Part shown: positions 1-64,000 of the stretch, piece by piece
Numbering within the stretch: position 1 is the first letter of the stretch
How the letters are laid out: each line of letters starts with the position of its first letter
Assembly: GCA_965248925.1 (NCBI GenBank)
Contig: CBDFLE010000006.1
Location: 4,256,001-4,320,000, forward strand
DNA: 64,000 bases
DNA from: Candidatus Multivoradales bacterium
Lineage (GTDB): Bacteria > Acidobacteriota > Thermoanaerobaculia > Multivoradales > J023
Reading direction: 5' to 3'
Translations under genes and position numbers: made by a program
Notes under the pieces: generated by a model
Seen by the model: the letters and a program-made list of their open reading frames with translations, nothing else
The model's database searches: none
Told to the model about the DNA's origin: nothing

Positions 1-28
1 CTTCAAACCCGGCAAGGGAGTTGAAAGC

Positions 29-1000
29 TCAGAAGCGCTGCAACAGCTCTGCTTGCTTGCTGATCGCCTGCCGAAACTCAGCACCCAAGCGCTCAACCAA
101 CTCGGCCACCGGCAACACGTCGGCAATGGTGGCGACCCCCTGGCCGGCGGACCACAGAGTCTTCCAAGCCTTGGCCTCGGCTTCGGCGGGGTTGAGTTCT
201 TTGCCGAAGTCAATCTTCGCCTTCTGGTGCCACATGTCTTGGGTGATACCCATCGCTTCCAGACTGGGACGGAGGAAACTGGCCGGAACCCCTGAGACGG
301 CGGCGGTGTAGACGATTTCGGCGGTGCCACTGTCGATGATCATCTGCCGGTAGGCCGCATCGGCGCGACTTTCCTCGACGTTGATGAAGCGGGTGCCGAG
401 GTAGGCCAGGTCGGCGCCCATCTGCATCGCCGAGGCGATGTCGCGACCGGTGCTGATGCAGCCCGAAAGCAGCAGGATGCCATCGAAGAAGCTGCGGATC
501 TCAGCCAGGAAGGGCATTGGATTCAGCGTTCCAGCATGGCCGCCGGCGCCGGCGGCGACGCAGATCAAACCATCGACACCGGCGGCGGTGGCTTTCTCCG
601 CGTGGCGCCGGTTGGTAATGTCGTGCAGCACCAGGCCGCCGTAGGAATGCACCGCGTCGACCAGATCTGACACCGCGCCCAACGAAGTGATGACCAGCGG
701 CACCCGATGTTTGACCACCATTTGCAGGTCTGCCTGCAATCGCGGATTGGAGCGGTGAACGATCAGGTTGACGCCGTAGGGAGCCGGCCCTGAACCGCCC
801 TTACGGTAGCCATCGAGGTTGTCTTTAATCTTCACCAACCACTCTTCGAAACCCTCCGTGGTGCGTTGGTTGAGGGCTGGAAAGGTGCCGACGACTCCGC
901 TCTTGCAGCATTCGACGACCATCTTTGGTCCCGAGATCAGGAACATCGGCGCGGCGACCGCGGGAATCTTCAAGCTGTCGATGAAGGGAACTCGGCTCAT
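29..1000 (-). CDS. Nitronate monooxygenase / 2-nitropropane dioxygenase family flavoprotein
   Basis: 323 aa; PAVAAPMFLIS start, GAGGHAG motif, GADLAYLGTRF FMN-binding motif, WSAGQG C-terminus. Confidence 0.92.
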   Translation of the reverse strand: MSRVPFIDSLKIPAVAAPMFLISGPKMVVECCKSGVVGTFPALNQRTTEGFEEWLVKIKDNLDGYRKGGSGPAPYGVNLIVHRSNPRLQADLQMVVKHRVPLVITSLGAVSDLVDAVHSYGGLVLHDITNRRHAEKATAAGVDGLICVAAGAGGHAGTLNPMPFLAEIRSFFDGILLLSGCISTGRDIASAMQMGADLAYLGTRFINVEESRADAAYRQMIIDSGTAEIVYTAAVSGVPASFLRPSLEAMGITQDMWHQKAKIDFGKELNPAEAEAKAWKTLWSAGQGVATIADVLPVAELVERLGAEFRQAISKQAELLQRF

Positions 1001-1114
1001 AGGATAAGGACTCTCCTGGCGATCGTGGGCGGTTGGAATCGACTGGGCCGGCCGACGATATCCGGAGTCGGCGCGGAAGGCCAGGGATGCGAGCCTTCGG
1101 GTCGGCCTAGCCGG

Positions 1115-1318
1115 CTACAGCTCAAAGGGCTCCCAACCAGCGGAAGTTTCGCGGCCTGGCTGGAAGTCGCCGAGGCGGTCGGCGCGCAGCTGCTGCAGAT
1201 CGATCGGGGTGGTTTCGATGGAGGTCTGGCGTAAGCGGTGCAGTGCTGCGAGATCTTCTTCGCTGGTGGGTAGGTCGGAGTCCAGATCGAGGGGCTCAGA
1301 GGGTTTTTTCGATTTCAT
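1115..1318 (-). CDS. Small hypothetical protein coupled to the nucleotidyltransferase (possible TA-like partner)
   Basis: 67 aa from ATG at 1318 with GGAG upstream; overlaps the end of the upstream gene. Confidence 0.55.
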   Translation of the reverse strand: MKSKKPSEPLDLDSDLPTSEEDLAALHRLRQTSIETTPIDLQQLRADRLGDFQPGRETSAGWEPFEL

Positions 1319-1826
1319 GATAGTGCTCCAAGAGGTCATGTTTGTCGAAATAGCTCCGTGCCTCCAGGCGGTCGACTCCTGGCTGTAGCAGGAGGTGACG
1401 GATATCGGCCAGATCTTGCAGCGTCCGGCCAGGATCGTTCTTGATCGCGGTGACTTTCATGGCGATCAGATGCTCAGCGCGGGGCACCGGAATTCGCAGT
1501 CCAGCTGACCAGGCCATCGTCCGGGTTTGCGAGAAAAGCTGCCGAGCGGTTGCCTCGCCAATGTAGACCCAATCCACCCGGCCCAAGAGAGGATCCCGGT
1601 GGAGGTGATTCGAGTAGCCGGCTGAACGGTGTAGGGTCTCCCATCCCGCTGCTTCCATGTGCTGAATGACCGCTTTTTGGGCGCGCCGTTCGACCACCAG
1701 ATCAACGTCTAAGGTTGTCCGGGCCAAGCCGTAGGCCGCCAATCCGAGCCCGCCGATCAGCGCAAATCCAAACCCACCCTCTTCACAGAAGCGAGACAAA
1801 TCGTCGAGAACGCGTTCGAAGTCCAG
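1296..1826 (-). CDS. Minimal nucleotidyltransferase (AbiEii/DUF6036-like)
   Basis: LIGGLGLAAYG..RTTLDVDL (GG..DxD) motif, LIAMK and DLADI motifs; frame extends to a CTG at 1826 with AGGAGG 9 nt upstream. Confidence 0.8.
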   Translation of the reverse strand: MDFERVLDDLSRFCEEGGFGFALIGGLGLAAYGLARTTLDVDLVVERRAQKAVIQHMEAAGWETLHRSAGYSNHLHRDPLLGRVDWVYIGEATARQLFSQTRTMAWSAGLRIPVPRAEHLIAMKVTAIKNDPGRTLQDLADIRHLLLQPGVDRLEARSYFDKHDLLEHYHEIEKTL

Positions 1827-1867
1827 GGCTGAGCACCTCCTGAGAGAAGGCTATCAGTGGAGCCGAG

Positions 1868-2146
1868 CTAATAGGCTGAGCCTCGATGAGTGGCAGCGAT
1901 CAAGAAGACAAGCTTTTCCTGGTCATCGAGTTCGAAGAAAAAACGCCAACGGCCGATGCGGTAACGCCAGGTTTCCGGCGTGAAATTCTTCAGCTTGCGG
2001 ATGTAAGGACCAAAGTTAGGATTGCGACGCAGCTCAGGATAGACCGTGCGGACCAGCTTCTCCGCGATTCGGGTTAGGCCTGATTTGACGATCTGTCGCA
2101 GATCCTTCTGGAACTGCTCGGTTTCGAAGATCCGATACTCACTCAA
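1868..2146 (-). CDS. Type II TA toxin, RelE/ParE family
   Basis: 92 aa basic protein, IRKLK..WRYRIGRWRFFF..HRGSAY pattern; overlaps the antitoxin gene. Confidence 0.88.
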   Translation of the reverse strand: MSEYRIFETEQFQKDLRQIVKSGLTRIAEKLVRTVYPELRRNPNFGPYIRKLKNFTPETWRYRIGRWRFFFELDDQEKLVFLIAATHRGSAY

Positions 2147-2381
2147 CGAAGCGGCCTAGGAGTTTCCCGGCGTCCCGCGAGCCCTGCCGCAATCGGCCGA
2201 TCAACTCATCGTTGGCCAGGATGTCGGCCATTTCATAGTCGTCGATGAACTGCTGTTCGCGAAGTCGTTCCAGGGCCGCGGTCTCGATCAGGTTGGCCAG
2301 TGACCGGTTCTCGGCGCGGGCAGCGCCGGCAAACTGTTGGTAAGCCTCATCGTTTAGGCGTAGCGTGACCGTCTTGGGCAT
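2139..2381 (-). CDS. Antitoxin with ribbon-helix-helix domain
   Basis: 80 aa, KTVTLRL..AARAENRSLANLI RHH pattern, acidic C-terminus, AAGGAGG RBS, upstream of RelE. Confidence 0.85.
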   Translation of the reverse strand: MPKTVTLRLNDEAYQQFAGAARAENRSLANLIETAALERLREQQFIDDYEMADILANDELIGRLRQGSRDAGKLLGRFVE

Positions 2382-2402
2382 GCTTCATCCTCCTTCACTT
2401 TC

Positions 2403-2431
2403 ATTCTATTCGCATCGAAATGCTAGTTCAA
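2403..2431 (-). promoter_or_regulatory. Sigma70-type promoter of the RelBE-like operon with an internal palindrome (possible operator)
   Basis: Minus strand TTGAAC-17 nt-TAGAAT; spacer contains GCAT-TTCG-ATGC. Confidence 0.65.
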
Positions 2432-2446
2432 GCAAGCTGGAGCCCT

Positions 2447-5400
2447 TCAGGGCCCTTCCTCGACCAGTGGCCGGATCAGCCGCAGTGCCGGGCGCACCTG
2501 GTAGTGCTCGCGCCAGCGGCGGTGGGCGGGGGTGTCGGGGAAGGCGTCGGGGGCGGCGTAGGGGTATTGCGGCATGGCGTGGTAGGGCAGTGGGCCGACG
2601 GTTTGGGAATAGGCGGTGTTGGCGTCGCCGTCTTTGGCCCAGCCGTCGACGAAGAGCAGGAAGTCGCGGCGCCAGCCGAGCGGTAGCTGGGGCAGGTCGG
2701 TGGCGGCGAATTGCAATCGCAGCTCGTCTCCGGAGCCCATCACCACCAGGCGGTCGTCGGTGGTGCCGAGCAGGGGGCGGACGTTGCCGTAGCGAGTGTA
2801 GAGGCCGCGGGTGGGGTTCCACATCGACAGTGACCTTTTGACGGCGTAGACGAAGTGCTCGGGCTGTTTGCGCTCGGCATGGATCACCGCGCGGGCGAAG
2901 CCGCCGAAACGCAACTCAGCGCTGACCGTGTGTAGGTCGGTGAGTCGGGTTGGTGGCTCGGCCGCGCTCCGGCCGAGGAAGATCTCATCCCAGTAGACGC
3001 ATAAGTTGGTGACGATGCGTAACTCGCGGTGAGCGCTCGGCCAACGGCCGCTGAGGTCGAGGGCGATGGTCTTTGGTTTGCCCGCCGGGATGCCCATGTC
3101 TTCCAGGATGGTCAGCCACTGTCCAGCGCTATTCTTGGCCTGCAGGTAGGGCATGATCAAGCCGCCGTCGGCTTCCTGTGAGGCGCCGAGAAAGGTGCTG
3201 CCGTCGGCCCAGTCGACCCAGCCGGAGAGCACTAGAAGCTCGCCCTCCGCGGCTTCGGGGCCGAAGTCGAGGTCGAGGTGGTGAAGTTCGGCGACACCGG
3301 TGAAATCGCGTGCGAAGTCGTCCGGATAAATGCGGTCGCGGGCCTCGAGTCGGTCGAGCACGTCGCTGCCCTGGTGATCGCGGGCGCTGCGAGGATAGAA
3401 CCGCTCAGTGACGCCGAAAAGGCGGAATTCGGGGAAGGGCGGGCCTTTGAACTTCTCGTTGGTGAAGATGTCGACGGTTGCCGGATGGTCGACGGCGATC
3501 AGGCGGATTTCGTCGAGGAAGGCTACTTCCCGCAGCTCTTCGGTGATGCGGATCTCGTAGAAGCCGTTTTTCTCGACCAGCGAGTCGCTGCTGATCTGGA
3601 TGATCTCGTCATGATCGACCGGGAAGTACTCACCATTTCCGGCACTGGCGCCGAGGGGGGCGACGCCTAGAACATCGGTGATGAACTCGAACTCCTCGCC
3701 ATTCCAGGTGAAGATCATTGGGCACGAGCCCGACAGTCGCTGCGCTTCTTTGAATGGCGGTAGCTCGCCAGCGGGTTGGCGGGTCTCGTTCTGGATCATG
3801 CCGTTGGGCCAGGTGATGCGCACGGTGTCGGCTTCGGCGTAGCTGCCCAGGCCGAAGAGCAGTGGTTCCCCCCGATAGTGTTGTTTCTGGTAGATCCGAC
3901 CAGCTTTGACCTCGATCTCAGCTCCTGGCGCCAGCTTGAGGTTCTTGACCCCTTCGAGGCTGACTCGCAACCAACGGTTGCCGCTGCTGCTGGCATTGGT
4001 GAGCAGGCGTAGTTTGCCGTCGTCTCCGATCGCCGCCAGATCCCAGCGACCGTCGGTGTCGAAGTCGGCGGCTACCATGGCGCTGCTGCTGGCTAGATCG
4101 TTGATCTGCTCGGCGCGGGCGAAACGGCTGCTGCCCACGTTGCGATGCACGCCGGCGCTGCTGAGCAGCTCGAACACAGTGCGGTTCTCGAGGTCGACGA
4201 AGGTTAGGGGTGCATGGGCGCCACTCGGGCCGGCGACGGCGCGGAAGCCCAGCGAACGGTCATTGATCAACAAGGTCGTGTCTTGAGTGTTGGCGGCGAC
4301 GAGATCGGTCCAGCCGTCGTTGTCCAGGTCCCAAGCGCCGAGTTGGGTGGTTCCTGGGGGCAGGGCGTTGAGCGGTTGGGTCTGGTAGCGGCCGGCCAGG
4401 AGGTCGCGATAGACCACTCCCGAACGGTTCTTGTAGGATACTGCGAGGTCGACGTTCTGGGTGTCGGAGAGCCAATCAAAGCGCACGCCGGCTAGTGCTT
4501 CACCGTCGACGAAGGGGAAGTCGGCGCTGTGGTCGGTCCAGCCCGCGCTGCCGCCGTTGCGCAGCAGCCTCTGCGTCTTGCCGAGAAGGAATAGGTCGAG
4601 GTCGTAGTCGTGGTCGTAGTCCAGCCAGACCGCCTGATGAAAGACGCCGCTGGCCAGGGGTTCGGTGCGGCGCTCGAACCTGCCGCCGCGGTTGATCAGC
4701 AACCAGGCGGCGTTCTTGCTCAAGATGCAGAGATCGGCCAGGCCGTCGTTGTCGATATCGCCGTGGGCCGCTCCGCGAATACCGGCAAGGCCATCGATAC
4801 CGCTGTTCTGCACCGCTTTGCCGCCCGCGAAAAGGCGGGCGCCCTGTCGCGAAAAGGCGAGTAGCTCGGGCTTGCCGTCGCCGGTGGCGTCGAAGGTCAG
4901 TAGGCCGGCGGTGGCGCTGTCGAAGCCCTCGGCCAAGGCTTGGCTGGTGAGCTTGAGATTGCCTTTGGCGGGGGGTGGCGCGGCCTCGACTTCGGCGTAG
5001 AGTTCGCTGTACCAGCTCCATTCGAGATCTTCTGGAAAGGGGGCGTCGGCCTGGCGCTTCTTGAGTTCGCGGAAACGCGCCATGGCCTGCTTGGCATCGT
5101 CGCTGCGCTTGGCCTTGCGGTAGGCGGTGGCGAGTTGAAACTGCGGTCCGGCCAGGTTGGGGTCGAGGGCGGCAGCTCGTTCGATGTGGCGCAGAGAGTC
5201 CTCGCCGCGGCCAGTTAGACGGTAGAGCACGCCGAGGTTGTAGTGGGCGATGGGATCGTCGGCCACCCGGGCGATCATGCCTTCCAGCTGCTCGACCGCC
5301 AGCTCGTACTGCGAGTCGCGCTTATAGGCGATGCCCAGATTGAACCAGCTGTGGGGCAGGGAGGGATCTTGCTGCTGCGCTTTGCGCAGCTCGACGATGC

Positions 5401-5644
5401 CTTCCGCGGTCTTGCCGGCAGCGAGCAGGGCGAGGCCATAGTTGAGCCGCTCACGGGCCGAGTCGGGGGCCAGGTCCAGGGCTTTTTTGAGTTCTTCGAC
5501 GGCTTCGTATTGAGTGACCGGGTTCTCGTAGAACGCTTTACCCAGATTGCGGTGGTGCCACAGCCTTTCGCTCGAGTCTTGAGCGATGAGCAAACTCGGC
5601 AGCAGGCCCAGGGTCAGAGCCGTCAGGGAGGCGCGGGTGCTCAT
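2447..5644 (-). CDS. Secreted TPR + FG-GAP repeat + ASPIC/UnbV domain protein (CRTAC1-like) with C-terminal SCP-motif domain
   Basis: Signal peptide from ATG 5644 (GAGGA RBS), TPRs, DxDxDGxxD repeats, ASPIC motif LLFGLG..VRITWPNG, SGSCPMIFTWNG. Confidence 0.85.
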   Translation of the reverse strand: MSTRASLTALTLGLLPSLLIAQDSSERLWHHRNLGKAFYENPVTQYEAVEELKKALDLAPDSARERLNYGLALLAAGKTAEGIVELRKAQQQDPSLPHSWFNLGIAYKRDSQYELAVEQLEGMIARVADDPIAHYNLGVLYRLTGRGEDSLRHIERAAALDPNLAGPQFQLATAYRKAKRSDDAKQAMARFRELKKRQADAPFPEDLEWSWYSELYAEVEAAPPPAKGNLKLTSQALAEGFDSATAGLLTFDATGDGKPELLAFSRQGARLFAGGKAVQNSGIDGLAGIRGAAHGDIDNDGLADLCILSKNAAWLLINRGGRFERRTEPLASGVFHQAVWLDYDHDYDLDLFLLGKTQRLLRNGGSAGWTDHSADFPFVDGEALAGVRFDWLSDTQNVDLAVSYKNRSGVVYRDLLAGRYQTQPLNALPPGTTQLGAWDLDNDGWTDLVAANTQDTTLLINDRSLGFRAVAGPSGAHAPLTFVDLENRTVFELLSSAGVHRNVGSSRFARAEQINDLASSSAMVAADFDTDGRWDLAAIGDDGKLRLLTNASSSGNRWLRVSLEGVKNLKLAPGAEIEVKAGRIYQKQHYRGEPLLFGLGSYAEADTVRITWPNGMIQNETRQPAGELPPFKEAQRLSGSCPMIFTWNGEEFEFITDVLGVAPLGASAGNGEYFPVDHDEIIQISSDSLVEKNGFYEIRITEELREVAFLDEIRLIAVDHPATVDIFTNEKFKGPPFPEFRLFGVTERFYPRSARDHQGSDVLDRLEARDRIYPDDFARDFTGVAELHHLDLDFGPEAAEGELLVLSGWVDWADGSTFLGASQEADGGLIMPYLQAKNSAGQWLTILEDMGIPAGKPKTIALDLSGRWPSAHRELRIVTNLCVYWDEIFLGRSAAEPPTRLTDLHTVSAELRFGGFARAVIHAERKQPEHFVYAVKRSLSMWNPTRGLYTRYGNVRPLLGTTDDRLVVMGSGDELRLQFAATDLPQLPLGWRRDFLLFVDGWAKDGDANTAYSQTVGPLPYHAMPQYPYAAPDAFPDTPAHRRWREHYQVRPALRLIRPLVEEGP

Positions 5645-5798
5645 GGAACGATCCTCGGATTGACTTGGTCTTGCGAATCGGTGGAGTTGCTTAGGTCTGG
5701 CTCGATTGTAAGAGAAAGTTGGGCCTTTGAACCAGCGCAAAGATGGCATAAGCTTTGGAATCCGATCTTGATGAACTGTATTTGGAGGACTCCGACCC

Positions 5799-7874
5799 AT
5801 GGCATTCAAACCGCCAGTTTCCAAGCTGCCAGCTCTCCCCACGCCGCCAACGCACTCGCCGTCTCCGGCCAAGGACCGGGCAGGTTCGCCAAAATACCAA
5901 CAGAACCACTACGAGGTGGCGCAGCTCGAAGCGCTGCCGGGGGTTCTCGCGCCCGCGGAGCGGCAGCGGCTTGACGTCTTGCGGGCTAAGAGAATGGAAG
6001 CTTTGGATCGACGGATTCAGAGAGCCGAGCTGCTGGGGCATCGTTGGACCTACAACTCCGCCCAACCTGCAGGGCTGGGCACCCTCGCCGATGCGCCAGG
6101 CCGGAACATCGAGATGAGGTCGGCGCAGGATGGGAATCTGCCCGCTGCAGGGCGGCACTTGGTGCAGCGTGTGCCAGCCGACTTCCAGCCGCCTGGCTTG
6201 TTGGTTTACAACCATGCCAGTAGCTGGACTAGATTGTTCAGCAGCGACGTTCCTTGGTATGACTTCCGAGTGCATCTGGACCAATACAAGGTGTTGGCAC
6301 CGGCTGCGCACCAGCAAAGGAAAATTGCTCTCTCCGACCTCGAGAATGACGTTCAAGACTGGCAAGTGGCCTATGCCGGAAAGACCGTGGCGGAAAAGGA
6401 AACTGCGGAAACCATGGGCAAACGCCTGGCGCTGCAAGTCATGGGATCGATGATCCGCGATGAATGGATGGAACTTGAAGAATTTGGATCGACCCTCAAC
6501 GAAGATGCCCAGCTCATCCGATCCAAGAGGCTGAAATTGGACTATGTTCTCGAGGCGGTCATGGAAGGGCGAAAGGTCGTGCGGGCGGGGGAGGAAGGGT
6601 TGTATGTTCGAAAGATCCAGCGCTCGTTGGTAGATCTGGGGCATTTGGCTGTCGCCGCGGTCAGCGGTCAATTCGACGGTGCCACCCAGGTCGCCGTCAG
6701 GGCCTTCCAGGCTGCAGCAGGGATCGCGCAAACCGGCATCGTCGATGCGGCGACCATGATAAGGCTCGACCGAGGTTTTACCGATTACGCATCGGAGAAC
6801 ACGCTTGCCACCGCGGCGGGGGCCGTGCCAAATGCTGTCGAAGGCACGGAATATGATGTCGCAGCAACGCCGGCCGCGCTTCTCGCCGGAACTCACGCCT
6901 TGTCCAACCGTGAGAAACCGATGGTGAGGGATGCGATCAGATCCGGCGGAGCGGTCGCCGTCGGCGGTGCATTGCCAGTATTTCAACCAGATATTGCCGC
7001 CGGAAACTATAAGGCGCGGGTGAAGGCCAAGGCGAATGAAATCGTTGATGACCAATATCAGCAACTGGGACACGGCAAGGCGGCGCTGCGAGCCGATCCG
7101 GCGAATCTTTTCCAGGCAGTGGATATCGATCGCGTGGCGACCGCCGCGAAGGCACAGGCAGATAGTGTCTTCGGCAAGTACGCCCGGAGTCCTGCTCTCC
7201 AATACGGCGTGAGCATCCTCGATAAATGGGATTTTGAGACCGGGCGGATCGCAGCTTCGGCAGCCTATGGTGATAACAAGGCCGCATGGCGGGTAAGAAA
7301 AATCATAGAGGGGGGCGCCGCCGTCAAGGCCATCGATCGCCAACATGGGGCGGTGCAGTCCCGCGGTCCGGAGAGTGTGCTGTTGGCGCAGGTTGTCGCC
7401 GAGATTGTTGCCGTCAAGCGTGATCAACTACTGGAAACACATAAAGGGTGGCCGGCGTCCGCGGGTGGCGGTCAGATCAAACTGCAGCGATTCAAGGGCG
7501 CAAATGACAGGCAGAACCGGAGTATTCTATGGGAACTCTTCCAAACGGTGATTCACGAATACACGCATACGCTGGAGCACTCGGCAAGTATTGCCTATCG
7601 CCAAACACTGGATCAACAAGCCGGGGGTTTCACCATTCGCGAGGGATTTACTGACTATTTCACTCGCATTGCCTGGCATAATACAACGATTAACGTCGCC
7701 CTGCGACAGGCCATTGAGGGTCCCATGTACGATGTCGGCGACCCGATCGCCCCGCCCCGCTTGGGTACCTACAAGGAGGCTGATCAGGCAGAGCGGGTGG
7801 CATCGATCATCGGCTTCGAAAACCTGGCCGCGGCCTATTTCCTCGGTCACGTCGATCGTTTGCAACATACTTGA
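5799..7874 (+). CDS. Peptidoglycan-binding domain + HEXXH zinc metallopeptidase, toxin/effector-like
   Basis: VRKIQRSLVDLG..GQFDGATQVAVRAFQ..GIVDAAT (PG_binding_1); IHEYTHTLEH..IREGFTDY gluzincin pattern; Pro-rich N-terminus, no signal peptide. Confidence 0.75.
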   Translation: MAFKPPVSKLPALPTPPTHSPSPAKDRAGSPKYQQNHYEVAQLEALPGVLAPAERQRLDVLRAKRMEALDRRIQRAELLGHRWTYNSAQPAGLGTLADAPGRNIEMRSAQDGNLPAAGRHLVQRVPADFQPPGLLVYNHASSWTRLFSSDVPWYDFRVHLDQYKVLAPAAHQQRKIALSDLENDVQDWQVAYAGKTVAEKETAETMGKRLALQVMGSMIRDEWMELEEFGSTLNEDAQLIRSKRLKLDYVLEAVMEGRKVVRAGEEGLYVRKIQRSLVDLGHLAVAAVSGQFDGATQVAVRAFQAAAGIAQTGIVDAATMIRLDRGFTDYASENTLATAAGAVPNAVEGTEYDVAATPAALLAGTHALSNREKPMVRDAIRSGGAVAVGGALPVFQPDIAAGNYKARVKAKANEIVDDQYQQLGHGKAALRADPANLFQAVDIDRVATAAKAQADSVFGKYARSPALQYGVSILDKWDFETGRIAASAAYGDNKAAWRVRKIIEGGAAVKAIDRQHGAVQSRGPESVLLAQVVAEIVAVKRDQLLETHKGWPASAGGGQIKLQRFKGANDRQNRSILWELFQTVIHEYTHTLEHSASIAYRQTLDQQAGGFTIREGFTDYFTRIAWHNTTINVALRQAIEGPMYDVGDPIAPPRLGTYKEADQAERVASIIGFENLAAAYFLGHVDRLQHT

Positions 7875-7913
7875 GGAACCGGGCGCTAGTGACAAGGAGG
7901 CTGGCAGAGAAAA

Positions 7914-8426
7914 ATGAGTGATCATCAAGACAAACTAGCTCCCCTGGCCGGATTCAAGGCCAAGAAACTTGAATCCTGGATGGGTCTCGCGCCAGGGACC
8001 ACTCGCGTAGATGTCGAGGCTGCCTGGAACACTGAGTTGATCGGCAATGCGAAGGGATTTTTGGGTCGGCAGGTGCGGCAACTGAATTTCTCGGCAGCTA
8101 ACCTGGAGGGGTTCCCCTTGCCCTTGCAGGTTTGGTACGAAGGAGAGAAAGTGGTGAAAATCCGCGCGGATCTACCGAATTTGCCGCTCTCTCCGAGGGA
8201 TTATTTCATGAGATTTGCTGTCGAGCCGATAAGACTGAATTTCGATTGGGGAGGGTTGCTTGTAGAGATGGGTGAATGGGTTTTCCCCGCGCGAGGAATT
8301 TCTCTATTTTGCGATCCGGAGTTTGACCAAGTCGTGACCGTGGATGTTTTCAGTCCGGTTACGGAGGCCGAATACCTTGCGGACTTCTACTTTTATGAAC
8401 CTGAACGAGAGTTTCCTGAGCGTTGA
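7914..8426 (+). CDS. Hypothetical protein, possible immunity/partner of the upstream peptidase
   Basis: 170 aa ORF 39 nt downstream on the same strand, AAGGAGG upstream, lower GC. Confidence 0.6.
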   Translation: MSDHQDKLAPLAGFKAKKLESWMGLAPGTTRVDVEAAWNTELIGNAKGFLGRQVRQLNFSAANLEGFPLPLQVWYEGEKVVKIRADLPNLPLSPRDYFMRFAVEPIRLNFDWGGLLVEMGEWVFPARGISLFCDPEFDQVVTVDVFSPVTEAEYLADFYFYEPEREFPER

Positions 8427-8474
8427 TCGCCGCAACACGGCCGCCCGAGTAGCGAAAGACTCGGGGTAGCGGCG

Positions 8475-10319
8475 TCAGTGGCTGGTCGAACCTTCCTTGA
8501 TCTGAGTGATCTCGGCCAATGGGATGGCACTCTGGCCTGCTTTGGCTGCTAGCGTCTCCACCAGGCCACTGGGCCAACGGATCTCCACCTTGGTAATCCG
8601 CTTTGCCCGGCCGAGGCCGAAGTGCAAGCGGGTGGTGCTCTGGCTGGAGTAGGCGTTGCCGCCGTTGACCTCGCGTAAAAAAGTCTCGCCATCGGCGGTG
8701 ATCAGCACTCGGGTGCCGATGGCGTCGCGGTTGGACTTGGTGCCGATCAGCTTGATCTCGACCCAGCCGCCAGCGTTTTCGGTGATGTTGCGGTGCAGCA
8801 GGGCTGGCTGGTTGGCGTTGGTCTGGTAGAGGTCCAGGAGGCCGTCGTTGTCGAAGTCGCCCATGCCCAGGCCGCGGCCGTCGAGGTCGTTGTCCATGTC
8901 GGATTGAGCGCCGATTTCTTTGAAGGTGCCGTCGCCCAAATTGCGGAACATGCGCTGCTTCTGGTAGCCACTCCAGGTCATGTCGCCGATTTCGGGGTAG
9001 CTGTTGATGTCTGAGAAGTCGATGTTCGGCGTGATGATCATCTCTAGCAGCACTGGGATGTAGTTGGTCTCGGAGCGCGAGCGTAGGCCGTCGACGGCGT
9101 AGATGTCTTCCCAACCGTCGTTGTCGAAGTCGCCCCATTTGGCGGCCCATCCCCAATCGGTGTCGCAAGTGCCGGTTTCTTTCGACAGGTCGAGGAAGGT
9201 GCCGTCGCCGTTGTTGGACCACAGCATGTTGCACTCTCTCATGTACTCGTCGGTGATGTTGGTGACGTAGATGTCGAGGTAGCCGTCGCGGTTGTAGTCG
9301 CCCATGTCGACGTTCATGCCTTTGCGAGTGTCAAATCCGACCGCTTCTTCGGTGACGTCTTCGAACCTGCCGTCGCCGAGATTCATGAATAGCCGATCGG
9401 TGCCGTAGTCGCCAGCGATGTAGACGTCCTGGTCGCCATCATTGTCGAGATCGCCACTGCCCAGATCGAGGGACCAGCCGGTGTGGTGCGAGAAGCCGGC
9501 TGGCTCGGTCTGGTTGATAAAACGCCGGCTGCTGTCTGGGCCGGCGACGTTGCGCCAGAAGGTCACCCCGCCGCCGTTATCGGCGTAGTCGAGGTTATTC
9601 GGCATCACGTTCGGGGTGTCGAGGGCGAGCAGGTTGCGGGGTTGGAAGTAGTTGCCGAGCAGCAGGTCGAGCCAACCATCGTTGTCAGCATCAAAAGTGA
9701 TCACCGCGATGGTGTTGCCGAATTCGGTGAGCCCGGTAGCGGCGCTGACCTCGGTGAACCGGGGCACTCCGTCTTTGCCCGGACCCAGGTTGCGGTAGAG
9801 CAGTGGGGTGCCGAAGCGGGCGACTAGAAGGTCGCGCCAGCCGTCGTTGTCGTAGTCCAACCACAGGGCGTCGGCGCAGATCGAGTCGGCATCGTTGCCA
9901 CCGCTGACCCCGGCCTGGACGGCTACGTCGGTGAAGCTCAGCCGGCCCTGCTCATCCAAGCCGTTGTTGCGCATCAGGTGGTGGGGTTTGCCCTCTCCCG
10001 AGTCGACGACGAAGATATCGTCCCAACCGTCGTTGTCGAAATCACCCACTGCGGCTGCTGAGCCGCCGTCGGTGAACATCTCCAGCACCTCGGCCTTGTG
10101 CCGCCGGCCAAATTTGCGGGTGCTGTGGATGAAGCGCACACCGGCCGCCTGGCCGATCTCTTCGAAGAGCATCCGTGGTGCCGCGGGAGGGGTGCCGCTG
10201 GCGGCTTTGGCAGCTGCTTCCGTGGCTTCAGCGGCGGTTCCCCAGCCAGCCACGGCCAGCAGCCAGCCAAGCAGCAGGGCTCCACCAAGAACTCGGCCAC
10301 TGGACCTCGTCTGGCTCAC
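8475..10319 (-). CDS. CRTAC1 family protein (FG-GAP repeats + ASPIC/UnbV)
   Basis: Signal peptide, many GDFDNDGxxD repeats, NRDAIG..LHFGLG..EIRWPSG. Confidence 0.9.
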   Translation of the reverse strand: MSQTRSSGRVLGGALLLGWLLAVAGWGTAAEATEAAAKAASGTPPAAPRMLFEEIGQAAGVRFIHSTRKFGRRHKAEVLEMFTDGGSAAAVGDFDNDGWDDIFVVDSGEGKPHHLMRNNGLDEQGRLSFTDVAVQAGVSGGNDADSICADALWLDYDNDGWRDLLVARFGTPLLYRNLGPGKDGVPRFTEVSAATGLTEFGNTIAVITFDADNDGWLDLLLGNYFQPRNLLALDTPNVMPNNLDYADNGGGVTFWRNVAGPDSSRRFINQTEPAGFSHHTGWSLDLGSGDLDNDGDQDVYIAGDYGTDRLFMNLGDGRFEDVTEEAVGFDTRKGMNVDMGDYNRDGYLDIYVTNITDEYMRECNMLWSNNGDGTFLDLSKETGTCDTDWGWAAKWGDFDNDGWEDIYAVDGLRSRSETNYIPVLLEMIITPNIDFSDINSYPEIGDMTWSGYQKQRMFRNLGDGTFKEIGAQSDMDNDLDGRGLGMGDFDNDGLLDLYQTNANQPALLHRNITENAGGWVEIKLIGTKSNRDAIGTRVLITADGETFLREVNGGNAYSSQSTTRLHFGLGRAKRITKVEIRWPSGLVETLAAKAGQSAIPLAEITQIKEGSTSH

Positions 10320-11062
10320 TGTTCAACCACCATAGCCGACAGATCGGTGTCGACCCGGAGACTGGGATCGAAGTATTCGTCGAGATATTTGTCGAGAGCT
10401 TCGCCGGATAGCTCGAGGCGGGTTTTCAGTCCCGCGTGTTGGGGGAATTCCGCTGCCGCTTGCTGCCAGATGGCGCTGGCTCTGTCGAGATCTTTGAGTC
10501 TCCAATGTCCGTCGCCAAGGGCCATCCAGACCCGAGCGTGGGGAGCCAGCCTAGTTTCGTTTTTGAGCAGCTCGAGGGCTTGTTGCAGGTCGTCCATGCC
10601 GTGTTGGATGCGGCCAAAGATCGGCGGCCAGTAGAGGTAGCTGTTGCCGCGGGTGAATAGCGCCAACCAGGTTACTTCGAGCTCGATCGCGGCGGAGAAG
10701 TGGCCGAGAGCGGAGTTGGCCAGCAGAACCTGGGTGATGGCCCCCTCCGAAGGAATCTTGTCGACCAAGGCGTAACCCAGATTGAGAAAAGCGTTCTGCG
10801 CCGTGGGATGGGCTTCGACCAATTGCTCGAAAAATGGCACCGAGCGCTCGTAGGCCTCGGCCTGGATCACTGCCTGGCGGTATCGATTGCCCAGTTGCAA
10901 GTCGTTGGGTGCCTCTTCGAGGGCGGCCTCCAATTGTTCGAGAATAGCGGCCGAGTCCGGAGCTGCCGTGGAACTGGCGCTGGGCGTTGATTCAGCCACC
11001 ACCGCGGTGGTCACGAGCGCAGCCGTCAGCAGGGTGAGGGTTGTGCGGAGCAAGACTCTCAT
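10316..11062 (-). CDS. Secreted TPR protein
   Basis: ATG 11062 overlaps the upstream stop (ATGA); signal peptide; TPR-like helices. Confidence 0.8.
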   Translation of the reverse strand: MRVLLRTTLTLLTAALVTTAVVAESTPSASSTAAPDSAAILEQLEAALEEAPNDLQLGNRYRQAVIQAEAYERSVPFFEQLVEAHPTAQNAFLNLGYALVDKIPSEGAITQVLLANSALGHFSAAIELEVTWLALFTRGNSYLYWPPIFGRIQHGMDDLQQALELLKNETRLAPHARVWMALGDGHWRLKDLDRASAIWQQAAAEFPQHAGLKTRLELSGEALDKYLDEYFDPSLRVDTDLSAMVVEQ

Positions 11063-12873
11063 CGTCCGGTTCCTTTTTTGGTAGAGGTCTTCTGAGCTTT
11101 TCGCGGTGACTTCTGCGGCGCGCCAACGGTCAAGGGCCGGGCCTTGCTGCTGCCCTGTTCGAGGTCGTAAATCTGGTTCGACACCAGGTCGGTGAAGGAC
11201 TGGTTTTGGCCGTTGGGCCAGCGTACTTCGAGGCGGTCGATCTTCTCTGTTTGGCCGAGACCGAAGTGGACGCGGTAGGTCGACTGGCTGGCGAAGCCGT
11301 TGCCGCCGTTGACGAAGCTCACCTGGGTGCGGCCACCCGCGGTCAGCCACAGCTTGGCTCCCACCGCCGCCGGGTTGGGTTTTTTGCTACGTAACCGCAA
11401 CTGCAACCAGGTGCCACCCTCTTCGGCGGGGATGACGTTGTGGTAGAGAAAGGGCGGGTTGTTGGCGTTGGTGACGAAGAGGTCGAGCCGGCCATCGTTG
11501 TCGAAGTCGGCCACCGCCACGCCGCGGCCGTCGAGTAGGGAATCAACTCCATGGCGCTCGGCGACATCGGCGAAGAGGGCCCCTTCCTGGTTGTGAAACA
11601 GCGCGTTGTGCTGGTAGCCCGACAGGGTTTTGTCGCCCATTGGCGGCCAGTTGGTGGCATCCGCCAGGTCGACGTCGGGTTGGACGATCAGCTCAAAGAC
11701 ATCGAGCACGTAGTTCTCAGGCCCGGCCGACACCCAGCCATTGACCACGAACAGATCGAGCCAACCGTCGTTGTCGGCGTCGAAAAACTTGCCTGCCCAG
11801 CCCCAGCCGGTGTTGTGGGTGCCGGTTTCGCGGGCGACATCAGCGAAGGTCAGATCCCCTTGGTTCTGCCACAGGAAATTGCCTTCGCGCATGTACTCGT
11901 CGGTGATGTTGGTGACGAAGACATCGAATAGGCCATCGCCATCGAAGTCGCCCCAATCGACATTCATCCCCTTCTTGGTGTCGATGCCGATGGCTTGCTC
12001 GGTGATGTCGGTGAAAGTGCCATCGCCATTGTTGCGAAAGAAGCGGTCGGTGCCAAAATCACAGGCGACATAGAGGTCGTCGTCGCCATCGTGGTCAGCA
12101 TCGGCATGGCCGATATCGAGCGACCAGCCCGATTGGCTGAGTCCAGCCTGCTCGGTGATGTCGGTGAAAGCGCCGTCGCCATTGTTGCGATAGAGGGTCA
12201 GGCCGCCGCCATTGTCGGCGGTTTCGAAGCTCTCGGGGAAAAAGCGTGAGGTCTGCGGATCGAAGAGGTTTACCGGTGCGAAGTAGTTGGCTACAAAGAG
12301 ATCCAGGTCGCCATCGAGATCGTGATCGAAGGCGATGGCGGCGATCGAGTTGAGGTATTCGCGGCCCAGCCCGGCTCGTTCGGTGACCTCGGAAAACGTA
12401 CCGTTACCATTGTTGCGGTAGAGCAGGTTGTGGCCAAAGCGCACCACCAAGAGATCGGGCCAGCCATCGCCGTCGAAGTCAAACCACAGGGCGTTGGAAG
12501 AGGCGTTCTTGGCGTCATTGCCGGCCGCGACCCCAGCCTTCTTACCGATCTCGCTGAAAGTCAGATCGCCATTGTTGCGGTACAGCAGGTTGCGGCCACC
12601 GTCGTCCGAGTCGGTGACGAACAAGTCTTCGAAGCCATCGCCGTCAAAATCCCCTGCCGCCGCCGCCGCGCCGAGGGCGGTATAGCCCTCCATGATGTGG
12701 GCATAGGGATTCTTGAACGAGCGATTGGTGTGCTTGCGAGCCACCCCGGCAGCGGCGGTGATGTCGCTAAACCAGCTGGCCGGGGCGGGCTGAGCAGCGC
12801 TCTGCTCTTCCTCAGCCGCGAGCACCCCGCTCAGAGTCAACCCCAGGAGCGCTAGCCTGCTAGCTAGCCGCAT
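11059..12873 (-). CDS. CRTAC1 family protein (FG-GAP repeats + ASPIC/UnbV)
   Basis: Signal peptide MRLASRLALLG from 12873; FG-GAP repeats; VHFGLG..EVRWPNG; paralogous to 8475..10319 (KGMNVD, VTNITDEYMRE). Confidence 0.9.
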   Translation of the reverse strand: MRLASRLALLGLTLSGVLAAEEEQSAAQPAPASWFSDITAAAGVARKHTNRSFKNPYAHIMEGYTALGAAAAAGDFDGDGFEDLFVTDSDDGGRNLLYRNNGDLTFSEIGKKAGVAAGNDAKNASSNALWFDFDGDGWPDLLVVRFGHNLLYRNNGNGTFSEVTERAGLGREYLNSIAAIAFDHDLDGDLDLFVANYFAPVNLFDPQTSRFFPESFETADNGGGLTLYRNNGDGAFTDITEQAGLSQSGWSLDIGHADADHDGDDDLYVACDFGTDRFFRNNGDGTFTDITEQAIGIDTKKGMNVDWGDFDGDGLFDVFVTNITDEYMREGNFLWQNQGDLTFADVARETGTHNTGWGWAGKFFDADNDGWLDLFVVNGWVSAGPENYVLDVFELIVQPDVDLADATNWPPMGDKTLSGYQHNALFHNQEGALFADVAERHGVDSLLDGRGVAVADFDNDGRLDLFVTNANNPPFLYHNVIPAEEGGTWLQLRLRSKKPNPAAVGAKLWLTAGGRTQVSFVNGGNGFASQSTYRVHFGLGQTEKIDRLEVRWPNGQNQSFTDLVSNQIYDLEQGSSKARPLTVGAPQKSPRKAQKTSTKKGTGR

Positions 12874-15297
12874 CTTCGTCGCCTTGGTCGGCCGTTTCTT
12901 GGCCATCTTGAGCTGCCGGGTCAGAGAGTGATTCGTAGTGCTTCTCGACCAGATCCTGCCGTCCTTCGACGATCTCGACAATGCGGTTGGCGGCGACGGC
13001 GGAGAATTTCTGCACCTTGCCAGACCGGGGCCAGCGCACTTCGAGTTGATCGACCTGGGTGGCGCTGCCAAGTCCGAAGTGAACGCGCAGCGTATTCTGG
13101 GATCCATAGCCATCGCCCAACGCCACCTCGCGGGTCTGCAAGGTGTTTCCCTGATGAATGGTGATTCGCGCGCCGACCGCATCGCGATTGGTGCCGTCGG
13201 CCAGGGTGGTGGCGGCGCCCACTAGCTCGATCGCCAACCAACTGCGCGCCTGGCCGACATCGTTGCGCAGCAGGGCGTGGCGATCGGTGGAGGCGGCGAT
13301 GGCGATGTCGAGCACTCCACGGTTCCAGAAATCGGCAAACGCGATGCCGCGGCTGTTGACCAGCAAGTCGCTGTCGGAGGCGCGGCCGATCTCTTTGAAG
13401 GTGCCGTCGCCGTTGTTGACCAGGTGCCGGTTGCGCTCCCAACCGTGCCAGGAACGGCGGCCGAAGAAGTTGGGGTCAAAGAAAACGCCGGTTTTGTACT
13501 CTTGCATCTTTGACACCACGTTGTTCAAGAACTCGAGTTCGATCTCGCTGTCCTGATCGTTGTAGACCCAGCCGTTGGCGGAGTAGATGTCCTGCCAGCC
13601 ATCGTTGTCGAAATCGGCGAAACCCGAACCCCAGAACCAACCCGGTGGATTGGCACTGGCATCCCAGGTGGTGTCTGCGAAGGTGCCGTCGCCACGGTTG
13701 CGCAGCAGCGTGTTACCCGAGGCCATGTCTTTGAACACTTTGATGAACTGCAAGCCGCTCTGACGCATGATCTCGAAGTAGAGGGGCATATCGCTCTTCC
13801 ACACCCCTTGGCGCCAGGTGTTGAGCATGTAGCGCATCACCGTCGGGCCCTCGGCGAACCAGCCTTCCTCGGAGCGGATATGGGCGACATAGATGTCGAG
13901 CAGGCCATCGTTGTCGTAGTCGCCGAAAGAGGCGCTCATACCGGCGCCATAGGCCAGAGTGCCCGACGCGACGGTGACATCGGTGAAGCTGCCGTCGCCT
14001 TCGTTGCGGTAGAGGGTCTTGCGGCCAAAATCGTTGACTACGTAGAGGTCGGCGTCGCCATCGTCGTCGTAGTCGCCAAACACCGTGCCGAGGCAGAGAC
14101 CGATCTCACCCACCCCGGCATCCTCAGTGACATTGGTGAAAGTGCCGTCGCCGTTGTTGCGGTAGAGCTGATTGGACTCGCCGTTGCGAGCGTAAAAAGT
14201 GGTCGGGATGTCGGTACGTGGATCGAGGTAGCGGCCGACATAGAGATCGAGCAGGCCGTCGTTGTCGTAGTCGCCCCAGGAGCCGACCGTGGTGCAGCAG
14301 TCGGCGTCTAGGCCGGCCACTGAGGTGACATCGGTGAAGGTGCCGTCGCCATCGTTGTGAAACAACTGATTGGGCTCGAAGGTGCGGCTGACGAAGAAGT
14401 CCTTGTGACCGTCATTGTCATAGTCGGCAAACAGTCCGACGCCGACTCCCGAGAGGCCCGACAAGCCAGCGCGGCGGTGATGTCCTCAAAAGTGCCGTCG
14501 CGGCGGTTGCGTAGCAGTCTGGCCTCTACCCCGTCGGGAATAAACAAGTCGTAGAAGCCGTCGTTGTCGATGTCGACGGCGGAAATCCCTGCCGGACCAT
14601 AGCGCAGCATGCCGAATTTCAAGTCTTCGCTGAGAAAACGGGGGTAGTACTGATTTTCGAAGTCGATGCCAGCAGCGGTGGCGACGTTGGTGAAGTGGGC
14701 GCCTTGGTTGATCACCCGATCGCCCTTGATCAGTTCACCACCACGGATCCGCAGCCCCTCGGCAGTGGTGGTCAGGTGCAGGCGGAAGAAAGCGCGATCG
14801 ATGCCGGCCCGAGGCTCGCCGCGGGGGGTGCCGATCAGTTCGAAGCGGGCGCTGATCACGATATCTTCGGGATCCCTCCAACTCTCCAGCTTGTCCACGT
14901 AGAGCCCGACTTCGTCGACCTGATCGAAACCTGCCAGGTAGGCCCGCCATTCGTCGATCGCGACTTGGCGATCCGTGGCGACGCCATTACTGGCGAAATT
15001 GGAGATGCGCACCCCATCTCGCTCACTGCTCAGCTGCAGGCTGGCCAAGCCGAGGCGTTGGCCGCTGTAAACCTCGGCGAAGCAAGCATCGACCTCGCCA
15101 AAGTCGCCGGTCCGCAGTCCGCGGGCTAGCTGGTCCAGGGTGTCGACCGCGGCCTTGCCGGTATTGAAGAAGTTCCAACCACTACGGTCGATCTTGTTGG
15201 CGACCAGCATGTAAGTGGGGAAGCAGAGGACGATCAGCGCCAGCAACAACAGCAGCCGGCGTCGGGTACGGGGTTTTCTCGGGCCTTTTGAGCTCAT
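12860..15297 (-). pseudogene. Membrane-anchored CRTAC1 family gene split by a 1-nt frameshift near 14470 (pseudogene or sequencing error)
   Basis: ORF 14308..15297 reads ..GTFEDITAA then loses sense; ORF 12860..14464 resumes with LSGLSGVGVGLFADYDNDG; adding one base restores TAAAGLSG. Confidence 0.8.
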
Positions 15298-15366
15298 AGC
15301 ACTCTCTCGAGAGTTGAGGGCGATCGATCGTTAAGTTTGGATGTGGCTGGTTGCAGGCAGGCTTGA

Positions 15367-15395
15367 AGGATGACCGAGGGGCTGGCGGGCGTCAA
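15367..15395 (-). promoter_or_regulatory. Possible sigma70 promoter of the CRTAC1 operon
   Basis: Minus strand TTGACG-17 nt-CATCCT, about 70 nt upstream of ATG 15297. Confidence 0.35.
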
Positions 15396-15499
15396 GAATC
15401 ACCTGGACTAAAAAAGGACTACGGGGTAGTGAAATGCCCTTTGCGGCCGTAGTGGCCACCCACGTCTCGGCTAATATCAGGCTTTGAGGAGGAATCGAA

Positions 15500-16522
15500 A
15501 TGGCTCCCAAAGCCGCGCCCGCAGATCCCATTCGCTACAGTGCTGCCGCCTGCCAGGTGGATTTCCCCAATCCGGCCGACCGTTCCGGCATTCGTCCCCA
15601 CGTCGACCGCATGCTGGAGATGATCGACCATGCGGTGGGCGGCTACCAGCCCTTCCTGCCGGTCAAGTTGCTGGTCTTTCCCGAGTTCGCTCACGCCGCA
15701 CCCGTCTACCCGGATCTCTCGACCCTCTACGACAAGCTGGCTGTAGAGATCCCCAACCAGCACACCGAGCGTTACATCGCCAAAGCCAAAGAGCACGGGG
15801 TCTACATCCAGACCGGAACCTTCCTAGAGCGCGATGCCAAGTATCCCGGCCTGGTGTTCAACGCCACCTGCTTGATCGGCCCCGAGGGCATCCTGAGCAA
15901 GTACCGCAAGGTCAACACTTGGATCCCGTGGGAAGTCCACGCCAGCCCCCACGATCTGCCCGACTACGAAGAAGAACTCTTCCCGGTAGTCGAGACTCCG
16001 ATCGGCAAGCTTGGCTGCGCGATTTGCTACGACTGGATATTCCCCGAAGTGCTCCGCCAACTGACCGCCAATGGTGCCGAAGTGCTGATCCGAGTCTCGG
16101 CTTACATGGATCCTTGGGGCGCCACCGAGCCGATGGATTGGTGGACCACCGTCAACCGTTGCCGGGCGCTCGAGAACATGGCCTTCGTGGTCGCTTCCAA
16201 TCAGGCTGCCCAGCTGAGCCACTATCCCCCCTTCTCCTGGCCTGGCGGCTCGATGGTGGTCGATTTCGACGGCCGCTTGCTAGCCCAAGCCGACCCTGGT
16301 CCAGGAGAGAAGATCATCATCGCCCCGATCGACATCACCGCCTTACGCCACGAGCGCAAAGTGCGCCGCGGCCACCAGAACTTCGCCCACCTGCGCAGCG
16401 AGGCCTATCCCTTGTACCGGCAGTCCTGGTACCCCTCAGGCCGCGGGGCAGAGCACGAGAACCTGAGTGTCGAGCAGATCGACCAGGCAATAGCCGAGGG
16501 GAAGAAAAAGGCAGGCTACTAG
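15500..16522 (+). CDS. Nitrilase-related carbon-nitrogen hydrolase
   Basis: E-K-C triad in LVFPEF, KYRK, AICYD; GAGGAGG RBS. Confidence 0.9.
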   Translation: MAPKAAPADPIRYSAAACQVDFPNPADRSGIRPHVDRMLEMIDHAVGGYQPFLPVKLLVFPEFAHAAPVYPDLSTLYDKLAVEIPNQHTERYIAKAKEHGVYIQTGTFLERDAKYPGLVFNATCLIGPEGILSKYRKVNTWIPWEVHASPHDLPDYEEELFPVVETPIGKLGCAICYDWIFPEVLRQLTANGAEVLIRVSAYMDPWGATEPMDWWTTVNRCRALENMAFVVASNQAAQLSHYPPFSWPGGSMVVDFDGRLLAQADPGPGEKIIIAPIDITALRHERKVRRGHQNFAHLRSEAYPLYRQSWYPSGRGAEHENLSVEQIDQAIAEGKKKAGY

Positions 16523-16815
16523 CGACCGCCCTCCAAAGGATCCCTTAGAGGTTCCACCCCTTTCTACGAGAGGCCGCGGTTTTTGAGCGTTGCGGTCTCC
16601 TTGAAGGCTGACCGATGGTCCTAGGATGCTGCGAAAAGCTTCCGTGGTGGCTGTCCGCGCGGATACTCTTGACCCTTCTGCACCAGCTGGTTGTTCAAGC
16701 GCAAAACTCCCCTGGTGCCCGCCACAGCCGGTGGGCAGGTTTACTGCGATCGTTGTGTTTATGACTCCAAATCCCAATTGGCCAGTTTCCAATGGCCGGC
16801 CGCGACCGGACTTGG

Positions 16816-17736
16816 CTACAAATCTACAAAGGCCAAAGCGGGCGGAAAGCAACCGGCTGGAAAACACACGCTCTGTTCACCGGCCAGAAGCCGCTTGGCC
16901 GCAATTCTGTACGCCATCACGAAGAGTCGGTAAGCTTCACGAAAGGCCCGGCGAACGGCTCGGCTGGTGGTATGTACAAGGGGAGCAGGAGAGCGCTCGA
17001 TGATTCCCGGCTTCGCTTGCGGGTCCTGCAGCAAAATGGCCTCGGTACCCAGAGGCTCTACACCCCGTCGTTCTCTGTCGGCAAGCGCTGTGGCCTCGAT
17101 ATCCTCGACCAACTCGGCAATGCGGGTTCGGTACTTGGCCTCGTCAAGATCTCGCCAACAGGGCAGTGCATCAAAGCTGAGGCTTTCGAATCGCGCGTGG
17201 GTGTAAAATCCGCAGTTCTCATTGCGCTGGCGAGCCGCAGACTCGGCACTGCGATCAAACCAGTAGCCCACCAGCGGCTCGCCGGTCAGTAACGAGCCTG
17301 CCGCGTGAACTCCGGGCCAATCGACACAGCGAGCCACGAGATTTTCCTTGACTCCATGGCTCAGCAGGTATCGCAGCCGAGCGATCTGGACCTCAGGCTC
17401 ATCGCTGACTGTGATCGAGGCGTATCGGCGTCCCCAGATCCTCTCGCTCCAGCCAGTGGCGCGGCGAATCTCTTTGGCTATCTTGGAAGCAATATATCCC
17501 TGGAAGTCGGCCAGCTGCTTGGCGCTGTCGACCTCTAACAGGAGATGTAGGTGGTTGCTAAGCACCACCGCGCAGACGATCCGCACGCCGTAGCGCTGCT
17601 TGGCAGCGGCGAAGGTGCCAACGATCATCTCATTGAACGTGCGGCTCGGCCGGAGCAGCATGCGGCCTTGCATGATTCGGCAAGTGGTTTCGACGAGGGT
17701 TCCCGGTTCTGCGATGTAACGAAGCTTTCTTGCCAT
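16816..17736 (-). mobile_element. HUH/Y1 transposase, RAYT-like (copy 1)
   Basis: SNHLHLL HUH motif, WGRRY, RYLLSHG catalytic Tyr region; start MARKLR at 17736. Confidence 0.8.
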
Positions 17737-18149
17737 TGTCGGTCTCCTTTTCAAAGGAGACGCAGAACGTTCGGGCAATCTTGCATCGGAGGGCGAGAAA
17801 CTTTGGTACCAACCAGAGGACGCGCCCCCTCCTCCAGGATGCCTTCCTCTAATCCAAAGGATCAGCAGGCTCTCCTGCATCGCGTCGAAGTGATTTCCGA
17901 ACTTGGCCGCTTTGAATCACCGGTGCCGGTAGGTCGATTGGAGCCGCCGACCCCAGCCGGCAATGTAGGCCGCATTCTGCCAATCGCTGATGTTGCGGAA
18001 GGCCTCGCTCACTGCCTCCTGCAGAATCGCCAGCTGCTCGCTGATGCTGCCAGAGCGGGAAGCGAATGGACTCTTCGGCAATTCGGCCAGCAAGATTAGG
18101 GTCCCTCCCGAGCCAAAAACGTGCCATCGGAATCGTCGAGGCAGTCTCG

Positions 18150-18570
18150 GCCCCGACGCTTACTTCCTGGAGCCAATCGATCACCAGAGCCTCGAACAGC
18201 GCCGGGAAGCGAGAGCTGGGCTCACTCCACTGGGCACGGACCTGGAGCACACCATGATCCGGGCATTCGATCCGAGGCACTTGGGCCACTAGCACGTCCG
18301 GTGCTGGCAGGTATCCAGGTGCCGCCAGCGACGAAAGCGGTTGTCGTAGCCGCTGTACGCCTTGCCGCATTCAGGACAGGGTGGGCGCCTCTCGCCGTTG
18401 ACCAAGTGCACCAAGACCTCACCTTCATCCAAGGCCCGGTCTACTTCTGTGACTCGCCACGGCGATTCGATGCTCAAGATCTTCGCGTACAGGTTCTTTG
18501 TCTCGCATCCAGCCAGTCAATCCACAGGTTAACTACCGCGTCACCTACCCACACAAGATACAGATGCGCT
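18150..18570 (-). pseudogene. ISL3 family transposase 5' remnant, frameshifted and truncated
   Basis: MRDKE/LYAKILSIESPWRV..CPECG..RRWRHLDTCQ / VPRIECPDHGV..WSEPSSRF..FEALVIDWL spread over three frames; degenerate ISL3-like end near 18545-18570. Confidence 0.85.
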
Positions 18571-18813
18571 GCCCGCTTGATCTCGTCTACCGAGACCCTC
18601 GCCGCCGCCCTGACCCAAAGTGGAGATTTGCTCTTGCTCCTGGCAGTCGATCACCTGGCCTGGATCCGAGGTCTTGGAGCTCTGAGTCAAGCGGTTGACC
18701 ATGGCGGGCTGGAGGCAGGCTTCGAGGGTGGTGGTGTGCTACTTCTGCAAGGGGACCTCATCGCAGGGGCTCGCCGAGAGCTTGAAGCTCTTGGCTGGAT
18801 GATCGAAACCAGG

Positions 18814-19010
18814 GCTGTGCTGGCCCTGCCGATCTCTCGCCAGGGCCTCGAGCCGATTGCCGGGAGGAATCCGCAGGTCCCCAAGTCGCTCGGCGGAGTC
18901 AATCTGGTCAAGCTTGCGGCCAGCGACCTCCCAGATTCGATCACCACAGAGGCAATCTGACCCATCCGGGTGACCCCTACCCCGTTGCAGCCGGGGCGAG
19001 TGTCGGCGGG
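18814..19010 (-). pseudogene. HigB-like toxin remnant
   Basis: [36 protein letters not shown] is the HigB core; the expected IRINDQ C-terminus and a HigA partner are absent. Confidence 0.7.
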
Positions 19011-19121
19011 AAAGAACGTCGGTGGCGACCCCAGCCTCTTCAACGAGCTGCCGAGCTGAGATGGATGCCGCGTTCTTGGCCACGGACACCTCCCGAGCCC
19101 GCTTCCAGATAGGATCGGCCG

Positions 19122-21341
19122 ATGCCTCGTGCAACTCTCCGCAAGCTTGTGCTCGCTTCTGCACTCCTGGCGCTGCTGACTACAACCTGCCGGCGCCCGG
19201 AATCCAGGACGGTTGGCGATCTGGTAGCGACCTTCGCCCTGGCCGATGCCCGGGCTGAGGTGGCGCACATCGATTTCGGCTCTGCCGCCGCTCACCCATT
19301 CCTCACCGCAGGCTGGGGAGCGGGCGACAAGGCGGGCAACTACCTGTGGGCACTTGGCGAGCGCTCCGCACTGCGTTTTTTTATCGCCACTCCGCGACCC
19401 ATGGAGCTCGTCGCCGCTGTCCGGAGCTATCCACCCGCGGGACCGCAGACCGTGCACGTATGGCTCAACGGCCAGCTGCTGAACAGCTTCACGCCCGGCC
19501 CCAAGTTGGCTGATTTCCGTCTAACGATCACCGCAGAGGCGCTACACAGGGGGGACAACGAACTTGTTCTAGAGCATGCGGCAAGCGCTGTTCCCCGAGC
19601 CGTACAGGCCGGTTCCAGCGATCACCGTGCATTGGCGGCGGCTTGGCATTCTCTCGCTCTGAGCGCAAACCATCACGATTACATCTTACCGACCGCGCGG
19701 CCGCGCAGCGCTCCACCTTCCCTGATCCTGCCGCCGGCCAGTCGCTTGGATTACTACCTCGATCTGCCACCGAACTCTTGGCTGAGCCTCGCCGGACTGA
19801 CCACCTCCGGTGACGCCGGGCCACCGCCAAAAACCACTCTTCTGTTGGCAGACGCCCAAGGCGACCTGAGTGAGATTCCCTTGCCCAGCACCTCAGACCC
19901 CACCGAAATCCGACTACCCGCCTCCGGACAGCTCCGCTTGTCGTTAATCGTAGAGCCGGCCGGCAGCAACAACCGAGTGCTCCTGCGACCTCGAATCGAG
20001 ACCACCGAACCAGCGCCCTCGAAGCTCCCCCCATCAGCCGCGAACACCTCGCTTCGGGATCCTCCCAACATCCTGCTCTATGTCATCGACACGCTGAGAT
20101 CCGACCACCTCGGCTGCTATGGCTACTCCCGACCGACTTCGCCACGGATCGACGCTTGGGCTCGCCAAGCGACCCTTTTTCGGCGCTCCTACGCCCAATC
20201 GTCATGGACTCGCGCCAGTATGGTGTCGATCCTCAGCGGACTGCAGCCCGCGGTCCATGGCACTCTTGACCGTGACGACGGCCTGGCCACAACTCTGGAC
20301 ACTCTACCCGCGAGGCTGCAAGCGGCCGGCTACAGCACCGCCGGCTTGATCACCAACGGCAACGCTAATTTTGGCGACCGTGGCTACGATCACTATCGCT
20401 ATTTGCGGGAACAGCGCAACCGCGAAGTGCATCAGCTCTCCGATGCTCTGCACAACGCGGCCCTCGACTGGCTCGACCAACGCCCTCGGGACCGCCCTTT
20501 CTTTCTCTACATACACGCCAGCGACCCGCACGCGCCCTATGAGCCTCGCAGCCCTTTCCGTGAACTATTCGCGCGCCAAGACCTGCCAGCCCAAGCTGGT
20601 GGACTCGAAGCTCTCGACCAGCTGCAGAGAACCAGCCCAGCTGAGCAAGGCCAGCAGCGCGCCGACCTGATCGATCTCTATGACGCCGAGATCGCCATGA
20701 ACGATCACCATTTTGGCGGACTGCTCGATGCCCTCGAATCTCGCGGGCTCGGTAACACCATGGTACTTCTGGTCTCAGATCACGGTGAGGAGTTTCTCGA
20801 TCACGGCGGCTGGCAGCATGGCAAGACGCTCTACGGCGAGCAGTTGCGAGTGCCGCTGATCATCCGCTTCCCCGAGGGTCGACACGCCGGAGTTGAGACC
20901 GACATCACTGCCCAACACGTCGACATTGCACCGACCATCCTGCGAGCGGCGGGGTTGGCACTGCCGGCATCGGGCCAAGGTCGCGATCTGGCCCGCGCCA
21001 TCGCCCTAAAATCGGCGGCTGGATCCACTGCTGGATCTGCTCCAGTACCGGCTTATGCACACCTCGCCCTCGATGGCATTCGGCTACAAGCCATCACCAC
21101 TCAGCAACACCGCTTGATCCGCCGACGCCATGACTTCGGCGCCGCCGAACTGGAACTCTACGACCTGAGCAAAGACCCGTCCGAGCGTCACCGACTGGGG
21201 GCTGAGGCCGAGTTCTGGCGCGGCTACAACCTGAGCTTATTACGCCAAACAGACTTCGATTGGCCGACGGCACTGGAGCCCGGACGGGCCGAAATTCCCG
21301 CCGAGACCCGGGAGCGGCTCGAAGCGCTGGGATATCTGTAG
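19122..21341 (+). CDS. Sulfatase-like hydrolase with N-terminal beta-rich accessory region
   Basis: [50 protein letters not shown]; signal/lipoprotein-like N-terminus. Confidence 0.88.
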
Positions 21342-21479
21342 ACGGGGCGGGAACGCGCCGCTCCCACCTTCTATGTTGTCCCAATCAGGTGCCGACTGGG
21401 ACCTGCCCGAGTAAGTGGCCTGCCAATCTCGGCGGCTCAGAAACTGCACAACTCCCCGCCAATGACAACCCGAATCTTC

Positions 21480-21525
21480 GTCCAACCGGGACGTCATGGC
21501 ATAGCGAGGGGTTTCAACCCCTCGC
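21480..21525. repeat. REP-like palindromic element (copy 1)
   Basis: GTCC-N5-GGACGTCAT-NN-CAT-N-GCGAGGGG TTTCAA CCCCTCGC; near-identical copy at 26157. Confidence 0.7.
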
Positions 21526-21657
21526 CAAGGTGCCGCAAGCGAGCTAGCAGCCGCTGCTGATCATCCGCTGTACACTGTGCTCCACCCAATGCCAATCGCT
21601 CGCACCGACCTCGGCCGCCAAACCCCATCCCCACGGGTTTGCCAATGCCACCCGCGT

Positions 21658-21675
21658 GCGGCACGGAACCTGCTA
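21658..21675 (+). promoter_or_regulatory. Possible sigma54 promoter for the DUF2157 operon
   Basis: CGGCAC-GGAAC-CTGCT (GG-N10-GC) about 40 nt upstream of ATG 21716. Confidence 0.5.
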
Positions 21676-21684
21676 CCAAGACAG

Positions 21685-21716
21685 TCAAGAGGACAAACCA
21701 TCAAGAGGACAAACCA
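21685..21716 (+). repeat. 16-bp tandem duplication containing the RBS
   Basis: TCAAGAGGACAAACCA x2; the last A is the A of the ATG. Confidence 0.85.
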
Positions 21717-23038
21717 TGCAAAGAAACCACACCCGTTGGCTCAACGAGCAGCTCCCTGAGTTGGTCGAAAGCGGCGTTCTCGACCCCGAGACCGCCAAGC
21801 GCATCGCCGAGCACTTTGCTACTGAGAATGCCGGGTGGCGCCGCGAAGTAGTCTTCGCCATCCTTGGCGCGGTGTTGCTCGGTGGTGGGGTGATCTTGCT
21901 GGTAGCCCACAACTGGCAAGACCTGTCGCGGCCGGCGCGGGTGGTGGTGGCTTTCGCACCGTTGGTCGGCTGCCAGCTGCTGGCGGCCTGGGTTCTGCGG
22001 GCCAGAAGCACCTCGGCGGCCTGGCGCGAAGGGGTGGGAGGCGGCCTGGCACTGGCGATGGCCAGCTGCTTGGCACTGGTCTGGCAGACCTACCACATCC
22101 CTGATGACTTCCAGAACCTGCTCTTTTACTGGCTGCTCCTGGTGGTGCCGATCGCCTACTTACTCGAAGCGCGCTTGCCACTGCTGCTTTACTCTTTCGG
22201 AACCTGGACCTGGCTGTTGCAGCACGACTCGGCGATAGATCAAGGGCGGCAAATGTTGTACTGGCTGTTCCTGGCTCTTCAGCTGCCATTCTTGTGGCGT
22301 TCGGCGCGCTCGGATAAGGCGCGGAGCTGGATCACGTTGCTGACCTGGTCGGCAGCGATCAGCTCATATTTCGGCGTCGGCATGACCCTCGATACGCAGG
22401 GCTCTGCGAGGCTGACGCTGGTGCTCTTCGGCGTCCTATTTGCTGGCCACCTCGCGTTGTCGAAACCGTGGGGCGAGAGCGGCCGGCTACGGTGGGGCAG
22501 CCCACTGCGCTCTAGTGCTGTGCTCGGCACGGTGATAGTGGCCATCACCGCTTCTTACCGCGATGTATGGCGGAATATGCCAACACTCGCCGAACAGCTG
22601 CCGACCACTGGGTCGTGGGCCTTGGCATTGAGGGTGGCGCTACTCGTAGTTGGCTTGGGGGCCACTCTGTGGCTGCTCAAATCTAGCGACCGGCGCACAG
22701 TACCTGCCGATCTCAGCCGCTTGGTCGTGCCGGTCGTGGCGCTAGCCCTCGCCGGTGGTTACCTGGCCGCTTCACTCGGGGTCGACGCATTCTGGATCGC
22801 CTTGATCTTCAACTTGTTGTCGGCCTGCTGGGCGCTGGCCGCGGTGCTTATCGGTTTTCGCGACGGCCGAGCTAGCTTGGTGAATGGCGGCCTGGCCTTG
22901 GCCTCGATGTTGATCTTGCTGCGTTTCTTGGACGCGGATTTGGGGTTGCTGCCGCGAGCCCTGGCGTTCTTGGCCGCGGGCACGGCCTTTCTGTGGGCCA
23001 ATCTGGCGCTCAGCCGGCGTTCGGAGGTGAAGTCATGA
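21716..23038 (+). CDS. DUF2157 family membrane protein
   Basis: WL..L..LVESGVLD..TA..I, ILGAVLLGGGVILLVAHNW, LVWQTYHI motifs; many TM helices. Confidence 0.85.
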   Translation: MQRNHTRWLNEQLPELVESGVLDPETAKRIAEHFATENAGWRREVVFAILGAVLLGGGVILLVAHNWQDLSRPARVVVAFAPLVGCQLLAAWVLRARSTSAAWREGVGGGLALAMASCLALVWQTYHIPDDFQNLLFYWLLLVVPIAYLLEARLPLLLYSFGTWTWLLQHDSAIDQGRQMLYWLFLALQLPFLWRSARSDKARSWITLLTWSAAISSYFGVGMTLDTQGSARLTLVLFGVLFAGHLALSKPWGESGRLRWGSPLRSSAVLGTVIVAITASYRDVWRNMPTLAEQLPTTGSWALALRVALLVVGLGATLWLLKSSDRRTVPADLSRLVVPVVALALAGGYLAASLGVDAFWIALIFNLLSACWALAAVLIGFRDGRASLVNGGLALASMLILLRFLDADLGLLPRALAFLAAGTAFLWANLALSRRSEVKS

Positions 23039-23628
23039 AACTGCGTTATGTATTGTTGGCCTTGCTCGCCATCCTTCAGCTGGCCGTGCCGGCCTGGCAG
23101 ATCGGCTGTCGTGAGTTCACTCTGCGCCATGGCGAGGTCTTTCGTTTCCGCACCGCACCGGTCGATCCCTACGATGCGCTGCGCGGTCGCTATGTGTCAC
23201 TCTGGTTGGAGGACAGCAGCGCGCCAGTGCCGCCGGTAACCGCCCTCGACACCCAGGGGCGACGGTTCTACGCCCGACTTGGGGTCGACAGCGAGGGCTA
23301 TGCTTTCTTCGACTCCCTGCACCGCAGCCCGCCTACCGACGGGGCCTATCTGAAGGTGCGCGTGCAGAGGTTCAATGTGGGACAGCGGGCCCAACTCAGA
23401 ACTGGTTTCGAACGCTATTACCTCAACGACAAGCTTGCGCCCGCCGCCGAAGCGGCGTTTCGCCGCAGGGACGCTACCGAGCGCCGTGAGTCGTATTTGG
23501 TGGTGCGGGTGCGCGATGGGGTGGGGGTGCCGGAAGAACTCTTTGTCGGCGGCTTGCCGATTGTCGAGGCAGCGCGGGAGCAGCTTGACACAGGGGCCGC
23601 CGGGGAAGGTGGCACTTCTGGCCCCTGA
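23035..23628 (+). CDS. GDYXXLXY domain-containing protein
   Basis: TAPVDPYDALRGRYVSL motif, ERYY motif; ATGA-coupled to DUF2157. Confidence 0.88.
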   Translation: MKLRYVLLALLAILQLAVPAWQIGCREFTLRHGEVFRFRTAPVDPYDALRGRYVSLWLEDSSAPVPPVTALDTQGRRFYARLGVDSEGYAFFDSLHRSPPTDGAYLKVRVQRFNVGQRAQLRTGFERYYLNDKLAPAAEAAFRRRDATERRESYLVVRVRDGVGVPEELFVGGLPIVEAAREQLDTGAAGEGGTSGP

Positions 23629-23711
23629 GTCATCCTGAGCCGGGCTCGGACGCTGCGGGCGTAAGCCGTGCGCTCCGCTCAGCCAATGAAGCTGCGGGCA
23701 GGACCCATCAA

Positions 23712-23746
23712 TTGACCCTGTAGGAATCCTACTGTAGGGTGCCTAC
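23712..23746 (+). promoter_or_regulatory. Promoter with two palindromic operators for the MazEF-like pair (leaderless)
   Basis: TTGACC-17 nt-TAGGGT; GTAGG-AAT-CCTAC and GTAGG-GTG-CCTAC in tandem directly before the ATG. Confidence 0.75.
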
Positions 23747-23989
23747 ATGGCAGCAAGACCGATACAGATTTCCATTGACGACAGCCTGCTCGGACGCATC
23801 GACGCCGACCCGGAGGTACGCGACAAAGGCAGATCATCCTTCATCCGCGCCGCCGTTCGGCTTTATCTAAAGGCCAAGGAGCGCCGTCAAGTCGAGCTAC
23901 GCCTGGCTCAAGCCTACGACGGAGAGGCCGACGCCTTGCTGCAAGAAATCGACAACCTCATCGGCAACCAATCATGGCCGAACGACTGA
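23747..23989 (+). CDS. CopG/RHH antitoxin
   Basis: IQISIDDSLLGRID..RSSFIRAAVRLYL, acidic C-terminus. Confidence 0.85.
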   Translation: MAARPIQISIDDSLLGRIDADPEVRDKGRSSFIRAAVRLYLKAKERRQVELRLAQAYDGEADALLQEIDNLIGNQSWPND

Positions 23990-24300
23990 GCCGCGGAGAG
24001 ATCTGGCTTCTCGAGTTGTCACGGCCAGACAAGCGGCGCCCAGTACTGGTCCTCAGCCGCCCCTCACTGGTACGGCTGCTGCACACCGTCACGGTCTCTG
24101 CGATCACCTCGACCCGCCGCGACTCTCCCACCGAAGTTGCGCTGGGTGTCGACGAAGGGCTCAAACAGGCCTCGTGCGCCAATCTCTGCAATCTCTTTAC
24201 CGTCCGCCAGAACGAACTCCGAACCTTCGTGGGGACTGTCGGCTCTGCCAAGATGGCGGAGGTCTGCAAAGCTCTCGCGATCTCGTGCGGTTGCGAGTAG
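23974..24300 (+). CDS. PemK/MazF family toxin
   Basis: RGEIWL..DKRRPVLVLSR..ITS..GLKQAS..NL pattern. Confidence 0.9.
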   Translation: MAERLSRGEIWLLELSRPDKRRPVLVLSRPSLVRLLHTVTVSAITSTRRDSPTEVALGVDEGLKQASCANLCNLFTVRQNELRTFVGTVGSAKMAEVCKALAISCGCE

Positions 24301-24342
24301 AGACCAGAAAGCATCAGCAAGAGTGACCGACCTCGACCAAAG

Positions 24343-25194
24343 CTAGAAACGCCCGCCATCGGCGGCGCCGGGGAGGGCTCGCCGCCTGTGGGCACGACGC
24401 CGTCGACGCCGGGATCCGCGAACTCGTCGACCCGCTTGGCGCCGCCTTTGCTGGCGGCGCGAACGACTCACTGTCCCAAGGATCCGTTCGGCGTCGAAGG
24501 GGAAACCGGCGACCTCGTAGAGGCTCTTGAGCAGCCGAACGCAGCGACGGGAAACTCTGTCAAACCGCTCGATCAACCGTTTCCTGGCCCCACGGGTGAG
24601 TTGGGCACGGCGCCGCGCGGGTTGTAGTTGGCTTAGAGCACTGTCGAGGTCAACAAGGGCCGCCTCGACCTCGCCCACTAAGAGTCCGAGCTGCGGTTCT
24701 TCAGCCTCGGGCAGCGCCGACGGCCAAACCTGATCAGGCACTTGGAGCAAGGCCAGTACCGAGCGGCCGAGTCGCCAGAGTTCCACCGGCAGCCGTGGCA
24801 CTCTGCCCAATCCCACCAAGGCATCGCTCTGGTCGACCCCATAGGAGCGGTCGATCTCCGATTTCACCCGCCGTAGGACGGTGGCCATCTGGGTGACGGC
24901 CTGGTCGCGCTGCTGGCGACTTCGGCGATCTGCGCGTAGGGCCCGGAAGTGCGCTTCGTCGGCCCGCAGCAGATCGGCCGACTGGCCTTGCAAGCAGCCG
25001 GATAGCATTTCCTGAAAAACAGTAAAGTCGGGCAAGGTCTGCCCCTCACTGAGGAAGGGAGCCAACTGCTCGTCCAGAGCGCGACTAACCTCGGCGGCCA
25101 GCACGGTGACGCTGGAAGCCACCTGATCGGCTAGGTGCTGCCGCCGAAGCACCATCCGGGAAGCACTCTTCGAGGCCATGTGTGCCGTCTTCAT
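24343..25194 (-). CDS. Hypothetical helical protein with Arg-rich C-terminal tail
   Basis: 283 aa ORF with GGAAGG upstream; amphipathic helical pattern; no family recognised. Confidence 0.6.
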   Translation of the reverse strand: MKTAHMASKSASRMVLRRQHLADQVASSVTVLAAEVSRALDEQLAPFLSEGQTLPDFTVFQEMLSGCLQGQSADLLRADEAHFRALRADRRSRQQRDQAVTQMATVLRRVKSEIDRSYGVDQSDALVGLGRVPRLPVELWRLGRSVLALLQVPDQVWPSALPEAEEPQLGLLVGEVEAALVDLDSALSQLQPARRRAQLTRGARKRLIERFDRVSRRCVRLLKSLYEVAGFPFDAERILGTVSRSRRQQRRRQAGRRVRGSRRRRRRAHRRRALPGAADGGRF

Positions 25195-25420
25195 ACCTTC
25201 CCCATCATTAGAATTCTCTGTTGATCAGTAAACTCTCTAAGTTACAAGACAAGTCTAGAGATAGATGATTTCTCTGTGAATGGCTCACTCAAGGTAGATT
25301 TCAGGGCTGAACTTATCCAGAATCTTACCGCACAGGTAAGCTTTCTCTTCAAAATCGCCACCGATGAGTGGGCAGTGCTGCCCACTGGGTACTGCAAATC
25401 TGTTGGCAGGATTCGGCGGA

Positions 25421-26032
25421 TCAGTCAGTCTTCAGACAGTGGTTCTGCAAGTAGCGAGTCGTCGTAACAAAAGCGTCGACACGCTCCTTCAGCCGTTCCG
25501 TCTGACTGCTGGCGCCATCGAGTTCCTCCACCAGCAAGCGGCGCTCTGCTCGCAGCGCCTCTTGCAGCTCTTCGGGCAAGCCGGCGAACTTGAGCACGTT
25601 GAGTTTCAGATTCGACGACGATTGGCCATAGGCCGGGGCATCTGTTTCCTTCACCGATTGAGCGGCCGCAAGGTCGTAGATCGGACCTTCCGGATTCCCT
25701 ATCGACGCCTCGGTCAAGGCGACGATCTTGAACTTCTCCTCTTCCGGAAAGTAGTGCAAGTAGAGTGCTTTCGCGTAACGCCGCCGGAGGTCGTCAGGGC
25801 TTAGCTTCAAGGCTTTGGCGAGATTGTCGAAGTGTTCCACGGGCACCAATCGGTCGCCCCTCTCCCAGAATCCGTAGGCATCAGGCGTCGTGAATCCCAT
25901 CCTATCGGCGACCGCAATCTGGGTGAATTTCAGCTCTGCGCGGAGCTGACTAAGAACTCTCCACCAAACATTGGGCATATTCCCATCAGGCTTCCGGGGC
26001 TTCGATCCGCCCTGCTCATTCTTGCGACTCAC
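25421..26032 (-). CDS. XRE-family HTH transcriptional regulator (start uncertain)
   Basis: LSQLRAELKFTQIAVADRMG..YGFWERG..LAKAL HTH; C-terminal coiled coil. Confidence 0.75.
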   Translation of the reverse strand: MSRKNEQGGSKPRKPDGNMPNVWWRVLSQLRAELKFTQIAVADRMGFTTPDAYGFWERGDRLVPVEHFDNLAKALKLSPDDLRRRYAKALYLHYFPEEEKFKIVALTEASIGNPEGPIYDLAAAQSVKETDAPAYGQSSSNLKLNVLKFAGLPEELQEALRAERRLLVEELDGASSQTERLKERVDAFVTTTRYLQNHCLKTD

Positions 26033-26156
26033 TCGGCAATCATAGGCAACGGCGCTCAAGCGCCCGTCAATCAAGATTCTTAGTGATAATCCCTAACACA
26101 ATCCAGAGGTTTCTTTCCTATATAGAGATTTTCCACCCAAACGAAGCCAGCTCTCT

Positions 26157-26203
26157 GTCCCCCTAAGGACGTCATCACATTGCGAGGGGTTTCAACCCTT
26201 CGC
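26157..26203. repeat. REP-like palindromic element (copy 2)
   Basis: GTCC-N6-GGACGTCAT-CA-CAT-T-GCGAGGGG TTTCAA CCCTTCGC. Confidence 0.7.
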
Positions 26204-26392
26204 GGGGAGCTTCCCGGCAGAGGAAGTTCGGGTGCGATAGCTCGCCACTTCATCCCACTACCTGAGTGAAACCGGAGCCAAGCTGGCCAGATGACTCGCA
26301 CCCGATGGGCGGGGCGAGATGATCTGGGGACCCTCCCTCGGCTCCAAAATCCCGGCGAGCACCCCGACGCTCGCTGAACCTAGGAGCACCCG

Positions 26393-27268
26393 ATGGCTTT
26401 TTCGCTGCAAACCAAAACCGTCCAGCCTGGCGATACCGCCACTTTTGATTTCGACAGCTCGATTGCCGCCTACACGGTGGGGATCAGCAATTACAACTTC
26501 ACCTTCGGCAGCGATGACGAGCATATCCAAGAGATCGAGATCGCCCTATCGGCCAACCAGCCTTCGGCAAATCAGCTGACTGTCAAGACCACCGGCATCC
26601 TGCAGGACTCAAGCGGCCACTCGATCAATAAGGGCAGCTCGTCGATCAGCGTGGTGGCGGTGGCCTGGACCGGAGCGCCGACCTCCGGCGTTGTGTTGGC
26701 CTCGCGGACCGGGATCTCCACGGGCACCCGTTCGGCGGACATCACTCTGCCAACTTCCACGCCGCAGATCAACCAGGCTTTCCTTGCGGGTTTGGAGCTG
26801 GCTTATGCGAAAGATCATCATGTGCAGCTGATCCAGGCGGACGCCGGGGTGCAGCTCGACGGCTCGCTGGACTACATCACCTCGACCGCCAAGATGCTCG
26901 ACAACGATGGCAACATCGCCAACATCGCGAACATCGATGGCGGTCTGCTGGCCACCTCCTCGGACGATGTCGGCTTACTGATCCAACCGGTGAATAACAA
27001 GCAGACTTCGACCAAGTTCTCAGTCGCGTTCGGAGCGGACCTGCGCCAAGCAGTGGTGCTCTTGACCAACTACAAGGTGCGCTACGAGTCGAATAAGGAC
27101 CACCACCTGAGGACCGTCGGCGGCGGCTGTAGCTGCTGGCGGATCGACCCCGAAAACGCCAGGAGCGTCATTCTGGACAACGCCTATTCCTACATGTCAG
27201 ACGACAGCGGCAAGCATCAGGACGACAATCAGAGCGAAGTGTCGTTGGTGGTGTTGGGCGTCTTCTGA
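26393..27268 (+). CDS. Hypothetical all-beta protein with three ~95-aa repeats (lectin-like, inferred)
   Basis: Repeated (Y/F)..D(H/E)H(I/V/L) and D.(S/D)G(H/N/K) motifs; AGGAG RBS; no signal peptide. Confidence 0.7.
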   Translation: MAFSLQTKTVQPGDTATFDFDSSIAAYTVGISNYNFTFGSDDEHIQEIEIALSANQPSANQLTVKTTGILQDSSGHSINKGSSSISVVAVAWTGAPTSGVVLASRTGISTGTRSADITLPTSTPQINQAFLAGLELAYAKDHHVQLIQADAGVQLDGSLDYITSTAKMLDNDGNIANIANIDGGLLATSSDDVGLLIQPVNNKQTSTKFSVAFGADLRQAVVLLTNYKVRYESNKDHHLRTVGGGCSCWRIDPENARSVILDNAYSYMSDDSGKHQDDNQSEVSLVVLGVF

Positions 27269-27409
27269 TCACTGCCTGGATTTGTCGGCGCAGCCTCTGC
27301 TCGGATGGGTGGAGGCTGCCACTCTCTTCATCTCTCTGTAACAAGTCCCGCCGGAGGACTCGACTGGATCGGCCCGGCCTGCCGCCGATCCTGAAGATTG
27401 AGGTTCGTC

Positions 27410-30400
27410 ATGCCTTCTCAAGACAACAGCTCGTCCGCCTCCAACTCTGCCTCGCAACAGATCCCGGCGATTCGCTCGTTCCAGCTCGACGGCAGCTCGA
27501 ATGGCAATCTGCGCAGCAGCGTCAATCTGTTTCGTGGCGATGTCAACTACAGCCAGTCGCTGTTCAGCTTGCCCGGCCGGCGCTCGGCCCTCGATGTGTC
27601 GGTGTCGCTGATGTGTCAGAGCAATGTTCATCAGCAAGCGAGCCAGTGGAATCGCGATCAACCCACCGGCGTTGTCGGCCTGGGCTGGGCGCTGCCCAGC
27701 GATGCGATCGTGATGAACGACAGCGGCTCTCCCTCGGCGGCGACCCGGCAATATTCCTATCAGGGCAATGGCGGCCAGAACCAGCTGATCCGCGAGTTGG
27801 AGAACCCTTATTGTTTCGGCATGGATGCTGCTCTCGCGGCACAGCTGCAAAGCGGCCAGCCGGTGCCGGCGGCGGTGCGGGAGTGCTTTCTCGCCCTCGG
27901 CCAGATCCTCGATCCGACAACTCTGGTGCTGGCCATCGACGCCGGCGATGGCGACAGCTGGCAGCTCAGCGACCGGGTGAATCAGCTGCTCTTCGAGCTT
28001 CGCCTGCTGCCCGAGGAGCTGGCGGTGTATGACGGCGGCGAGTCCTATCAGCTGCAAAACTACGCTTTCTGGCGGATTCTCTACTACCCCGAGTTCGAGC
28101 GCTGGCAGATCACCAAGGAGTCGGGAGTCACCTTCTCCTATGGTGGGCAGAGCAGCGCCGGCAACAGCATCGCCTGGGGGGTGGGCTGGGTCAAGGCGGG
28201 CAGCACGGTGGGCCGCTGGCTGGGCGAGAGTCGGCTGACCCATCAAGACGGCGAGCGGCTGCAGCAGCAGTATGCCAGTGCTTGGTATCTGACCGAGATC
28301 GGCGATCCCTGGGGCGACCGGGTGCGCTATGAATACTTGACAGTAGAGCAGCTAGTGGGCAGCGACCAGGGCCTGCCCTACACCAAGGCGATCTATTTAC
28401 AACGGATCGTCGACGGTTTCGGCCGACGGGCGACTTTCATCTACGGCGAAAAGGTGTTCGACAGCTCGAGCCCGGAGGCACCGAAAGAGTACTCTGACCC
28501 GCACCGTGCGATCCCCAATGACCAGCCCAATGCCTACCAGGATCGCTACGAGACTCGCTTCCTCGACCGCATCGAGGTCGAGCATCCCAGTGGCGCACCT
28601 ATTCTCACCGTCCAGCTGGACTATGCACCGCGCCCTGGGATTGCCGGGCCGGCGCGGGCACTGGCCAATGTCACCACCCTCGAAGGGCAAGCTTACGGCG
28701 AGAGCTACAAGCGCTACCTGACCGGCATCCGCCTGCTCAATCCGGGAGGCGATGCGCAGCCGGGCTATCTCTTCAGCTATTACCTCGACACCGGTGAGAC
28801 CGACGCCAACCTCGGCGCGCTGCAGCGGATCACCTACCCCCAGGGTGGCCATGCCACCTATTACTACCAGCGCCAGGAGCTGCCGATCTGTCGCCGGGAG
28901 CTGACCATCAAGCGCCCTGAACAGGTCCAGGAAGGGGCCACGCCGCGGCTGTGGTTTGGCGACGACTATGCCGTCTCCACCTGGTACGACGCCAGCGCCG
29001 GGCGCTTGACCCTGCAGACTTTCACCTGGCTGGGCCGCTGGCAGAGCTGGCAGCTGAGCGAGGATCCGACCCTCTTCGAGGCTAGCGACGGGCTCGACTT
29101 GGGCTCTCTCGAGGTGATCGCACGGGATGACTTCTTCGCTCTTCGCTTCGATCGCACGGTCGGCACCTCGACCTTTGCCGATGTCTATCTCATGCAGAAG
29201 AACACCGGCGCGCCCGGTCAGTGGCAGCCAGCGCCCGACGGTGTCAATGGCCAGCCCACCGGGTTGAATAATCCGAGCTTCGAGATTGCCACCGGCAGGA
29301 CCCAGATGAGCTTGTCGGGCGGCAGCACTTTCTTGCTGGTCGCCACCAGCAACACCATCGACGGCCTCTACGGTCTGGAGAGCTACACCTTCCGCTGGCC
29401 GACCCGGCGCTTCGAACATCAGGTGCTGGTGACCGATAGCCAGCAGATTCTCTACCCCTCGGCGGGCAGCGAATACATCTTCTGGATCGCCTACGACTAC
29501 GCCTCGTCGTCGAACAGGCAGGCCAACCTCGAGGTGCTCGACAGCACCCTCACCTGGCGTCGCAGCACGCCGCTGGGCTTGTCGGGTTTCAACATCCCCA
29601 ACTTGCAGGACTTGGTGTTGGTCGGGGGTCAGACCCTGGTCGCCTGTAGCCGCCTGTTGCAAGCCAACACCTCACAGGCGGTGGACTACCAGTTGACCGT
29701 TTTCCAATGGGACGCCGCCAATGTGCTCGAGCAAAGCTTCGACCAGCGCTTCGTCGACCCGGTGATGAACGGCAGCGAGCCGACCAGCTGGACCCCTGCG
29801 GTGGTGGCCAACGGACAGATCTGCGTCGCCGGTAATCTGCTGCGCTTCAACGGCGCCCGATGGCTGGTCAACAGCGATCTGGTGATCGCCACCCCGACCG
29901 CTCAGAGCAACCAGCTCTATGCCTATGGGCCGGACTATGCGGTGCAGGTCTACCAGGTCAGTGGCGGGGTCAGCGCCCGGGTTCTGCCCTACGATCCCGA
30001 CAGCGATATCGATAGCTGGTCAACGGCACCGATCGCACCGGTGCAGCAACCAGTGCAGCGAAGTTTCGAGCCGGCCACCGCCAACTGGCCCTCGGCCGGC
30101 GGCGGCGACTGGCTGACCATCGGTTCCGCCATCTACTACCGTGGCACCTCGACGGATTGGCTGGCACCGCTCGGTGCCGCGCCGACAGCGCAGATCGCCG
30201 GCACTCTCGACAGCGCGGCGATGATCGACGAAGCACCGAGCTTCCTGGCCTACTACCTTTACGACCTAAGCGACCCGAACGACGATCACTGCGCCGCTAT
30301 CACCCTCGCCAATGGCGACGCCCACGCCCCGCAGCAGCTGCTCGACCAGCGCATGTGGACTGGAGCAGAAGGAGGTGACGGTGGCAGCGGCAAGGGCCCC

Positions 30401-33400
30401 GCCGGCAGCAATGCCTTCGTCACCTATCCGGCCAGTGACGGCAGCTTCGACAACGCCAGCCAGCTCGATCTCTACGCCTATGCCGGCGATGAGATCGAGG
30501 GACCGATCGCCGCCTGGCCGGTGGTCGGGCTGGACATCGATGATGGCTATGGCCAGGTGACCCGGACGACCATCGTCGCCGACCTCGACAGCGCCGCCTG
30601 TGATCCCAGCGGCGAGGTGGTCAAGTTCTTCACCTCGACGGTCTATCCCGGCACCGCCGACCCGGCGACCCCGCGTTATGGCTGGGTGGAGCAGATCTAC
30701 CTCAACGGGCTCGACATCGTGGTCGACAACTACTACGACATGCTCGACGGCCTGCTCGACTCGACCAGCCTCTTCGACAATCGGGGGCAGCTGGTGCAGC
30801 AGACCCGCAACACCTGGGAGGTTTTCATCGAGCGGGCCAGCGAGCCGCTAGACGGCGCCGCACCGGTGTTGCCTCTGCACGGCGGCTATGTGCTGCAAAC
30901 CGGCCAGATCCAGACCAAGAACGGGGTTCGGTCGGTGACCCGCAACGGCTATGTGAGCGAGGGCTTCGGCGCTCCCTATTCGGGGCAGATCGTCTCGTCG
31001 AGCTCAGACAATGTCGGCGGCGACGGGATCCCCGAGACCCTGACCACGATCACCGACTATGCCTACCAGGTGAACCAGGCGATGCGGGTGCTGCATGCCC
31101 TGCAGCCGCAAGCGCAGACCCGCACCCTGTGGCAGCCACAAGGAGGTGCGGCGGTGGTCAATCAGGCGACAGCTTCGGTCTACCGCTCGTGGCCGGCGGC
31201 GACCGGGGTCGAGGTTCCTGGTCTGGAGGCCAAGTTCGGCTATGCCAGCGGCGCCTTCGCCGACTTCCCCTTCGGCACCTATCAGCCGGGGGAAGAGCCG
31301 GCGGGCTGGCTGTGCAGCCAGCGGATCTTGGGGCGCTCACCGCTGGGCCTGCTGACCGAGACCGTGGATGCCAACGGGGTGCCCTCCTCGACCCTCTTCG
31401 ACAACCAGCAGCGCTTCCCGGTGGCCCGTTTCAGCAACACTCGGCTGAGCGCCAACCAGGCCACCTATCTGGGCTTCGAAGCCTATGAGACGACCGATCC
31501 GTGGACCCTCGACGGCACCGAGCCACGACTCGGCGATGCCCGGGTCGGCACTATCAGCCGGGTGCTGCCGGGTGCTGGCACCGCCAGCCTGGCGGTGACC
31601 CTGACACCACCTCTGGCCTCACCTGACGGTACGGCGCAGACCTACGTCCTCGGCTTCTGGGCCAAGACCGCGGCTGACTTCCAGCCCCAGCCGGGCTCTG
31701 GTTGGCGAGCGGTCGCCACTATCGACGGGGTGGATGGGGAGGCTCGGACCCTCGACTTTGTCGACACCGCCGGCGAATGGCGCTACGCCAGCTTGGGGAT
31801 CCCGCTGGCCGTCGCCAGCAGCTCGCTCAGCCTGGAGGTGACGGCCGGCAACGCCAGTGGCGCCGAGGTACTGCTCGACGGGATCTATCTCGGGCCCCTC
31901 GAGGGAGGGGTGCGGGCGCGCACCTACCATCCCGACCTGGAGCTGGTGACCTCGGTGAGCGACAGCGCCGGACGCGCCACCCAGCTGCTCTACGATAGCT
32001 TCCACCGGCTGATGGCGTCGATCGGCGCCGACGGCCAGGTGCAGGAGCTGGTCGGTCGCTTCCTGTCGCGGCGCGGCAATGCTGAGGATCTCTTCGACCC
32101 CGTCGATCCCAACGCCGAGCTGACCCTCAAGGCGGCCGATGGCGGCATTGCCGAGACCTTCCTCGATGGCGACGCCTGGCAGCGGCGCTGGAGCGCCTCC
32201 AATCTGTCGACCCATTGGCAGCGAGCCGACGGTGCCCTGGTACACACCACCTCGACCTCGGACACGCTGGCCTGGCTGGGCGAAGTCAGCGACGATCTGG
32301 CGGTGGCCTTCGAGCTCTTCCTCGACGACCCGCCGCAGGGCGAGATCGCATTGCAATTCGGTGATGGCTGCCGCATCGGCTGGGATGCCGATGGTGGACA
32401 GTGGCAGCTACTCGACGCGGCTGGCACTCAGCTGCAAGGGCCGCTGGGCTCGCCACCGGCGATGGCCAGCCACTGGACGTTGGCGATCAAGGCCCGCTCG
32501 CTGATGTTCTGGGGCGATGGCCAGCTGCTCTTCAGCCTGACGGATTGGGCCGCCGGGGCCGCCTCGCCGACTCTGATCAGCGGCCCCAACATGCTGGCGA
32601 TCCGCAACCTGGCGGTGTTGCGAACGCCACGGATCTCGGTGTCCTATCTCGACGCCGCCGGCAACCAGCGCCAGGGGCAAGCTTTCCTCGGCGGCGATGC
32701 CCAGGTGATCCAAAGCGTCACCGACCCGCTGGGCCGCCAGCTGGCGATCACCAAGGCGGCACCGGCCAGCTTCGGCAGCGGCGCCAGCCAACCCAATCTG
32801 CGCTATCGAGAGGGCTTTGTCGACGTGCCGGCTTTCCTCGCCTCCCTCGACACCACCTGGGAGATGCACGGGGATGTGGCCGACTACTGGCGCGGCGGCG
32901 GCGAGGCACCCTTCGTGCGCTCTGACGACCAGGGCTATCCCTACACCGGCACCCGCTACATCGACGCCCCTCTCGGCCGTGGGGTAGAGGCCGGGGCGGC
33001 CGGCAAGCCCACCTCGATCCACGATGTCTCGACCACCAGCGAGGCACAGCGGGCAACCACCCAATTCGCTTTCGGGGCCACCGACGACGGCGATTTCTAC
33101 AGCCAGACCACAACCACCTCGCTGAAATCGGTGGCGACGGTCGACGGCAGCATCGCCGGCGACACGGTCGGCGCCGGCATGGTCGACAGCAGCGGTCTGC
33201 CACTGGCTCAAACCCACGCCTGCCGCACCTACAGCGGCGACCCGGCGAGCTTCGTCGGTCAGACCTTCCGGCTACAGCTGCCGAACTCCTTCACCAGCGC
33301 CCCGCAGCAGGACCCGGCGGGCTACGTCGGCGAGGTGCTGCAAGATCCGCTACAGCGCACCACCGAGCGCAGCGATCCCGACAGCGGCACCACCCTCTAC

Positions 33401-35980
33401 CTCTACGACCGCGGCGGCGCCCTACGTTTCACCCGGCCACAGCTCGATCCGCAGCTGCCGCCCTACTTCCTCTATGCAAAGTACGACGCCCTCGGCCGCA
33501 CCCTGGAGCAAGGCACCGTCGAGCAAGCCTGGGACGCCATCCTGCTGGCCGACAAGGCGGCCAACGATCCCTCATGGCCAGGCGTCGACAGCCAACCCGC
33601 GGTGCCTTTCACCGTCGTGCGTCGCAACACCTATGACGGCGATGGCGATGAGCCGGAGGCGATCGGCATGCTGGAAGCGACCCTGAGTTGCAACCATCCG
33701 GCCCCTGGGGACTCGACCGAACCAATGACGATGGTGGAAGTCAGCGAGACCTACACCTACGACCGCGGCGGCCAGACCCGCTCGGTCTACTCGGCGACGA
33801 ATACCGGCGAGCCGACCACGGTGTCCTACAGCTACAACAATCTCGGCGAGGTGACCCGAGTCGTCTACCCGGCCGGCTCGCCCCTGGGGCAAGCGGTCTA
33901 CCACTATGACGACCAGGGCCGAGTGGTGGCGATCTCCGAGCACGACGACGGCAGCACACCTCTCCTGCGCTACACCTACAGCCCGGACGGTCAGGTGTGG
34001 CTGGAATCCCAAGGCGATCAGCTGCAGACCGCCTATGGCTACGCTTCGCCGGGTTGGCTGGCGTCGATCGAGACCACCAAGGTTGGCGCCAGCAGCCCCT
34101 GCTTCAGCCTCGGCTACAGCTACAACGCCGACGCCACCCCGCGGCAGCAGAGCGCAACGATGGCCTTCGGCGACGGCGAAGACGGCCAGCAGCTGACCGA
34201 CTACACCTTCGACGGGCTGCGCCGCCTACGCTCGGTGAGTACCCAGGACGGGGCCGACGACACCAGCTTTCCGCTCTACGACGCCAACTGCAATCTGTGG
34301 AAGATAAAGCAGAACGGTGGCACCGTCGAGCTGGTCTGCGAGCCCGGCAGCGATCGCTTGCAGAGCGTCCAGGTGGGCGGCCGGCCGGCGGTGGCGGCGG
34401 CCTACGACGCGGTCGGCCGGATGACCACGGTGCCGGCCGCGGCCGGCGATGGCGGCAGCAGCCAGGTGACCTACGATCCGGGCCTCGGACTGCCGAGCCG
34501 AATCGTTCCCGCCAGCGATGCTGAGGAGGTGCGGCTGATCTACGGTGGCCACGGTCAGCGGGTCAGCAAGACGGTCGATGGTGAGCTGCGCAGCAGCTAT
34601 CTGCACGGCTTGTCGAGCCGGCCACTGGTGCGCATCGACAGCGGCGTCGCCACCGCCTTCGTCTATGGACCGACCGGTCTCGGCGCCTTTGTCCGCGACC
34701 AGCTCTACTTCCCGATCAAGGACGCCACCGGCTCACCGCGGCTGGTGCTGACCGCCGGGGGCGATCTGGTGGCCCGCTACGACTACCATGCCTTCGGCGC
34801 GGAGCTGCTCGCCAGCGGCCCCGATCCGGGGGTGCTGTGGTACCGCTTCGGCGGCCAGGAGCTCGATCCCGAGACCGGCTTCTACAACTACACGGCGCGG
34901 CTCTACGACCCCTTCCTGCGCCGCTTCCACACTCCCGACCCGGCGCGGCAATTCTCCAGTCCTTATGTCTATGCCGGCGACGATCCGCTGAGCATGGTCG
35001 ACCCGAGCGGCCAGATCTCGGTCTGGGCGCAGGTCGGCATCGGCGCGGCGATGGTCGGGGTGATGGCGGTCGGCTTTCTCCTCACCCCGGCCACCGGTGG
35101 AGCTTCGGATGCCGCGGCGGTGAGTGCCGAGGCGGCTCTGGCGGGGGTCGAGGTAGCGGCGGAGGCCACCGTCGCGGTTGCCGAAGTCTCCGCCGCGGCG
35201 GGCGAGGCAGCGGCAGGTGCGGGCGAGGTGGCGGCCGGCGCGGCGGCCGGTGCGGGCGAGGCAGCCGCCAGCGGCGGTGCCGAGGCCGCGGCAGCGACCG
35301 GAGAAGCAGCGGCAGCGGCGGCCAGCGAATCGACCGCCGCCGTTGGCGAGGCGGCCGGTGAGGCCGGCGCGGCGGCGGCGGGCGAGTCGGGGGCGGCCAG
35401 CTCGGCGGCCAGCTCGCTGGCGCAGAACGCTACCTACGTCGGCAAGATGGTCGGCGGCTCTGCCCTCTGGAGCGCCGGCTCCTCGGGTCTGAAATACGAC
35501 ATCCAACACGGTCGCGACTTCACCGCCAAGGGTTTCGCCGCGGCGGTTGGCCTGGGCGCCATCACCGGCGCGGTCTCGGGAGGGGTCAAGGGAATGCTGA
35601 CCATGCCGGTCTCGATGGCCTCGGTGTCGGAGCGCTTTGGCCTCGGCAAGGCCGGGGTGGCGGTCTACAAAGTGCTGGCCTCGGGTGTCGCCGGTGCGGT
35701 GTCGAGCGATGTCTCGACGGTGCTGACCAACTACGCCCAAGGCAACAGCCTGAGCTCGGGGCTGCTCAGCTCGACGGTGTCGGGATTCACCAGCAGCGCC
35801 AGCAGCAACATGACGTCGCAAGCGTTCTCGGCGGTTGCCGGTACGGCCAAGGTGTCGAGCGTGGTCGACAAGTTGAAACAGCTAGCCACCTCGCAGGATG
35901 CCTACATGGTCTACATGACCACCGGCTCGCTGCTAGTCGGCGGCTATGCCATCTGGGGAGCGGCGGAATACAGCGACTGA
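27410..35980 (+). CDS. Giant Rhs/YD-repeat protein with SpvB/TcB-like N-terminus and hydrophobic C-terminal payload
   Basis: 2856 aa; VNLFRGD..GLGWAL and WYLTEIGDPWGD SpvB-like region, CBM-like insert, YD repeats, Rhs core GQELDPETGFYNYTARLYDP..PYVYAGDDPLSMVDPSG. Confidence 0.88.
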   Translation: MPSQDNSSSASNSASQQIPAIRSFQLDGSSNGNLRSSVNLFRGDVNYSQSLFSLPGRRSALDVSVSLMCQSNVHQQASQWNRDQPTGVVGLGWALPSDAIVMNDSGSPSAATRQYSYQGNGGQNQLIRELENPYCFGMDAALAAQLQSGQPVPAAVRECFLALGQILDPTTLVLAIDAGDGDSWQLSDRVNQLLFELRLLPEELAVYDGGESYQLQNYAFWRILYYPEFERWQITKESGVTFSYGGQSSAGNSIAWGVGWVKAGSTVGRWLGESRLTHQDGERLQQQYASAWYLTEIGDPWGDRVRYEYLTVEQLVGSDQGLPYTKAIYLQRIVDGFGRRATFIYGEKVFDSSSPEAPKEYSDPHRAIPNDQPNAYQDRYETRFLDRIEVEHPSGAPILTVQLDYAPRPGIAGPARALANVTTLEGQAYGESYKRYLTGIRLLNPGGDAQPGYLFSYYLDTGETDANLGALQRITYPQGGHATYYYQRQELPICRRELTIKRPEQVQEGATPRLWFGDDYAVSTWYDASAGRLTLQTFTWLGRWQSWQLSEDPTLFEASDGLDLGSLEVIARDDFFALRFDRTVGTSTFADVYLMQKNTGAPGQWQPAPDGVNGQPTGLNNPSFEIATGRTQMSLSGGSTFLLVATSNTIDGLYGLESYTFRWPTRRFEHQVLVTDSQQILYPSAGSEYIFWIAYDYASSSNRQANLEVLDSTLTWRRSTPLGLSGFNIPNLQDLVLVGGQTLVACSRLLQANTSQAVDYQLTVFQWDAANVLEQSFDQRFVDPVMNGSEPTSWTPAVVANGQICVAGNLLRFNGARWLVNSDLVIATPTAQSNQLYAYGPDYAVQVYQVSGGVSARVLPYDPDSDIDSWSTAPIAPVQQPVQRSFEPATANWPSAGGGDWLTIGSAIYYRGTSTDWLAPLGAAPTAQIAGTLDSAAMIDEAPSFLAYYLYDLSDPNDDHCAAITLANGDAHAPQQLLDQRMWTGAEGGDGGSGKGPAGSNAFVTYPASDGSFDNASQLDLYAYAGDEIEGPIAAWPVVGLDIDDGYGQVTRTTIVADLDSAACDPSGEVVKFFTSTVYPGTADPATPRYGWVEQIYLNGLDIVVDNYYDMLDGLLDSTSLFDNRGQLVQQTRNTWEVFIERASEPLDGAAPVLPLHGGYVLQTGQIQTKNGVRSVTRNGYVSEGFGAPYSGQIVSSSSDNVGGDGIPETLTTITDYAYQVNQAMRVLHALQPQAQTRTLWQPQGGAAVVNQATASVYRSWPAATGVEVPGLEAKFGYASGAFADFPFGTYQPGEEPAGWLCSQRILGRSPLGLLTETVDANGVPSSTLFDNQQRFPVARFSNTRLSANQATYLGFEAYETTDPWTLDGTEPRLGDARVGTISRVLPGAGTASLAVTLTPPLASPDGTAQTYVLGFWAKTAADFQPQPGSGWRAVATIDGVDGEARTLDFVDTAGEWRYASLGIPLAVASSSLSLEVTAGNASGAEVLLDGIYLGPLEGGVRARTYHPDLELVTSVSDSAGRATQLLYDSFHRLMASIGADGQVQELVGRFLSRRGNAEDLFDPVDPNAELTLKAADGGIAETFLDGDAWQRRWSASNLSTHWQRADGALVHTTSTSDTLAWLGEVSDDLAVAFELFLDDPPQGEIALQFGDGCRIGWDADGGQWQLLDAAGTQLQGPLGSPPAMASHWTLAIKARSLMFWGDGQLLFSLTDWAAGAASPTLISGPNMLAIRNLAVLRTPRISVSYLDAAGNQRQGQAFLGGDAQVIQSVTDPLGRQLAITKAAPASFGSGASQPNLRYREGFVDVPAFLASLDTTWEMHGDVADYWRGGGEAPFVRSDDQGYPYTGTRYIDAPLGRGVEAGAAGKPTSIHDVSTTSEAQRATTQFAFGATDDGDFYSQTTTTSLKSVATVDGSIAGDTVGAGMVDSSGLPLAQTHACRTYSGDPASFVGQTFRLQLPNSFTSAPQQDPAGYVGEVLQDPLQRTTERSDPDSGTTLYLYDRGGALRFTRPQLDPQLPPYFLYAKYDALGRTLEQGTVEQAWDAILLADKAANDPSWPGVDSQPAVPFTVVRRNTYDGDGDEPEAIGMLEATLSCNHPAPGDSTEPMTMVEVSETYTYDRGGQTRSVYSATNTGEPTTVSYSYNNLGEVTRVVYPAGSPLGQAVYHYDDQGRVVAISEHDDGSTPLLRYTYSPDGQVWLESQGDQLQTAYGYASPGWLASIETTKVGASSPCFSLGYSYNADATPRQQSATMAFGDGEDGQQLTDYTFDGLRRLRSVSTQDGADDTSFPLYDANCNLWKIKQNGGTVELVCEPGSDRLQSVQVGGRPAVAAAYDAVGRMTTVPAAAGDGGSSQVTYDPGLGLPSRIVPASDAEEVRLIYGGHGQRVSKTVDGELRSSYLHGLSSRPLVRIDSGVATAFVYGPTGLGAFVRDQLYFPIKDATGSPRLVLTAGGDLVARYDYHAFGAELLASGPDPGVLWYRFGGQELDPETGFYNYTARLYDPFLRRFHTPDPARQFSSPYVYAGDDPLSMVDPSGQISVWAQVGIGAAMVGVMAVGFLLTPATGGASDAAAVSAEAALAGVEVAAEATVAVAEVSAAAGEAAAGAGEVAAGAAAGAGEAAASGGAEAAAATGEAAAAAASESTAAVGEAAGEAGAAAAGESGAASSAASSLAQNATYVGKMVGGSALWSAGSSGLKYDIQHGRDFTAKGFAAAVGLGAITGAVSGGVKGMLTMPVSMASVSERFGLGKAGVAVYKVLASGVAGAVSSDVSTVLTNYAQGNSLSSGLLSSTVSGFTSSASSNMTSQAFSAVAGTAKVSSVVDKLKQLATSQDAYMVYMTTGSLLVGGYAIWGAAEYSD

Positions 35981-36038
35981 GAATGGCTCACTCAATCACT
36001 CAACCCAACTATTCAAACCAGCTACTGTGGAGACCCTG

Positions 36039-37433
36039 ATGCACACACCAGCCCCTAGCGTCCAGACCGCCAGCAGCACCGCCACGCCGTTCTCTGACAC
36101 CCTTTTCAAAGCCACCCACAACTCCTATTCTGGCGGCAGTCGAGGCTCGATTCCCGAGCAGCTCGACGCCGGGGTGCGCTTCATCGAACTCGACATCAAC
36201 GACGATGATTTCGCATCGATCGGCGACTACCGGATCGGTCACGGCAGACCCGGCTCCTCGGTTTACCACGGCGGTGGCAATCCAGCGAGCAACCTGTTCA
36301 GCGATTGGTTGCAGATGATCGTGCAGTGGTCGGTGGACCATCCAGGCCACGCGCCGATCACCCTCGGCCTCGACATGAAGAACAATCTCTCTTCGGTCGA
36401 TTCGCCGGCCGAGGGCAATCTCTCAGCACTGAACGAGCTGGTGGCCGAGAACCTCGGCAGCCTGCTCTTCACCTCGACCGCGCTGGGCGACGCCGAGTGG
36501 CCCACCACCACGACTCTGAACGACCGCATCATGGTGGTGTTGTCGGGCAACGAGTCCTCGCGCAAGGCCTATCTCAGCGACCAGGGAAAGACCCCAGCGG
36601 TGGCGATCAATGGCACCGGCTGGGTGGTGGAGGTACACAAGTCGCAGGTCAACTCGGGCCTGTGGTACTGGACTGGTCGCTATGGCGACGACGGCCTGAT
36701 CAGCTGGCTGGCCCACGGCAAGATGGCCACGGGCTCGACACCAGCGGTGGCCATCAACAACGCTGGTCAGGTGGTGCTGACTTACGAGGATCGCGGCCAT
36801 ATCTACAGCTGCGTCGGCCTGCTGGGCGACCAAGGGGCGATCTCCTGGGGTGATGCGACCCGGTTCGCCAATGGCAACGCACCATCCCTCGCCTTCACCG
36901 ATCTTGATTCGAATCAGATCGTCGAGATCCACCAAGGCGACAGCGGCAACCAGCAGGTGGTCGGCACCATCGGCACGGGCTTGTGGGTCGGCTGGGGGGA
37001 GCCGACGGCGACTTCCAAGCAGCGCTTCCCCACCACCTCGGCAAGCTCCGGCGGTGACGCGGTGAGCGTCACCACCGGCACCGACTCTGCAGGTACCGAT
37101 GACACTCTGCTGTACTCGACCCCAGCGGTTCAGCAGCAGCGCATCCGCTACCAGCAGCTCTGCTTCGTCGAGTTCCAGAAGGGCAACGCCCATCAGCTGG
37201 AGAACGACCGGCTGTGGTTCTACGCCGCCAGTGCCAGCTCAGGCAACTTGAGCTGGGCCGGCGAACAGCGCAGTGCCGGCAAGATCGTCCGCCTGTGGGG
37301 CTTTGGCGATGACGACACCAGCGTCAACCCACCGATCAACTTCCCGGCCACCGATACGCCGTATGAGACTTGGTATCTCAATTACTGTGAAGTGATCGGC
37401 ACCGACGAAGCTCTCCTAGAAGTGATCTCCTAG
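36039..37433 (+). CDS. PI-PLC-like phosphodiesterase with inserted beta-repeat domain
   Basis: ATHNSY..EQLDAGVRFIELDI..GHG..HAPITL..WPT..L..RIMVVL; TPAVAIN repeats; C-terminal RLW..NFPATD. Confidence 0.8.
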   Translation: MHTPAPSVQTASSTATPFSDTLFKATHNSYSGGSRGSIPEQLDAGVRFIELDINDDDFASIGDYRIGHGRPGSSVYHGGGNPASNLFSDWLQMIVQWSVDHPGHAPITLGLDMKNNLSSVDSPAEGNLSALNELVAENLGSLLFTSTALGDAEWPTTTTLNDRIMVVLSGNESSRKAYLSDQGKTPAVAINGTGWVVEVHKSQVNSGLWYWTGRYGDDGLISWLAHGKMATGSTPAVAINNAGQVVLTYEDRGHIYSCVGLLGDQGAISWGDATRFANGNAPSLAFTDLDSNQIVEIHQGDSGNQQVVGTIGTGLWVGWGEPTATSKQRFPTTSASSGGDAVSVTTGTDSAGTDDTLLYSTPAVQQQRIRYQQLCFVEFQKGNAHQLENDRLWFYAASASSGNLSWAGEQRSAGKIVRLWGFGDDDTSVNPPINFPATDTPYETWYLNYCEVIGTDEALLEVIS

Positions 37434-37679
37434 AAGTGCCAGACGAATCCTGAAAAAGCTCAACTACGGGCCTTTATATTCCCGAAACCCATGCTTGGTG
37501 AGGTCACCGAGAAGGTCCTGATGAGGCTTCCTTGCCGGTACGCGCCCAGGAGAACCCTTAAAGAGGCGAAGGGACAGCTATACGAGCAGCCCATGGCGAC
37601 CAGCAACCGCTCGTTGGATATCCTGCAGGTCCTGTCGGTAGTCCGCCCCGGTAGCGGCGGCGGCACTCGATTTGGACAC

Positions 37680-38621
37680 CTATCCAGGCACCAGAGACTC
37701 AATCGGCCGAACAAAGGGCATCGCGGGAGGAAAGCTACCCTCTGGATAGCCGACGGCGTGATGACCCGCCCGCCGACGTTCTGTCGCGAGGCGAAAAGCG
37801 GCAACGAACTCAGAATAAGCTCTCTCTAGGCGTCGCCGCTGGCGTCGGTCCCAGGGATGAAAACGAGGTGTCGGCGATCTTTTGGTTTGGTTCGGCCGAT
37901 AGTGAGGGTGAACTCTCCTGGCCCCACGCGGGCCACTTGATTCGGTTCCTCGTTTAGCATGCATGGCCAGGGTTTGCTCTTCGATCTCCTCGACCAGGGA
38001 GCGCACTCGGCTCTGCCGCTCTATAGCCGGAAGGTGTCGCCAGCATGGCAAGGGTTCTAGCAAGACCTCCAGTTCCGTGGCAAATGCTCCCAGGGCAGGA
38101 TCTTCTTTCCGCTGATAAGCGGCGAATTCCCGACTGCGATCGAACCAAGTACCACGCAGCGGCTCGCCGGTCAGCAGCGCGATGACTGAGTTAACGCCGG
38201 GCCAATCGCCAGGAGAGTAGACAACACCTTCTTTAGCACCATGACTCAGCAGGTATCGCAGCCGAGCGATCTGGGCTGCGGGCTCGTCGCTGACCGTGAT
38301 CGAGGAGTACCGCCGTCCCCAGATTTTCTCCCGCCAACCGGTGGCGCGACCGATCTCGTGAGCTATCTTGGAGCCGAAGTAGCCCTGGAAACGGGACAAC
38401 TGTAGGGCGCTGTCGACTTCAAACAAGAGATGGGAATGGTTGCTGAGCACGACCGCGCAGACAATTCTCACTCCGTATCGCCGCTTGGCGACGGCGAGGG
38501 TGCCGACGATCATCTCGTTGAAGGTGCGGCTCGGTCGCAGCAGCATGCGGCCTTGCACGATTCTGCAGGTGCTTTCGACTAGGGTTCCCGGTTCTGCGAT
38601 ATAGCGAAGTTTTCTTGGCAT
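37680..38621 (-). mobile_element. HUH/Y1 transposase, RAYT-like (copy 2, diverged paralog)
   Basis: MPRKLRYIAEPG.., SNHSHLL, WGRRY, RYLLSHG; clearly homologous to 16816..17736. Confidence 0.8.
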
Positions 38622-38782
38622 TGTTGATCTCCTTTCAATGAAAGGAAACGCGAAACGCTCGGCCAATCTTGCTGCCGAGTGAGAGAAAATTAGACGGGTT
38701 TCGCGAGCCGACTAGGCGGATCTCAAGAGCTTCGGATCAAGATTAACCATACAAAGTAGACCTTAACTTGCAATAGGACTGG

Positions 38783-39193
38783 TCAATCGTCGCCGCTGAC
38801 GATCGCTTCGGCCTCGATCTCCACTCTCCACTGGGGATCGAGCAGCCCGGCGACGACCACCATGGTCGCGGCCGGGTCGGTGCCGCGAAAGAACTCGCCG
38901 TGGGCTTGGCCGACTTGGCGCCAATCTTCAGCATCGAGCAGGAAGATACGGGTGCGCACCACGTTGCTGGCGTTGCCACCGAGGGCTTCAACAGCCTCGA
39001 TGATGATCTCGAAACAGCGCCGGGCTTGCTGATATGCGTCGCCAGCGACGGTTTCACCGTCGGTGCCGATCGGCGCGGTGCCCGATACCAGGATGCGATC
39101 GCCCTGGCGCAGGGCGCGGCAGAAACTGATCTCGGCTTCGTAGGGTGAGGCGGAGCGATAGTGTTGCCGACCCTGACGGTGGCGACGGTTCAT
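38783..39193 (-). CDS. RidA/YjgF family protein
   Basis: SASPYE..FCRA..ILVSGTA..VVRTRIF..PAATMV..VEIEA; ATGA-coupled. Confidence 0.9.
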   Translation of the reverse strand: MNRRHRQGRQHYRSASPYEAEISFCRALRQGDRILVSGTAPIGTDGETVAGDAYQQARRCFEIIIEAVEALGGNASNVVRTRIFLLDAEDWRQVGQAHGEFFRGTDPAATMVVVAGLLDPQWRVEIEAEAIVSGDD

Positions 39194-39852
39194 GTGGTGC
39201 GTTTGGTGCGGGCAGCCCGAATCCAGCCTCTGACCGAGTTGATCAGCATCACCCGGTTGGCGCTGAAGAGCATCTCGCGCGACAGCACGGCCTCGCGCAG
39301 CCGGCCGCGGTCGAGCAGCTCCTGGCGGTAGGTGCCGGGCAGCAGGCCACTGCTGGCGGCGGGGGTCAACCATTCGCCGTCGATTTCTAACGCCAGATTG
39401 GTACGGGTACCCTCGGTGAGTTCTTCGCGCTCGTTCCAAAGGGCCACTTCGTCGACCTCGGGCGAGCGGCCGCGGGCCTCGTCATAAGTCTGGCGCTGGG
39501 TGGTCTTGTGCTGCAAGAAAGGGTCTTCGGAGGACACAGCGCGGTCATCCAAAGTCACTGTCCAGGGCCGCTGGCTGTGGCTGGCGAGGGGCTCGGCCGT
39601 GATCTCATGGTTCCCTCCGCTGGCGACCACCAGACGTACTCGATGGGCCTTTGCCGGTAGCTCGCGCGAGACCTCAGCGAGGTCTGCCCGCAGGTCGCTG
39701 AGGACGGCCGCGAAGTCGAAATAGCGGGCCGAGTCCATCAATCGGCGGAGATGGCGCTCGAGTAGAAAATAGCCGGTGCGCGGTCGCCACAGCAGGGTCT
39801 CCAGGAGTTTGAAAGACGTGCCGGTCTCGGCGCTGGGCTTGGTTTCGATCAC
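39190..39852 (-). CDS. Aminotransferase class IV (PabC/ADC lyase-like)
   Basis: LLETL, HLRRL, HKTTQR, ELTEGTRTN, GLLPGT, NSVRG. Confidence 0.85.
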   Translation of the reverse strand: MIETKPSAETGTSFKLLETLLWRPRTGYFLLERHLRRLMDSARYFDFAAVLSDLRADLAEVSRELPAKAHRVRLVVASGGNHEITAEPLASHSQRPWTVTLDDRAVSSEDPFLQHKTTQRQTYDEARGRSPEVDEVALWNEREELTEGTRTNLALEIDGEWLTPAASSGLLPGTYRQELLDRGRLREAVLSREMLFSANRVMLINSVRGWIRAARTKRTT

Positions 39853-39862
39853 GCTGTTTGGG

Positions 39863-41164
39863 TTACGACGGTAGCCTGAGAATCGCTGCACAGCCCCCGT
39901 CGGGTCGATTGCGCAGCTCTAAGGAGCCGCCGTGAGCCTCGGCGATCTGGCGGCAGAGTACCAGTCCTATGCCAGTTCCTTCCGGTTTGGTGGTGAAAAA
40001 AGGCACGAAAAGATTCTCGGTGCTAGACAGGCCAGGGCCTCGGTCAAGCACTTGCAACTGCAAATGGGCACCTTTCAGGCGCCAGACGACCGCCACTTCA
40101 CCTGCTGTTTCTGCTGCTGCTTCGACCGCATTCTTGACCAGGTTGATCAGCAGCTGTTCCAGTTGATCCGGGTCCGCTTGCAGGGCCAGGTCCGGGCCGC
40201 CGTCGAGACGTACTTGGCGGTTGGGTTCGAGTGCCAAGACCCGGTTCACCAAGGAAGCGACGGACGTGCGGCGGAGATGCGGCGAAGGCAATCTGGCAAG
40301 GCGCGAGTAGGCGGCGACGAAGCGATTCAGCGCTTCACTGCGCTGGGCGATGATGCGCAGGCCGCGCTGGGTGTCTTCGCGCCAGTCTGTCGGCAACTGA
40401 GCTCGGCGTAGCAGCGAAGCCAGGGTGGAGGCAGTGGACTTGATCGGTGCGAGGGAGTTGTTGAGTTCGTGGCTGAGTACTCGGATCAGTTTCTGCCAGG
40501 CTTGCCGCTCCTCGTCGCGCAACGCTTTCGACAGATCGGTCAATACCACCAGCTGGTGTGGCAGCCCACCTTCGCGAAAAGCGCCGCGACGGCTCTGCCA
40601 ACGGCCGGAGCCGCCGGCAAAGGAGCGCTCAAAGGTGCGCACCGCCTCGCCGGTCAGGCAGTCGTCGAGCCCGAGTTCTTGAGCGGTGTGATTTAGCAGC
40701 TGCTCGCGGCGGCGAGCCAGCAAGCGCTCACCGGCGCGGTTGACCAACCGTAGCACCTGTCCCTCGTCGAAGGTGAACAGGGCTACGTCGACCTCGCTGA
40801 TCACCCGTTCGAGCAGTTGGGCCGCGTCGACCGCGCGGAAGCGCTGGCGGCGCAGGATGTCGCCGAGATGATTGACCTCGACCATCACCTCGCCGAGCGC
40901 GTCGCGCGGCCCAGGACTGTTGGCGCGGATCGAATAGTCGCCTTCGCGCAGGGCTTCGATCAGGTTGGCCAGGGTTCGCAGTGGTTTGATGGTGCGCTCG
41001 CGGGCGGCCAGCGCGCAGCCCAACCAACAGCTGCCGACCACCAACGCCACGGTCCAGACCAGCCGCGGTGGATAGGAGCCTGACCACAGCAAGTAGGTCG
41101 AGACCACCGCTCCTGGCAAGCCGGCGCCCAAGGCGAGAAGGAAAATGCGTCTTTGGTGGGTCAT
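39863..41164 (-). CDS. Sensor histidine kinase (HAMP/PAS)
   Basis: 2 TM, SHELNNSL H-box, NLVKNA, DRGPG, FFTTK, GIGL. Confidence 0.92.
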   Translation of the reverse strand: MTHQRRIFLLALGAGLPGAVVSTYLLWSGSYPPRLVWTVALVVGSCWLGCALAARERTIKPLRTLANLIEALREGDYSIRANSPGPRDALGEVMVEVNHLGDILRRQRFRAVDAAQLLERVISEVDVALFTFDEGQVLRLVNRAGERLLARRREQLLNHTAQELGLDDCLTGEAVRTFERSFAGGSGRWQSRRGAFREGGLPHQLVVLTDLSKALRDEERQAWQKLIRVLSHELNNSLAPIKSTASTLASLLRRAQLPTDWREDTQRGLRIIAQRSEALNRFVAAYSRLARLPSPHLRRTSVASLVNRVLALEPNRQVRLDGGPDLALQADPDQLEQLLINLVKNAVEAAAETAGEVAVVWRLKGAHLQLQVLDRGPGLSSTENLFVPFFTTKPEGTGIGLVLCRQIAEAHGGSLELRNRPDGGCAAILRLPS

Positions 41165-42576
41165 CGGCTCGCCGACAGGCCGAGCTTGTCTAACCGCCGG
41201 TAAAGCGCGCTGCGGCTCAAGCCGAGAGCATGGGCGGCCTCGGTAACGTTGCCCTCGGTGCGCTCCAGACCGCGTTCGATCAGCACCCGTTCGGCTTCCT
41301 CGAGGGTCATCTCGTCGAGTCGTTTGGTCTCCGACGCAGCGGTCAAGCCGAGATCGGCGGACTCGATCTGGGGGCCGGCGGCCATCAACACCGCTCGCTC
41401 CAGCACATGGCTGAGCTCACGAACATTCCCCGGCCAGGAATGCTCTCGCAGCTGGGCCAAGGCGCCGGCGGCGAGTTGCCGGATAGGTTGGCGGTAGCGT
41501 TGGGCGTGCTGGGCCAGGAAATGCTCCGCCAGCGGCCGCAGGTCGGCACTTCGCTCGCGCAGCGGTGGCAGGTGGATCTGCACCGTCTTGAGGCGGAAAA
41601 GCAAATCGCGCCGGAAGCGGTCAGCCGCCACTTCGGCCTCGATGTCGGCATTGGTGGCGGCGATGATCCGGGCGTCGGAACGCAGCGTCTTGGAGGAGCC
41701 GACGCGCTCGAATTCGCCACTCTCCAACACCCGCAACAATCGGGTCTGCTGCGATGGTCGGATGTTGGCGACCTCGTCGAGAAATAGCGTTCCGCCGCTG
41801 GCCAGCTCGAAGCGACCCACCCGGTCACTCTTGGCGTCGGTGAAGGCGCCGCGAACATGGCCGAAGAGTTCGCTCTCGAACACCGTCTCCGCCAACCCCC
41901 CCAGGTTGACTGTGATCAGCGGACCCGTTCGTCGGCGGGAGAGCTGATGCAGGGCTTTCGCCAGCAAGCTCTTGCCGGTGCCGTTCTCGCCGGTCAGCAG
42001 TACGTTGGCGTCGGTAGGGCCGATACGCTCAAGAAGTTCCAGGACTGGCGCCATGGCGGCCGAGCCGGCGATCAGGTCAGGATGAGGAGCGCCGCGTAGC
42101 AGGCGGTTCTCTGCTTCCAGGCGGACGCCGCGGCGTAGGGTGCGGGCGACCTCGGTCTGGATACGTAGGATGCTGACCAGACGCTCGTTGTCCCACGGTT
42201 TTTCAACCAGGTCGCGAGCGCCACGACGTATTGCCTCGACCGCCAGACCGACGCTGGCCCAGGCGGTCATTACCACCACCGGGAGTTCTTGATCGAGCGC
42301 TTGAATGCGGTCGAGCAAGTGCAGCCCCTCTTCGCCAGAGGTGGTGTCGCGAGTGTAGTTAAGGTCGATCAGCACGACATCGAACTCGACTTCGCCTATG
42401 CGCTCGATCAGGGCGTTGGGAGAGGCCACGGTGACTATGGAGAAGCCTTCGGTCTTGAGCAGCAAGCGGAGCGACTCGCGGATGTCGTCTTGATCGTCGG
42501 CCACCAACACCCGCGGCGCAAGGGTGGATCGTCGACTGCTGCTGGCGGCGCTCTTGGTGGGGTTGGGCTGGTTCAT
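41161..42576 (-). CDS. Sigma54-dependent response regulator (NtrC family)
   Basis: Receiver domain, GENGTGKS, GAFTDA, LFLDEV, WPGNVREL, Fis HTH. Confidence 0.93.
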   Translation of the reverse strand: MNQPNPTKSAASSSRRSTLAPRVLVADDQDDIRESLRLLLKTEGFSIVTVASPNALIERIGEVEFDVVLIDLNYTRDTTSGEEGLHLLDRIQALDQELPVVVMTAWASVGLAVEAIRRGARDLVEKPWDNERLVSILRIQTEVARTLRRGVRLEAENRLLRGAPHPDLIAGSAAMAPVLELLERIGPTDANVLLTGENGTGKSLLAKALHQLSRRRTGPLITVNLGGLAETVFESELFGHVRGAFTDAKSDRVGRFELASGGTLFLDEVANIRPSQQTRLLRVLESGEFERVGSSKTLRSDARIIAATNADIEAEVAADRFRRDLLFRLKTVQIHLPPLRERSADLRPLAEHFLAQHAQRYRQPIRQLAAGALAQLREHSWPGNVRELSHVLERAVLMAAGPQIESADLGLTAASETKRLDEMTLEEAERVLIERGLERTEGNVTEAAHALGLSRSALYRRLDKLGLSASR

Positions 42577-42637
42577 TGCGGGCTCCTGCGGCGTTGTTCG
42601 CCGCGGCCCATTCTACAGCCGTGGAGCGGTGGAGGGA

Positions 42638-42666
42638 GGACCGACCAACCTGGAGCTGGTCGGTCC
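42638..42666 (-). terminator. GC-rich hairpin downstream of ncRNA candidate B (terminator or processing stem)
   Basis: GGACCGACCA-N9-TGGTCGGTCC; no U-tract. Confidence 0.4.
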
Positions 42667-42699
42667 CTATTCTGAGGAAATGTGGAAGCTTTGTTGTAG

Positions 42700-42873
42700 G
42701 CCGGCAGCGGCTGGGCAGCGGTGGAGTCCCGTGAAGGCCATCTCTAAGATGATGCTCCCGGCGGTGCCTTGATCGTCGCTCGTGATGGCTGACTTGATGC
42801 GGTGCGAGGATCGAGGCTTCCTGATGTCGTCTGGCCTTCACGGAACTCAACCGCTACCGGTGCCGCTGACAGA
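42700..42873 (-). ncRNA. Candidate sigma54-dependent structured ncRNA B
   Basis: Arms 42832-42859 and 42713-42740 pair (24 WC + 2 GU of 28), 91-nt loop, consensus sigma54 promoter upstream; paralog of A. Confidence 0.65.
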
Positions 42874-42883
42874 AGTGGTTTAG

Positions 42884-42899
42884 AGCAAGCGCGGTGCCA
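42884..42899 (-). promoter_or_regulatory. Sigma54 (-24/-12) promoter B
   Basis: TGGCAC-CGCGC-TTGCT, exact consensus. Confidence 0.85.
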
Positions 42900-43017
42900 G
42901 GCTCTACGAGCGAGTAGCAGGTTTTTCCAAGGATTCTTGTATTTGCTGTAGCAAAAGGGGTTGTAGCTTTGTCTGATTTTCGGAGAGCAGCCTGACCTGG
43001 TCTGAAGCCGGCTTTTC

Positions 43018-43078
43018 TGTCCGCCAGCGGTCAGTCAGGTGACCCGCAGCGGTCAACCGCTGACCGCTCGCGAGGTCA
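43018..43078. promoter_or_regulatory. Enhancer (UAS) array for promoter B
   Basis: TGTCCG-N4-CGGTCA, TGACCC-N4-CGGTCA, TGACCG-..-GGTCA at 21-22 bp spacing. Confidence 0.65.
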
Positions 43079-43304
43079 AGGCCAGGGCGGTTGCAGAAGG
43101 CAGCGGCTGTGGAGAAAGTAGGTGGCGAGCGGAAAGGGAGAGGCGAGAAGTAGCCGGGGATGGCGACCGAGAGATCGCTAGCGGTAGACTCCGCGAAGAT
43201 CAGTTAATAGAGGATGGACCGGCCGCCTGAGCTGACGTGGTGTGCTGACTTAGAGGATGCTCAAGCGGCGCTGTTGAAAAGATCTTCGCGGAGCCCTGTC
43301 GCCG

Positions 43305-43555
43305 GCAGTGCTCGTTTGACCGGCAGCGACGGAGATCCGTGAAGGTCGTCCCGATGTCGATGTCCGCTCGCGAGGTCGCCGCCTTGGTGCGCTGACGTGA
43401 TGATAGGCGACTCTCGCGATCTACCGTGGTACTCGGTGGTGAGCCGGGTTCGCCGGGCCGCCCTTCGTGGTGCAGGACTGGATGTCTAGGTCGACCCGTG
43501 GCAGTTTGCTGCGAGACCTTCAAGGAACTCCGTCGCTACTGGTTCCGTTCACTCT
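43305..43555 (-). ncRNA. Candidate sigma54-dependent structured ncRNA A
   Basis: Arms 43515-43542 and 43320-43347 pair (24 WC + 1 GU of 28), 167-nt loop, consensus sigma54 promoter upstream. Confidence 0.65.
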
Positions 43556-43565
43556 CCAGAACTAA

Positions 43566-43581
43566 TGCAAGCTAGATGCCA
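43566..43581 (-). promoter_or_regulatory. Sigma54 (-24/-12) promoter A
   Basis: TGGCAT-CTAGC-TTGCA, followed upstream by an AT-rich tract (43610-43670). Confidence 0.85.
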
Positions 43582-43683
43582 GCTTGGCGGACATTGCCAT
43601 GTCAGCCTGATATTTTGCTGTAAACAATTGAAACTAAGACATTTACTGAATTGTTCAGAAAAAAATAACCTGGCTTGTACTGG

Positions 43684-43739
43684 TGACCGTGGGCGGTCGC
43701 TGCTCGCTAGCGGACAGCCTGGGTGACCGTTAGCGGACA
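43684..43739. promoter_or_regulatory. Enhancer (UAS) array for promoter A
   Basis: TGACCG-N4-CGGTCG, TGCTCG-N4-CGGACA, TGACCG-N4-CGGACA. Confidence 0.65.
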
Positions 43740-43778
43740 GCGGCGGGCGGGCGGTGGTTGAACCGGGACTAGGGAAGC

Positions 43779-45695
43779 TCAGCTAGGGCCGGGGAGCAGG
43801 CCGAAGCGTTCCATGCGGCGGCGCAGCTTCTGTCTCGATATGGCGAGCAGCTTAGCTGCTTGCACCTGGTTGCCGTCGCAGCGCCGTAGCGCCTCGCGTA
43901 CCGCGCGTTGTTCGAGATCTTCTAGCTCGAGGGAGTCCAGTGCTAGTAGTTCTGGACGCGGCTCGCCGTCGCTGGCCGCAGGCGGTGAGGCAGACAGGTC
44001 GAGGGCGCGCGCCGCAGAATCTCCCAGGACGGGGCGAGGGGCGTTCTCGAGCACTGCTTTCGACAGCATCGAAGAGTCGATGGCGGCACCGTCGTGACAG
44101 AGATAGACCAGGCGGCGGACCTCGTTTTCGAGTTCGCGGACATTGCCAGGCCAAGGGAAGTCCACCAGCTGGCGCAGAGCACGCACGGTCAGGCCGCGCA
44201 CCCGCTTGCCGAGGGAACGCGAGCAATCGCGCAGAAAATGCTCGACCAACGCTGGGATGTCCTCGGGCCGATCACCGAGGGGCGGAACGTCGAGCACCCA
44301 CCCGGCCAGGCGGTAGTAGAGGTCGGCGCGAAAGCTGCCGGCCTCAATGCGCTTGGCCAGTTCTTGGTTGGTGGCGGCTAGGACCCGCACATCGATCTTG
44401 ATCGGTCGCATGCCGAGGGGGGTGACCTCTTTCTCCTGCAAGGCTCGCAGCAGCTTGGCCTGAAGACCGGCCGACATGTCGCCGATCTCATCGAGAAACA
44501 GGGTGCCGCCGTCGGCTTCTTGGAAGCGGCCACGGCGTTTTCTGACCCCGGAGGCAACCCCTTCGCCGATGCCGAAAAGCTCTGATTCGAGCAGTTCGGC
44601 AGGAATGGCGGCGCAATTGATAGCCACGAAGGGCTGTTGCCGACGGGGCGAAGAGCGGTGCAGAATCTGCGCCAGATACTCCTTGCCGACGCCGGTGTCG
44701 CCGATGATCAGCACCGGCAGGTCGCCGCGGGCCAGGCTCTCCATCAGGCGGTAAATCCGGCGCATCGCCGCCGACTGTCCGAAGACGAATCCCGCCGGCA
44801 CCACCAGGCTCGGAAAACCGGTGTTCACCGTCGGCTGGTGAACTTCGCCGGGCTGTGGCCGGAAGCGGTCCACAAGCCTCACCACCAGGCGTAGCAGGGG
44901 TTCGCTCTCGCTGCGACCGGCGAAGCTGCCCCACAATGCCAAGGCCAGGGGGGCGGCGTCTTGAGGGGTTAGCAAGACCAGGCTGAGGGGCGCTCCGGCG
45001 GTCGGGTTGAGCAATTCGAAAGCGATAGCATCGGCCTTGGTGGTGGCGTCGGCGAAAGCATGCGGCAGCGCCTCTTGCAGGCTTTCCATGGCGTCGTCGT
45101 CGACCTGGCCGGCGGCGGCGAGGACGATAGGCCGCTCCTCGGCCGGTAGCTCTAGCAGACAGGTGCCACGCAGTTGTAACTCGCTGATCAGCAGCCGCAC
45201 AACGGCGCTGAAATGGCCATCCGGACCCTCCGGCATCTCGGTCACCAATGCTTCGACCAGTTGCAGCCAATGTCGGGTGAGGGCGTCGGCTATGCTGCTG
45301 GTGACCAGCGGTGTCTCGCGTCGCAGTACCGCGGAACTCCGGTCGAGGGGTGGGTAGTCAAGAGCGATGGCGAGTTCGGCGTCTTCGCTGTCCAGCTCTT
45401 CAAGAGTCAGCTCGACAGGGCCAAAACGCAGCTGATCGCCCGGTCGGGCGGTAGCCTGCTCGATGCGTCGCTCATTGAGGTAGGTGCCGTTCTTGCTGCC
45501 CAGATCTTCGACCTGCAACTGGTCGATGCCGAGTGTCAGCCGGGCATGCTGCCTGGAGACGCCAGCGGCACTGAGCACGATTTCGTTCGACGGCAAGCTG
45601 CCGACGCCGTTGGTTGAGCCGAGGACGAAAGAATGCTCACTATCTTGCACTAGGCCGCGCAGGCAGTAGCTGATCTGTGAGGTGGTTGTCGCCAT
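43779..45695 (-). CDS. FHA domain sigma54-interacting transcriptional regulator
   Basis: FHA (VSRQHA..DLGSKNGT), AAA+ GDTGVGKE, LFLDEI, RADLYYRL, WPGNVREL, Fis HTH; GVASGV in place of GAFTGA. Confidence 0.9.
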   Translation of the reverse strand: MATTTSQISYCLRGLVQDSEHSFVLGSTNGVGSLPSNEIVLSAAGVSRQHARLTLGIDQLQVEDLGSKNGTYLNERRIEQATARPGDQLRFGPVELTLEELDSEDAELAIALDYPPLDRSSAVLRRETPLVTSSIADALTRHWLQLVEALVTEMPEGPDGHFSAVVRLLISELQLRGTCLLELPAEERPIVLAAAGQVDDDAMESLQEALPHAFADATTKADAIAFELLNPTAGAPLSLVLLTPQDAAPLALALWGSFAGRSESEPLLRLVVRLVDRFRPQPGEVHQPTVNTGFPSLVVPAGFVFGQSAAMRRIYRLMESLARGDLPVLIIGDTGVGKEYLAQILHRSSPRRQQPFVAINCAAIPAELLESELFGIGEGVASGVRKRRGRFQEADGGTLFLDEIGDMSAGLQAKLLRALQEKEVTPLGMRPIKIDVRVLAATNQELAKRIEAGSFRADLYYRLAGWVLDVPPLGDRPEDIPALVEHFLRDCSRSLGKRVRGLTVRALRQLVDFPWPGNVRELENEVRRLVYLCHDGAAIDSSMLSKAVLENAPRPVLGDSAARALDLSASPPAASDGEPRPELLALDSLELEDLEQRAVREALRRCDGNQVQAAKLLAISRQKLRRRMERFGLLPGPS

Positions 45696-45745
45696 CTAAA
45701 TCTGGTATTTGGATCTCAGCCGCCAAGCCGACTCGCTCGGCCGAT

Positions 45746-45765
45746 TGTAACCGCATGCGGTTACA
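45746..45765. promoter_or_regulatory. Perfect 20-bp palindrome, probable TF operator
   Basis: TGTAACCGCATGCGGTTACA between divergent genes. Confidence 0.6.
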
Positions 45766-45835
45766 GCTCGATCGGCGATCGGATTCAAGGCCGGTGGTGA
45801 GATTCAGGTAGGGTGCGTCGAGGAGATCGCCAACC

Positions 45836-46558
45836 ATGAGTCTACCCTCTTGGGAGCCCCTCGGCAGGGCTCTCGAAGCATATCTCGCCGGGGATATGGC
45901 AGCTGCCGTCGAGGTGCGCCTCGAAGGCGGCCGTCGCAGTACCCTGCCGGCGACTGAGTTGTTTCGCCAAGACGGTTTTCCCGCCGCCGAAAGCGCGGCC
46001 CTCGAGGTAGTCCGTGGCCGGGTGCTCGACGCTGGAGCTGGCGCTGGCAGTCATACATTGGAGCTGCAACAGCGGGGCTTGGAGGTCTTGGCGCTCGACC
46101 TGTCGCCGCGGGCGGTCGCAGTGATGCGGCGGCGAGGGGTGAGGGATGCCCGCTGCGGTGATCTCGAAACCCTGCGCGAGCAGCGCTTCGATACCATTTT
46201 GCTGATGATGAACGGCCTCGGCCTAGCTGGTGACCTAGGCGGACTCGACCGTCTGTTGGTTCAATCCCACGGCTTGTTGCGCGCCGGTGGGGCGCTGGTG
46301 TTCGACGCTTGTGACCTACGCTCTACCGACGACCCGATTGAAACACGGTTGATCGAAGAGCGCCGCCGCGCCGGGCGTTACTTTGGCGAAGTGATTTTCC
46401 AGATGGGTTGGCGAGGTGTGTGGGGTGCTCCCTTCCCCTGGTTGTTTGTCGATGCCGCCACCTTGCGTTACCGGGCGCGGCGGGCGGGTTGGCACACCCA
46501 GGTGATTTATCAGGAAGCAGAAGGTGCCTTTGCCGCTCGTTTGTTGCCGCGTTGGTAG
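45836..46558 (+). CDS. Class I SAM-dependent methyltransferase
   Basis: GRVLDAGAGAGSH, DLS, FDTILLMMNG, FPWLFVD. Confidence 0.88.
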   Translation: MSLPSWEPLGRALEAYLAGDMAAAVEVRLEGGRRSTLPATELFRQDGFPAAESAALEVVRGRVLDAGAGAGSHTLELQQRGLEVLALDLSPRAVAVMRRRGVRDARCGDLETLREQRFDTILLMMNGLGLAGDLGGLDRLLVQSHGLLRAGGALVFDACDLRSTDDPIETRLIEERRRAGRYFGEVIFQMGWRGVWGAPFPWLFVDAATLRYRARRAGWHTQVIYQEAEGAFAARLLPRW

Positions 46559-46597
46559 AGATCGCAGAATGACTGCTTGGTCGCTTGAGCACCTTCA

Positions 46598-46634
46598 GAT
46601 CAAGTTGTTGGCCGATGATCAAGTTGTTGGCCGA
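46598..46634. repeat. 18-bp direct repeat (19-bp period)
   Basis: GATCAAGTTGTTGGCCGA x2. Confidence 0.8.
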
Positions 46635-46665
46635 AGCGTCTTCCGTATTTAGTGTTTGGCGCGGA

Positions 46666-46790
46666 GGCACTCTCAGGCTGAGCTCCGACGTGGCAGAGGA
46701 GCCCGCTGGACGAGCCCGCTCCAATATCCAGCGGCTACCGATTCTCGCCTGAGATCATCAGCCACGCCGTGTGGCTCTGCTACCGTTCAG
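46666..46790 (+). pseudogene. IS6 family left-end remnant
   Basis: GGCACTCTCAGG IR-like start followed by a frame encoding GYRFSPEIISHAVWLCYR (IS6 transposase N-terminus). Confidence 0.75.
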
Positions 46791-47614
46791 CCGCCGGTTC
46801 TTCTATCATCACGCCTAGCTCATCGAGCAAGGTGCCGGTGGCGCGCTGAAAAGCGATCAGTTGGCGGCGGTGATTGGTTACCGCGACGACCTCGCGCTGG
46901 CGGGCTCCGGCCAGATCTTCTTGGATGCGTAGCAGGGTGAAACTTGACGATAGGCCATTTTCGTAACGTTTTTGCTCGGCTTCCAGGTTGCGGCGGGTCA
47001 GTTCGCTGGCTAGTTGGGCGGAGTCGATCCGCTGCTGCGCGGTGAGCACCGCGCGGGCGGTCCGACGGACGTTGGCGCGGATCGCCCGGTGCAGTTCTTC
47101 TAGTTCTAGCTGTCCGCGCTCGACGGCCAATTCGGCGCGAGCGTGACGCGCTCGCGCCGCACGATTGCGTAGCGGGTACGACAGGGTCAGGCCAACATTC
47201 CAACCGTCAAAGTCGCCATCGAGCACTTGCTGGATGGCCCCGGCATTGCCTTCTTGTTCGAGCACCAGGTCTGGATCGTTGGGGGTGCCGCTGATGCCAC
47301 TAAATTGGTAGGAAGCATCCAGGTCGAGCTGTGGCCAGCGCTGGCGACGCTCGACTCGCTGGTCGAGGTGGCGGTTCTCCAAGGCCAGCTGTTGGCTGAG
47401 TACCTCGGGCCGTAGCTTGAGCGCCTGTGCAATAGCTGATTTGGTGTCAATCTCGACAAAGCTCGCCTTGGGCTCGGAAATTGGTAACAGCTCTGCATCC
47501 CACAGCGGGCCGGGTTCGAAGCTGAGGAGTTCGCGCAGCAGATCCTGTTGATCGTCGACCAGAGCAGCGAATTGGATGGTGTCTTCCTCGCGCTGGGCAA
47601 CTCCGGCCTGACTC

Positions 47615-50143
47615 CAGAACTCCTGACATACCCTTTTTCTCAAATGTCCGGTTGAGCCTCTCCGGAGGTGTTCCGAGGCCCTGGGAAGGCCAGGCTCCGG
47701 GGTGGCGCCTTCTTGATCGCGAACCGCATCCGTAGCTCGGTGCCGGGGAAGTGGGTGGCGGTAGCGTTGAGTTCTTCGCAGACGGCGGCGATCGCCGCCG
47801 TCTTGTGGGGAGAGCTGAGCGGGTCGATGGAAAGGAGCAGCACGGTGTCGGTAACCTCCATATCGCCGCCGGCCGCGAAAGCGCTTTGGATCAGGGTGCG
47901 TCCCTCCTGCTCGGTGCGGCGGTAGTGGGGTGATAGGAGCCGGAGAAGATCACCTTCGGCCTGGTAGGCGACCATCTTGAGAATATCGGTGAGGTGCTTG
48001 CGCTCGACGGACAGCTTGATGACATCCGCTTCGACGACCTCTTGGACGGGGACGCGGACGGGGAGGGTCGCGCGCTGGTTCTCGAGTTCGGTGATCTGCT
48101 CTATCGCTGCCCGGACCCTGGCGGAGATGGCGGCGTTGGCGATCTTGAATCCGCGCATCGTGCGCCGCCGATCCTCGCGGTTTTCAAGAGCAGCGATCCC
48201 GATGTGGGCCCGGAGCTGCTCGAGATGTGCGTGAGCTTTGCGCAGCTCTGCATTGATCTTGCCGCGCTCGGGATTCGGCACATCGCGGGCGGCGTCCGCT
48301 GGCTCGGTGCCATAGTCCACCAGGGCATCGAGTGCGAATTCTTCGCGCAGGTATTTGAAGAAGTTCTCTTGCCTCCAACGATCGAACATGCGGTAGGCGA
48401 CCTCGAGTGTGGAGAGGTCGCGGCGGGAGGTGATGATGGACGTCTGGTGGCCGTTGTCGCAGAGGCGGGTGACCTGGCGCAGGTACAGCCGCTTGCGCTT
48501 CTTCCTCGGGCCATACTCGAGGTAGATACGCTGATCGGCGAGGAGGTACTCGAGCTTCCGACCGTGGATCGTGTCCTTGATCTGCCCGAACTTGCTCAAC
48601 GGCACCGGACGAAAGGGGGCCTTTCGGTATGTGAGGATGTCGAACTTCTTGGCGATGAGCTTCGCAAACAGCTTCGGGCTCCAACCCCCACGGTCGAAGA
48701 CGACGGTGACTCGCCGGTCTCCGAGTAGCTTTCGTACCTCTTCGAGAATGAGGGGAAGCATCGTCGCAAGCCCCTTGTTGGCCTCGGTGGGGACCACGAA
48801 GAGAGGCTCGCTCTCAGCATCGTTGACCCAGTAGTCGGTGGTGGCCGGCATCGCGATCCGCATCCGCGCTACGTGTGTCTTGGGAATCTCTCGGCCACCG
48901 TGGTAGGCGCGCACATGCCCGTCCACGTAGAGGAAGCCCATGGCATGGCCCCTGGTGGCGACCCGGCGCTGAGCGAGGGCGCGACCGAGATCCGCGGCCA
49001 GGCCATGCGCGGCCAGCCGAGCGAGCTTGTTGCGCAAGGTTTTCACTTCCGGCGCTCGGTCGAGCCCGAGAAGCTGACCCAAATGCCGGGGTGAGCGCTC
49101 CTTGAGCCCTTCGGGTCGCTTGACCCGCAACAGTGCCATCAGCAGCAGGGTTACCAGAGTGGTGCGCAGCCCATAGAAGGCCGGCCCGATGCTGCCGTAC
49201 AGCTCCTGCGCGATGGAGAGCACGCCGCTGTCCACCAGGGCGGGAATCGCCAGCAGAGCACCGGCGCCCGGTAGCTGGGTCGCCGCTCCGAAGATCGGCG
49301 CCGCATCATCGAGGAATCCCAGCCTCGCCAGCAGCCGATCGCTGGCGCGATCCGCTGGATCGAGGTCCAGCGAGAGGGGAACCTGATCTTGCTCGGACGC
49401 AGAAGCGGACAGTTTTGGGTCCGCAGCCGCTGGGTCACCGCCACCCTCAGCGTCGAGCGCAAGATCCGCAGTTTTCAGGGGGCCGTCGACCTGCTGCTCA
49501 TCAGAGGCGGACAGTTTTGGGTCCGCACTCTCGAAGGGCATCGTCATCTGCACTACCGACCGCTCTTTCCAGCCCAGGCGCTTGGCGAGCTTGCGAACGG
49601 CCTTCTCATCGATGCCCAGCCGCCGGCCAATCTCGCGATTCGACACACCCTCGGCCTTCCAGCCGTTGACCGCGTCCAGGCGGCCCTGCGCTACCCGAGA
49701 CTGACCCCGGGGAAAACCGCGCGGCCGGCCCAGAGCAGCCAGCCCACCTTCTTCGAAGCGGCGCTGATTCCGGCGCACAGTCCGCACATCACAAGCGAAC
49801 GCAAGGGCCACCTCGCGTTGCTGTGCCCAGCCCAATTCAACGAGACTCACCATCGCGTGGGCCTCGCCTGTCCTGTCGCCGGCAGCGAAGTGAGCGAGCG
49901 GCATGCCGCTGACCACCACCACCCGATAGCCGCCCCTCTGCTGGAGGCGGCAGCGGTCGTTGATCACCACAACCCCATCGGGGACCCCGGCGTGGTCTGG
50001 GAACAGGACGGTGTGCTCGCTCGTCAGTGCCATGCTCGATCATGCCTCGGCACCGAAAAAAGCGGACAGTTTTGGGTCCGCACCACCTCTGAGGGGCGGT
50101 CCTGTGTTTTCAGAGGGTTAGGAGGGGTAGGTCAGGAGGTCTG
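47615..50143 (-). mobile_element. Insertion sequence, 2529 bp (copy 1), family unassigned
   Basis: TIRs CAGA(A/C)CTCCTGAC(A/C)TACCC; flanked by GACTC direct repeats. Confidence 0.92.
47640..50033 (-). CDS. Transposase, 797 aa (N-terminal HTHs + DDE: YVDGH, VFDRGG, RWRQENFFK)
   Basis: Fills the IS; IS4-superfamily-like catalytic motifs. Confidence 0.88.
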   Translation of the reverse strand: MALTSEHTVLFPDHAGVPDGVVVINDRCRLQQRGGYRVVVVSGMPLAHFAAGDRTGEAHAMVSLVELGWAQQREVALAFACDVRTVRRNQRRFEEGGLAALGRPRGFPRGQSRVAQGRLDAVNGWKAEGVSNREIGRRLGIDEKAVRKLAKRLGWKERSVVQMTMPFESADPKLSASDEQQVDGPLKTADLALDAEGGGDPAAADPKLSASASEQDQVPLSLDLDPADRASDRLLARLGFLDDAAPIFGAATQLPGAGALLAIPALVDSGVLSIAQELYGSIGPAFYGLRTTLVTLLLMALLRVKRPEGLKERSPRHLGQLLGLDRAPEVKTLRNKLARLAAHGLAADLGRALAQRRVATRGHAMGFLYVDGHVRAYHGGREIPKTHVARMRIAMPATTDYWVNDAESEPLFVVPTEANKGLATMLPLILEEVRKLLGDRRVTVVFDRGGWSPKLFAKLIAKKFDILTYRKAPFRPVPLSKFGQIKDTIHGRKLEYLLADQRIYLEYGPRKKRKRLYLRQVTRLCDNGHQTSIITSRRDLSTLEVAYRMFDRWRQENFFKYLREEFALDALVDYGTEPADAARDVPNPERGKINAELRKAHAHLEQLRAHIGIAALENREDRRRTMRGFKIANAAISARVRAAIEQITELENQRATLPVRVPVQEVVEADVIKLSVERKHLTDILKMVAYQAEGDLLRLLSPHYRRTEQEGRTLIQSAFAAGGDMEVTDTVLLLSIDPLSSPHKTAAIAAVCEELNATATHFPGTELRMRFAIKKAPPRSLAFPGPRNTSGEAQPDI

Positions 50144-50148
50144 GACTC

Positions 50149-52677
50149 CAGAACTCCTGACATACCCTTTTTCTCAAATGTCCGGTTGAGCCTCTCCGGA
50201 GGTGTTCCGAGGCCCTGGGAAGGCCAGGCTCCGGGGTGGCGCCTTCTTGATCGCGAACCGCATCCGTAGCTCGGTGCCGGGGAAGTGGGTGGCGGTAGCG
50301 TTGAGTTCTTCGCAGACGGCGGCGATCGCCGCCGTCTTGTGGGGAGAGCTGAGCGGGTCGATGGAAAGGAGCAGCACGGTGTCGGTAACCTCCATATCGC
50401 CGCCGGCCGCGAAAGCGCTTTGGATCAGGGTGCGTCCCTCCTGCTCGGTGCGGCGGTAGTGGGGTGATAGGAGCCGGAGAAGATCACCTTCGGCCTGGTA
50501 GGCGACCATCTTGAGAATATCGGTGAGGTGCTTGCGCTCGACGGACAGCTTGATGACATCCGCTTCGACGACCTCTTGGACGGGGACGCGGACGGGGAGG
50601 GTCGCGCGCTGGTTCTCGAGTTCGGTGATCTGCTCTATCGCTGCCCGGACCCTGGCGGAGATGGCGGCGTTGGCGATCTTGAATCCGCGCATCGTGCGCC
50701 GCCGATCCTCGCGGTTTTCAAGAGCAGCGATCCCGATGTGGGCCCGGAGCTGCTCGAGATGTGCGTGAGCTTTGCGCAGCTCTGCATTGATCTTGCCGCG
50801 CTCGGGATTCGGCACATCGCGGGCAGCGTCCGCTGGCTCGGTGCCATAGTCCACCAGGGCATCGAGTGCGAATTCTTCGCGCAGGTATTTGAAGAAGTTC
50901 TCTTGCCTCCAACGATCGAACATGCGGTAGGCGACCTCGAGTGTGGAGAGGTCGCGGCGGGAGGTGATGATGGACGTCTGGTGGCCGTTGTCGCAGAGGC
51001 GGGTGACCTGGCGCAGGTACAGCCGCTTGCGCTTCTTCCTCGGGCCATACTCGAGGTAGATACGCTGATCGGCGAGGAGGTACTCGAGCTTCCGCCCGTG
51101 GATCGTGTCCTTGATCTGCCCGAACTTGCTCAACGGCACCGGACGAAAGGGGGCCTTTCGGTATGTGAGGATGTCGAACTTCTTGGCGATGAGCTTCGCA
51201 AACAGCTTCGGGCTCCAACCCCCACGGTCGAAGACGACGGTGACTCGCCGGTCTCCGAGTAGCTTTCGTACCTCTTCGAGAATGAGGGGAAGCATCGTCG
51301 CAAGCCCCTTGTTGGCCTCGGTGGGGACCACGAAGAGAGGCTCGCTCTCAGCATCGTTGACCCAGTAGTCGGTGGTGGCCGGCATCGCGATCCGCATCCG
51401 CGCTACGTGTGTCTTGGGAATCTCTCGGCCACCGTGGTAGGCGCGCACATGCCCGTCCACGTAGAGGAAGCCCATGGCATGGCCCCTGGTGGCGACCCGG
51501 CGCTGAGCGAGGGCGCGACCGAGATCCGCGGCCAGGCCATGCGCGGCCAGCCGAGCGAGCTTGTTGCGCAAGGTTTTCACTTCCGGCGCTCGGTCGAGCC
51601 CGAGAAGCTGACCCAAATGCCGGGGTGAGCGCTCCTTGAGCCCTTCGGGTCGCTTGACCCGCAACAGTGCCATCAGCAGCAGGGTTACCAGAGTGGTGCG
51701 CAGCCCATAGAAGGCCGGCCCGATGCTGCCGTACAGCTCCTGCGCGATGGAGAGCACGCCGCTGTCCACCAGGGCGGGAATCGCCAGCAGAGCACCGGCG
51801 CCCGGTAGCTGGGTCGCCGCTCCGAAGATCGGCGCCGCATCATCGAGGAATCCCAGCCTCGCCAGCAGCCGATCGCTGGCGCGATCCGCTGGATCGAGGT
51901 CCAGCGAGAGGGGAACCTGATCTTGCTCGGACGCAGAAGCGGACAGTTTTGGGTCCGCAGCCGCTGGGTCACCGCCACCCTCAGCGTCGAGCGCAAGATC
52001 CGCAGTTTTCAGGGGGCCGTCGACCTGCTGCTCATCAGAGCCGGACAGTTTTGGGTCCGCACTCTCGAAGGGCATCGTCATCTGCACTACCGACCGCTCT
52101 TTCCAGCCCAGGCGCTTGGCGAGCTTGCGAACGGCCTTCTCATCGATGCCCAGCCGCCGGCCAATCTCGCGATTCGACACACCCTCGGCCTTCCAGCCGT
52201 TGACCGCGTCCAGGCGGCCCTGCGCTACCCGAGACTGACCCCGGGGAAAACCGCGCGGCCGGCCCAGAGCAGCCAGCCCACCTTCTTCGAAGCGGCGCTG
52301 ATTCCGGCGCACAGTCCGCACATCACAAGCGAACGCAAGGGCCACCTCGCGTTGCTGTGCCCAGCCCAATTCAACGAGACTCACCATCGCGTGGGCCTCG
52401 CCTGTCCTGTCGCCGGCAGCGAAGTGAGCGAGCGGCATGCCGCTGACCACCACCACCCGATAGCCGCCCCTCTGCTGGAGGCGGCAGCGGTCGTTGATCA
52501 CCACAACCCCATCGGGGACCCCGGCGTGGTCTGGGAACAGGACGGTGTGCTCGCTCGTCAGTGCCATGCTCGATCATGCCTCGGCACCGAAAAAAGCGGA
52601 CAGTTTTGGGTCCGCACCACCTCTGAGGGGCGGTCCTGTGTTTTCAGAGGGTTAGGAGGGGTAGGTCAGGAGGTCTG
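50149..52677 (-). mobile_element. Insertion sequence, 2529 bp (copy 2)
   Basis: Same TIRs and GACTC flanks; at least 3 SNPs relative to copy 1. Confidence 0.92.
50174..52567 (-). CDS. Transposase, 797 aa (copy 2)
   Basis: Near-identical to 47640..50033 (one A>G amino-acid change seen). Confidence 0.88.
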   Translation of the reverse strand: MALTSEHTVLFPDHAGVPDGVVVINDRCRLQQRGGYRVVVVSGMPLAHFAAGDRTGEAHAMVSLVELGWAQQREVALAFACDVRTVRRNQRRFEEGGLAALGRPRGFPRGQSRVAQGRLDAVNGWKAEGVSNREIGRRLGIDEKAVRKLAKRLGWKERSVVQMTMPFESADPKLSGSDEQQVDGPLKTADLALDAEGGGDPAAADPKLSASASEQDQVPLSLDLDPADRASDRLLARLGFLDDAAPIFGAATQLPGAGALLAIPALVDSGVLSIAQELYGSIGPAFYGLRTTLVTLLLMALLRVKRPEGLKERSPRHLGQLLGLDRAPEVKTLRNKLARLAAHGLAADLGRALAQRRVATRGHAMGFLYVDGHVRAYHGGREIPKTHVARMRIAMPATTDYWVNDAESEPLFVVPTEANKGLATMLPLILEEVRKLLGDRRVTVVFDRGGWSPKLFAKLIAKKFDILTYRKAPFRPVPLSKFGQIKDTIHGRKLEYLLADQRIYLEYGPRKKRKRLYLRQVTRLCDNGHQTSIITSRRDLSTLEVAYRMFDRWRQENFFKYLREEFALDALVDYGTEPADAARDVPNPERGKINAELRKAHAHLEQLRAHIGIAALENREDRRRTMRGFKIANAAISARVRAAIEQITELENQRATLPVRVPVQEVVEADVIKLSVERKHLTDILKMVAYQAEGDLLRLLSPHYRRTEQEGRTLIQSAFAAGGDMEVTDTVLLLSIDPLSSPHKTAAIAAVCEELNATATHFPGTELRMRFAIKKAPPRSLAFPGPRNTSGEAQPDI

Positions 52678-53539
52678 GACTCTGCACCAGCTCGATCTTC
52701 GCCATCGTGCCGACCCGTACTTGGATGGTATTCGAGCGGTGCAATTCGCCAGCTAAGTCTAGACTTTCCTTGGCGACCCCGAGCTGCTCGCGTGCCGCCA
52801 CTAAGCCCCAATAGGCGTTGGCCACCCGCTGCAACACCTCTTCGACGCGCAGTTGAAACTGCTGCCGGCTGATGGCCGAATCGGTGCGCGCGATCAACAG
52901 CCGGCGGGCGGTGGTCGAGCGACCCAGGCCGCGCAACAAAGGCTGGGTCAGGGACAGGCTGGCTCTGGCGTCGTATCGAGGAATCAGGCTGACGGCCAGA
53001 TTGTTGGTCTCGAACTTGCTATCGTTCAAGTTGAAACGCAGATTGGTGCCACTGGGCAATAACAGAGCGGCTCCCAGGCTGGCAGAACTCGACTCATCGG
53101 TCAGCGGTGCCCCGCCAGTGTTCTCCAAAGTACTGGTGGGAGGCTGGGTCGAATCAATGGCTCGCAGACCGGAATTGAGCACCACATCGAAGATCCCCTG
53201 CTCTTCGATGATGCCGAGGCGGGTCTCACGATCTAGCAGGCGCTCGATACGCAGTCGCAAGCTGCTGCTCAGGGCGATTTCAAAGGCCTGTTCCAGAGCA
53301 AGCTCGGTGACGCCAGCTGCGCTGACCTGCAACTCAGGCAAGTGTGCCTGAGCCAGAGAGTTGGGTTGCGGCGCGAGGCAGGTCAGTAGTAGTCCAATGA
53401 TCAGTACGGCGAGGCGCTGCATGCTGGGCTCTCCTTAGATTTCTGGCCGGGAATTTGGTGTTGCTATTTCTTGGACGAGAAGTCGTATGCGGAAGTTGCA
53501 CTATTTCACTGATCGCAGTTGGAATAGTGAGTAGATCGA

Positions 53540-55426
53540 CTATCGGTCGCTGTTGGCGCCGGGTAGAACTAGCCACAGCAACGCCAAGGGCAACACATGC
53601 GTACCGTGGCGCCACAGTATTTGGCTAGTCCGGTCGGCCGCTGGCGGGTGCCACAGATAGGCGGCTAGAGAGAGGATCAGATAGGCGGCGGCAGCGATCA
53701 GCAAGAGATCGGCGTGGCACCTTCCTCGGCGGCGCCAGAGACGCCAGATCAGCACTTGCAAGACGATCAGCCAGATCACTGCCGAGCCCGGTGAGATCAA
53801 CAGCTGAACGGCCGCCACTAGGACCGTGGTCGGTGAGCCGGAAAGCTGCTCGCCGAGGCCGCTTCTGCTGGCCTCGGTGAGTCGCAGCAACCAGCCAGGA
53901 CCCGCGGCGATTCCAACCCAGAGCCCCAGAACAGCGAGGTTGCGGGGCGATCGTGTGTTGCGATCGGCGGTGCCGAACAGAGCCAGCGCCAGGGCCGCCG
54001 CCAGCGCGATGCCAGCGTCGGCGAGAGTTGGCAGCAAACCGAGGCTCAGGGCGCTCAGGGCCAGATCGCCAGCTCTGCGCCGCCGCCGCCAGCGCAGCGC
54101 CGCCAGCGCTGAAATTGCTGCCAGGGTACTCAGCATGGGGTCGACGACGACTCTGCCAGCCAAGGTCCAGAGGTGGCTTAGCGAAGCGAGCGTTGCCACC
54201 GTCATCCATATCAGGGGTTGGCTGCCGCGGTGCTCGGCCACAGTGGCGGCTACCAGCACTAACAGGCCTACCCAGCTGAGTAGCGGCAGCACACCGAGCA
54301 GGCGTTCGTCGGCTTGGCCGAGCCAACCCGAGATCCAGGCCTCGGCCAGGGGCAGGCCGAGGGCGTTGCCAAACTCGACGGCACCGTCGCCCAGGCGACC
54401 CAGGCGAAAGATAGAGCGCCCGACCACGCCCCACTGGGCCCAGCTCTCCATGCTCAGCCACGGGCGACCGAGGGCGAGCAGCGCCACCAGGGCGAGGTGG
54501 AGCAGGGTCACCAGGGCGAGGCCGCCAATCAGCGCTCGCCGTGGCCAACCGCCTGCTCCGTTGGCTGCTGCTGTGGCGGACCCGAGCTGGTGAATCTCCC
54601 TCTGGGTTGCCGAGTCACGATAGCTGAGCAGCGTGAGGGCGGCGGTAGCCAGCGCGAACAGCGGCACTTGCAGATCGAGCGACATGCCACCGCGACTGAG
54701 CAACAACATCGCCCAGCTCAGCTCGGCGCAGCCCAGTGGCCAGGCCGTCGCCCAATGCCGCAAGCCGCCGGCACTGGCTTGTAGCAGCCTCAGGGTGGCG
54801 TTGCCCAGCAGCAGGGGGATGGCCAGCGCGGCGAGCAAGAAAAATGGCCACAGGGGCCTGGGCGGCCGGGGTGATCCCGAGGGACCGACGATCCGCAGCT
54901 CCCCCGCCAGAGGTACCAAGGTGCCGCCGACCAGGCGCACCGCGATGCTGGAACTGAACCGCGGTGCCGGATCGATGCTCAGCAGATGACTACAGCCCAG
55001 CTGCCGCGCTTGATCGATGGCCCTCAGCTCGAAAGCCAGCTGCTCGGTAGGGGAGTGGCGGGGGGCACCGGTGGCGACCGTGGCGAGCGCGCGGACGGGT
55101 CGCGGCGCTAGGGCGTAGCGCGCGCGCTGTAGTAAGGCGTCATCCAGGTCGGGGTCCCAAGCGGCGGTGATCAGCAACACCTCGGCATCGATCGGCAGGC
55201 GGGCGGCAGCGGCCCAGAACAGCTGATGGGGGGTATCGATGGCAGCTTCCAGCTGGGCCGCCGGGTCATGCCAAAGCCGCGCCAGCCGCAGCGCCGGAGC
55301 GAGTTCGGGCTCTAGCAGACGCGGTAGATGCAGCAAGGAGGAGAGCAACATCACCGCCAGCGCAGCCCAAGTAACATGGTTGGAGCTGAGTTGGCGCAGC
55401 AGGCTGGGGCTACTCATTGTCGCCAC
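53540..55426 (-). CDS. Polytopic membrane protein, possibly GT-C/glycosyltransferase family 39-like
   Basis: Many hydrophobic helices; ESWAQWGVVGRSIF and LGLPL loop pattern; function inferred weakly. Confidence 0.6.
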   Translation of the reverse strand: MATMSSPSLLRQLSSNHVTWAALAVMLLSSLLHLPRLLEPELAPALRLARLWHDPAAQLEAAIDTPHQLFWAAAARLPIDAEVLLITAAWDPDLDDALLQRARYALAPRPVRALATVATGAPRHSPTEQLAFELRAIDQARQLGCSHLLSIDPAPRFSSSIAVRLVGGTLVPLAGELRIVGPSGSPRPPRPLWPFFLLAALAIPLLLGNATLRLLQASAGGLRHWATAWPLGCAELSWAMLLLSRGGMSLDLQVPLFALATAALTLLSYRDSATQREIHQLGSATAAANGAGGWPRRALIGGLALVTLLHLALVALLALGRPWLSMESWAQWGVVGRSIFRLGRLGDGAVEFGNALGLPLAEAWISGWLGQADERLLGVLPLLSWVGLLVLVAATVAEHRGSQPLIWMTVATLASLSHLWTLAGRVVVDPMLSTLAAISALAALRWRRRRRAGDLALSALSLGLLPTLADAGIALAAALALALFGTADRNTRSPRNLAVLGLWVGIAAGPGWLLRLTEASRSGLGEQLSGSPTTVLVAAVQLLISPGSAVIWLIVLQVLIWRLWRRRGRCHADLLLIAAAAYLILSLAAYLWHPPAADRTSQILWRHGTHVLPLALLWLVLPGANSDR

Positions 55427-55663
55427 CCCTTGACCCGGTACCTTGACTCGGAGTTGCTTTCGATCGCTTTGTCTGTACAGGGGCTCATCTGGAGACCGGC
55501 GGTAGGTCTGTACTGAAGAATGAAGGTGGTGAGTCTAGCTGATCAGACCCTGGCTGCCCACGGTGCCGGCGAGCTAGATCGGGCTTCTTCGCTAAAGCTC
55601 GGTTGAGTTGGCAGCGGGTTGATAGCATCGCCGCTCGGCAGCTGTCTAACCCAGGAGATTTCC

Positions 55664-57391
55664 ATGACTGATCGCCATCCCCGTCGCCCGATGCCTCGTG
55701 TTACGACCTTCGCGTTGCTGGTCCTTGGTTGCTTGCTCTTCGCTTGTGCGGGTGAGTCGCCGGCGCCCCGGGAAACAGCTGAGCTGGTGCTGCGAGGCGG
55801 CAGGATCGTCACCCTTGATCCGCAGGGTGCAGAAGTCGAAGCCTTGGCGGCGCGTGGAGGACGGCTGGTGGCGGTGGGTTCGCGGCAGCAGATCGATGCC
55901 TTGATCGGACCGTCCACGCGGGTGATCGAGCTTGCTCCGGGGCAACTCGCCATTCCTGGGCTGATCGAAGGGCACGGCCATTTTCTCGGCATCGGTGACG
56001 CCAAGATCCAGCTCGACCTGCGCTCGGCGGATTCCTGGGCGGCAGTCATCGACCAGGTGCGACTGGCGGCCGCGGAGGTTGACGACGGTGTGTGGATCCG
56101 CGGTCGTGGTTGGCACCAGGACAAATGGCGAGCCGCGCCTGAGCAGACCGTGGCCGGTTTTCCGTTGCACGACGCCTTGTCGGCAGTGTCGCCTGAGAAC
56201 CCGGTGCTGCTGACCCATGCTTCGGGCCACGCCCTGCTGGCCAACGCTCGGGCGATGGCCTTGGCGGGCATTACCGCCGACACTCCGGACCCGCCGGGAG
56301 GGGCGATCATGCATGATTCTGGCGGTCGTCCAACCGGCTTGTTCAACGAGGGGGCGCAAGATCTAATTCACATCGCTCGCAGTAGTGATAGCGCGGCCAC
56401 AAGCGCTGAGGACCAGCGTCGTATCGAGCTGGCGTCGGCCGAGTGTTTGCGCAAGGGGATCACCAGCTTTCACGATGCCGGGACGCCGTTCGCCGCTCTC
56501 GGCGCTTTGCGGCGGGCGGCGGCGGACCAGGCTCTGGGAGTTCGCCTGTGGGTGATGATCCGCGATTCGGTGGCCAATTTAGAGCAGCACCTAGCCGCCG
56601 CCAAAACCTCAGGCGAATACCTCACCATCGGCGGTATCAAGCTGTCGATTGATGGCGCTCTGGGATCGCGCGGTGCATGGTTGCTAGAGCCTTACAGCGA
56701 CCGGCCGGACACCAGCGGTCACAATCTAGTGTCGCTCCAAGACGCTCGGCGTACCGCTGAGCTGGCTTGGCAGCACGGCTACCAGTTGGGCATCCACGCC
56801 ATCGGTGATCGTGGTAACCGCGAAGTGCTCGACATGTACGAGGACTTCTTTGCCGACCAAACCGAGACCGCCGATCATCGTTGGCGCATTGAGCACGCCC
56901 AGCACCTGCATCCCGAAGACATTCCCCGCTTTGCTGCTTTGGGAGTGACCGCCGCTTTTCAGGGCATTCATTGCACGTCCGACGGCCCCTGGGTACCGCG
57001 GCGCATCGGCGATCAGCGAGCCGCCCAGGGGGCCTACATGTGGCGCGCCCTGTGGGACTCGGGAGCCTTGTTGATCAACGGCACCGACGCACCGGTCGAG
57101 GACGTCGACCCGCTAGCCTCCTTCCGCGCCACGGTCAGTCGGCGGATGAACAATGGCGAGGTGTTCTTCGGCGCCCAGGTGTTGAGTCGGGAAGAGGCCC
57201 TGGCCACCTACACCAAGAACGCTGCCCGCGCGGTCTTCGAAGAAGCCGACAAAGGTACTTTGGAAGTCGGCAAGCTGGCCGATATTACGGTGCTGTCACA
57301 AGACTTGCTGAGCGTTCCTGAAGAGCAGCTGGCCGATACCCAGGTGCTCTTCACCATCGTCGGCGGCAAAATGGCGTATTCGCAGGAGTGA
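55664..57391 (+). CDS. Amidohydrolase (Amidohydro_3/YtcJ-like), probable lipoprotein
   Basis: PGLIEGHGH, DGALGSRGA, HAIGDRGN, RIEHAQ, GTDAPVE, GKLADITVL; LFAC lipobox; AGGAG RBS. Confidence 0.92.
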   Translation: MTDRHPRRPMPRVTTFALLVLGCLLFACAGESPAPRETAELVLRGGRIVTLDPQGAEVEALAARGGRLVAVGSRQQIDALIGPSTRVIELAPGQLAIPGLIEGHGHFLGIGDAKIQLDLRSADSWAAVIDQVRLAAAEVDDGVWIRGRGWHQDKWRAAPEQTVAGFPLHDALSAVSPENPVLLTHASGHALLANARAMALAGITADTPDPPGGAIMHDSGGRPTGLFNEGAQDLIHIARSSDSAATSAEDQRRIELASAECLRKGITSFHDAGTPFAALGALRRAAADQALGVRLWVMIRDSVANLEQHLAAAKTSGEYLTIGGIKLSIDGALGSRGAWLLEPYSDRPDTSGHNLVSLQDARRTAELAWQHGYQLGIHAIGDRGNREVLDMYEDFFADQTETADHRWRIEHAQHLHPEDIPRFAALGVTAAFQGIHCTSDGPWVPRRIGDQRAAQGAYMWRALWDSGALLINGTDAPVEDVDPLASFRATVSRRMNNGEVFFGAQVLSREEALATYTKNAARAVFEEADKGTLEVGKLADITVLSQDLLSVPEEQLADTQVLFTIVGGKMAYSQE

Positions 57392-57559
57392 TGGAGTCGA
57401 AGGTTTTTCGGTCCACTAAGAACTCGCGCCTGACCAGGCTGACTCATCCCTCGACTCAGAACATCGGCGTAGAGTCCGCCGAAGAACCGCTGGCCAAGGT
57501 GAGATGGACTTGTCAGTGGCCAGTTGCCTACCCGGCCGCGAGTAGGACAAGCAGTGCCC

Positions 57560-58336
57560 TCAGCCCAGCAGCTGTCTGACTCTGCCGCGGCGGTAGGCGC
57601 GGCTGATGATCAGCCGGCAGCCGTCGTCGAGTTCGACCACCGACTCGGTGCCGAATCCCGGTCGGATGCGGCGGATGCGGTCGATATTGATCATCGTCGA
57701 ACGGTGGATGCGCAGGAAGCGCTGCGGGTCGAGCTTGGCTTCGATGGTGGTCATGGTGGAGCGCATGCGGTGGCACTTTTGGCCGACGTGCAGCTTGACG
57801 TAATTGCGGGCCGCTTCGATCCAGTCGATTTCCTCGACTCTGACGAAGGTCGCGCTGGAGCCCTTGCGCACCACCAAGCGCTCGGCGAAGGTCGGGCCAG
57901 GGTCTTCTTTCGGCTCAGCGGCTAACGCGAGCAAGCCATCGAGCCGTTCTTCGAGTTCGTGCAGACGGCGTTGGCGGTGGTGAGCGAGGGCCTTGTCGAC
58001 GGCGCGATCAAAGCGCTGACGGTCGAAGGGTTTGAGCAAGTAATCGACCGCGTCCCACTCGAAAGCGTCCGCCGCGTGTTCGGCAGCGTTGGTGATGAAA
58101 ATGATGTCCGGCCGGGTCCCGCCATTGAGCTTCTCGAGCACCTCGAAGCCTCCCAAGTCGGGCATCTGGATACCGAGGAACACCAAGTCCGGAGAATACT
58201 CGCGAATTGCCGCCAAGGCTTCCAGGCCATTGCGGCATTCCGCGCGGATGTGGATTTGCCGGCGATGGGTGAGCAAATCCCGCATCTGTTCGCGGACCAG
58301 TGGCTCTTCGTCGACGATGATGGTCTGCAGGGTCAT
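57560..58336 (-). CDS. LytTR family response regulator with atypical receiver
   Basis: DYLLKPF, IDWIEA..NYV, FLRIHRS; LVFLGIQMP lacks the phospho-Asp. Confidence 0.9.
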   Translation of the reverse strand: MTLQTIIVDEEPLVREQMRDLLTHRRQIHIRAECRNGLEALAAIREYSPDLVFLGIQMPDLGGFEVLEKLNGGTRPDIIFITNAAEHAADAFEWDAVDYLLKPFDRQRFDRAVDKALAHHRQRRLHELEERLDGLLALAAEPKEDPGPTFAERLVVRKGSSATFVRVEEIDWIEAARNYVKLHVGQKCHRMRSTMTTIEAKLDPQRFLRIHRSTMINIDRIRRIRPGFGTESVVELDDGCRLIISRAYRRGRVRQLLG

Positions 58337-58649
58337 GGTGAAGTACCTCCGAGGTAATCCCTGTGGACACTTGGGCCAGGGGAAGGGTCTCGCAGCTTGA
58401 GCAGACGACGGGGCAAATGTTGTCGTCGCGGTGAGCCTCCCCCCCGAGGTGTATACGGTGAGAATCGGCCTGAGTTACAGTGAATCTACGCAGTGGATCT
58501 GTGCGGCGGATCCATTAGAGTCGTGCCCTAAAGTCTGCGCCGCGACTATTGGTGACAATGTGTCGACTCGGTTTCGCTTGAGGGAAGCTCTGGATCAATA
58601 GTGGCCTCCACCGACCTTAGCGGAATGGGAAGTCCTAGAGGAGAGTCCG

Positions 58650-59228
58650 TTGAGTGATGCCAATGATGTTGACCGAGGCGCGGTGACTGTGCTGCTGATG
58701 GCTTGGCGAGACGGTGACGAGCAAGCCAGGGACCGGCTGGTGCAGGTGGTCTATGACGAACTCCACCGTTTGGCCCACCACTATCGGGCGGGAGAGGGGT
58801 CGAAAGGCTCCTTGCAAACCACCGAGCTTGTTCACGAAGCCTACCTGCGGCTGGTCGACTCGCGCGTTGACTGGCGCGGGCGCCGACATTTTTTTGGCAT
58901 TGCCGCTCGGTCGATGCGCCAGATCTTGGTGGATCGGGCGCGGCGGGCAAGGGCCGCGAAGCGGGGTGGCGGGGAAGCGGACTTGCCTCTTCTCGAACCT
59001 GATCTGGCGCGATTTCCCGCTCGCGATTTGGTCGATCTCGACGATGCCCTGGCGGGGCTGGCGGTGGTCGACAAACGCAAAGCCAAAGTGGTCGATCTGC
59101 ACTACTTCGCTGGCCTGACCATCCCCGAAACCGCTCGCCTGATGGCGCTCTCTACCGCCACGGTCGAGCGCGACCTGCGCGTTGCCAAGGCCTGGTTGGC
59201 GCAGGAGATGGGGGCCGATGGAAACTGA
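58650..59228 (+). CDS. ECF sigma factor (STK-associated, TIGR02999-like)
   Basis: VTVLLMAWRDGD, LQTTELVHEAYLRL, MRQILVDRAR..KRGG, TVERDLRVAKAWL. Confidence 0.92.
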   Translation: MSDANDVDRGAVTVLLMAWRDGDEQARDRLVQVVYDELHRLAHHYRAGEGSKGSLQTTELVHEAYLRLVDSRVDWRGRRHFFGIAARSMRQILVDRARRARAAKRGGGEADLPLLEPDLARFPARDLVDLDDALAGLAVVDKRKAKVVDLHYFAGLTIPETARLMALSTATVERDLRVAKAWLAQEMGADGN

Positions 59229-61551
59229 ACGCTGGAGTCAGGTAGAGGGTCTCTTTCTGCGCTGTGAGGGCCTGACGAAGGATGCCCAGCGCCAGCTGCT
59301 GGAGGGCGCCTGCGGCGATCAGCCAGATCTCCGTCAACAGGTCGAAGGGATGCTGGCGGGTGACCGGCTCGGCACCGATTGGATGGGGCGGATGATCCGC
59401 CAAGCGCTGGTTCAGGAGCCCGAGGCCCGACCACGGCGAATCGGCCGCTACCGTTTGCTCGGTGAACTCGGTCGCGGTGGTCTGAGCACCGTTCACCTGG
59501 CCGAACGGGCCGATGATCAATACCGTCAGCGGGTTGCCCTCAAGCTGGTGCGGCGGGGCTTGGAGAGTGATGAGACGCTGCGCCGGATGCGTCGCGAACG
59601 GCAGATCCTGGCCGATCTCGAACACCCCAACATCGCCCGCTTGCTCGATGGCGATGCCACTGCCGACGGCGTGCCCTATTTCGTCATGGAGCATATAGAG
59701 GGCCAGCCGATTGCCGCCTACGCCGAACAGCACCGGCTGTCTCTCGACAGTCGCTTACGGCTGGTGGAGCAGGTTTGCGCGGCGGTGCATCACGCTCACC
59801 AGCGCTTGGTGATCCACCGTGACATCAAGCCCTCGAACATTCTGGTGACTGCCGAGGGCGTGCCTAAGTTGCTCGACTTCGGCATTGCCAAATTGTTCGA
59901 TCCGGGGGCCGAAGCCAGCGCCACGGTTACCGGCCAAGGATGGATGACCCCTGAGTACGCCAGCCCCGAGCAGGTACGCGGGGAGGCGCTGACCACCGCG
60001 ACGGATATCTATTCCCTGGGAGTGCTGCTCTACCAGTTGCTTACCGGCATCTCACCGCAGCAAGTCCAAGGGCGGAAGTTGCGGGAGTTGGAAGAAGCCA
60101 TCTGCGAGATGGAGCCACCGCGGCCATCGCTAGCGGTGCGGCAGCTCGAGAGAGAATCGCTGGCGGGCCTGGAGCATTCCACCAGAAAGCTCGCTGAGCG
60201 TCTGAGTGGTGATCTGGACAACATCATCCTCAAAGCGATGCGCAAGCAGCCGGCTGACCGCTATTCTTCGGCCGAGCGGCTGGCGGAAGACCTGCGCCGC
60301 TATCGCCTGTCGCTGCCGGTCAGTGCCCGGCCAGCCACCTGGGGTTATCGGGTGGGGCTCTTTGTCCGCCGCCAGCGGAAGGTGGTGATCGGCGGTCTGT
60401 TGGCTGCTGCTGCGCTGCTAGCGGCGCTGATCGCCGTCGGTTGGCAGGCGCGGGCCGCCCATCGCCAGCGGCACGAGGCGGAGGCTACTCTGGACCTGCT
60501 GTTCAGGATCTTCGACGTGGATGGCCTCAAAGAGAAGATCGATATGCACCAGCTGGTTGAGCGAGGAATTGAGGCGGCTGAGGAGATGGACACTCGGCGT
60601 CCGGCCACTCAGGCCGAACTCTTCGACTTCTTTGGTGGTTTGTACATTGTGCTGGGCACTTACGACGATGCGGGCCACGCTTTCGAGCGGTCCGTCGAGG
60701 TGGGCCGGCAGCTTTTTGCCGCGGGTGACCTTCGGTTGGCAGATGCGCTCAATAGTCTCGGTGAGGTGCGCTTTTGGCAAAGGGATCTGGGCGCGGCTCA
60801 GCAGGCTTTTGAAGAAGCGCTGGAGATCCGCCGCCAGGCGTTGGGCGACCTCCACCTAGACACCGACGAGATCGTGATCAACCTCGGCACCCTGGCGCGC
60901 CACGCCGGTGATCTGGAGCGCGCGAAGTCGCTGTTGACGAACGCCATCGAGCGCCACCCGCAAGCGTTGGCAGAGGGCCACCCTGACCTGCTTTCGGCGT
61001 TGGAGAGCTTGGGATTAGTGTACAGCCTGCAAGATGACTTCGATCGCGCTGAGCAGCAAGTCCGGCGTAGTCTTGAGTTGCGCTTGGCGACCCGTGGCAG
61101 CGATCACCCCGAGGTGGCGATCACCCACGGTCAGCTAGCCGCCATCCTGCACCACCAGGGTGAACTGGAGGCGGCGGAGAGGCATTTCACTGAGACTCTG
61201 AGAATATTGCGATTGGCTTACGGCGATCACCACGTCAGGCTGGTCTCAGTGTTGATCAACCTGGCGGCCTTGCGCCAGGAGCAGGGCCGGATCGAGGAAC
61301 AGGAGAAGGTGCTGCGTGAGGCTTTGGAGGTCGCCGAAGAGAACTACAGCGAAACCCACCCGCGGCGGATTGATGCCGTGCTCCTCCTGGCCCGGTTGCT
61401 GGCAGAGACCGACCGCTGCGGCGAGGCCCGGCCGCTGTTGGCTCAGGCCCTCGGCACCCTTCGAGAAACTGAAGAAGAAGACTCGCCCCAGCTGTCGTGG
61501 AGTGAGTCTCTACTGGCTTCCTGCACAGCGTTGCCTTTACCTTCGGGCTGA
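59218..61551 (+). CDS. Ser/Thr protein kinase with TM segment and TPR sensor domain
   Basis: LGRGG, VALK, HRDIKPSN, LLDFG, TPEYASPEQ; C-terminal TPRs. Confidence 0.93.
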   Translation: METERWSQVEGLFLRCEGLTKDAQRQLLEGACGDQPDLRQQVEGMLAGDRLGTDWMGRMIRQALVQEPEARPRRIGRYRLLGELGRGGLSTVHLAERADDQYRQRVALKLVRRGLESDETLRRMRRERQILADLEHPNIARLLDGDATADGVPYFVMEHIEGQPIAAYAEQHRLSLDSRLRLVEQVCAAVHHAHQRLVIHRDIKPSNILVTAEGVPKLLDFGIAKLFDPGAEASATVTGQGWMTPEYASPEQVRGEALTTATDIYSLGVLLYQLLTGISPQQVQGRKLRELEEAICEMEPPRPSLAVRQLERESLAGLEHSTRKLAERLSGDLDNIILKAMRKQPADRYSSAERLAEDLRRYRLSLPVSARPATWGYRVGLFVRRQRKVVIGGLLAAAALLAALIAVGWQARAAHRQRHEAEATLDLLFRIFDVDGLKEKIDMHQLVERGIEAAEEMDTRRPATQAELFDFFGGLYIVLGTYDDAGHAFERSVEVGRQLFAAGDLRLADALNSLGEVRFWQRDLGAAQQAFEEALEIRRQALGDLHLDTDEIVINLGTLARHAGDLERAKSLLTNAIERHPQALAEGHPDLLSALESLGLVYSLQDDFDRAEQQVRRSLELRLATRGSDHPEVAITHGQLAAILHHQGELEAAERHFTETLRILRLAYGDHHVRLVSVLINLAALRQEQGRIEEQEKVLREALEVAEENYSETHPRRIDAVLLLARLLAETDRCGEARPLLAQALGTLRETEEEDSPQLSWSESLLASCTALPLPSG

Positions 61552-61685
61552 TCCCGATCGGTGGGAATCACTAATCTTCCACTGCCGATGAGGGGATTGG
61601 ACCGCGTTCTGCGCATGTCTCTCCAAAGAGCTGCTCTGTGCTCTGCAACGTTTTCCGTTTTGGTTTTGATCAAGGAGGATTCGAC

Positions 61686-62540
61686 GTGTTCCCAGGCAAT
61701 TCAGTGTTGGTCACGATCAACAATGTCGGTAGAGTGCGTCGGGCCGCGGCGATGGTCTGTTTCTTCATAGCCTTTGTAAGCGGAAGTGTGAGCGCATTGG
61801 AGATCATCAGTGTTTCGCCGTCGACGGCAGTCCCCGGTGACTTGGTGACGATCCAAGGGTCCGGATTCGATACCTCGGTGGACAATACCTTGGTGACGGT
61901 GAATTCGCTGGGTAAGCGGGTTGTGCTGAATGTGCTGTCCGCCACTACCGACATGTTGTTGTGCGAGGTGGGGGGAGCTGCGGAGCCGATGGTGGGGGTT
62001 CTGCTCGTCACCAGCGGCCAGACTGCGCACCTCCCCGTCGGTATGACCTATCCGGTCGGTCATGGCGTTTATGAGATTGTTTCCGCGCGAGTGTTCGAGG
62101 GGAATGTTCATTCGGCGTCAGCTAGGCCCTTCACTATTTCTGATGCTTCCGAATGGGTTATTGGTTCAGAGTCGAGCAGCTCCACGTTGCTCTTGAATCT
62201 CGAGGATGAAAACCACGCTTTGGCCAGTGGGGAGGAGGTCAAGAGTAACTCCGTGGATTCTATGTGTGAAGCAATTCAAGATTGTATTGTTGTTTCCAGG
62301 CCGGGCTATTTCCCACTTCCGGATTCTGTGATCGGGGTGGCCGTGGAGACTTTCTATTACCCCAATTCTGACAAGCCGGTTTCAGCTGATGTCCGGGCGT
62401 CTGACAGAGCTGGGATTCTTAATCTTGCTTTTGCCCAGTGGGGTCTGGTCGCGGCTGCGAATGGGTCGGTAGTGGGGGTCGAGTTTGTTGGCGTACCGCT
62501 GCTTGACGGTGCGTATATTTCCCAGATCGTTTTCCCCTGA
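61686..62540 (+). CDS. Secreted IPT/TIG domain protein
   Basis: AGGAGG + GTG; signal peptide; IISVSPSTAVPGDLVTIQGSGF. Confidence 0.75.
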   Translation: MFPGNSVLVTINNVGRVRRAAAMVCFFIAFVSGSVSALEIISVSPSTAVPGDLVTIQGSGFDTSVDNTLVTVNSLGKRVVLNVLSATTDMLLCEVGGAAEPMVGVLLVTSGQTAHLPVGMTYPVGHGVYEIVSARVFEGNVHSASARPFTISDASEWVIGSESSSSTLLLNLEDENHALASGEEVKSNSVDSMCEAIQDCIVVSRPGYFPLPDSVIGVAVETFYYPNSDKPVSADVRASDRAGILNLAFAQWGLVAAANGSVVGVEFVGVPLLDGAYISQIVFP

Positions 62541-62599
62541 CCGCGACGCCTGGTCGGCGTCGGGTCTTCATTGCAATGCCTTGAGAAAGGAGGTCTCTC

Positions 62600-63448
62600 A
62601 TGAGACGTCTAGGGTTCGCTATGCTTGTTTTCGCCTTGTTCTGTTGGGTCGCTACCCCCGCAATGGCTGCGGTGTTGAAGGTGCCAACGGGATTCCTCAC
62701 TATCCAAGACGCCATCAACGCCGCCTCGCCTGGCGACACCATCGTCATCCACGATGGTCTCTACAATGAGAACTTGAAGATAATAGGCAAGAACAATCTA
62801 CATTTAGTGGCGGCGCAGGTGCCGGCCAATGTTGGCGTTCGAGCGGTTGGAATTGGCGCTAGTTTTCCGTTTGGAGTGCAGGTTGTGGGTGTGTTCGATC
62901 CGGGAACACCTTGCCTGCTGATCGAAGACAGCCACCGTGTCTCGATCGTCGGGTTGGCGTTCACGAGCTGTGAAGGACCCGGAATTCGCGTGCTGGGAAC
63001 TGGGCCGCCGATCCGTGACGTTCGACTCTACTCTGTCCAGGTCGATTTGGTGAATGGGGCCGGAATTGAGATTCTCAACGCTCGCCGGGTGCAGGTGCTG
63101 AGTAGTGAGGCGTCGCTGTCGAACTCGTCGAGCGGCTTGGTTGTCGACGGCATCGATTGCCTGGTGGCTGATAGCGTTTTCGCCAACAGCCTCGACGCTG
63201 GCGTGCTGGTCACTGCGAGTAGCAACCGAACACAGGTGATCAACAATGCTGCTGGTGGCAACAGCGTTGGTATTTACGATCTAGGATCACAGTCTCGTGT
63301 CGAGCGGAATTCTGCGTTTTCGAACCCATCTTGCGATATCGACATCGCGATCCCAGCGTCTTTTGCCGACATTGCTGGCAATGAGGCCGGCGTTTACTGT
63401 CTGGGCGGAATCATGATGTCGCCGCCGCCGCTCGGCGAGAATATGTAG
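62600..63448 (+). CDS. Secreted right-handed beta-helix (pectin lyase-like) protein
   Basis: Signal peptide; VPTGFLTIQDAINAASPGDTIVIHDGLYNE; N/G-rich coils. Confidence 0.82.
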   Translation: MRRLGFAMLVFALFCWVATPAMAAVLKVPTGFLTIQDAINAASPGDTIVIHDGLYNENLKIIGKNNLHLVAAQVPANVGVRAVGIGASFPFGVQVVGVFDPGTPCLLIEDSHRVSIVGLAFTSCEGPGIRVLGTGPPIRDVRLYSVQVDLVNGAGIEILNARRVQVLSSEASLSNSSSGLVVDGIDCLVADSVFANSLDAGVLVTASSNRTQVINNAAGGNSVGIYDLGSQSRVERNSAFSNPSCDIDIAIPASFADIAGNEAGVYCLGGIMMSPPPLGENM

Positions 63449-63482
63449 TTATCGAGCGGTTTCGTAGCCGCCTGCAAGCCGT

Positions 63483-64000
63483 TCAGGCGCGCATCCGCTC
63501 GGGGCGGAAGAAAGGTGTTTCGACCACCCGAGCCGGGGCCCGCCGACGGCTGTAGTCGACGGTGATTTCCATCTCTAGCTCGCTGCCGAGCCGGCTCCAA
63601 TGGGTTTCTACCGAGGCCAGCGCGATGTACTTTTTGAGTAGCGAGGACCAGCAGCCGGAGGTGGCGCGACCGACCTGACGGCCCTCGGCATAGACCGGCA
63701 CCGGGTCGCGCCAGGCGACCGACGGCAGCTCGGGCATCAGGCCGGCGCTGGCGTAGAGTTCTTCCAGGGGCTCCCAGGCGATCTCCAAACCGACCAAGCT
63801 CCAAGCGCTGCCCTTGGACTGCTCTTGCGCCAGTGCCTGGTGGCCGTTGCAGGCCACTTGCTTGTCCAGTTTGACCGCCCAGCCGAGGCCGAGTTCGTAA
63901 GGAGAGGACAGCTGCGAAGGGATCTGCACTTGCTCGGCAGGCTGGTAGTCGACACCGATCAGGATGAAGCCGGCCTCGACTCGAGAGATGTCCATCGCCA
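63483..64000 (-). CDS. Aminomethyltransferase (GcvT-like) family protein, 3' part (truncated by window edge)
   Basis: RVEAG..SPYELGLGWAV..GRATSGCWS..IALA..PFFRPER. Confidence 0.88.
   Translation of the reverse strand, partial: AMDISRVEAGFILIGVDYQPAEQVQIPSQLSSPYELGLGWAVKLDKQVACNGHQALAQEQSKGSAWSLVGLEIAWEPLEELYASAGLMPELPSVAWRDPVPVYAEGRQVGRATSGCWSSLLKKYIALASVETHWSRLGSELEMEITVDYSRRRAPARVVETPFFRPERMRA

Follow-up and report, generated by a model that had tools for sequence, protein, structure and literature searches.

A new structured RNA family beside two sigma-54 activator genes in Thermoanaerobaculia (Acidobacteriota)

The window, a stretch of 64,000 nucleotides (64 kb) from the genome of a Candidatus Multivoradales bacterium, contains two sigma-54 activator genes separated by a gap of ~1.2 kb. 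The question raised by this locus is what the gap encodes. The first-pass annotation described the same module twice on the minus strand of the gap, and proposed an unrecognised family of structured RNA with sigma-54 promoters. The repeated module is borne out by the sequence. The family is borne out by the absence of any Rfam match and by homologs that share the promoter (31/31 copies) and the upstream sites (30/31). The features of the locus, by position in the window, are:

39863-41164, minus strand: histidine kinase gene (433 aa; HisKA and HATPase_c by Pfam)
41161-42576, minus strand: NtrC-type response regulator / sigma-54 activator gene (471 aa; REC, AAA+ and HTH_8 by Pfam)
42610-42615, minus strand: TAGAAT, a -10-like box before the response-regulator gene (sequence reading)
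42638-42667, minus strand: GC-rich hairpin GGGACCGACCA...UGGUCGGUCC that follows unit B and lacks a U-tract (fold)
42698-42873, minus strand: small RNA unit B; long hairpin whose apical loop is G-poor and 24 nt in length, arms at 42832-42859 and 42713-42740
42884-42899, minus strand: predicted sigma-54 promoter of unit B, TGGCACCGCGCTTGCT (exact consensus)
43018-43078, no strand: upstream site cluster of unit B (motif scan)
43186-43296, minus strand: partial third unit A2, a 16-bp stem GGGCUCCGCGAAGAUC/GAUCUUCGCGGAGUCU around a family-like apical domain
43306-43555, minus strand: small RNA unit A; long hairpin whose apical domain is enlarged, arms at 43515-43542 and 43320-43347, no U-tract
43566-43581, minus strand: predicted sigma-54 promoter of unit A, TGGCATCTAGCTTGCA (-24 GG, -12 GC; exact consensus)
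43684-43739, no strand: upstream site cluster of unit A, three TGWCCG-N4-CGGWCA palindromes (motif scan)
43779-45695, minus strand: FHA-domain sigma-54 activator gene (638 aa; FHA, sigma-54 AAA+ and HTH_8 by Pfam)

The gap and its units

The FHA activator gene lies immediately upstream of unit A, and its orthologs (52-56% identity) are found upstream of the RNA in the syntenic loci of relatives. The response-regulator orthologs in relatives share 60-68% identity. The start of the histidine kinase gene overlaps the stop of the response-regulator gene, and the kinase gene is also syntenic in relatives.

The tandem modules A and B are alike in content: both have palindromes upstream, a sigma-54 promoter of consensus sequence and a long stem that closes the unit. 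As first annotated, both predicted promoters match TGGCAY-N5-TTGCW exactly. The pattern has 32 exact matches in the whole 7.98 Mb genome (8 for a reversed-pattern control), two of which fall in the 1.2 kb gap. An rpoN gene is encoded at G000:C5:808454 (Sigma54_DBD domain, 214 bits). In their elements and spacing, and in the company of rpoN, activator genes and upstream sites, units A and B carry the sequence signature of putative sigma-54-dependent promoters. The first arm had been placed exactly 25 nt after the -12 C in both units; from the arm coordinates given there, the distance is 25 nt in A and 26 nt in B. A conserved GUAGCG begins 28 nt past the -12 C in A and B alike. The tract TATTT(T)GCTGTA, also noted as shared, is common to the two paralogs and is not conserved in the RNA family.

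The palindromic sites described upstream of both units were recovered. Unit A is preceded by three TGWCCG-N4-CGGWCA sites (43724-43739, exact; 43701-43716, 2 mismatches; 43684-43699, 1 mismatch), and unit B by two (43018-43033, exact; 43040-43055, 1 mismatch) as well as a variant whose spacer is 6 nt (43061-43078). Exact sites number four in the 7.98 Mb genome. Its only two site clusters (at least 2 sites with at most 1 mismatch within 120 nt) are those at promoters A and B.

The arm coordinates and the lengths of the loop between the arms (167 nt in A and 91 nt in B) agree with the earlier description. The stems are contained in the minimum-free-energy folds (z = -5.28 for A and -6.22 for B), with 0/100 shuffles as good. 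Three compensatory changes from A to B are real (A-U to G-C, C-G to U-A and U-A to C-G); the unit B stem also carries one U.C mismatch, which had gone unmentioned. The plus strand folds well too (z = -4.18 and -4.53). The minus strand is taken as the sense strand because of the promoters, the U-tracts in relatives and the model scores. Covariance model R1 gives 89.7 bits for unit A and 117.3 bits for unit B, and model R2 gives 55.6 bits (A) and 67.4 bits (B), with antisense scores of 26.3 bits (A) and 28.2 bits (B). An earlier argument for this strand from G-U wobbles reached the right strand but is weak, with 73 G.U cells against 56 A.C cells across the family and a plus strand that also folds.

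A third, partial unit had been missed when two were reported. This unit, A2, has a local model match of 26.8 bits (E = 6.5e-6; antisense 8.7 bits). It lacks a separate promoter and probably shares the transcript of A. No U-tract terminator was detected after the window's units by terminator scan, which also did not call the hairpin at 42638-42667. From its fold, this hairpin is a possible 3′ end or terminator of the unit B transcript. Transcription of unit B might continue into the response-regulator gene.

A family confined to close relatives

A BLAST-type DNA search of the whole gap against 40 relatives returned only matches of 25-50 nt, with E = 4e-4 or weaker. As the RNA family is too diverged for BLAST, homologs were sought via the orthologous regulator gene. 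A covariance-model search of relatives, which the first-pass annotation had proposed, found R1 matches in 15 of the 24 genomes in the family to which the window belongs (Thermoanaerobaculia, Acidobacteriota), at 27 places, with 1-4 copies per carrier genome. A class-wide model search with stricter filters matched 0/150 other genomes of class Thermoanaerobaculia, and the regulator loci of RNA-less genera gave no model match better than E = 0.08. The model confirmed 29 of 50 GTDB pattern loci; the record titles name Acidobacteriota or Thermoanaerobaculia for 25 of these and say only ‘bacterium’ for 4. Every record titled as another phylum is among the 21 unconfirmed loci. Among metagenome pattern loci, 5/13 were confirmed by the model.

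The proposed Rfam search was also carried out. Across the 64 kb window, 0/4227 families of Rfam 15 reached the gathering score, with models that include Qrr, GlmY, GlmZ, 6S, Acido-1 and Acido-Lenti-1. Between 42000 and 44500, five matches were obtained far below the gathering score (E = 0.46-7.2), with no bacterial small RNA overlapping the units.

Covariation was assessed on a MAFFT alignment of 31 copies (29 from relatives and the two of the window) that was not fitted to structure. MAFFT alignments limited to the two RNAs of the window placed the arms wrongly and were left out. A 32-pair structure was written by hand from individual folds, with slid partners and shuffles as controls. In this structure 81.6% of cells are paired, as opposed to 38.7-44.0% with the partners slid. 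Absence of covariation among homologs had been named earlier as a possible refutation; changes on both sides are present in 22/32 pairs. Both-side cell changes number 94 against a shuffle mean of 37.7, and the covariation score was reached by 0/500 shuffles. RNAalifold on the same alignment reports only 11 pairs, because of gap placement.

Folded individually, every copy forms one rod of roughly 40 pairs. The basal stem GAGAGCGGGCUCCG is unchanged in 29/31 copies, and the neighbouring stems covary freely. The largest hairpin loops of the minimum-free-energy predictions contain 10% G, compared with 28% overall. The apical loops vary among copies and their recurring motifs are short only, e.g. 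GUCAG. The modules are a real, conserved and new structured RNA family.

The promoter is part of this conservation, with YGGCAY-N5-NTGCD upstream of 31/31 aligned copies and its end 9-12 nt before the start of the RNA model. An upstream site with at most 2 mismatches is found at 30/31 copies, at least 2 sites at 27/31 and an exact site at 23/31, with TGWCCG-N4-CGGWCA lying at -105 to -290 across the 30. The stretch between these sites and the promoter is merely AT-richer.

The window's position by the activator genes is kept by 9/29 copies in relatives, and 20/29 are dispersed. Of the dispersed copies, 11 of 17 evaluable are convergent with the next gene on crude ORF calls. Such dispersed, often convergent copies point to free-standing small RNA genes and not to leaders. 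A U-run of 4 or more follows the 3′ arm in 24/29 copies in relatives, and the syntenic copies finish in U runs of 3-8; the window's A and B are without a U-run terminator. Judged by sequence features, copies in relatives look like free-standing small RNA genes, being intergenic and non-coding with a predicted promoter and intrinsic terminator of their own. Among proteins flanking dispersed copies, 20 were scanned; 13 belong to unrelated Pfam families and 7 are without any, with no common theme or linked partner gene among these neighbours.

Relation to known small RNA systems

The RNA family is new, although the type of system is not, as a sigma-54 small RNA beside an activator gene is already known. 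Literature searches found no published work on such RNAs in Thermoanaerobaculia or Acidobacteriota, sigma-54 small RNAs included. Hardly any regulatory RNAs are known from Acidobacteriota, and most of what is known of Thermoanaerobaculia comes from assembled genomes.

GlmY folds into three stem-loops, whereas the fold here is a single rod. GlmY and GlmZ of the Enterobacteriaceae, associated with GlrK/GlrR (QseE/QseF), are described as two homologous small RNAs with sigma-54 promoters (PMC3045617). Three palindromic activator sites with TGTC...GACA half-sites lie more than 100 bp upstream, and the gene for the regulator, a protein with REC, sigma-54 AAA+ and HTH domains, follows closely downstream of the small RNA gene and is transcribed on its own (PMC3045617). 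The window likewise has two homologous RNAs, sigma-54 promoters, palindromic sites and a downstream REC/AAA+/HTH regulator gene. However, the Rfam GlmY and GlmZ models are silent at the locus. The site here, TGWCCG-N4-CGGWCA, has 8 nt between TGTC and GACA, in contrast to the TGTC-N10-GACA of that system. Another difference is that none of the 31 copies has the IHF consensus WATCARNNNNTTR between upstream sites and promoter. The locus here also has a second, FHA-type activator gene on its other flank and belongs to another phylum, Acidobacteriota.

Qrr RNAs are about 100 nt in length with several stem-loops. In the Vibrionaceae all depend on sigma-54 and one enhancer-binding protein (LuxO), and the small RNAs here resemble them in being siblings. 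Five such siblings, Qrr1-5, are described for Vibrio harveyi. The RNA here differs in its length of ~135-250 nt and its rod shape; the Rfam Qrr model gives no match, and there is no ‘seed’ block common to all copies, only the short loop motifs. Qrr1 of V. fischeri is activated by two enhancer-binding proteins, LuxO and SypG, as an OR gate (PMC10162802). The arrangement here, with an activator gene on either side of a small RNA promoter, has a precedent in this case.

NrsZ of Pseudomonas (NtrB/C and RpoN) is a sigma-54-dependent RNA of the ntrC-PA5126 intergenic region, composed of repeated similar stem-loop modules in species-dependent number, whose conserved loop motif makes a kissing interaction with an mRNA leader (PMC4253122). 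The present RNAs are similarly encoded beside an NtrC-type activator gene as repeated similar modules. In contrast to NrsZ, every complete module comes with a separate promoter and upstream sites, and only A2 looks co-transcribed. The modules here are ~150 nt as opposed to ~40-60 nt, and there is no sequence relation.

The 5′ and 3′ ends of 6S RNA (~150-190 nt) pair into a long rod, as do those of the RNAs here. The present family differs in being multi-copy, in its predicted activator-dependent promoter and in a branched or looped apex instead of a central bubble. Identity with 6S RNA is rejected, since the canonical 6S RNA of the genome is encoded outside the window (G000:C6:3803765-3803956; 55.4 bits, above cut-off) and no Rfam 6S match occurs at the locus.

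The regulatory signature, from activator sites and sigma-54 promoter to covarying fold and terminator, is unusually complete and self-consistent, which makes the family ready for Rfam and for reporter assays. The design of one enhancer-binding protein with a few sibling small RNAs, seen in Vibrio and enterobacteria, is thereby extended to a distant phylum. This suggests an ancient or repeatedly invented solution.

Proposed role and candidate activator

The observations directly support the family, its structure, its promoter, the common upstream sites and the free-standing genes; on transcription, mode of action and cognate activator, we infer a scheme from these. The organism is represented by assembled genomes only, and the four sequencing runs listed for it come from one study and consist of DNA in contig form. 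Units A, B and A2 are probably sibling regulatory small RNAs of one regulon, the main output of one enhancer-binding protein and most likely trans-acting. In this scheme A, B and the partial A2 would encode members of a family of small non-coding RNAs that is restricted to a single Thermoanaerobaculia family. Each copy would be transcribed by the sigma-54 RNA polymerase, from a promoter turned on by an enhancer-binding protein at two or three TGWCCG-N4-CGGWCA sites ~105-290 nt upstream. In the window's genome the sibling RNAs would represent the only detectable clustered targets of this activator. The transcript is predicted to form a single end-to-end rod. Its sequence-invariant basal stem (5′ GAGAGCGGGCUCCG) may also serve as the intrinsic terminator in relatives, and would be followed by two covarying stems and an apical domain exposing a G-poor, C/A/U-rich loop. 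The most likely action in trans would be pairing of this loop with mRNAs, probably at purine-rich ribosome-binding regions. The genome of the window also encodes Hfq.

The basal stem is conserved beyond the needs of pairing, which may point to a bound protein or a site of processing, and hence to more than simple base-pairing. The RNA might be a decoy or sponge, its basal stem and long duplex titrating a protein as GlmY binds RapZ and 6S RNA binds RNA polymerase; or the duplex might be an RNase III substrate that frees the apical hairpin. Such a role fits the constancy of the basal stem in 29/31 copies despite freely covarying neighbours, the rod of roughly 40 pairs and the two homologous tandem copies, which recall the GlmY/GlmZ pair (PMC3045617). 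It is nevertheless unlikely: CsrA was not found in the 96.9%-complete genome, the canonical 6S RNA is encoded elsewhere with no Rfam 6S or GlmY/GlmZ match at the locus, the dispersed copies lack a linked candidate partner gene, and the predicted G-poor exposed loops suit a base-pairing seed better. A cis-acting leader or attenuator of the response-regulator/kinase operon, with sigma-54 autoregulation and the hairpin as a regulated terminator, is quite improbable. It is true that unit B and 9/29 copies in relatives immediately precede the response-regulator gene and share its strand, and that the window has no U-tract between unit B and this gene. However, the remaining 20/29 copies are elsewhere, 11/17 evaluable ones being convergent with the next gene, and two relatives, L017 and L019, have dispersed copies, yet their FHA activator gene abuts the regulator gene without an RNA between. 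The 3-8 U at the end of syntenic copies also stand against a leader, as does the -10-like box which the regulator gene retains in relatives (TAGACT/TATGCT, 7-9 nt before the ATG), and of which the TAGAAT of the window may be the counterpart. After unit A comes another promoter module and no gene.

The 28-nt inverted repeats around a variable insert, and a plus strand that folds about as well as the minus, could also indicate a DNA-level element such as a MITE, an invertible site or a recombination site, just as the ORFs of 107 and 163 codons that overlap the units could indicate a small-protein mRNA. Both are already disfavoured and very improbable. A MITE match had been named at the outset as a possible refutation of the RNA family. 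MITE identity is rejected, as there are not many dispersed repeat copies; the arms (at most 2 mismatches) occur only twice in the 7.98 Mb, at A and B, and relatives have 1-4 copies. Against any DNA element, every copy has its own promoter at fixed spacing, upstream sites are present in 30/31, compensatory changes maintain pairing and the U-tract is on one strand only. The earlier statement that no reading frame is conserved holds, with no AUG in 13/31 copies and no codon periodicity in the gap, where ORFs have codon-position GC of 0.61/0.61/0.63 versus 0.71-0.73/0.46/0.75-0.78 in the flanking genes.

For the probable sibling small RNAs, the FHA activator is a candidate cognate activator, on the basis of gene distribution. 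Its ortholog is present in 12/14 RNA-carrying related genomes versus 1/9 RNA-less genomes, as compared with 13/14 versus 7/9 for the response-regulator ortholog. At genus level the co-distribution is five genera versus five, so one gain or loss could explain it. The two activators have different HTH recognition helices, which pick neither as the binder of the sites. It is conceivable, if rather doubtful, that the RNA family is a dedicated output of the FHA activator, through which a Ser/Thr-kinase signal, read by its FHA domain, would act via sigma-54 to set off a burst of sibling small RNAs with practically no other output. The NtrC-type regulator on the other flank would add a His-Asp two-component input at the founder locus, so that two activators together would form a logic gate on a small RNA promoter. 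If true, Acidobacteriota would gain their first sigma-54 small RNA regulon, which would also be the first with a link to phospho-threonine signalling. The RNAs offer a tractable handle on what the otherwise anonymous FHA activator and kinase/regulator control in these bacteria.

The distribution of the sites follows the RNA. The site-doublet pattern matches 14/15 RNA-bearing genomes, with 0 matches for the reversed control in all 24 genomes, and the doublets track the presence of the RNA, not that of the response regulator. Two site doublets in relatives are without a covariance-model match. The doublet at L122 has no clear promoter; that at L121 is accompanied by a sigma-54-like promoter and a different predicted terminator-ended transcript of ~140 nt.

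Tandem RNA modules between two activator genes

Two RNA modules, units A and B, occupy the 1.2 kb intergenic gap between an FHA-domain sigma-54 activator gene and an NtrC-type response regulator gene. The features of the locus are:

43779-45695, minus: FHA-domain sigma-54 activator gene, first in the minus-strand gene order
43581-43566, minus: sigma-54 promoter of unit A, consensus match
43306-43555, minus: unit A
43186-43296, minus: A2, a partial unit
42899-42884, minus: sigma-54 promoter of unit B, consensus match
42698-42873, minus: unit B
41161-42576, minus: NtrC-type response regulator gene, also a sigma-54 activator
39863-41164, minus: histidine kinase gene, after the regulator gene

Units A and B show 71% column identity when aligned. 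Each module contains TGWCCG-N4-CGGWCA palindromes and a consensus sigma-54 promoter, with an AT-richer spacer between them. In both, the RNA starts 12 nt past the -12 GC and its ends pair as a stem of 25-28 bp. The predicted folds, which include this stem, reach -163.1 kcal/mol for unit A (z = -5.28) and -136.1 kcal/mol for unit B (z = -6.22), and none of 100 shuffles was as stable in either case. Folding alone is insufficient to assign the strand, as the opposite strand is also stable (z = -4.18 and -4.53). Across the genome (7.98 Mb, 6 contigs, 62% GC), the exact promoter TGGCAY-N5-TTGCW occurs 32 times versus 8 for the reversed control, and the only two palindrome clusters both lie inside this gap. 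The tandem promoter, palindrome and stem modules described in the first-pass annotation are confirmed.

The Rfam check proposed at that stage found no known family: Rfam 15 gave no match at the gathering score within the 64 kb window, and in the 2.5 kb surrounding the gap its matches were all at chance level (E = 0.46-7.2). The canonical 6S RNA of the genome is located outside the window (G000:C6:3803765-3803956; 55.4 bits, above the Rfam cut-off). A BLAST-level search of 40 relatives returned only chance matches of 25-50 nt.

Structure and distribution of the RNA family

Orthologs of the response regulator (60-68% identity) are present in 18 of the 23 other genomes of the same taxonomic family, with two further, partial orthologs at contig ends. 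At seven orthologous loci a sigma-54 promoter is present upstream of the regulator gene, and a long hairpin begins with GAGAGCGGGCUCCG.AGCGACGGGG... and closes with ...CCCCGUCGCU.CGGAGCC, followed by a U-tract. These seven loci and the two window units form alignment A4, from which the covariance model R1 was built. The search of relatives with R1, also called for by the first-pass annotation, located 27 places in 15 of the 24 family genomes, with up to four copies per genome. A scan of GTDB for the exact promoter and 5′-end pattern (one genome per species, 185,579 species) returned 50 loci. The model confirmed 29, of which 25 are titled as Acidobacteriota or Thermoanaerobaculia MAGs and four merely as ‘bacterium’; every record titled as another phylum is among the 21 unconfirmed loci. 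On metagenome contigs the same pattern gave 13 loci, five of them confirmed. A second model, R2, had no match in 150 genomes drawn from other families of this class. Over the genomes searched, the RNA family is restricted to five genera of one taxonomic family.

All 31 aligned copies have a sigma-54 promoter, whose end lies 9-12 nt ahead of the RNA. The RNA is 121-176 nt in length, except for the 250 nt unit A, and is predicted to fold as a single rod from the first to the last nucleotide. The basal stem, GGGCUCCG/CGGAGCY with GAGAG ahead, is identical in sequence in 29 of 31 copies. It is followed by a middle stem, such as AGCGACGGGG/CCCCGUCGCU or GUGAUGGGG/..CAUCAC, an inner stem in which a C.A mismatch is conserved (UUCCGCGAAGRCC/GGYCUUCACGGAA), and an apical domain, which combines a GC helix with a large loop. 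G makes up 10% of the largest hairpin loops, versus 28% overall, and UUCCUC, CUCC or AGUCAG are frequent in these G-poor loops. A run of at least four U's lies past the 3′ arm in 24 of the 29 copies in relatives, and the remaining five contain 4-9 U within 13 nt.

Covariation was assessed with a hand-written structure of 32 pairs on A6, a MAFFT alignment built blind to structure. Paired cells amounted to 81.6%, versus 38.7-44.0% when the 3′ partners were slid by 1-3 columns. The compensatory stem changes first seen between the two units extend across the homologs, with changes on both sides in 22 of the 32 pairs and double changes in 94 cells, where shuffles predict 37.7. The covariation score was reached by none of 500 shuffles, a count which overstates significance because the sequences are related; the slid control is free of this problem. 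The earlier observation that no reading frame is conserved also holds among the 31 copies, 13 of which are without any AUG, and the codon-position GC pattern seen in the flanking genes is missing from the ORFs of the gap. Homologs, covariation and the lack of an Rfam match support the original reading of an unrecognised sigma-54-driven structured RNA family.

Free-standing genes and their predicted regulon

A repeat element is ruled out, as each stem arm, at up to two mismatches, is confined to units A and B genome-wide. The position ahead of the regulator gene would suit a leader. Of the 29 copies in relatives, nine keep the window arrangement (FHA activator, RNA, regulator, kinase) and 20 lie elsewhere. 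For 17 dispersed copies the locus includes the downstream side, and 11 of these are convergent with the next gene, by a crude ORF call based on length and GC3. The neighbouring proteins scanned are mutually unrelated (protease, PQQ propeller, monooxygenase, methyltransferase, lipid A acyltransferase, O-antigen ligase, secretion ATPase and others). Two relatives with dispersed copies lack an RNA at this position, and their FHA activator and regulator genes adjoin directly. The leader is rejected on these grounds.

A -10-like box (TAGACT, TATGCT, TAGAAT, TATAGT) lies 7-9 nt before the regulator ATG in relatives (loci L013, L014, L023, L025, L040, L011, L018, L020, L021, L027 and L028), which suggests leaderless regulator mRNAs from a separate promoter. 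The window's box, at 42610-42615, is 35 nt upstream of the start codon.

At least one palindrome with up to two mismatches lies upstream of 30 of the 31 copies, the upstream sequence at the remaining locus being just 77 nt long. Two or more are found at 27 copies and an exact palindrome at 23, against a background of four exact sites and 101 with one mismatch in 7.98 Mb. The palindromes shared by dispersed and non-dispersed copies mark a single predicted regulon. A doublet of one exact and one relaxed site within 31 nt occurs in 14 of 15 RNA-bearing genomes versus three of nine RNA-less genomes, these three having poor second sites; the reversed doublet matched in none of the 24 genomes. Most doublets are located at known RNA copies, and the remainder gave one further copy, L123 (46.4 bits), and the locus L121.

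Two other loci contain such sites. At L121 (G021:C54:11000-14000, ~1504-1770), a doublet and a sigma-54-like promoter (TGGCCCGCAGCTTGCA) precede a different predicted transcript of ~140 nt, which ends in a strong terminator and does not match the model. It is possibly a further type of small RNA in the same regulon. At L125 (G008:C5:120300-123300, ~1426-1516), in an RNA-less genome, a consensus sigma-54 promoter is preceded, at ~75 nt, by one exact palindrome. An apparent ribosome-binding site and ATG come after the promoter, so that a protein gene is the probable target. This locus is ~4.5 kb from a regulator paralog of 47% identity.

An FHA activator ortholog, defined by a score higher than that of the best paralog in the window genome, is present in 12 of 14 RNA-carrying related genomes versus one of nine RNA-less ones; for the regulator the counts are 13 of 14 and seven of nine. 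The comparison favours the FHA protein as cognate activator, although at genus level it is five genera versus five and a single event could explain it. The HTH helices of the two activators differ in a way that points to neither protein. Both may act on the RNA promoters, as LuxO and SypG do at qrr1 (PMC10162802).

Possible mode of action and the window's own copies

Sequence comparison establishes a conserved structured RNA with sigma-54 promoter architecture, shared activator sites and independence from its neighbours, and terminators in the relatives. The RNAs would be produced on activation of the enhancer-binding protein, and their exposed G-poor loops could act in trans on mRNA regions rich in purines. 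A protein or RNase III may also use the conserved basal stem. Both rpoN and hfq are present in the window genome, in which csrA was not found.

The closest analogues appear to be GlmY/GlmZ-GlrR, Qrr-LuxO and NrsZ-NtrC; CrcZ and Pxr are further sigma-54 small RNAs. The comparative evidence gives good support to a new RNA family of an already known regulatory kind. GlmY/GlmZ-GlrR likewise has three sites of the TGTC...GACA type, and the genes of its two-component system lie downstream of the small RNA gene (PMC3045617). NrsZ-NtrC is similar in module design, and NrsZ acts through a loop motif, as the loops here might (PMC4253122).

The window's own copies are atypical of the family. Units A and B have diverged at the rod base, where GAGAGUGAACGGAACC and CUUCUGUCAGCGGCACC replace GAGAGCGGGCUCCG, and both have lost the U-tract; the apical domain of unit A is enlarged. 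The first-pass annotation omitted a third, shortened module. This is A2, a promoter-less hairpin directly after unit A, which has the basal and inner stems and a loop resembling those of the family; its middle stem is deleted on both sides (26.8 bits sense versus 8.7 bits antisense). It is probably co-transcribed with unit A. On the 3′ side of unit B there is a GC-rich hairpin without U's, with the regulator gene 62 nt further, and transcription from unit B could enter this gene by read-through.

Two transposase-related neighbours lie in the window. At 46780-50033 (minus), a 287-aa ORF for an outer-membrane efflux protein, in which one OEP repeat is present, has a 4-nt overlap with the end of a 797-aa Transposase_29 gene, whose insertion may have cut it short. 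At 37680-38666 (minus), just 3′ of the aminotransferase and RidA genes, which themselves follow the kinase gene, is a 328-aa ORF that weakly matches an IS200-like Y1 transposase (E = 2.7e-6).

Follow-up and report, generated by a model that had tools for sequence, protein, structure and literature searches.

A predicted sigma-54-dependent family of structured RNAs with a common enhancer motif, and the CAYC words of its divergent tandem members

Do repeated short words in the loops of two RNA hairpins make these RNAs a sponge for a protein? The question is raised by a 1.2-kb gap on the minus strand (42577-43778) of the window, by which we mean the whole 64,000-nt stretch of Candidatus Multivoradales bacterium DNA analysed here (GenBank assembly GCA_965248925.1, contig CBDFLE010000006.1, positions 4,256,001 to 4,320,000). 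The gap harbours two long hairpins with CAYC-bearing interiors, and a sequence-only reading had taken the words for multi-copy binding sites of an RNA-binding protein. The regulatory RNAs of Acidobacteriota-type bacteria are almost unstudied, and no report of sigma-54-dependent sRNAs in Acidobacteria was found in open-access papers. As described below, the RNA family to which the two hairpins belong, together with its enhancer code, is the solid part of the answer; the claim of a CAYC sponge is the weaker part.

A tandem array between an activator gene and a regulator operon

The gap is flanked by an activator gene and by a response regulator/histidine kinase pair, all on the minus strand. Directly upstream of the first hairpin, RNA A, lies the gene for a 638-aa activator (43779..45695) in which Pfam recognizes an FHA domain, a sigma-54 interaction (AAA+) domain and a Fis-type HTH. 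On the other side of the gap are the genes for an NtrC-type response regulator of 471 aa (41161..42576; Pfam receiver, sigma-54 AAA+ and HTH_8 domains) and for a histidine kinase of 433 aa (39863..41164; Pfam HisKA and HATPase_c), the latter overlapping the regulator's stop codon. None of the three proteins has an NCBIfam equivalog at its cut-off. Orthologues of the FHA activator, 52-56% identical to it, are encoded in 13 further genomes of this taxonomic family, and for its N-terminal 300 aa the closest relative in a search of 5.8 billion proteins shows 42% identity. The names borne by the nearest protein relatives point to Acidobacteriota as the probable phylum. The response regulator has orthologues of about 60% identity in other phyla; at the 52 loci checked of 80, no RNA was found upstream of them, where at most stray sigma-54-like matches occur. 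RpoN and Hfq are both encoded in the window's own genome.

The two candidate hairpins of the sequence-only reading turned out to be real, related RNAs. RNA A (43318..43556, minus strand) is a long hairpin and a divergent member of the family described by the covariance model R1 (56 bits, E 1.6e-15). Its interior, loop A (43348..43514), has 167 nt and, by word counts, 8 CAYC words, and within it the apical loop of an inner hairpin reads UAUCAUCACGUCAGCGCACCAA. RNA B (42700..42874, minus strand) is a long hairpin of the same family (103.8 bits, E 1.1e-28), with an interior, loop B (42740..42832), of 93 nt, 7 CAYC words and the apical loop ACCGCAUCAAGUCAGCCAUCACGA. The folds are far more stable than those of shuffled sequences, with z-scores of -5.2 for A with its downstream module and -7.6 for B. 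The two units can be aligned with each other in their promoters, stem arms and upstream palindromes, and in both the hairpin starts about 10 nt after a sigma-54 promoter. The interior of A is thus longer than those of most other members, for which a stem-walk gives ~40-100 nt.

Between A and B lies module A' (43190..43300, minus strand), which its fold identifies as a truncated third copy with no promoter of its own. Its stem is formed by GGCUCCGCGAAGAUC...GAUCUUCGCGGAGUC, and its loop holds CAUCCUCUA twice and GUCAGC twice (GTCAGC in the DNA; 0.12 expected). R1 matches it weakly (43148-43317; 9.8 bits, E 0.008 in 1.3 kb). The stem and loop of A' are of the same type as those of A, just downstream of which it lies, with a shorter hairpin.

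Two features of the family are missing from A and B. The 5' box GAGAGCGGGCUCCG is absent, A having GAGAGUGAACGGAACCAG and B having UUCUGUCAGCGGCACCGG in its place, and no U-run follows the closing stem of either RNA. The lack of the box marks the window copies as divergent members. A terminator scan finds no intrinsic terminator on the minus strand from 43556 to the regulator start, and it does not call one at a G+C-rich 14-bp hairpin without a U-run that is predicted by folding between RNA B and the regulator gene (42637..42667, minus strand). Hence, with neither U-tail nor terminator in sight, transcription of A may continue into A', and that of B into the regulator operon. Lacking both box and tail, A and B may work differently from the rest of the family; they could, for instance, form a long leader of that operon.

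An RNA family with sigma-54 promoters and an enhancer motif

Relatives of A and B were reached through synteny, at the loci of the FHA activator orthologues. At 7 of these 13 loci, a promoter pattern finds a sigma-54 promoter and then a related RNA just before the regulator gene; these seven RNAs start with GAGAGCGGGCUCCG..AGCGACGGGG and end with CCCCGUCGCU.CGGAGCC and a U-run. The model R1, built on 9 sequences with A and B among them, then recognizes 29 RNAs, which are spread over 15 of the 24 genomes and 5 of the 10 genera in the window's taxonomic family, with at most four copies in a genome. Under stricter filters, it recognizes none in 129 genomes from 11 other families of the order. Covariation supports the closing stem: 90.4% of cells are paired, as against 32-46% in slid controls, double changes occur in 13 of 15 pairs, and none of 500 shuffles does as well. 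All 27 members from outside the window have a U-run after the stem together with a nearly invariant 5' box GAGAGCGGGCUCCG. Read by eye, five primary-locus RNAs of a single genus (g5) have an almost constant apical loop on a variable stem.

At 11 loci, the window included, the RNA lies between the activator and regulator genes, with the regulator in the same orientation. The remaining 18 copies are dispersed, away from any activator or regulator gene. They adjoin genes for a trypsin-like protease, a pseudouridine synthase, a T2SSE ATPase, a methyltransferase and BamB-like propellers, and the gene downstream of them is often convergent. That the dispersed copies sit beside unrelated and often convergent genes indicates that they are stand-alone genes with their own terminators.

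Promoter A is TGGCATCTAGCTTGCA (43566..43581, minus strand), a sigma-54 promoter of the -24/-12 type, and promoter B is TGGCACCGCGCTTGCT (42884..42899, minus strand). A GG-N10-GC sigma-54 promoter ending 9-12 nt ahead of the model start is found for 29 of 29 members, against 0.34 of 29 in shuffles. Further upstream, promoter A has an enhancer (UAS) of three 16-nt palindromes, TGTCCGCTAACGGTCA, TGTCCGCTAGCGAGCA and CGACCGCCCACGGTCA (43684..43739, minus strand), at offsets of -183, -160 and -143 from the RNA start, while promoter B has an enhancer composed of TGACCGCTGCGGGTCA and TGACCGCTGGCGGACA (43018..43055, minus strand). When the 300 nt upstream of each promoter region were scanned for the palindrome TG(T/A)CCG-N4-CGG(T/A)CA with at most two mismatches, 69 sites were found in 28 of the 29 members, compared with 1.5 in shuffles (maximum 5). 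Each positive member has one to three of them, A having three and B two, and across the family, A and B included, they lie 100-290 nt upstream of the RNA start. The sole member without a palindrome has just 76 nt of contig upstream. Within the window's genome, two or more palindromes accompany a good sigma-54 promoter only at A, at B and at one further place (C6:3473852), where the combination is taken for chance.

Rfam 15 has no relevant match in positions 42400-43900 of the window at E up to 10, nor at five homologue loci at E up to 1, and a BLAST search of the 911-nt region against 40 relatives returned only short chance matches. By these searches, the RNA family is previously undescribed and is so far found in one bacterial family. 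A sub-threshold match to Acido-Lenti-1 was seen near one homologue locus.

Taken together, comparison of the sequences establishes a family of structured RNAs, predicted to depend on an activator and to be transcribed with sigma-54, whose paralogues have a common enhancer motif and appear to combine G-poor interiors with conserved apical loops. R1 and the enhancer motif permit regulon mapping in any genome of the taxonomic family.

CAYC words in the window RNAs and in their relatives

All words listed in the sequence-only reading were found at their places on the minus strand, in loop A (43514-43348) and in loop B (42832-42740). Measured against 2000 dinucleotide-preserving shuffles, CAYC occurs 8 times in loop A, compared with 3.57±1.51 (P 0.008), and 7 times in loop B, compared with 3.16±1.28 (P 0.005). 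For both loops together the count is 15 versus 6.86±1.95, a value reached in none of the 2000 shuffles; the same holds for CAYCA, with 8 versus 2.17±1.32. In density, this amounts to one CAYC per 13-21 nt in the loops, compared with one per 68 nt when the minus strand is taken over the full length of the window, a 3-5-fold difference. When 768 four-letter motifs are ordered by z-score, CAYC comes second (z 4.36). However, a control for the choice of motif shows that 22.3% of 1000 shuffled loop pairs hold some four-letter motif with a z-score at least as high. Given that CAYC was picked after looking at the loops, its ~2.2-fold excess is not compelling from the window alone. Enrichment over shuffled sequence is therefore confirmed, as an excess that is genuine but modest.

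The blocks said to be common to the two loops are likewise above expectation, with GTCAGC at 2 versus 0.15 (P 0.008) and CAAGG at 2 versus 0.27 (P 0.026). The extended word CAYCAMG, a motif defined post hoc, has three copies in loop A, two in loop B and one in loop A', where 0.19, 0.14 and 0.05 are expected. That the words are single-stranded, as had been supposed, is borne out by thermodynamic prediction: in A, the mean probability of being unpaired, from the partition function, is 0.71 for the words and 0.41 over all positions, and in B the two values are 0.66 and 0.40. GGA has two copies each in loops A and B and none in loop A', which is not above shuffles, and these three loops contain neither the A-rich AANAANAA nor any triple-ARN run.

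The words were then counted in the interiors of the 27 RNAs from outside the window (roughly delimited as base 39 to base -42 of every RNA; 2017 nt). Here, CAYC is not enriched (43 versus 35.9±4.8, z 1.5, P 0.095); it is present in 22 of the 27 RNAs at ~1.6 per RNA, as opposed to 7-8 in the RNAs of the window. CAYCA reaches 17 versus 10.6±3.1 (P 0.038). The most enriched word is instead UCCUC (14 versus 4.2±1.9, z 5.1), along with CCUC (27 versus 16.9) and GUCAG (10 versus 4.3). GGA is depleted (12 versus 26.0±3.7), as is GGAG (1 versus 7.2), a depletion by which C-rich stretches stay single-stranded.

What the relatives do retain is a set of longer forms. ACAYC occurs 23 times in 17 of the 27 homologues (7.7 expected), GUCAG-N-CAYC 6 times in 6 of the 27 (0.08 expected), and CAUCA[AC]G 6 times (0.9 expected), all three being post hoc motifs. 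Allowing one mismatch, GUCAGCC, CACCAAG, CAUCACG and UCCUCCA are among the top 7-mers outside the stem, present in 16-18 of 30 sequences compared with 6-8 expected, counts that barely equal the shuffle maximum of 18. Since the longer motifs were chosen post hoc and the sequences are related, these figures overstate the significance. Two words of A and B, GACAUC on the interior's 5' side and UCAGC in the apical loop, are also aligned by R1 with identical words in the relatives. Thus, the expectation that the words would be conserved in homologues holds for the longer forms ACAYC, GUCAG-N-CAYC and CAYCAMG, which occur once or twice per RNA, but not for the many-copy pattern.

Possible functions of the RNAs

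Our preferred reading, to which we give an even chance, is that A and B belong to a family of trans-acting, activator-controlled sRNAs whose G-poor loops are seeds for pairing with mRNAs. An enhancer-binding protein would read the palindromes, which lie ~120-180 bp ahead of the promoters and 140-185 nt ahead of the RNA starts, and the tandem array of A, the truncated A' and B would be transcribed from the sigma-54 promoters; both this transcription and the activator that fires the promoters are things that we infer. Each member consists of a long closing stem around single-stranded stretches, G-poor and C/A/U-rich, and an inner hairpin whose apical loop has 22-28 nt; the loops would act as seeds on their target mRNAs. 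CAYC is the complement of G followed by AUG or GUG, and UCCUC, which resembles an anti-Shine-Dalgarno sequence, complements the Shine-Dalgarno core. A signal received by the kinase and regulator would in this way be turned into post-transcriptional control, as by LuxO-Qrr or PxrR-Pxr, and it is the likeness of the architecture to these two systems that favours pairing of the loops in trans. The abundant CAYC of A and B would then be a lineage-specific elaboration through longer loops and local duplications, of which GACAUCGACAUC is an example. Its starting point would be one or two ancestral elements, namely ACAYC at the 5' junction and, in the apical loop, GUCAG(N)CAYC or CAYCAMG. One observation counts against pairing: 7-8 copies of a short word per RNA exceed what a typical pairing sRNA needs.

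Searches for targets gave little in return. At 4194 crudely called translation starts, 8-10-mers complementary to the loops are not enriched in comparison with gene interiors or with 60 shuffles. The best z-score, 1.9, belongs to the apical loop of B at k=10, with 13 matches; that several of these run across start codons of the type GAUGGCUGA(C) is suggestive only. Duplex energies of the loops with the starts of the three neighbouring genes do not beat those of shuffles, and no outstanding target emerges across the genome from exact or near complements of the loop cores. Mimicry of the anti-Shine-Dalgarno sequence, scored by k-mers of the 16S tail GAUCACCUCCUUU, is weak, with P 0.014-0.016 for k=4 and no significance for k=5 or k=6.

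If the 7-8 unpaired CAYC(A) words of each RNA served to titrate an RNA-binding protein, one would understand their ~2.2-fold excess over shuffles and 3-5-fold excess over the window background, their predicted unpaired state and the 3, 2 and 1 copies of the post hoc motif CAYCAMG in A, B and A'; tandem triplication would add sites, and CbrB-CrcZ sets a precedent for a sponge under the control of sigma-54 and an activator. Nevertheless, we hold such a protein sponge to be improbable. Many-copy CAYC is not a property of the family, whose homologues have only ~1.6 per RNA; 22% of shuffles do as well after correction for motif choice; and part of the excess is supplied by local tandem duplication (GACAUCGACAUC). 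CsrA (PF02599) has no match in the window's 96.9%-complete genome, the loops lack runs of ARN or AANAANAA, and to our knowledge no global RNA-binding protein of bacteria reads CAYC. The dispersed paralogues with their common enhancer motif and sigma-54 promoter fit sRNAs of the Qrr/Pxr type at least equally well. Because the relatives do not share the many-copy pattern, a sponge is less likely than RNA-RNA pairing, and the protein-binding function originally proposed is unsupported, given that the 27 homologues show no CAYC enrichment, that the contexts of the words are heterogeneous and that no cognate protein is indicated. It is also rather unlikely, in our judgement, that the CAYC excess is functionless, a by-product of C/A-rich and G-poor composition, small duplications and the shared descent of A and B. 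The 22.3% of shuffles that yield an equally strong 4-mer, the homologues without CAYC enrichment and the block CAUCA(C/A)GUCAGC, held by the paralogues A and B by descent, all speak for it. However, dinucleotide shuffles, which control for composition, still give 15 versus 6.9, the words avoid the paired parts, and longer words recur across genera at matching positions.

Still another possible role is that of a long structured 5' leader of the regulator/kinase operon, made up of A, A' and B, read from both sigma-54 promoters and serving autoregulation or attenuation instead of acting in trans. A and B are without the U-tail of the other 27 members, the minus strand shows no intrinsic terminator from 43556 to the regulator start, and the RNA is directly upstream of the regulator in the same orientation at 11 loci, the window's among them. 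Such a cis-acting function is nonetheless quite unlikely, as 18 of 29 members are dispersed, with their own U-tails followed by unrelated and often convergent genes, while primary-locus copies elsewhere also have U-runs ahead of the regulator gene; conserved loop sequences would be left unexplained as well. Finally, an ancestral pairing sRNA may have undergone triplication in this lineage, with loss of its terminator and 5' box and a reshaping of its loops into arrays of 7-8 exposed CAYC(A) words that would act as a multivalent decoy, made at the command of a sigma-54 activator. The decoy would capture either some RNA-binding protein or, simultaneously, numerous mRNAs around their start codons; we regard this scenario as decidedly improbable. 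The window copies are a natural variant (in tandem, terminator-less and with word-rich loops) that could reveal how the mode of action of an sRNA changes.

The preferred reading, of activator-controlled sRNAs that pair through their loops, leans on comparison with known systems. Sponge sRNAs such as CrcZ/CrcY of Pseudomonas and CsrB/RsmZ resemble A and B in that short words recur in their unpaired parts. CrcZ is sigma-54- and CbrB-dependent, and a sigma-54 promoter is thus common to CrcZ/CrcY and the window RNAs. Unlike in these sponges, the many-copy pattern is not kept in homologues here; the A-rich ARN words typical of Hfq/Crc sponges are not enriched, and in comparison with CsrB/RsmZ, GGA is not enriched in the loops and is depleted in the homologues, with CsrA not found. 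Closer in organization are Qrr1-5 with LuxO of Vibrio, which are likewise paralogous sRNA genes with a common enhancer motif and sigma-54 promoters, the main output of a two-component regulator, and the presence of Hfq in the window's genome adds to the likeness. The Qrr RNAs are ~100 nt long and have one nearly identical seed in all paralogues, whereas here the loops of paralogues differ considerably and the RNAs have 120-240 nt. Neither Qrr (RF00378) nor any other Rfam 15 family gives a relevant covariance model match in positions 42400-43900 or at five homologue loci. According to PMC10162802, two activators are able to feed one qrr promoter, that of qrr1.

The pxr gene of Myxococcus xanthus, with PxrR/PxrK, offers a second parallel. 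PMC5684412 places pxr beside an NtrC-like regulator gene and credits it with a sigma-54 promoter, by prediction, and with an enhancer-binding region upstream, and paralogous copies are reported for some lineages (PMC5568312). The regulator neighbour, predicted sigma-54 promoter, enhancer region and paralogues all have their like here. In contrast, Pxr has three stem-loops and the window RNAs one long closing stem around a large interior; the window locus has a second flanking activator, of the FHA type; and the phylum is different, with no match in sequence or structure (Rfam scans negative). By analogy, therefore, the family would consist of activator-controlled sRNAs that are Qrr/Pxr-like in their working and unrelated to Qrr and Pxr in sequence and shape. 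The circuit to test leads from the kinase/regulator pair and the FHA-type activator through the enhancer palindrome and the sigma-54 promoter to one to four sRNAs per genome, and it would be analogous to LuxO-Qrr and PxrR-Pxr while having evolved independently.

Further loci were sought with the stem pattern GTAGCGNNNGAGTTCCNTGAAGG. At up to two mismatches, the matches listed from 200 genomes of the order are unlike the RNA, those in the window's own genome aside, and several nearly identical strings among them recur in distant genera. Of 17 loci with the pattern in metagenome contigs, 0 match R1, and no closer relatives of A and B emerged. Among the public sequencing runs listed, none of RNA contains the locus, and four from one sample contain its DNA.

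Conserved 5′ end and the third hairpin module

Across the 27 members of the sRNA family that come from genomes other than the window, the transcript's first bases, GAGAGCGGGCUCCG, are near-invariant across genera (alignment A4, columns 5-18); in the window's own copies, the predicted hairpin RNAs A and B, this 5′ sequence has diverged. Its constancy in the non-window members far exceeds pairing needs, and GAGAGCGGGCUCCG may be a site recognized by a protein or an RNase, or a promoter-proximal DNA element. Downstream of RNA A lies A′, a truncated third hairpin module (43190-43300, minus strand) that has no promoter of its own and whose loop carries both CAUCCUCUA and GUCAGC twice. Given that RNA A is without a terminator, A′ may be co-transcribed with it.

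Promoter spacers and the hairpin before the response-regulator gene

The enhancer palindromes are separated from sigma-54 promoters A and B by A+T-rich stretches (43590-43680 and 42905-42990, respectively, both on the minus strand), with a G+C content of approximately 25% around 43612-43664 before promoter A. Within these stretches, TTTCAATTGTTTA may be an IHF-type bending site, whose consensus it resembles. A mir-2833 match returned by the Rfam scan in this DNA was judged to be spurious.

A 14-bp G+C-rich hairpin lacking a U-run (42637-42667, minus strand) is situated 60 nt before the start of the NtrC-type response-regulator gene, with UCCCUCC just after it. This hairpin could have a role in processing the operon's transcript or in attenuation.

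Elements at other loci

At a homologous locus in genome G004, the stretch L150:2041-2084 (plus strand) gave a sub-threshold match to the Rfam family Acido-Lenti-1 (RF01687), scoring 34.2 bits where the gathering score is 37 (E 1.3e-4). It is flanked by the activator gene on one side and by the homologous sRNA's enhancer on the other; the Rfam scan of window positions 42400-43900 found nothing like it.

A complement search of the own genome showed that the apical loop of RNA B is complementary at 14/18 positions to the start region of a short element present in three identical copies (C5:1073343, C6:4643706 and C6:2421472). This element, whose 89-aa ORF starts with TTGATGGCTGATTTGATC, is probably an insertion sequence, and the complementarity may be due to chance.

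Finally, the 638-aa activator encoded upstream of RNA A has 16 matches at E <= 1e-60 in the own genome. Those listed include several full-length FHA-type paralogues (e.g. C6:1727435-1729276, 48% identity), and the rest align only from approximately residue 250-310 onwards, which corresponds to the AAA+ region. This bacterial family has many FHA-gated sigma-54 activators.
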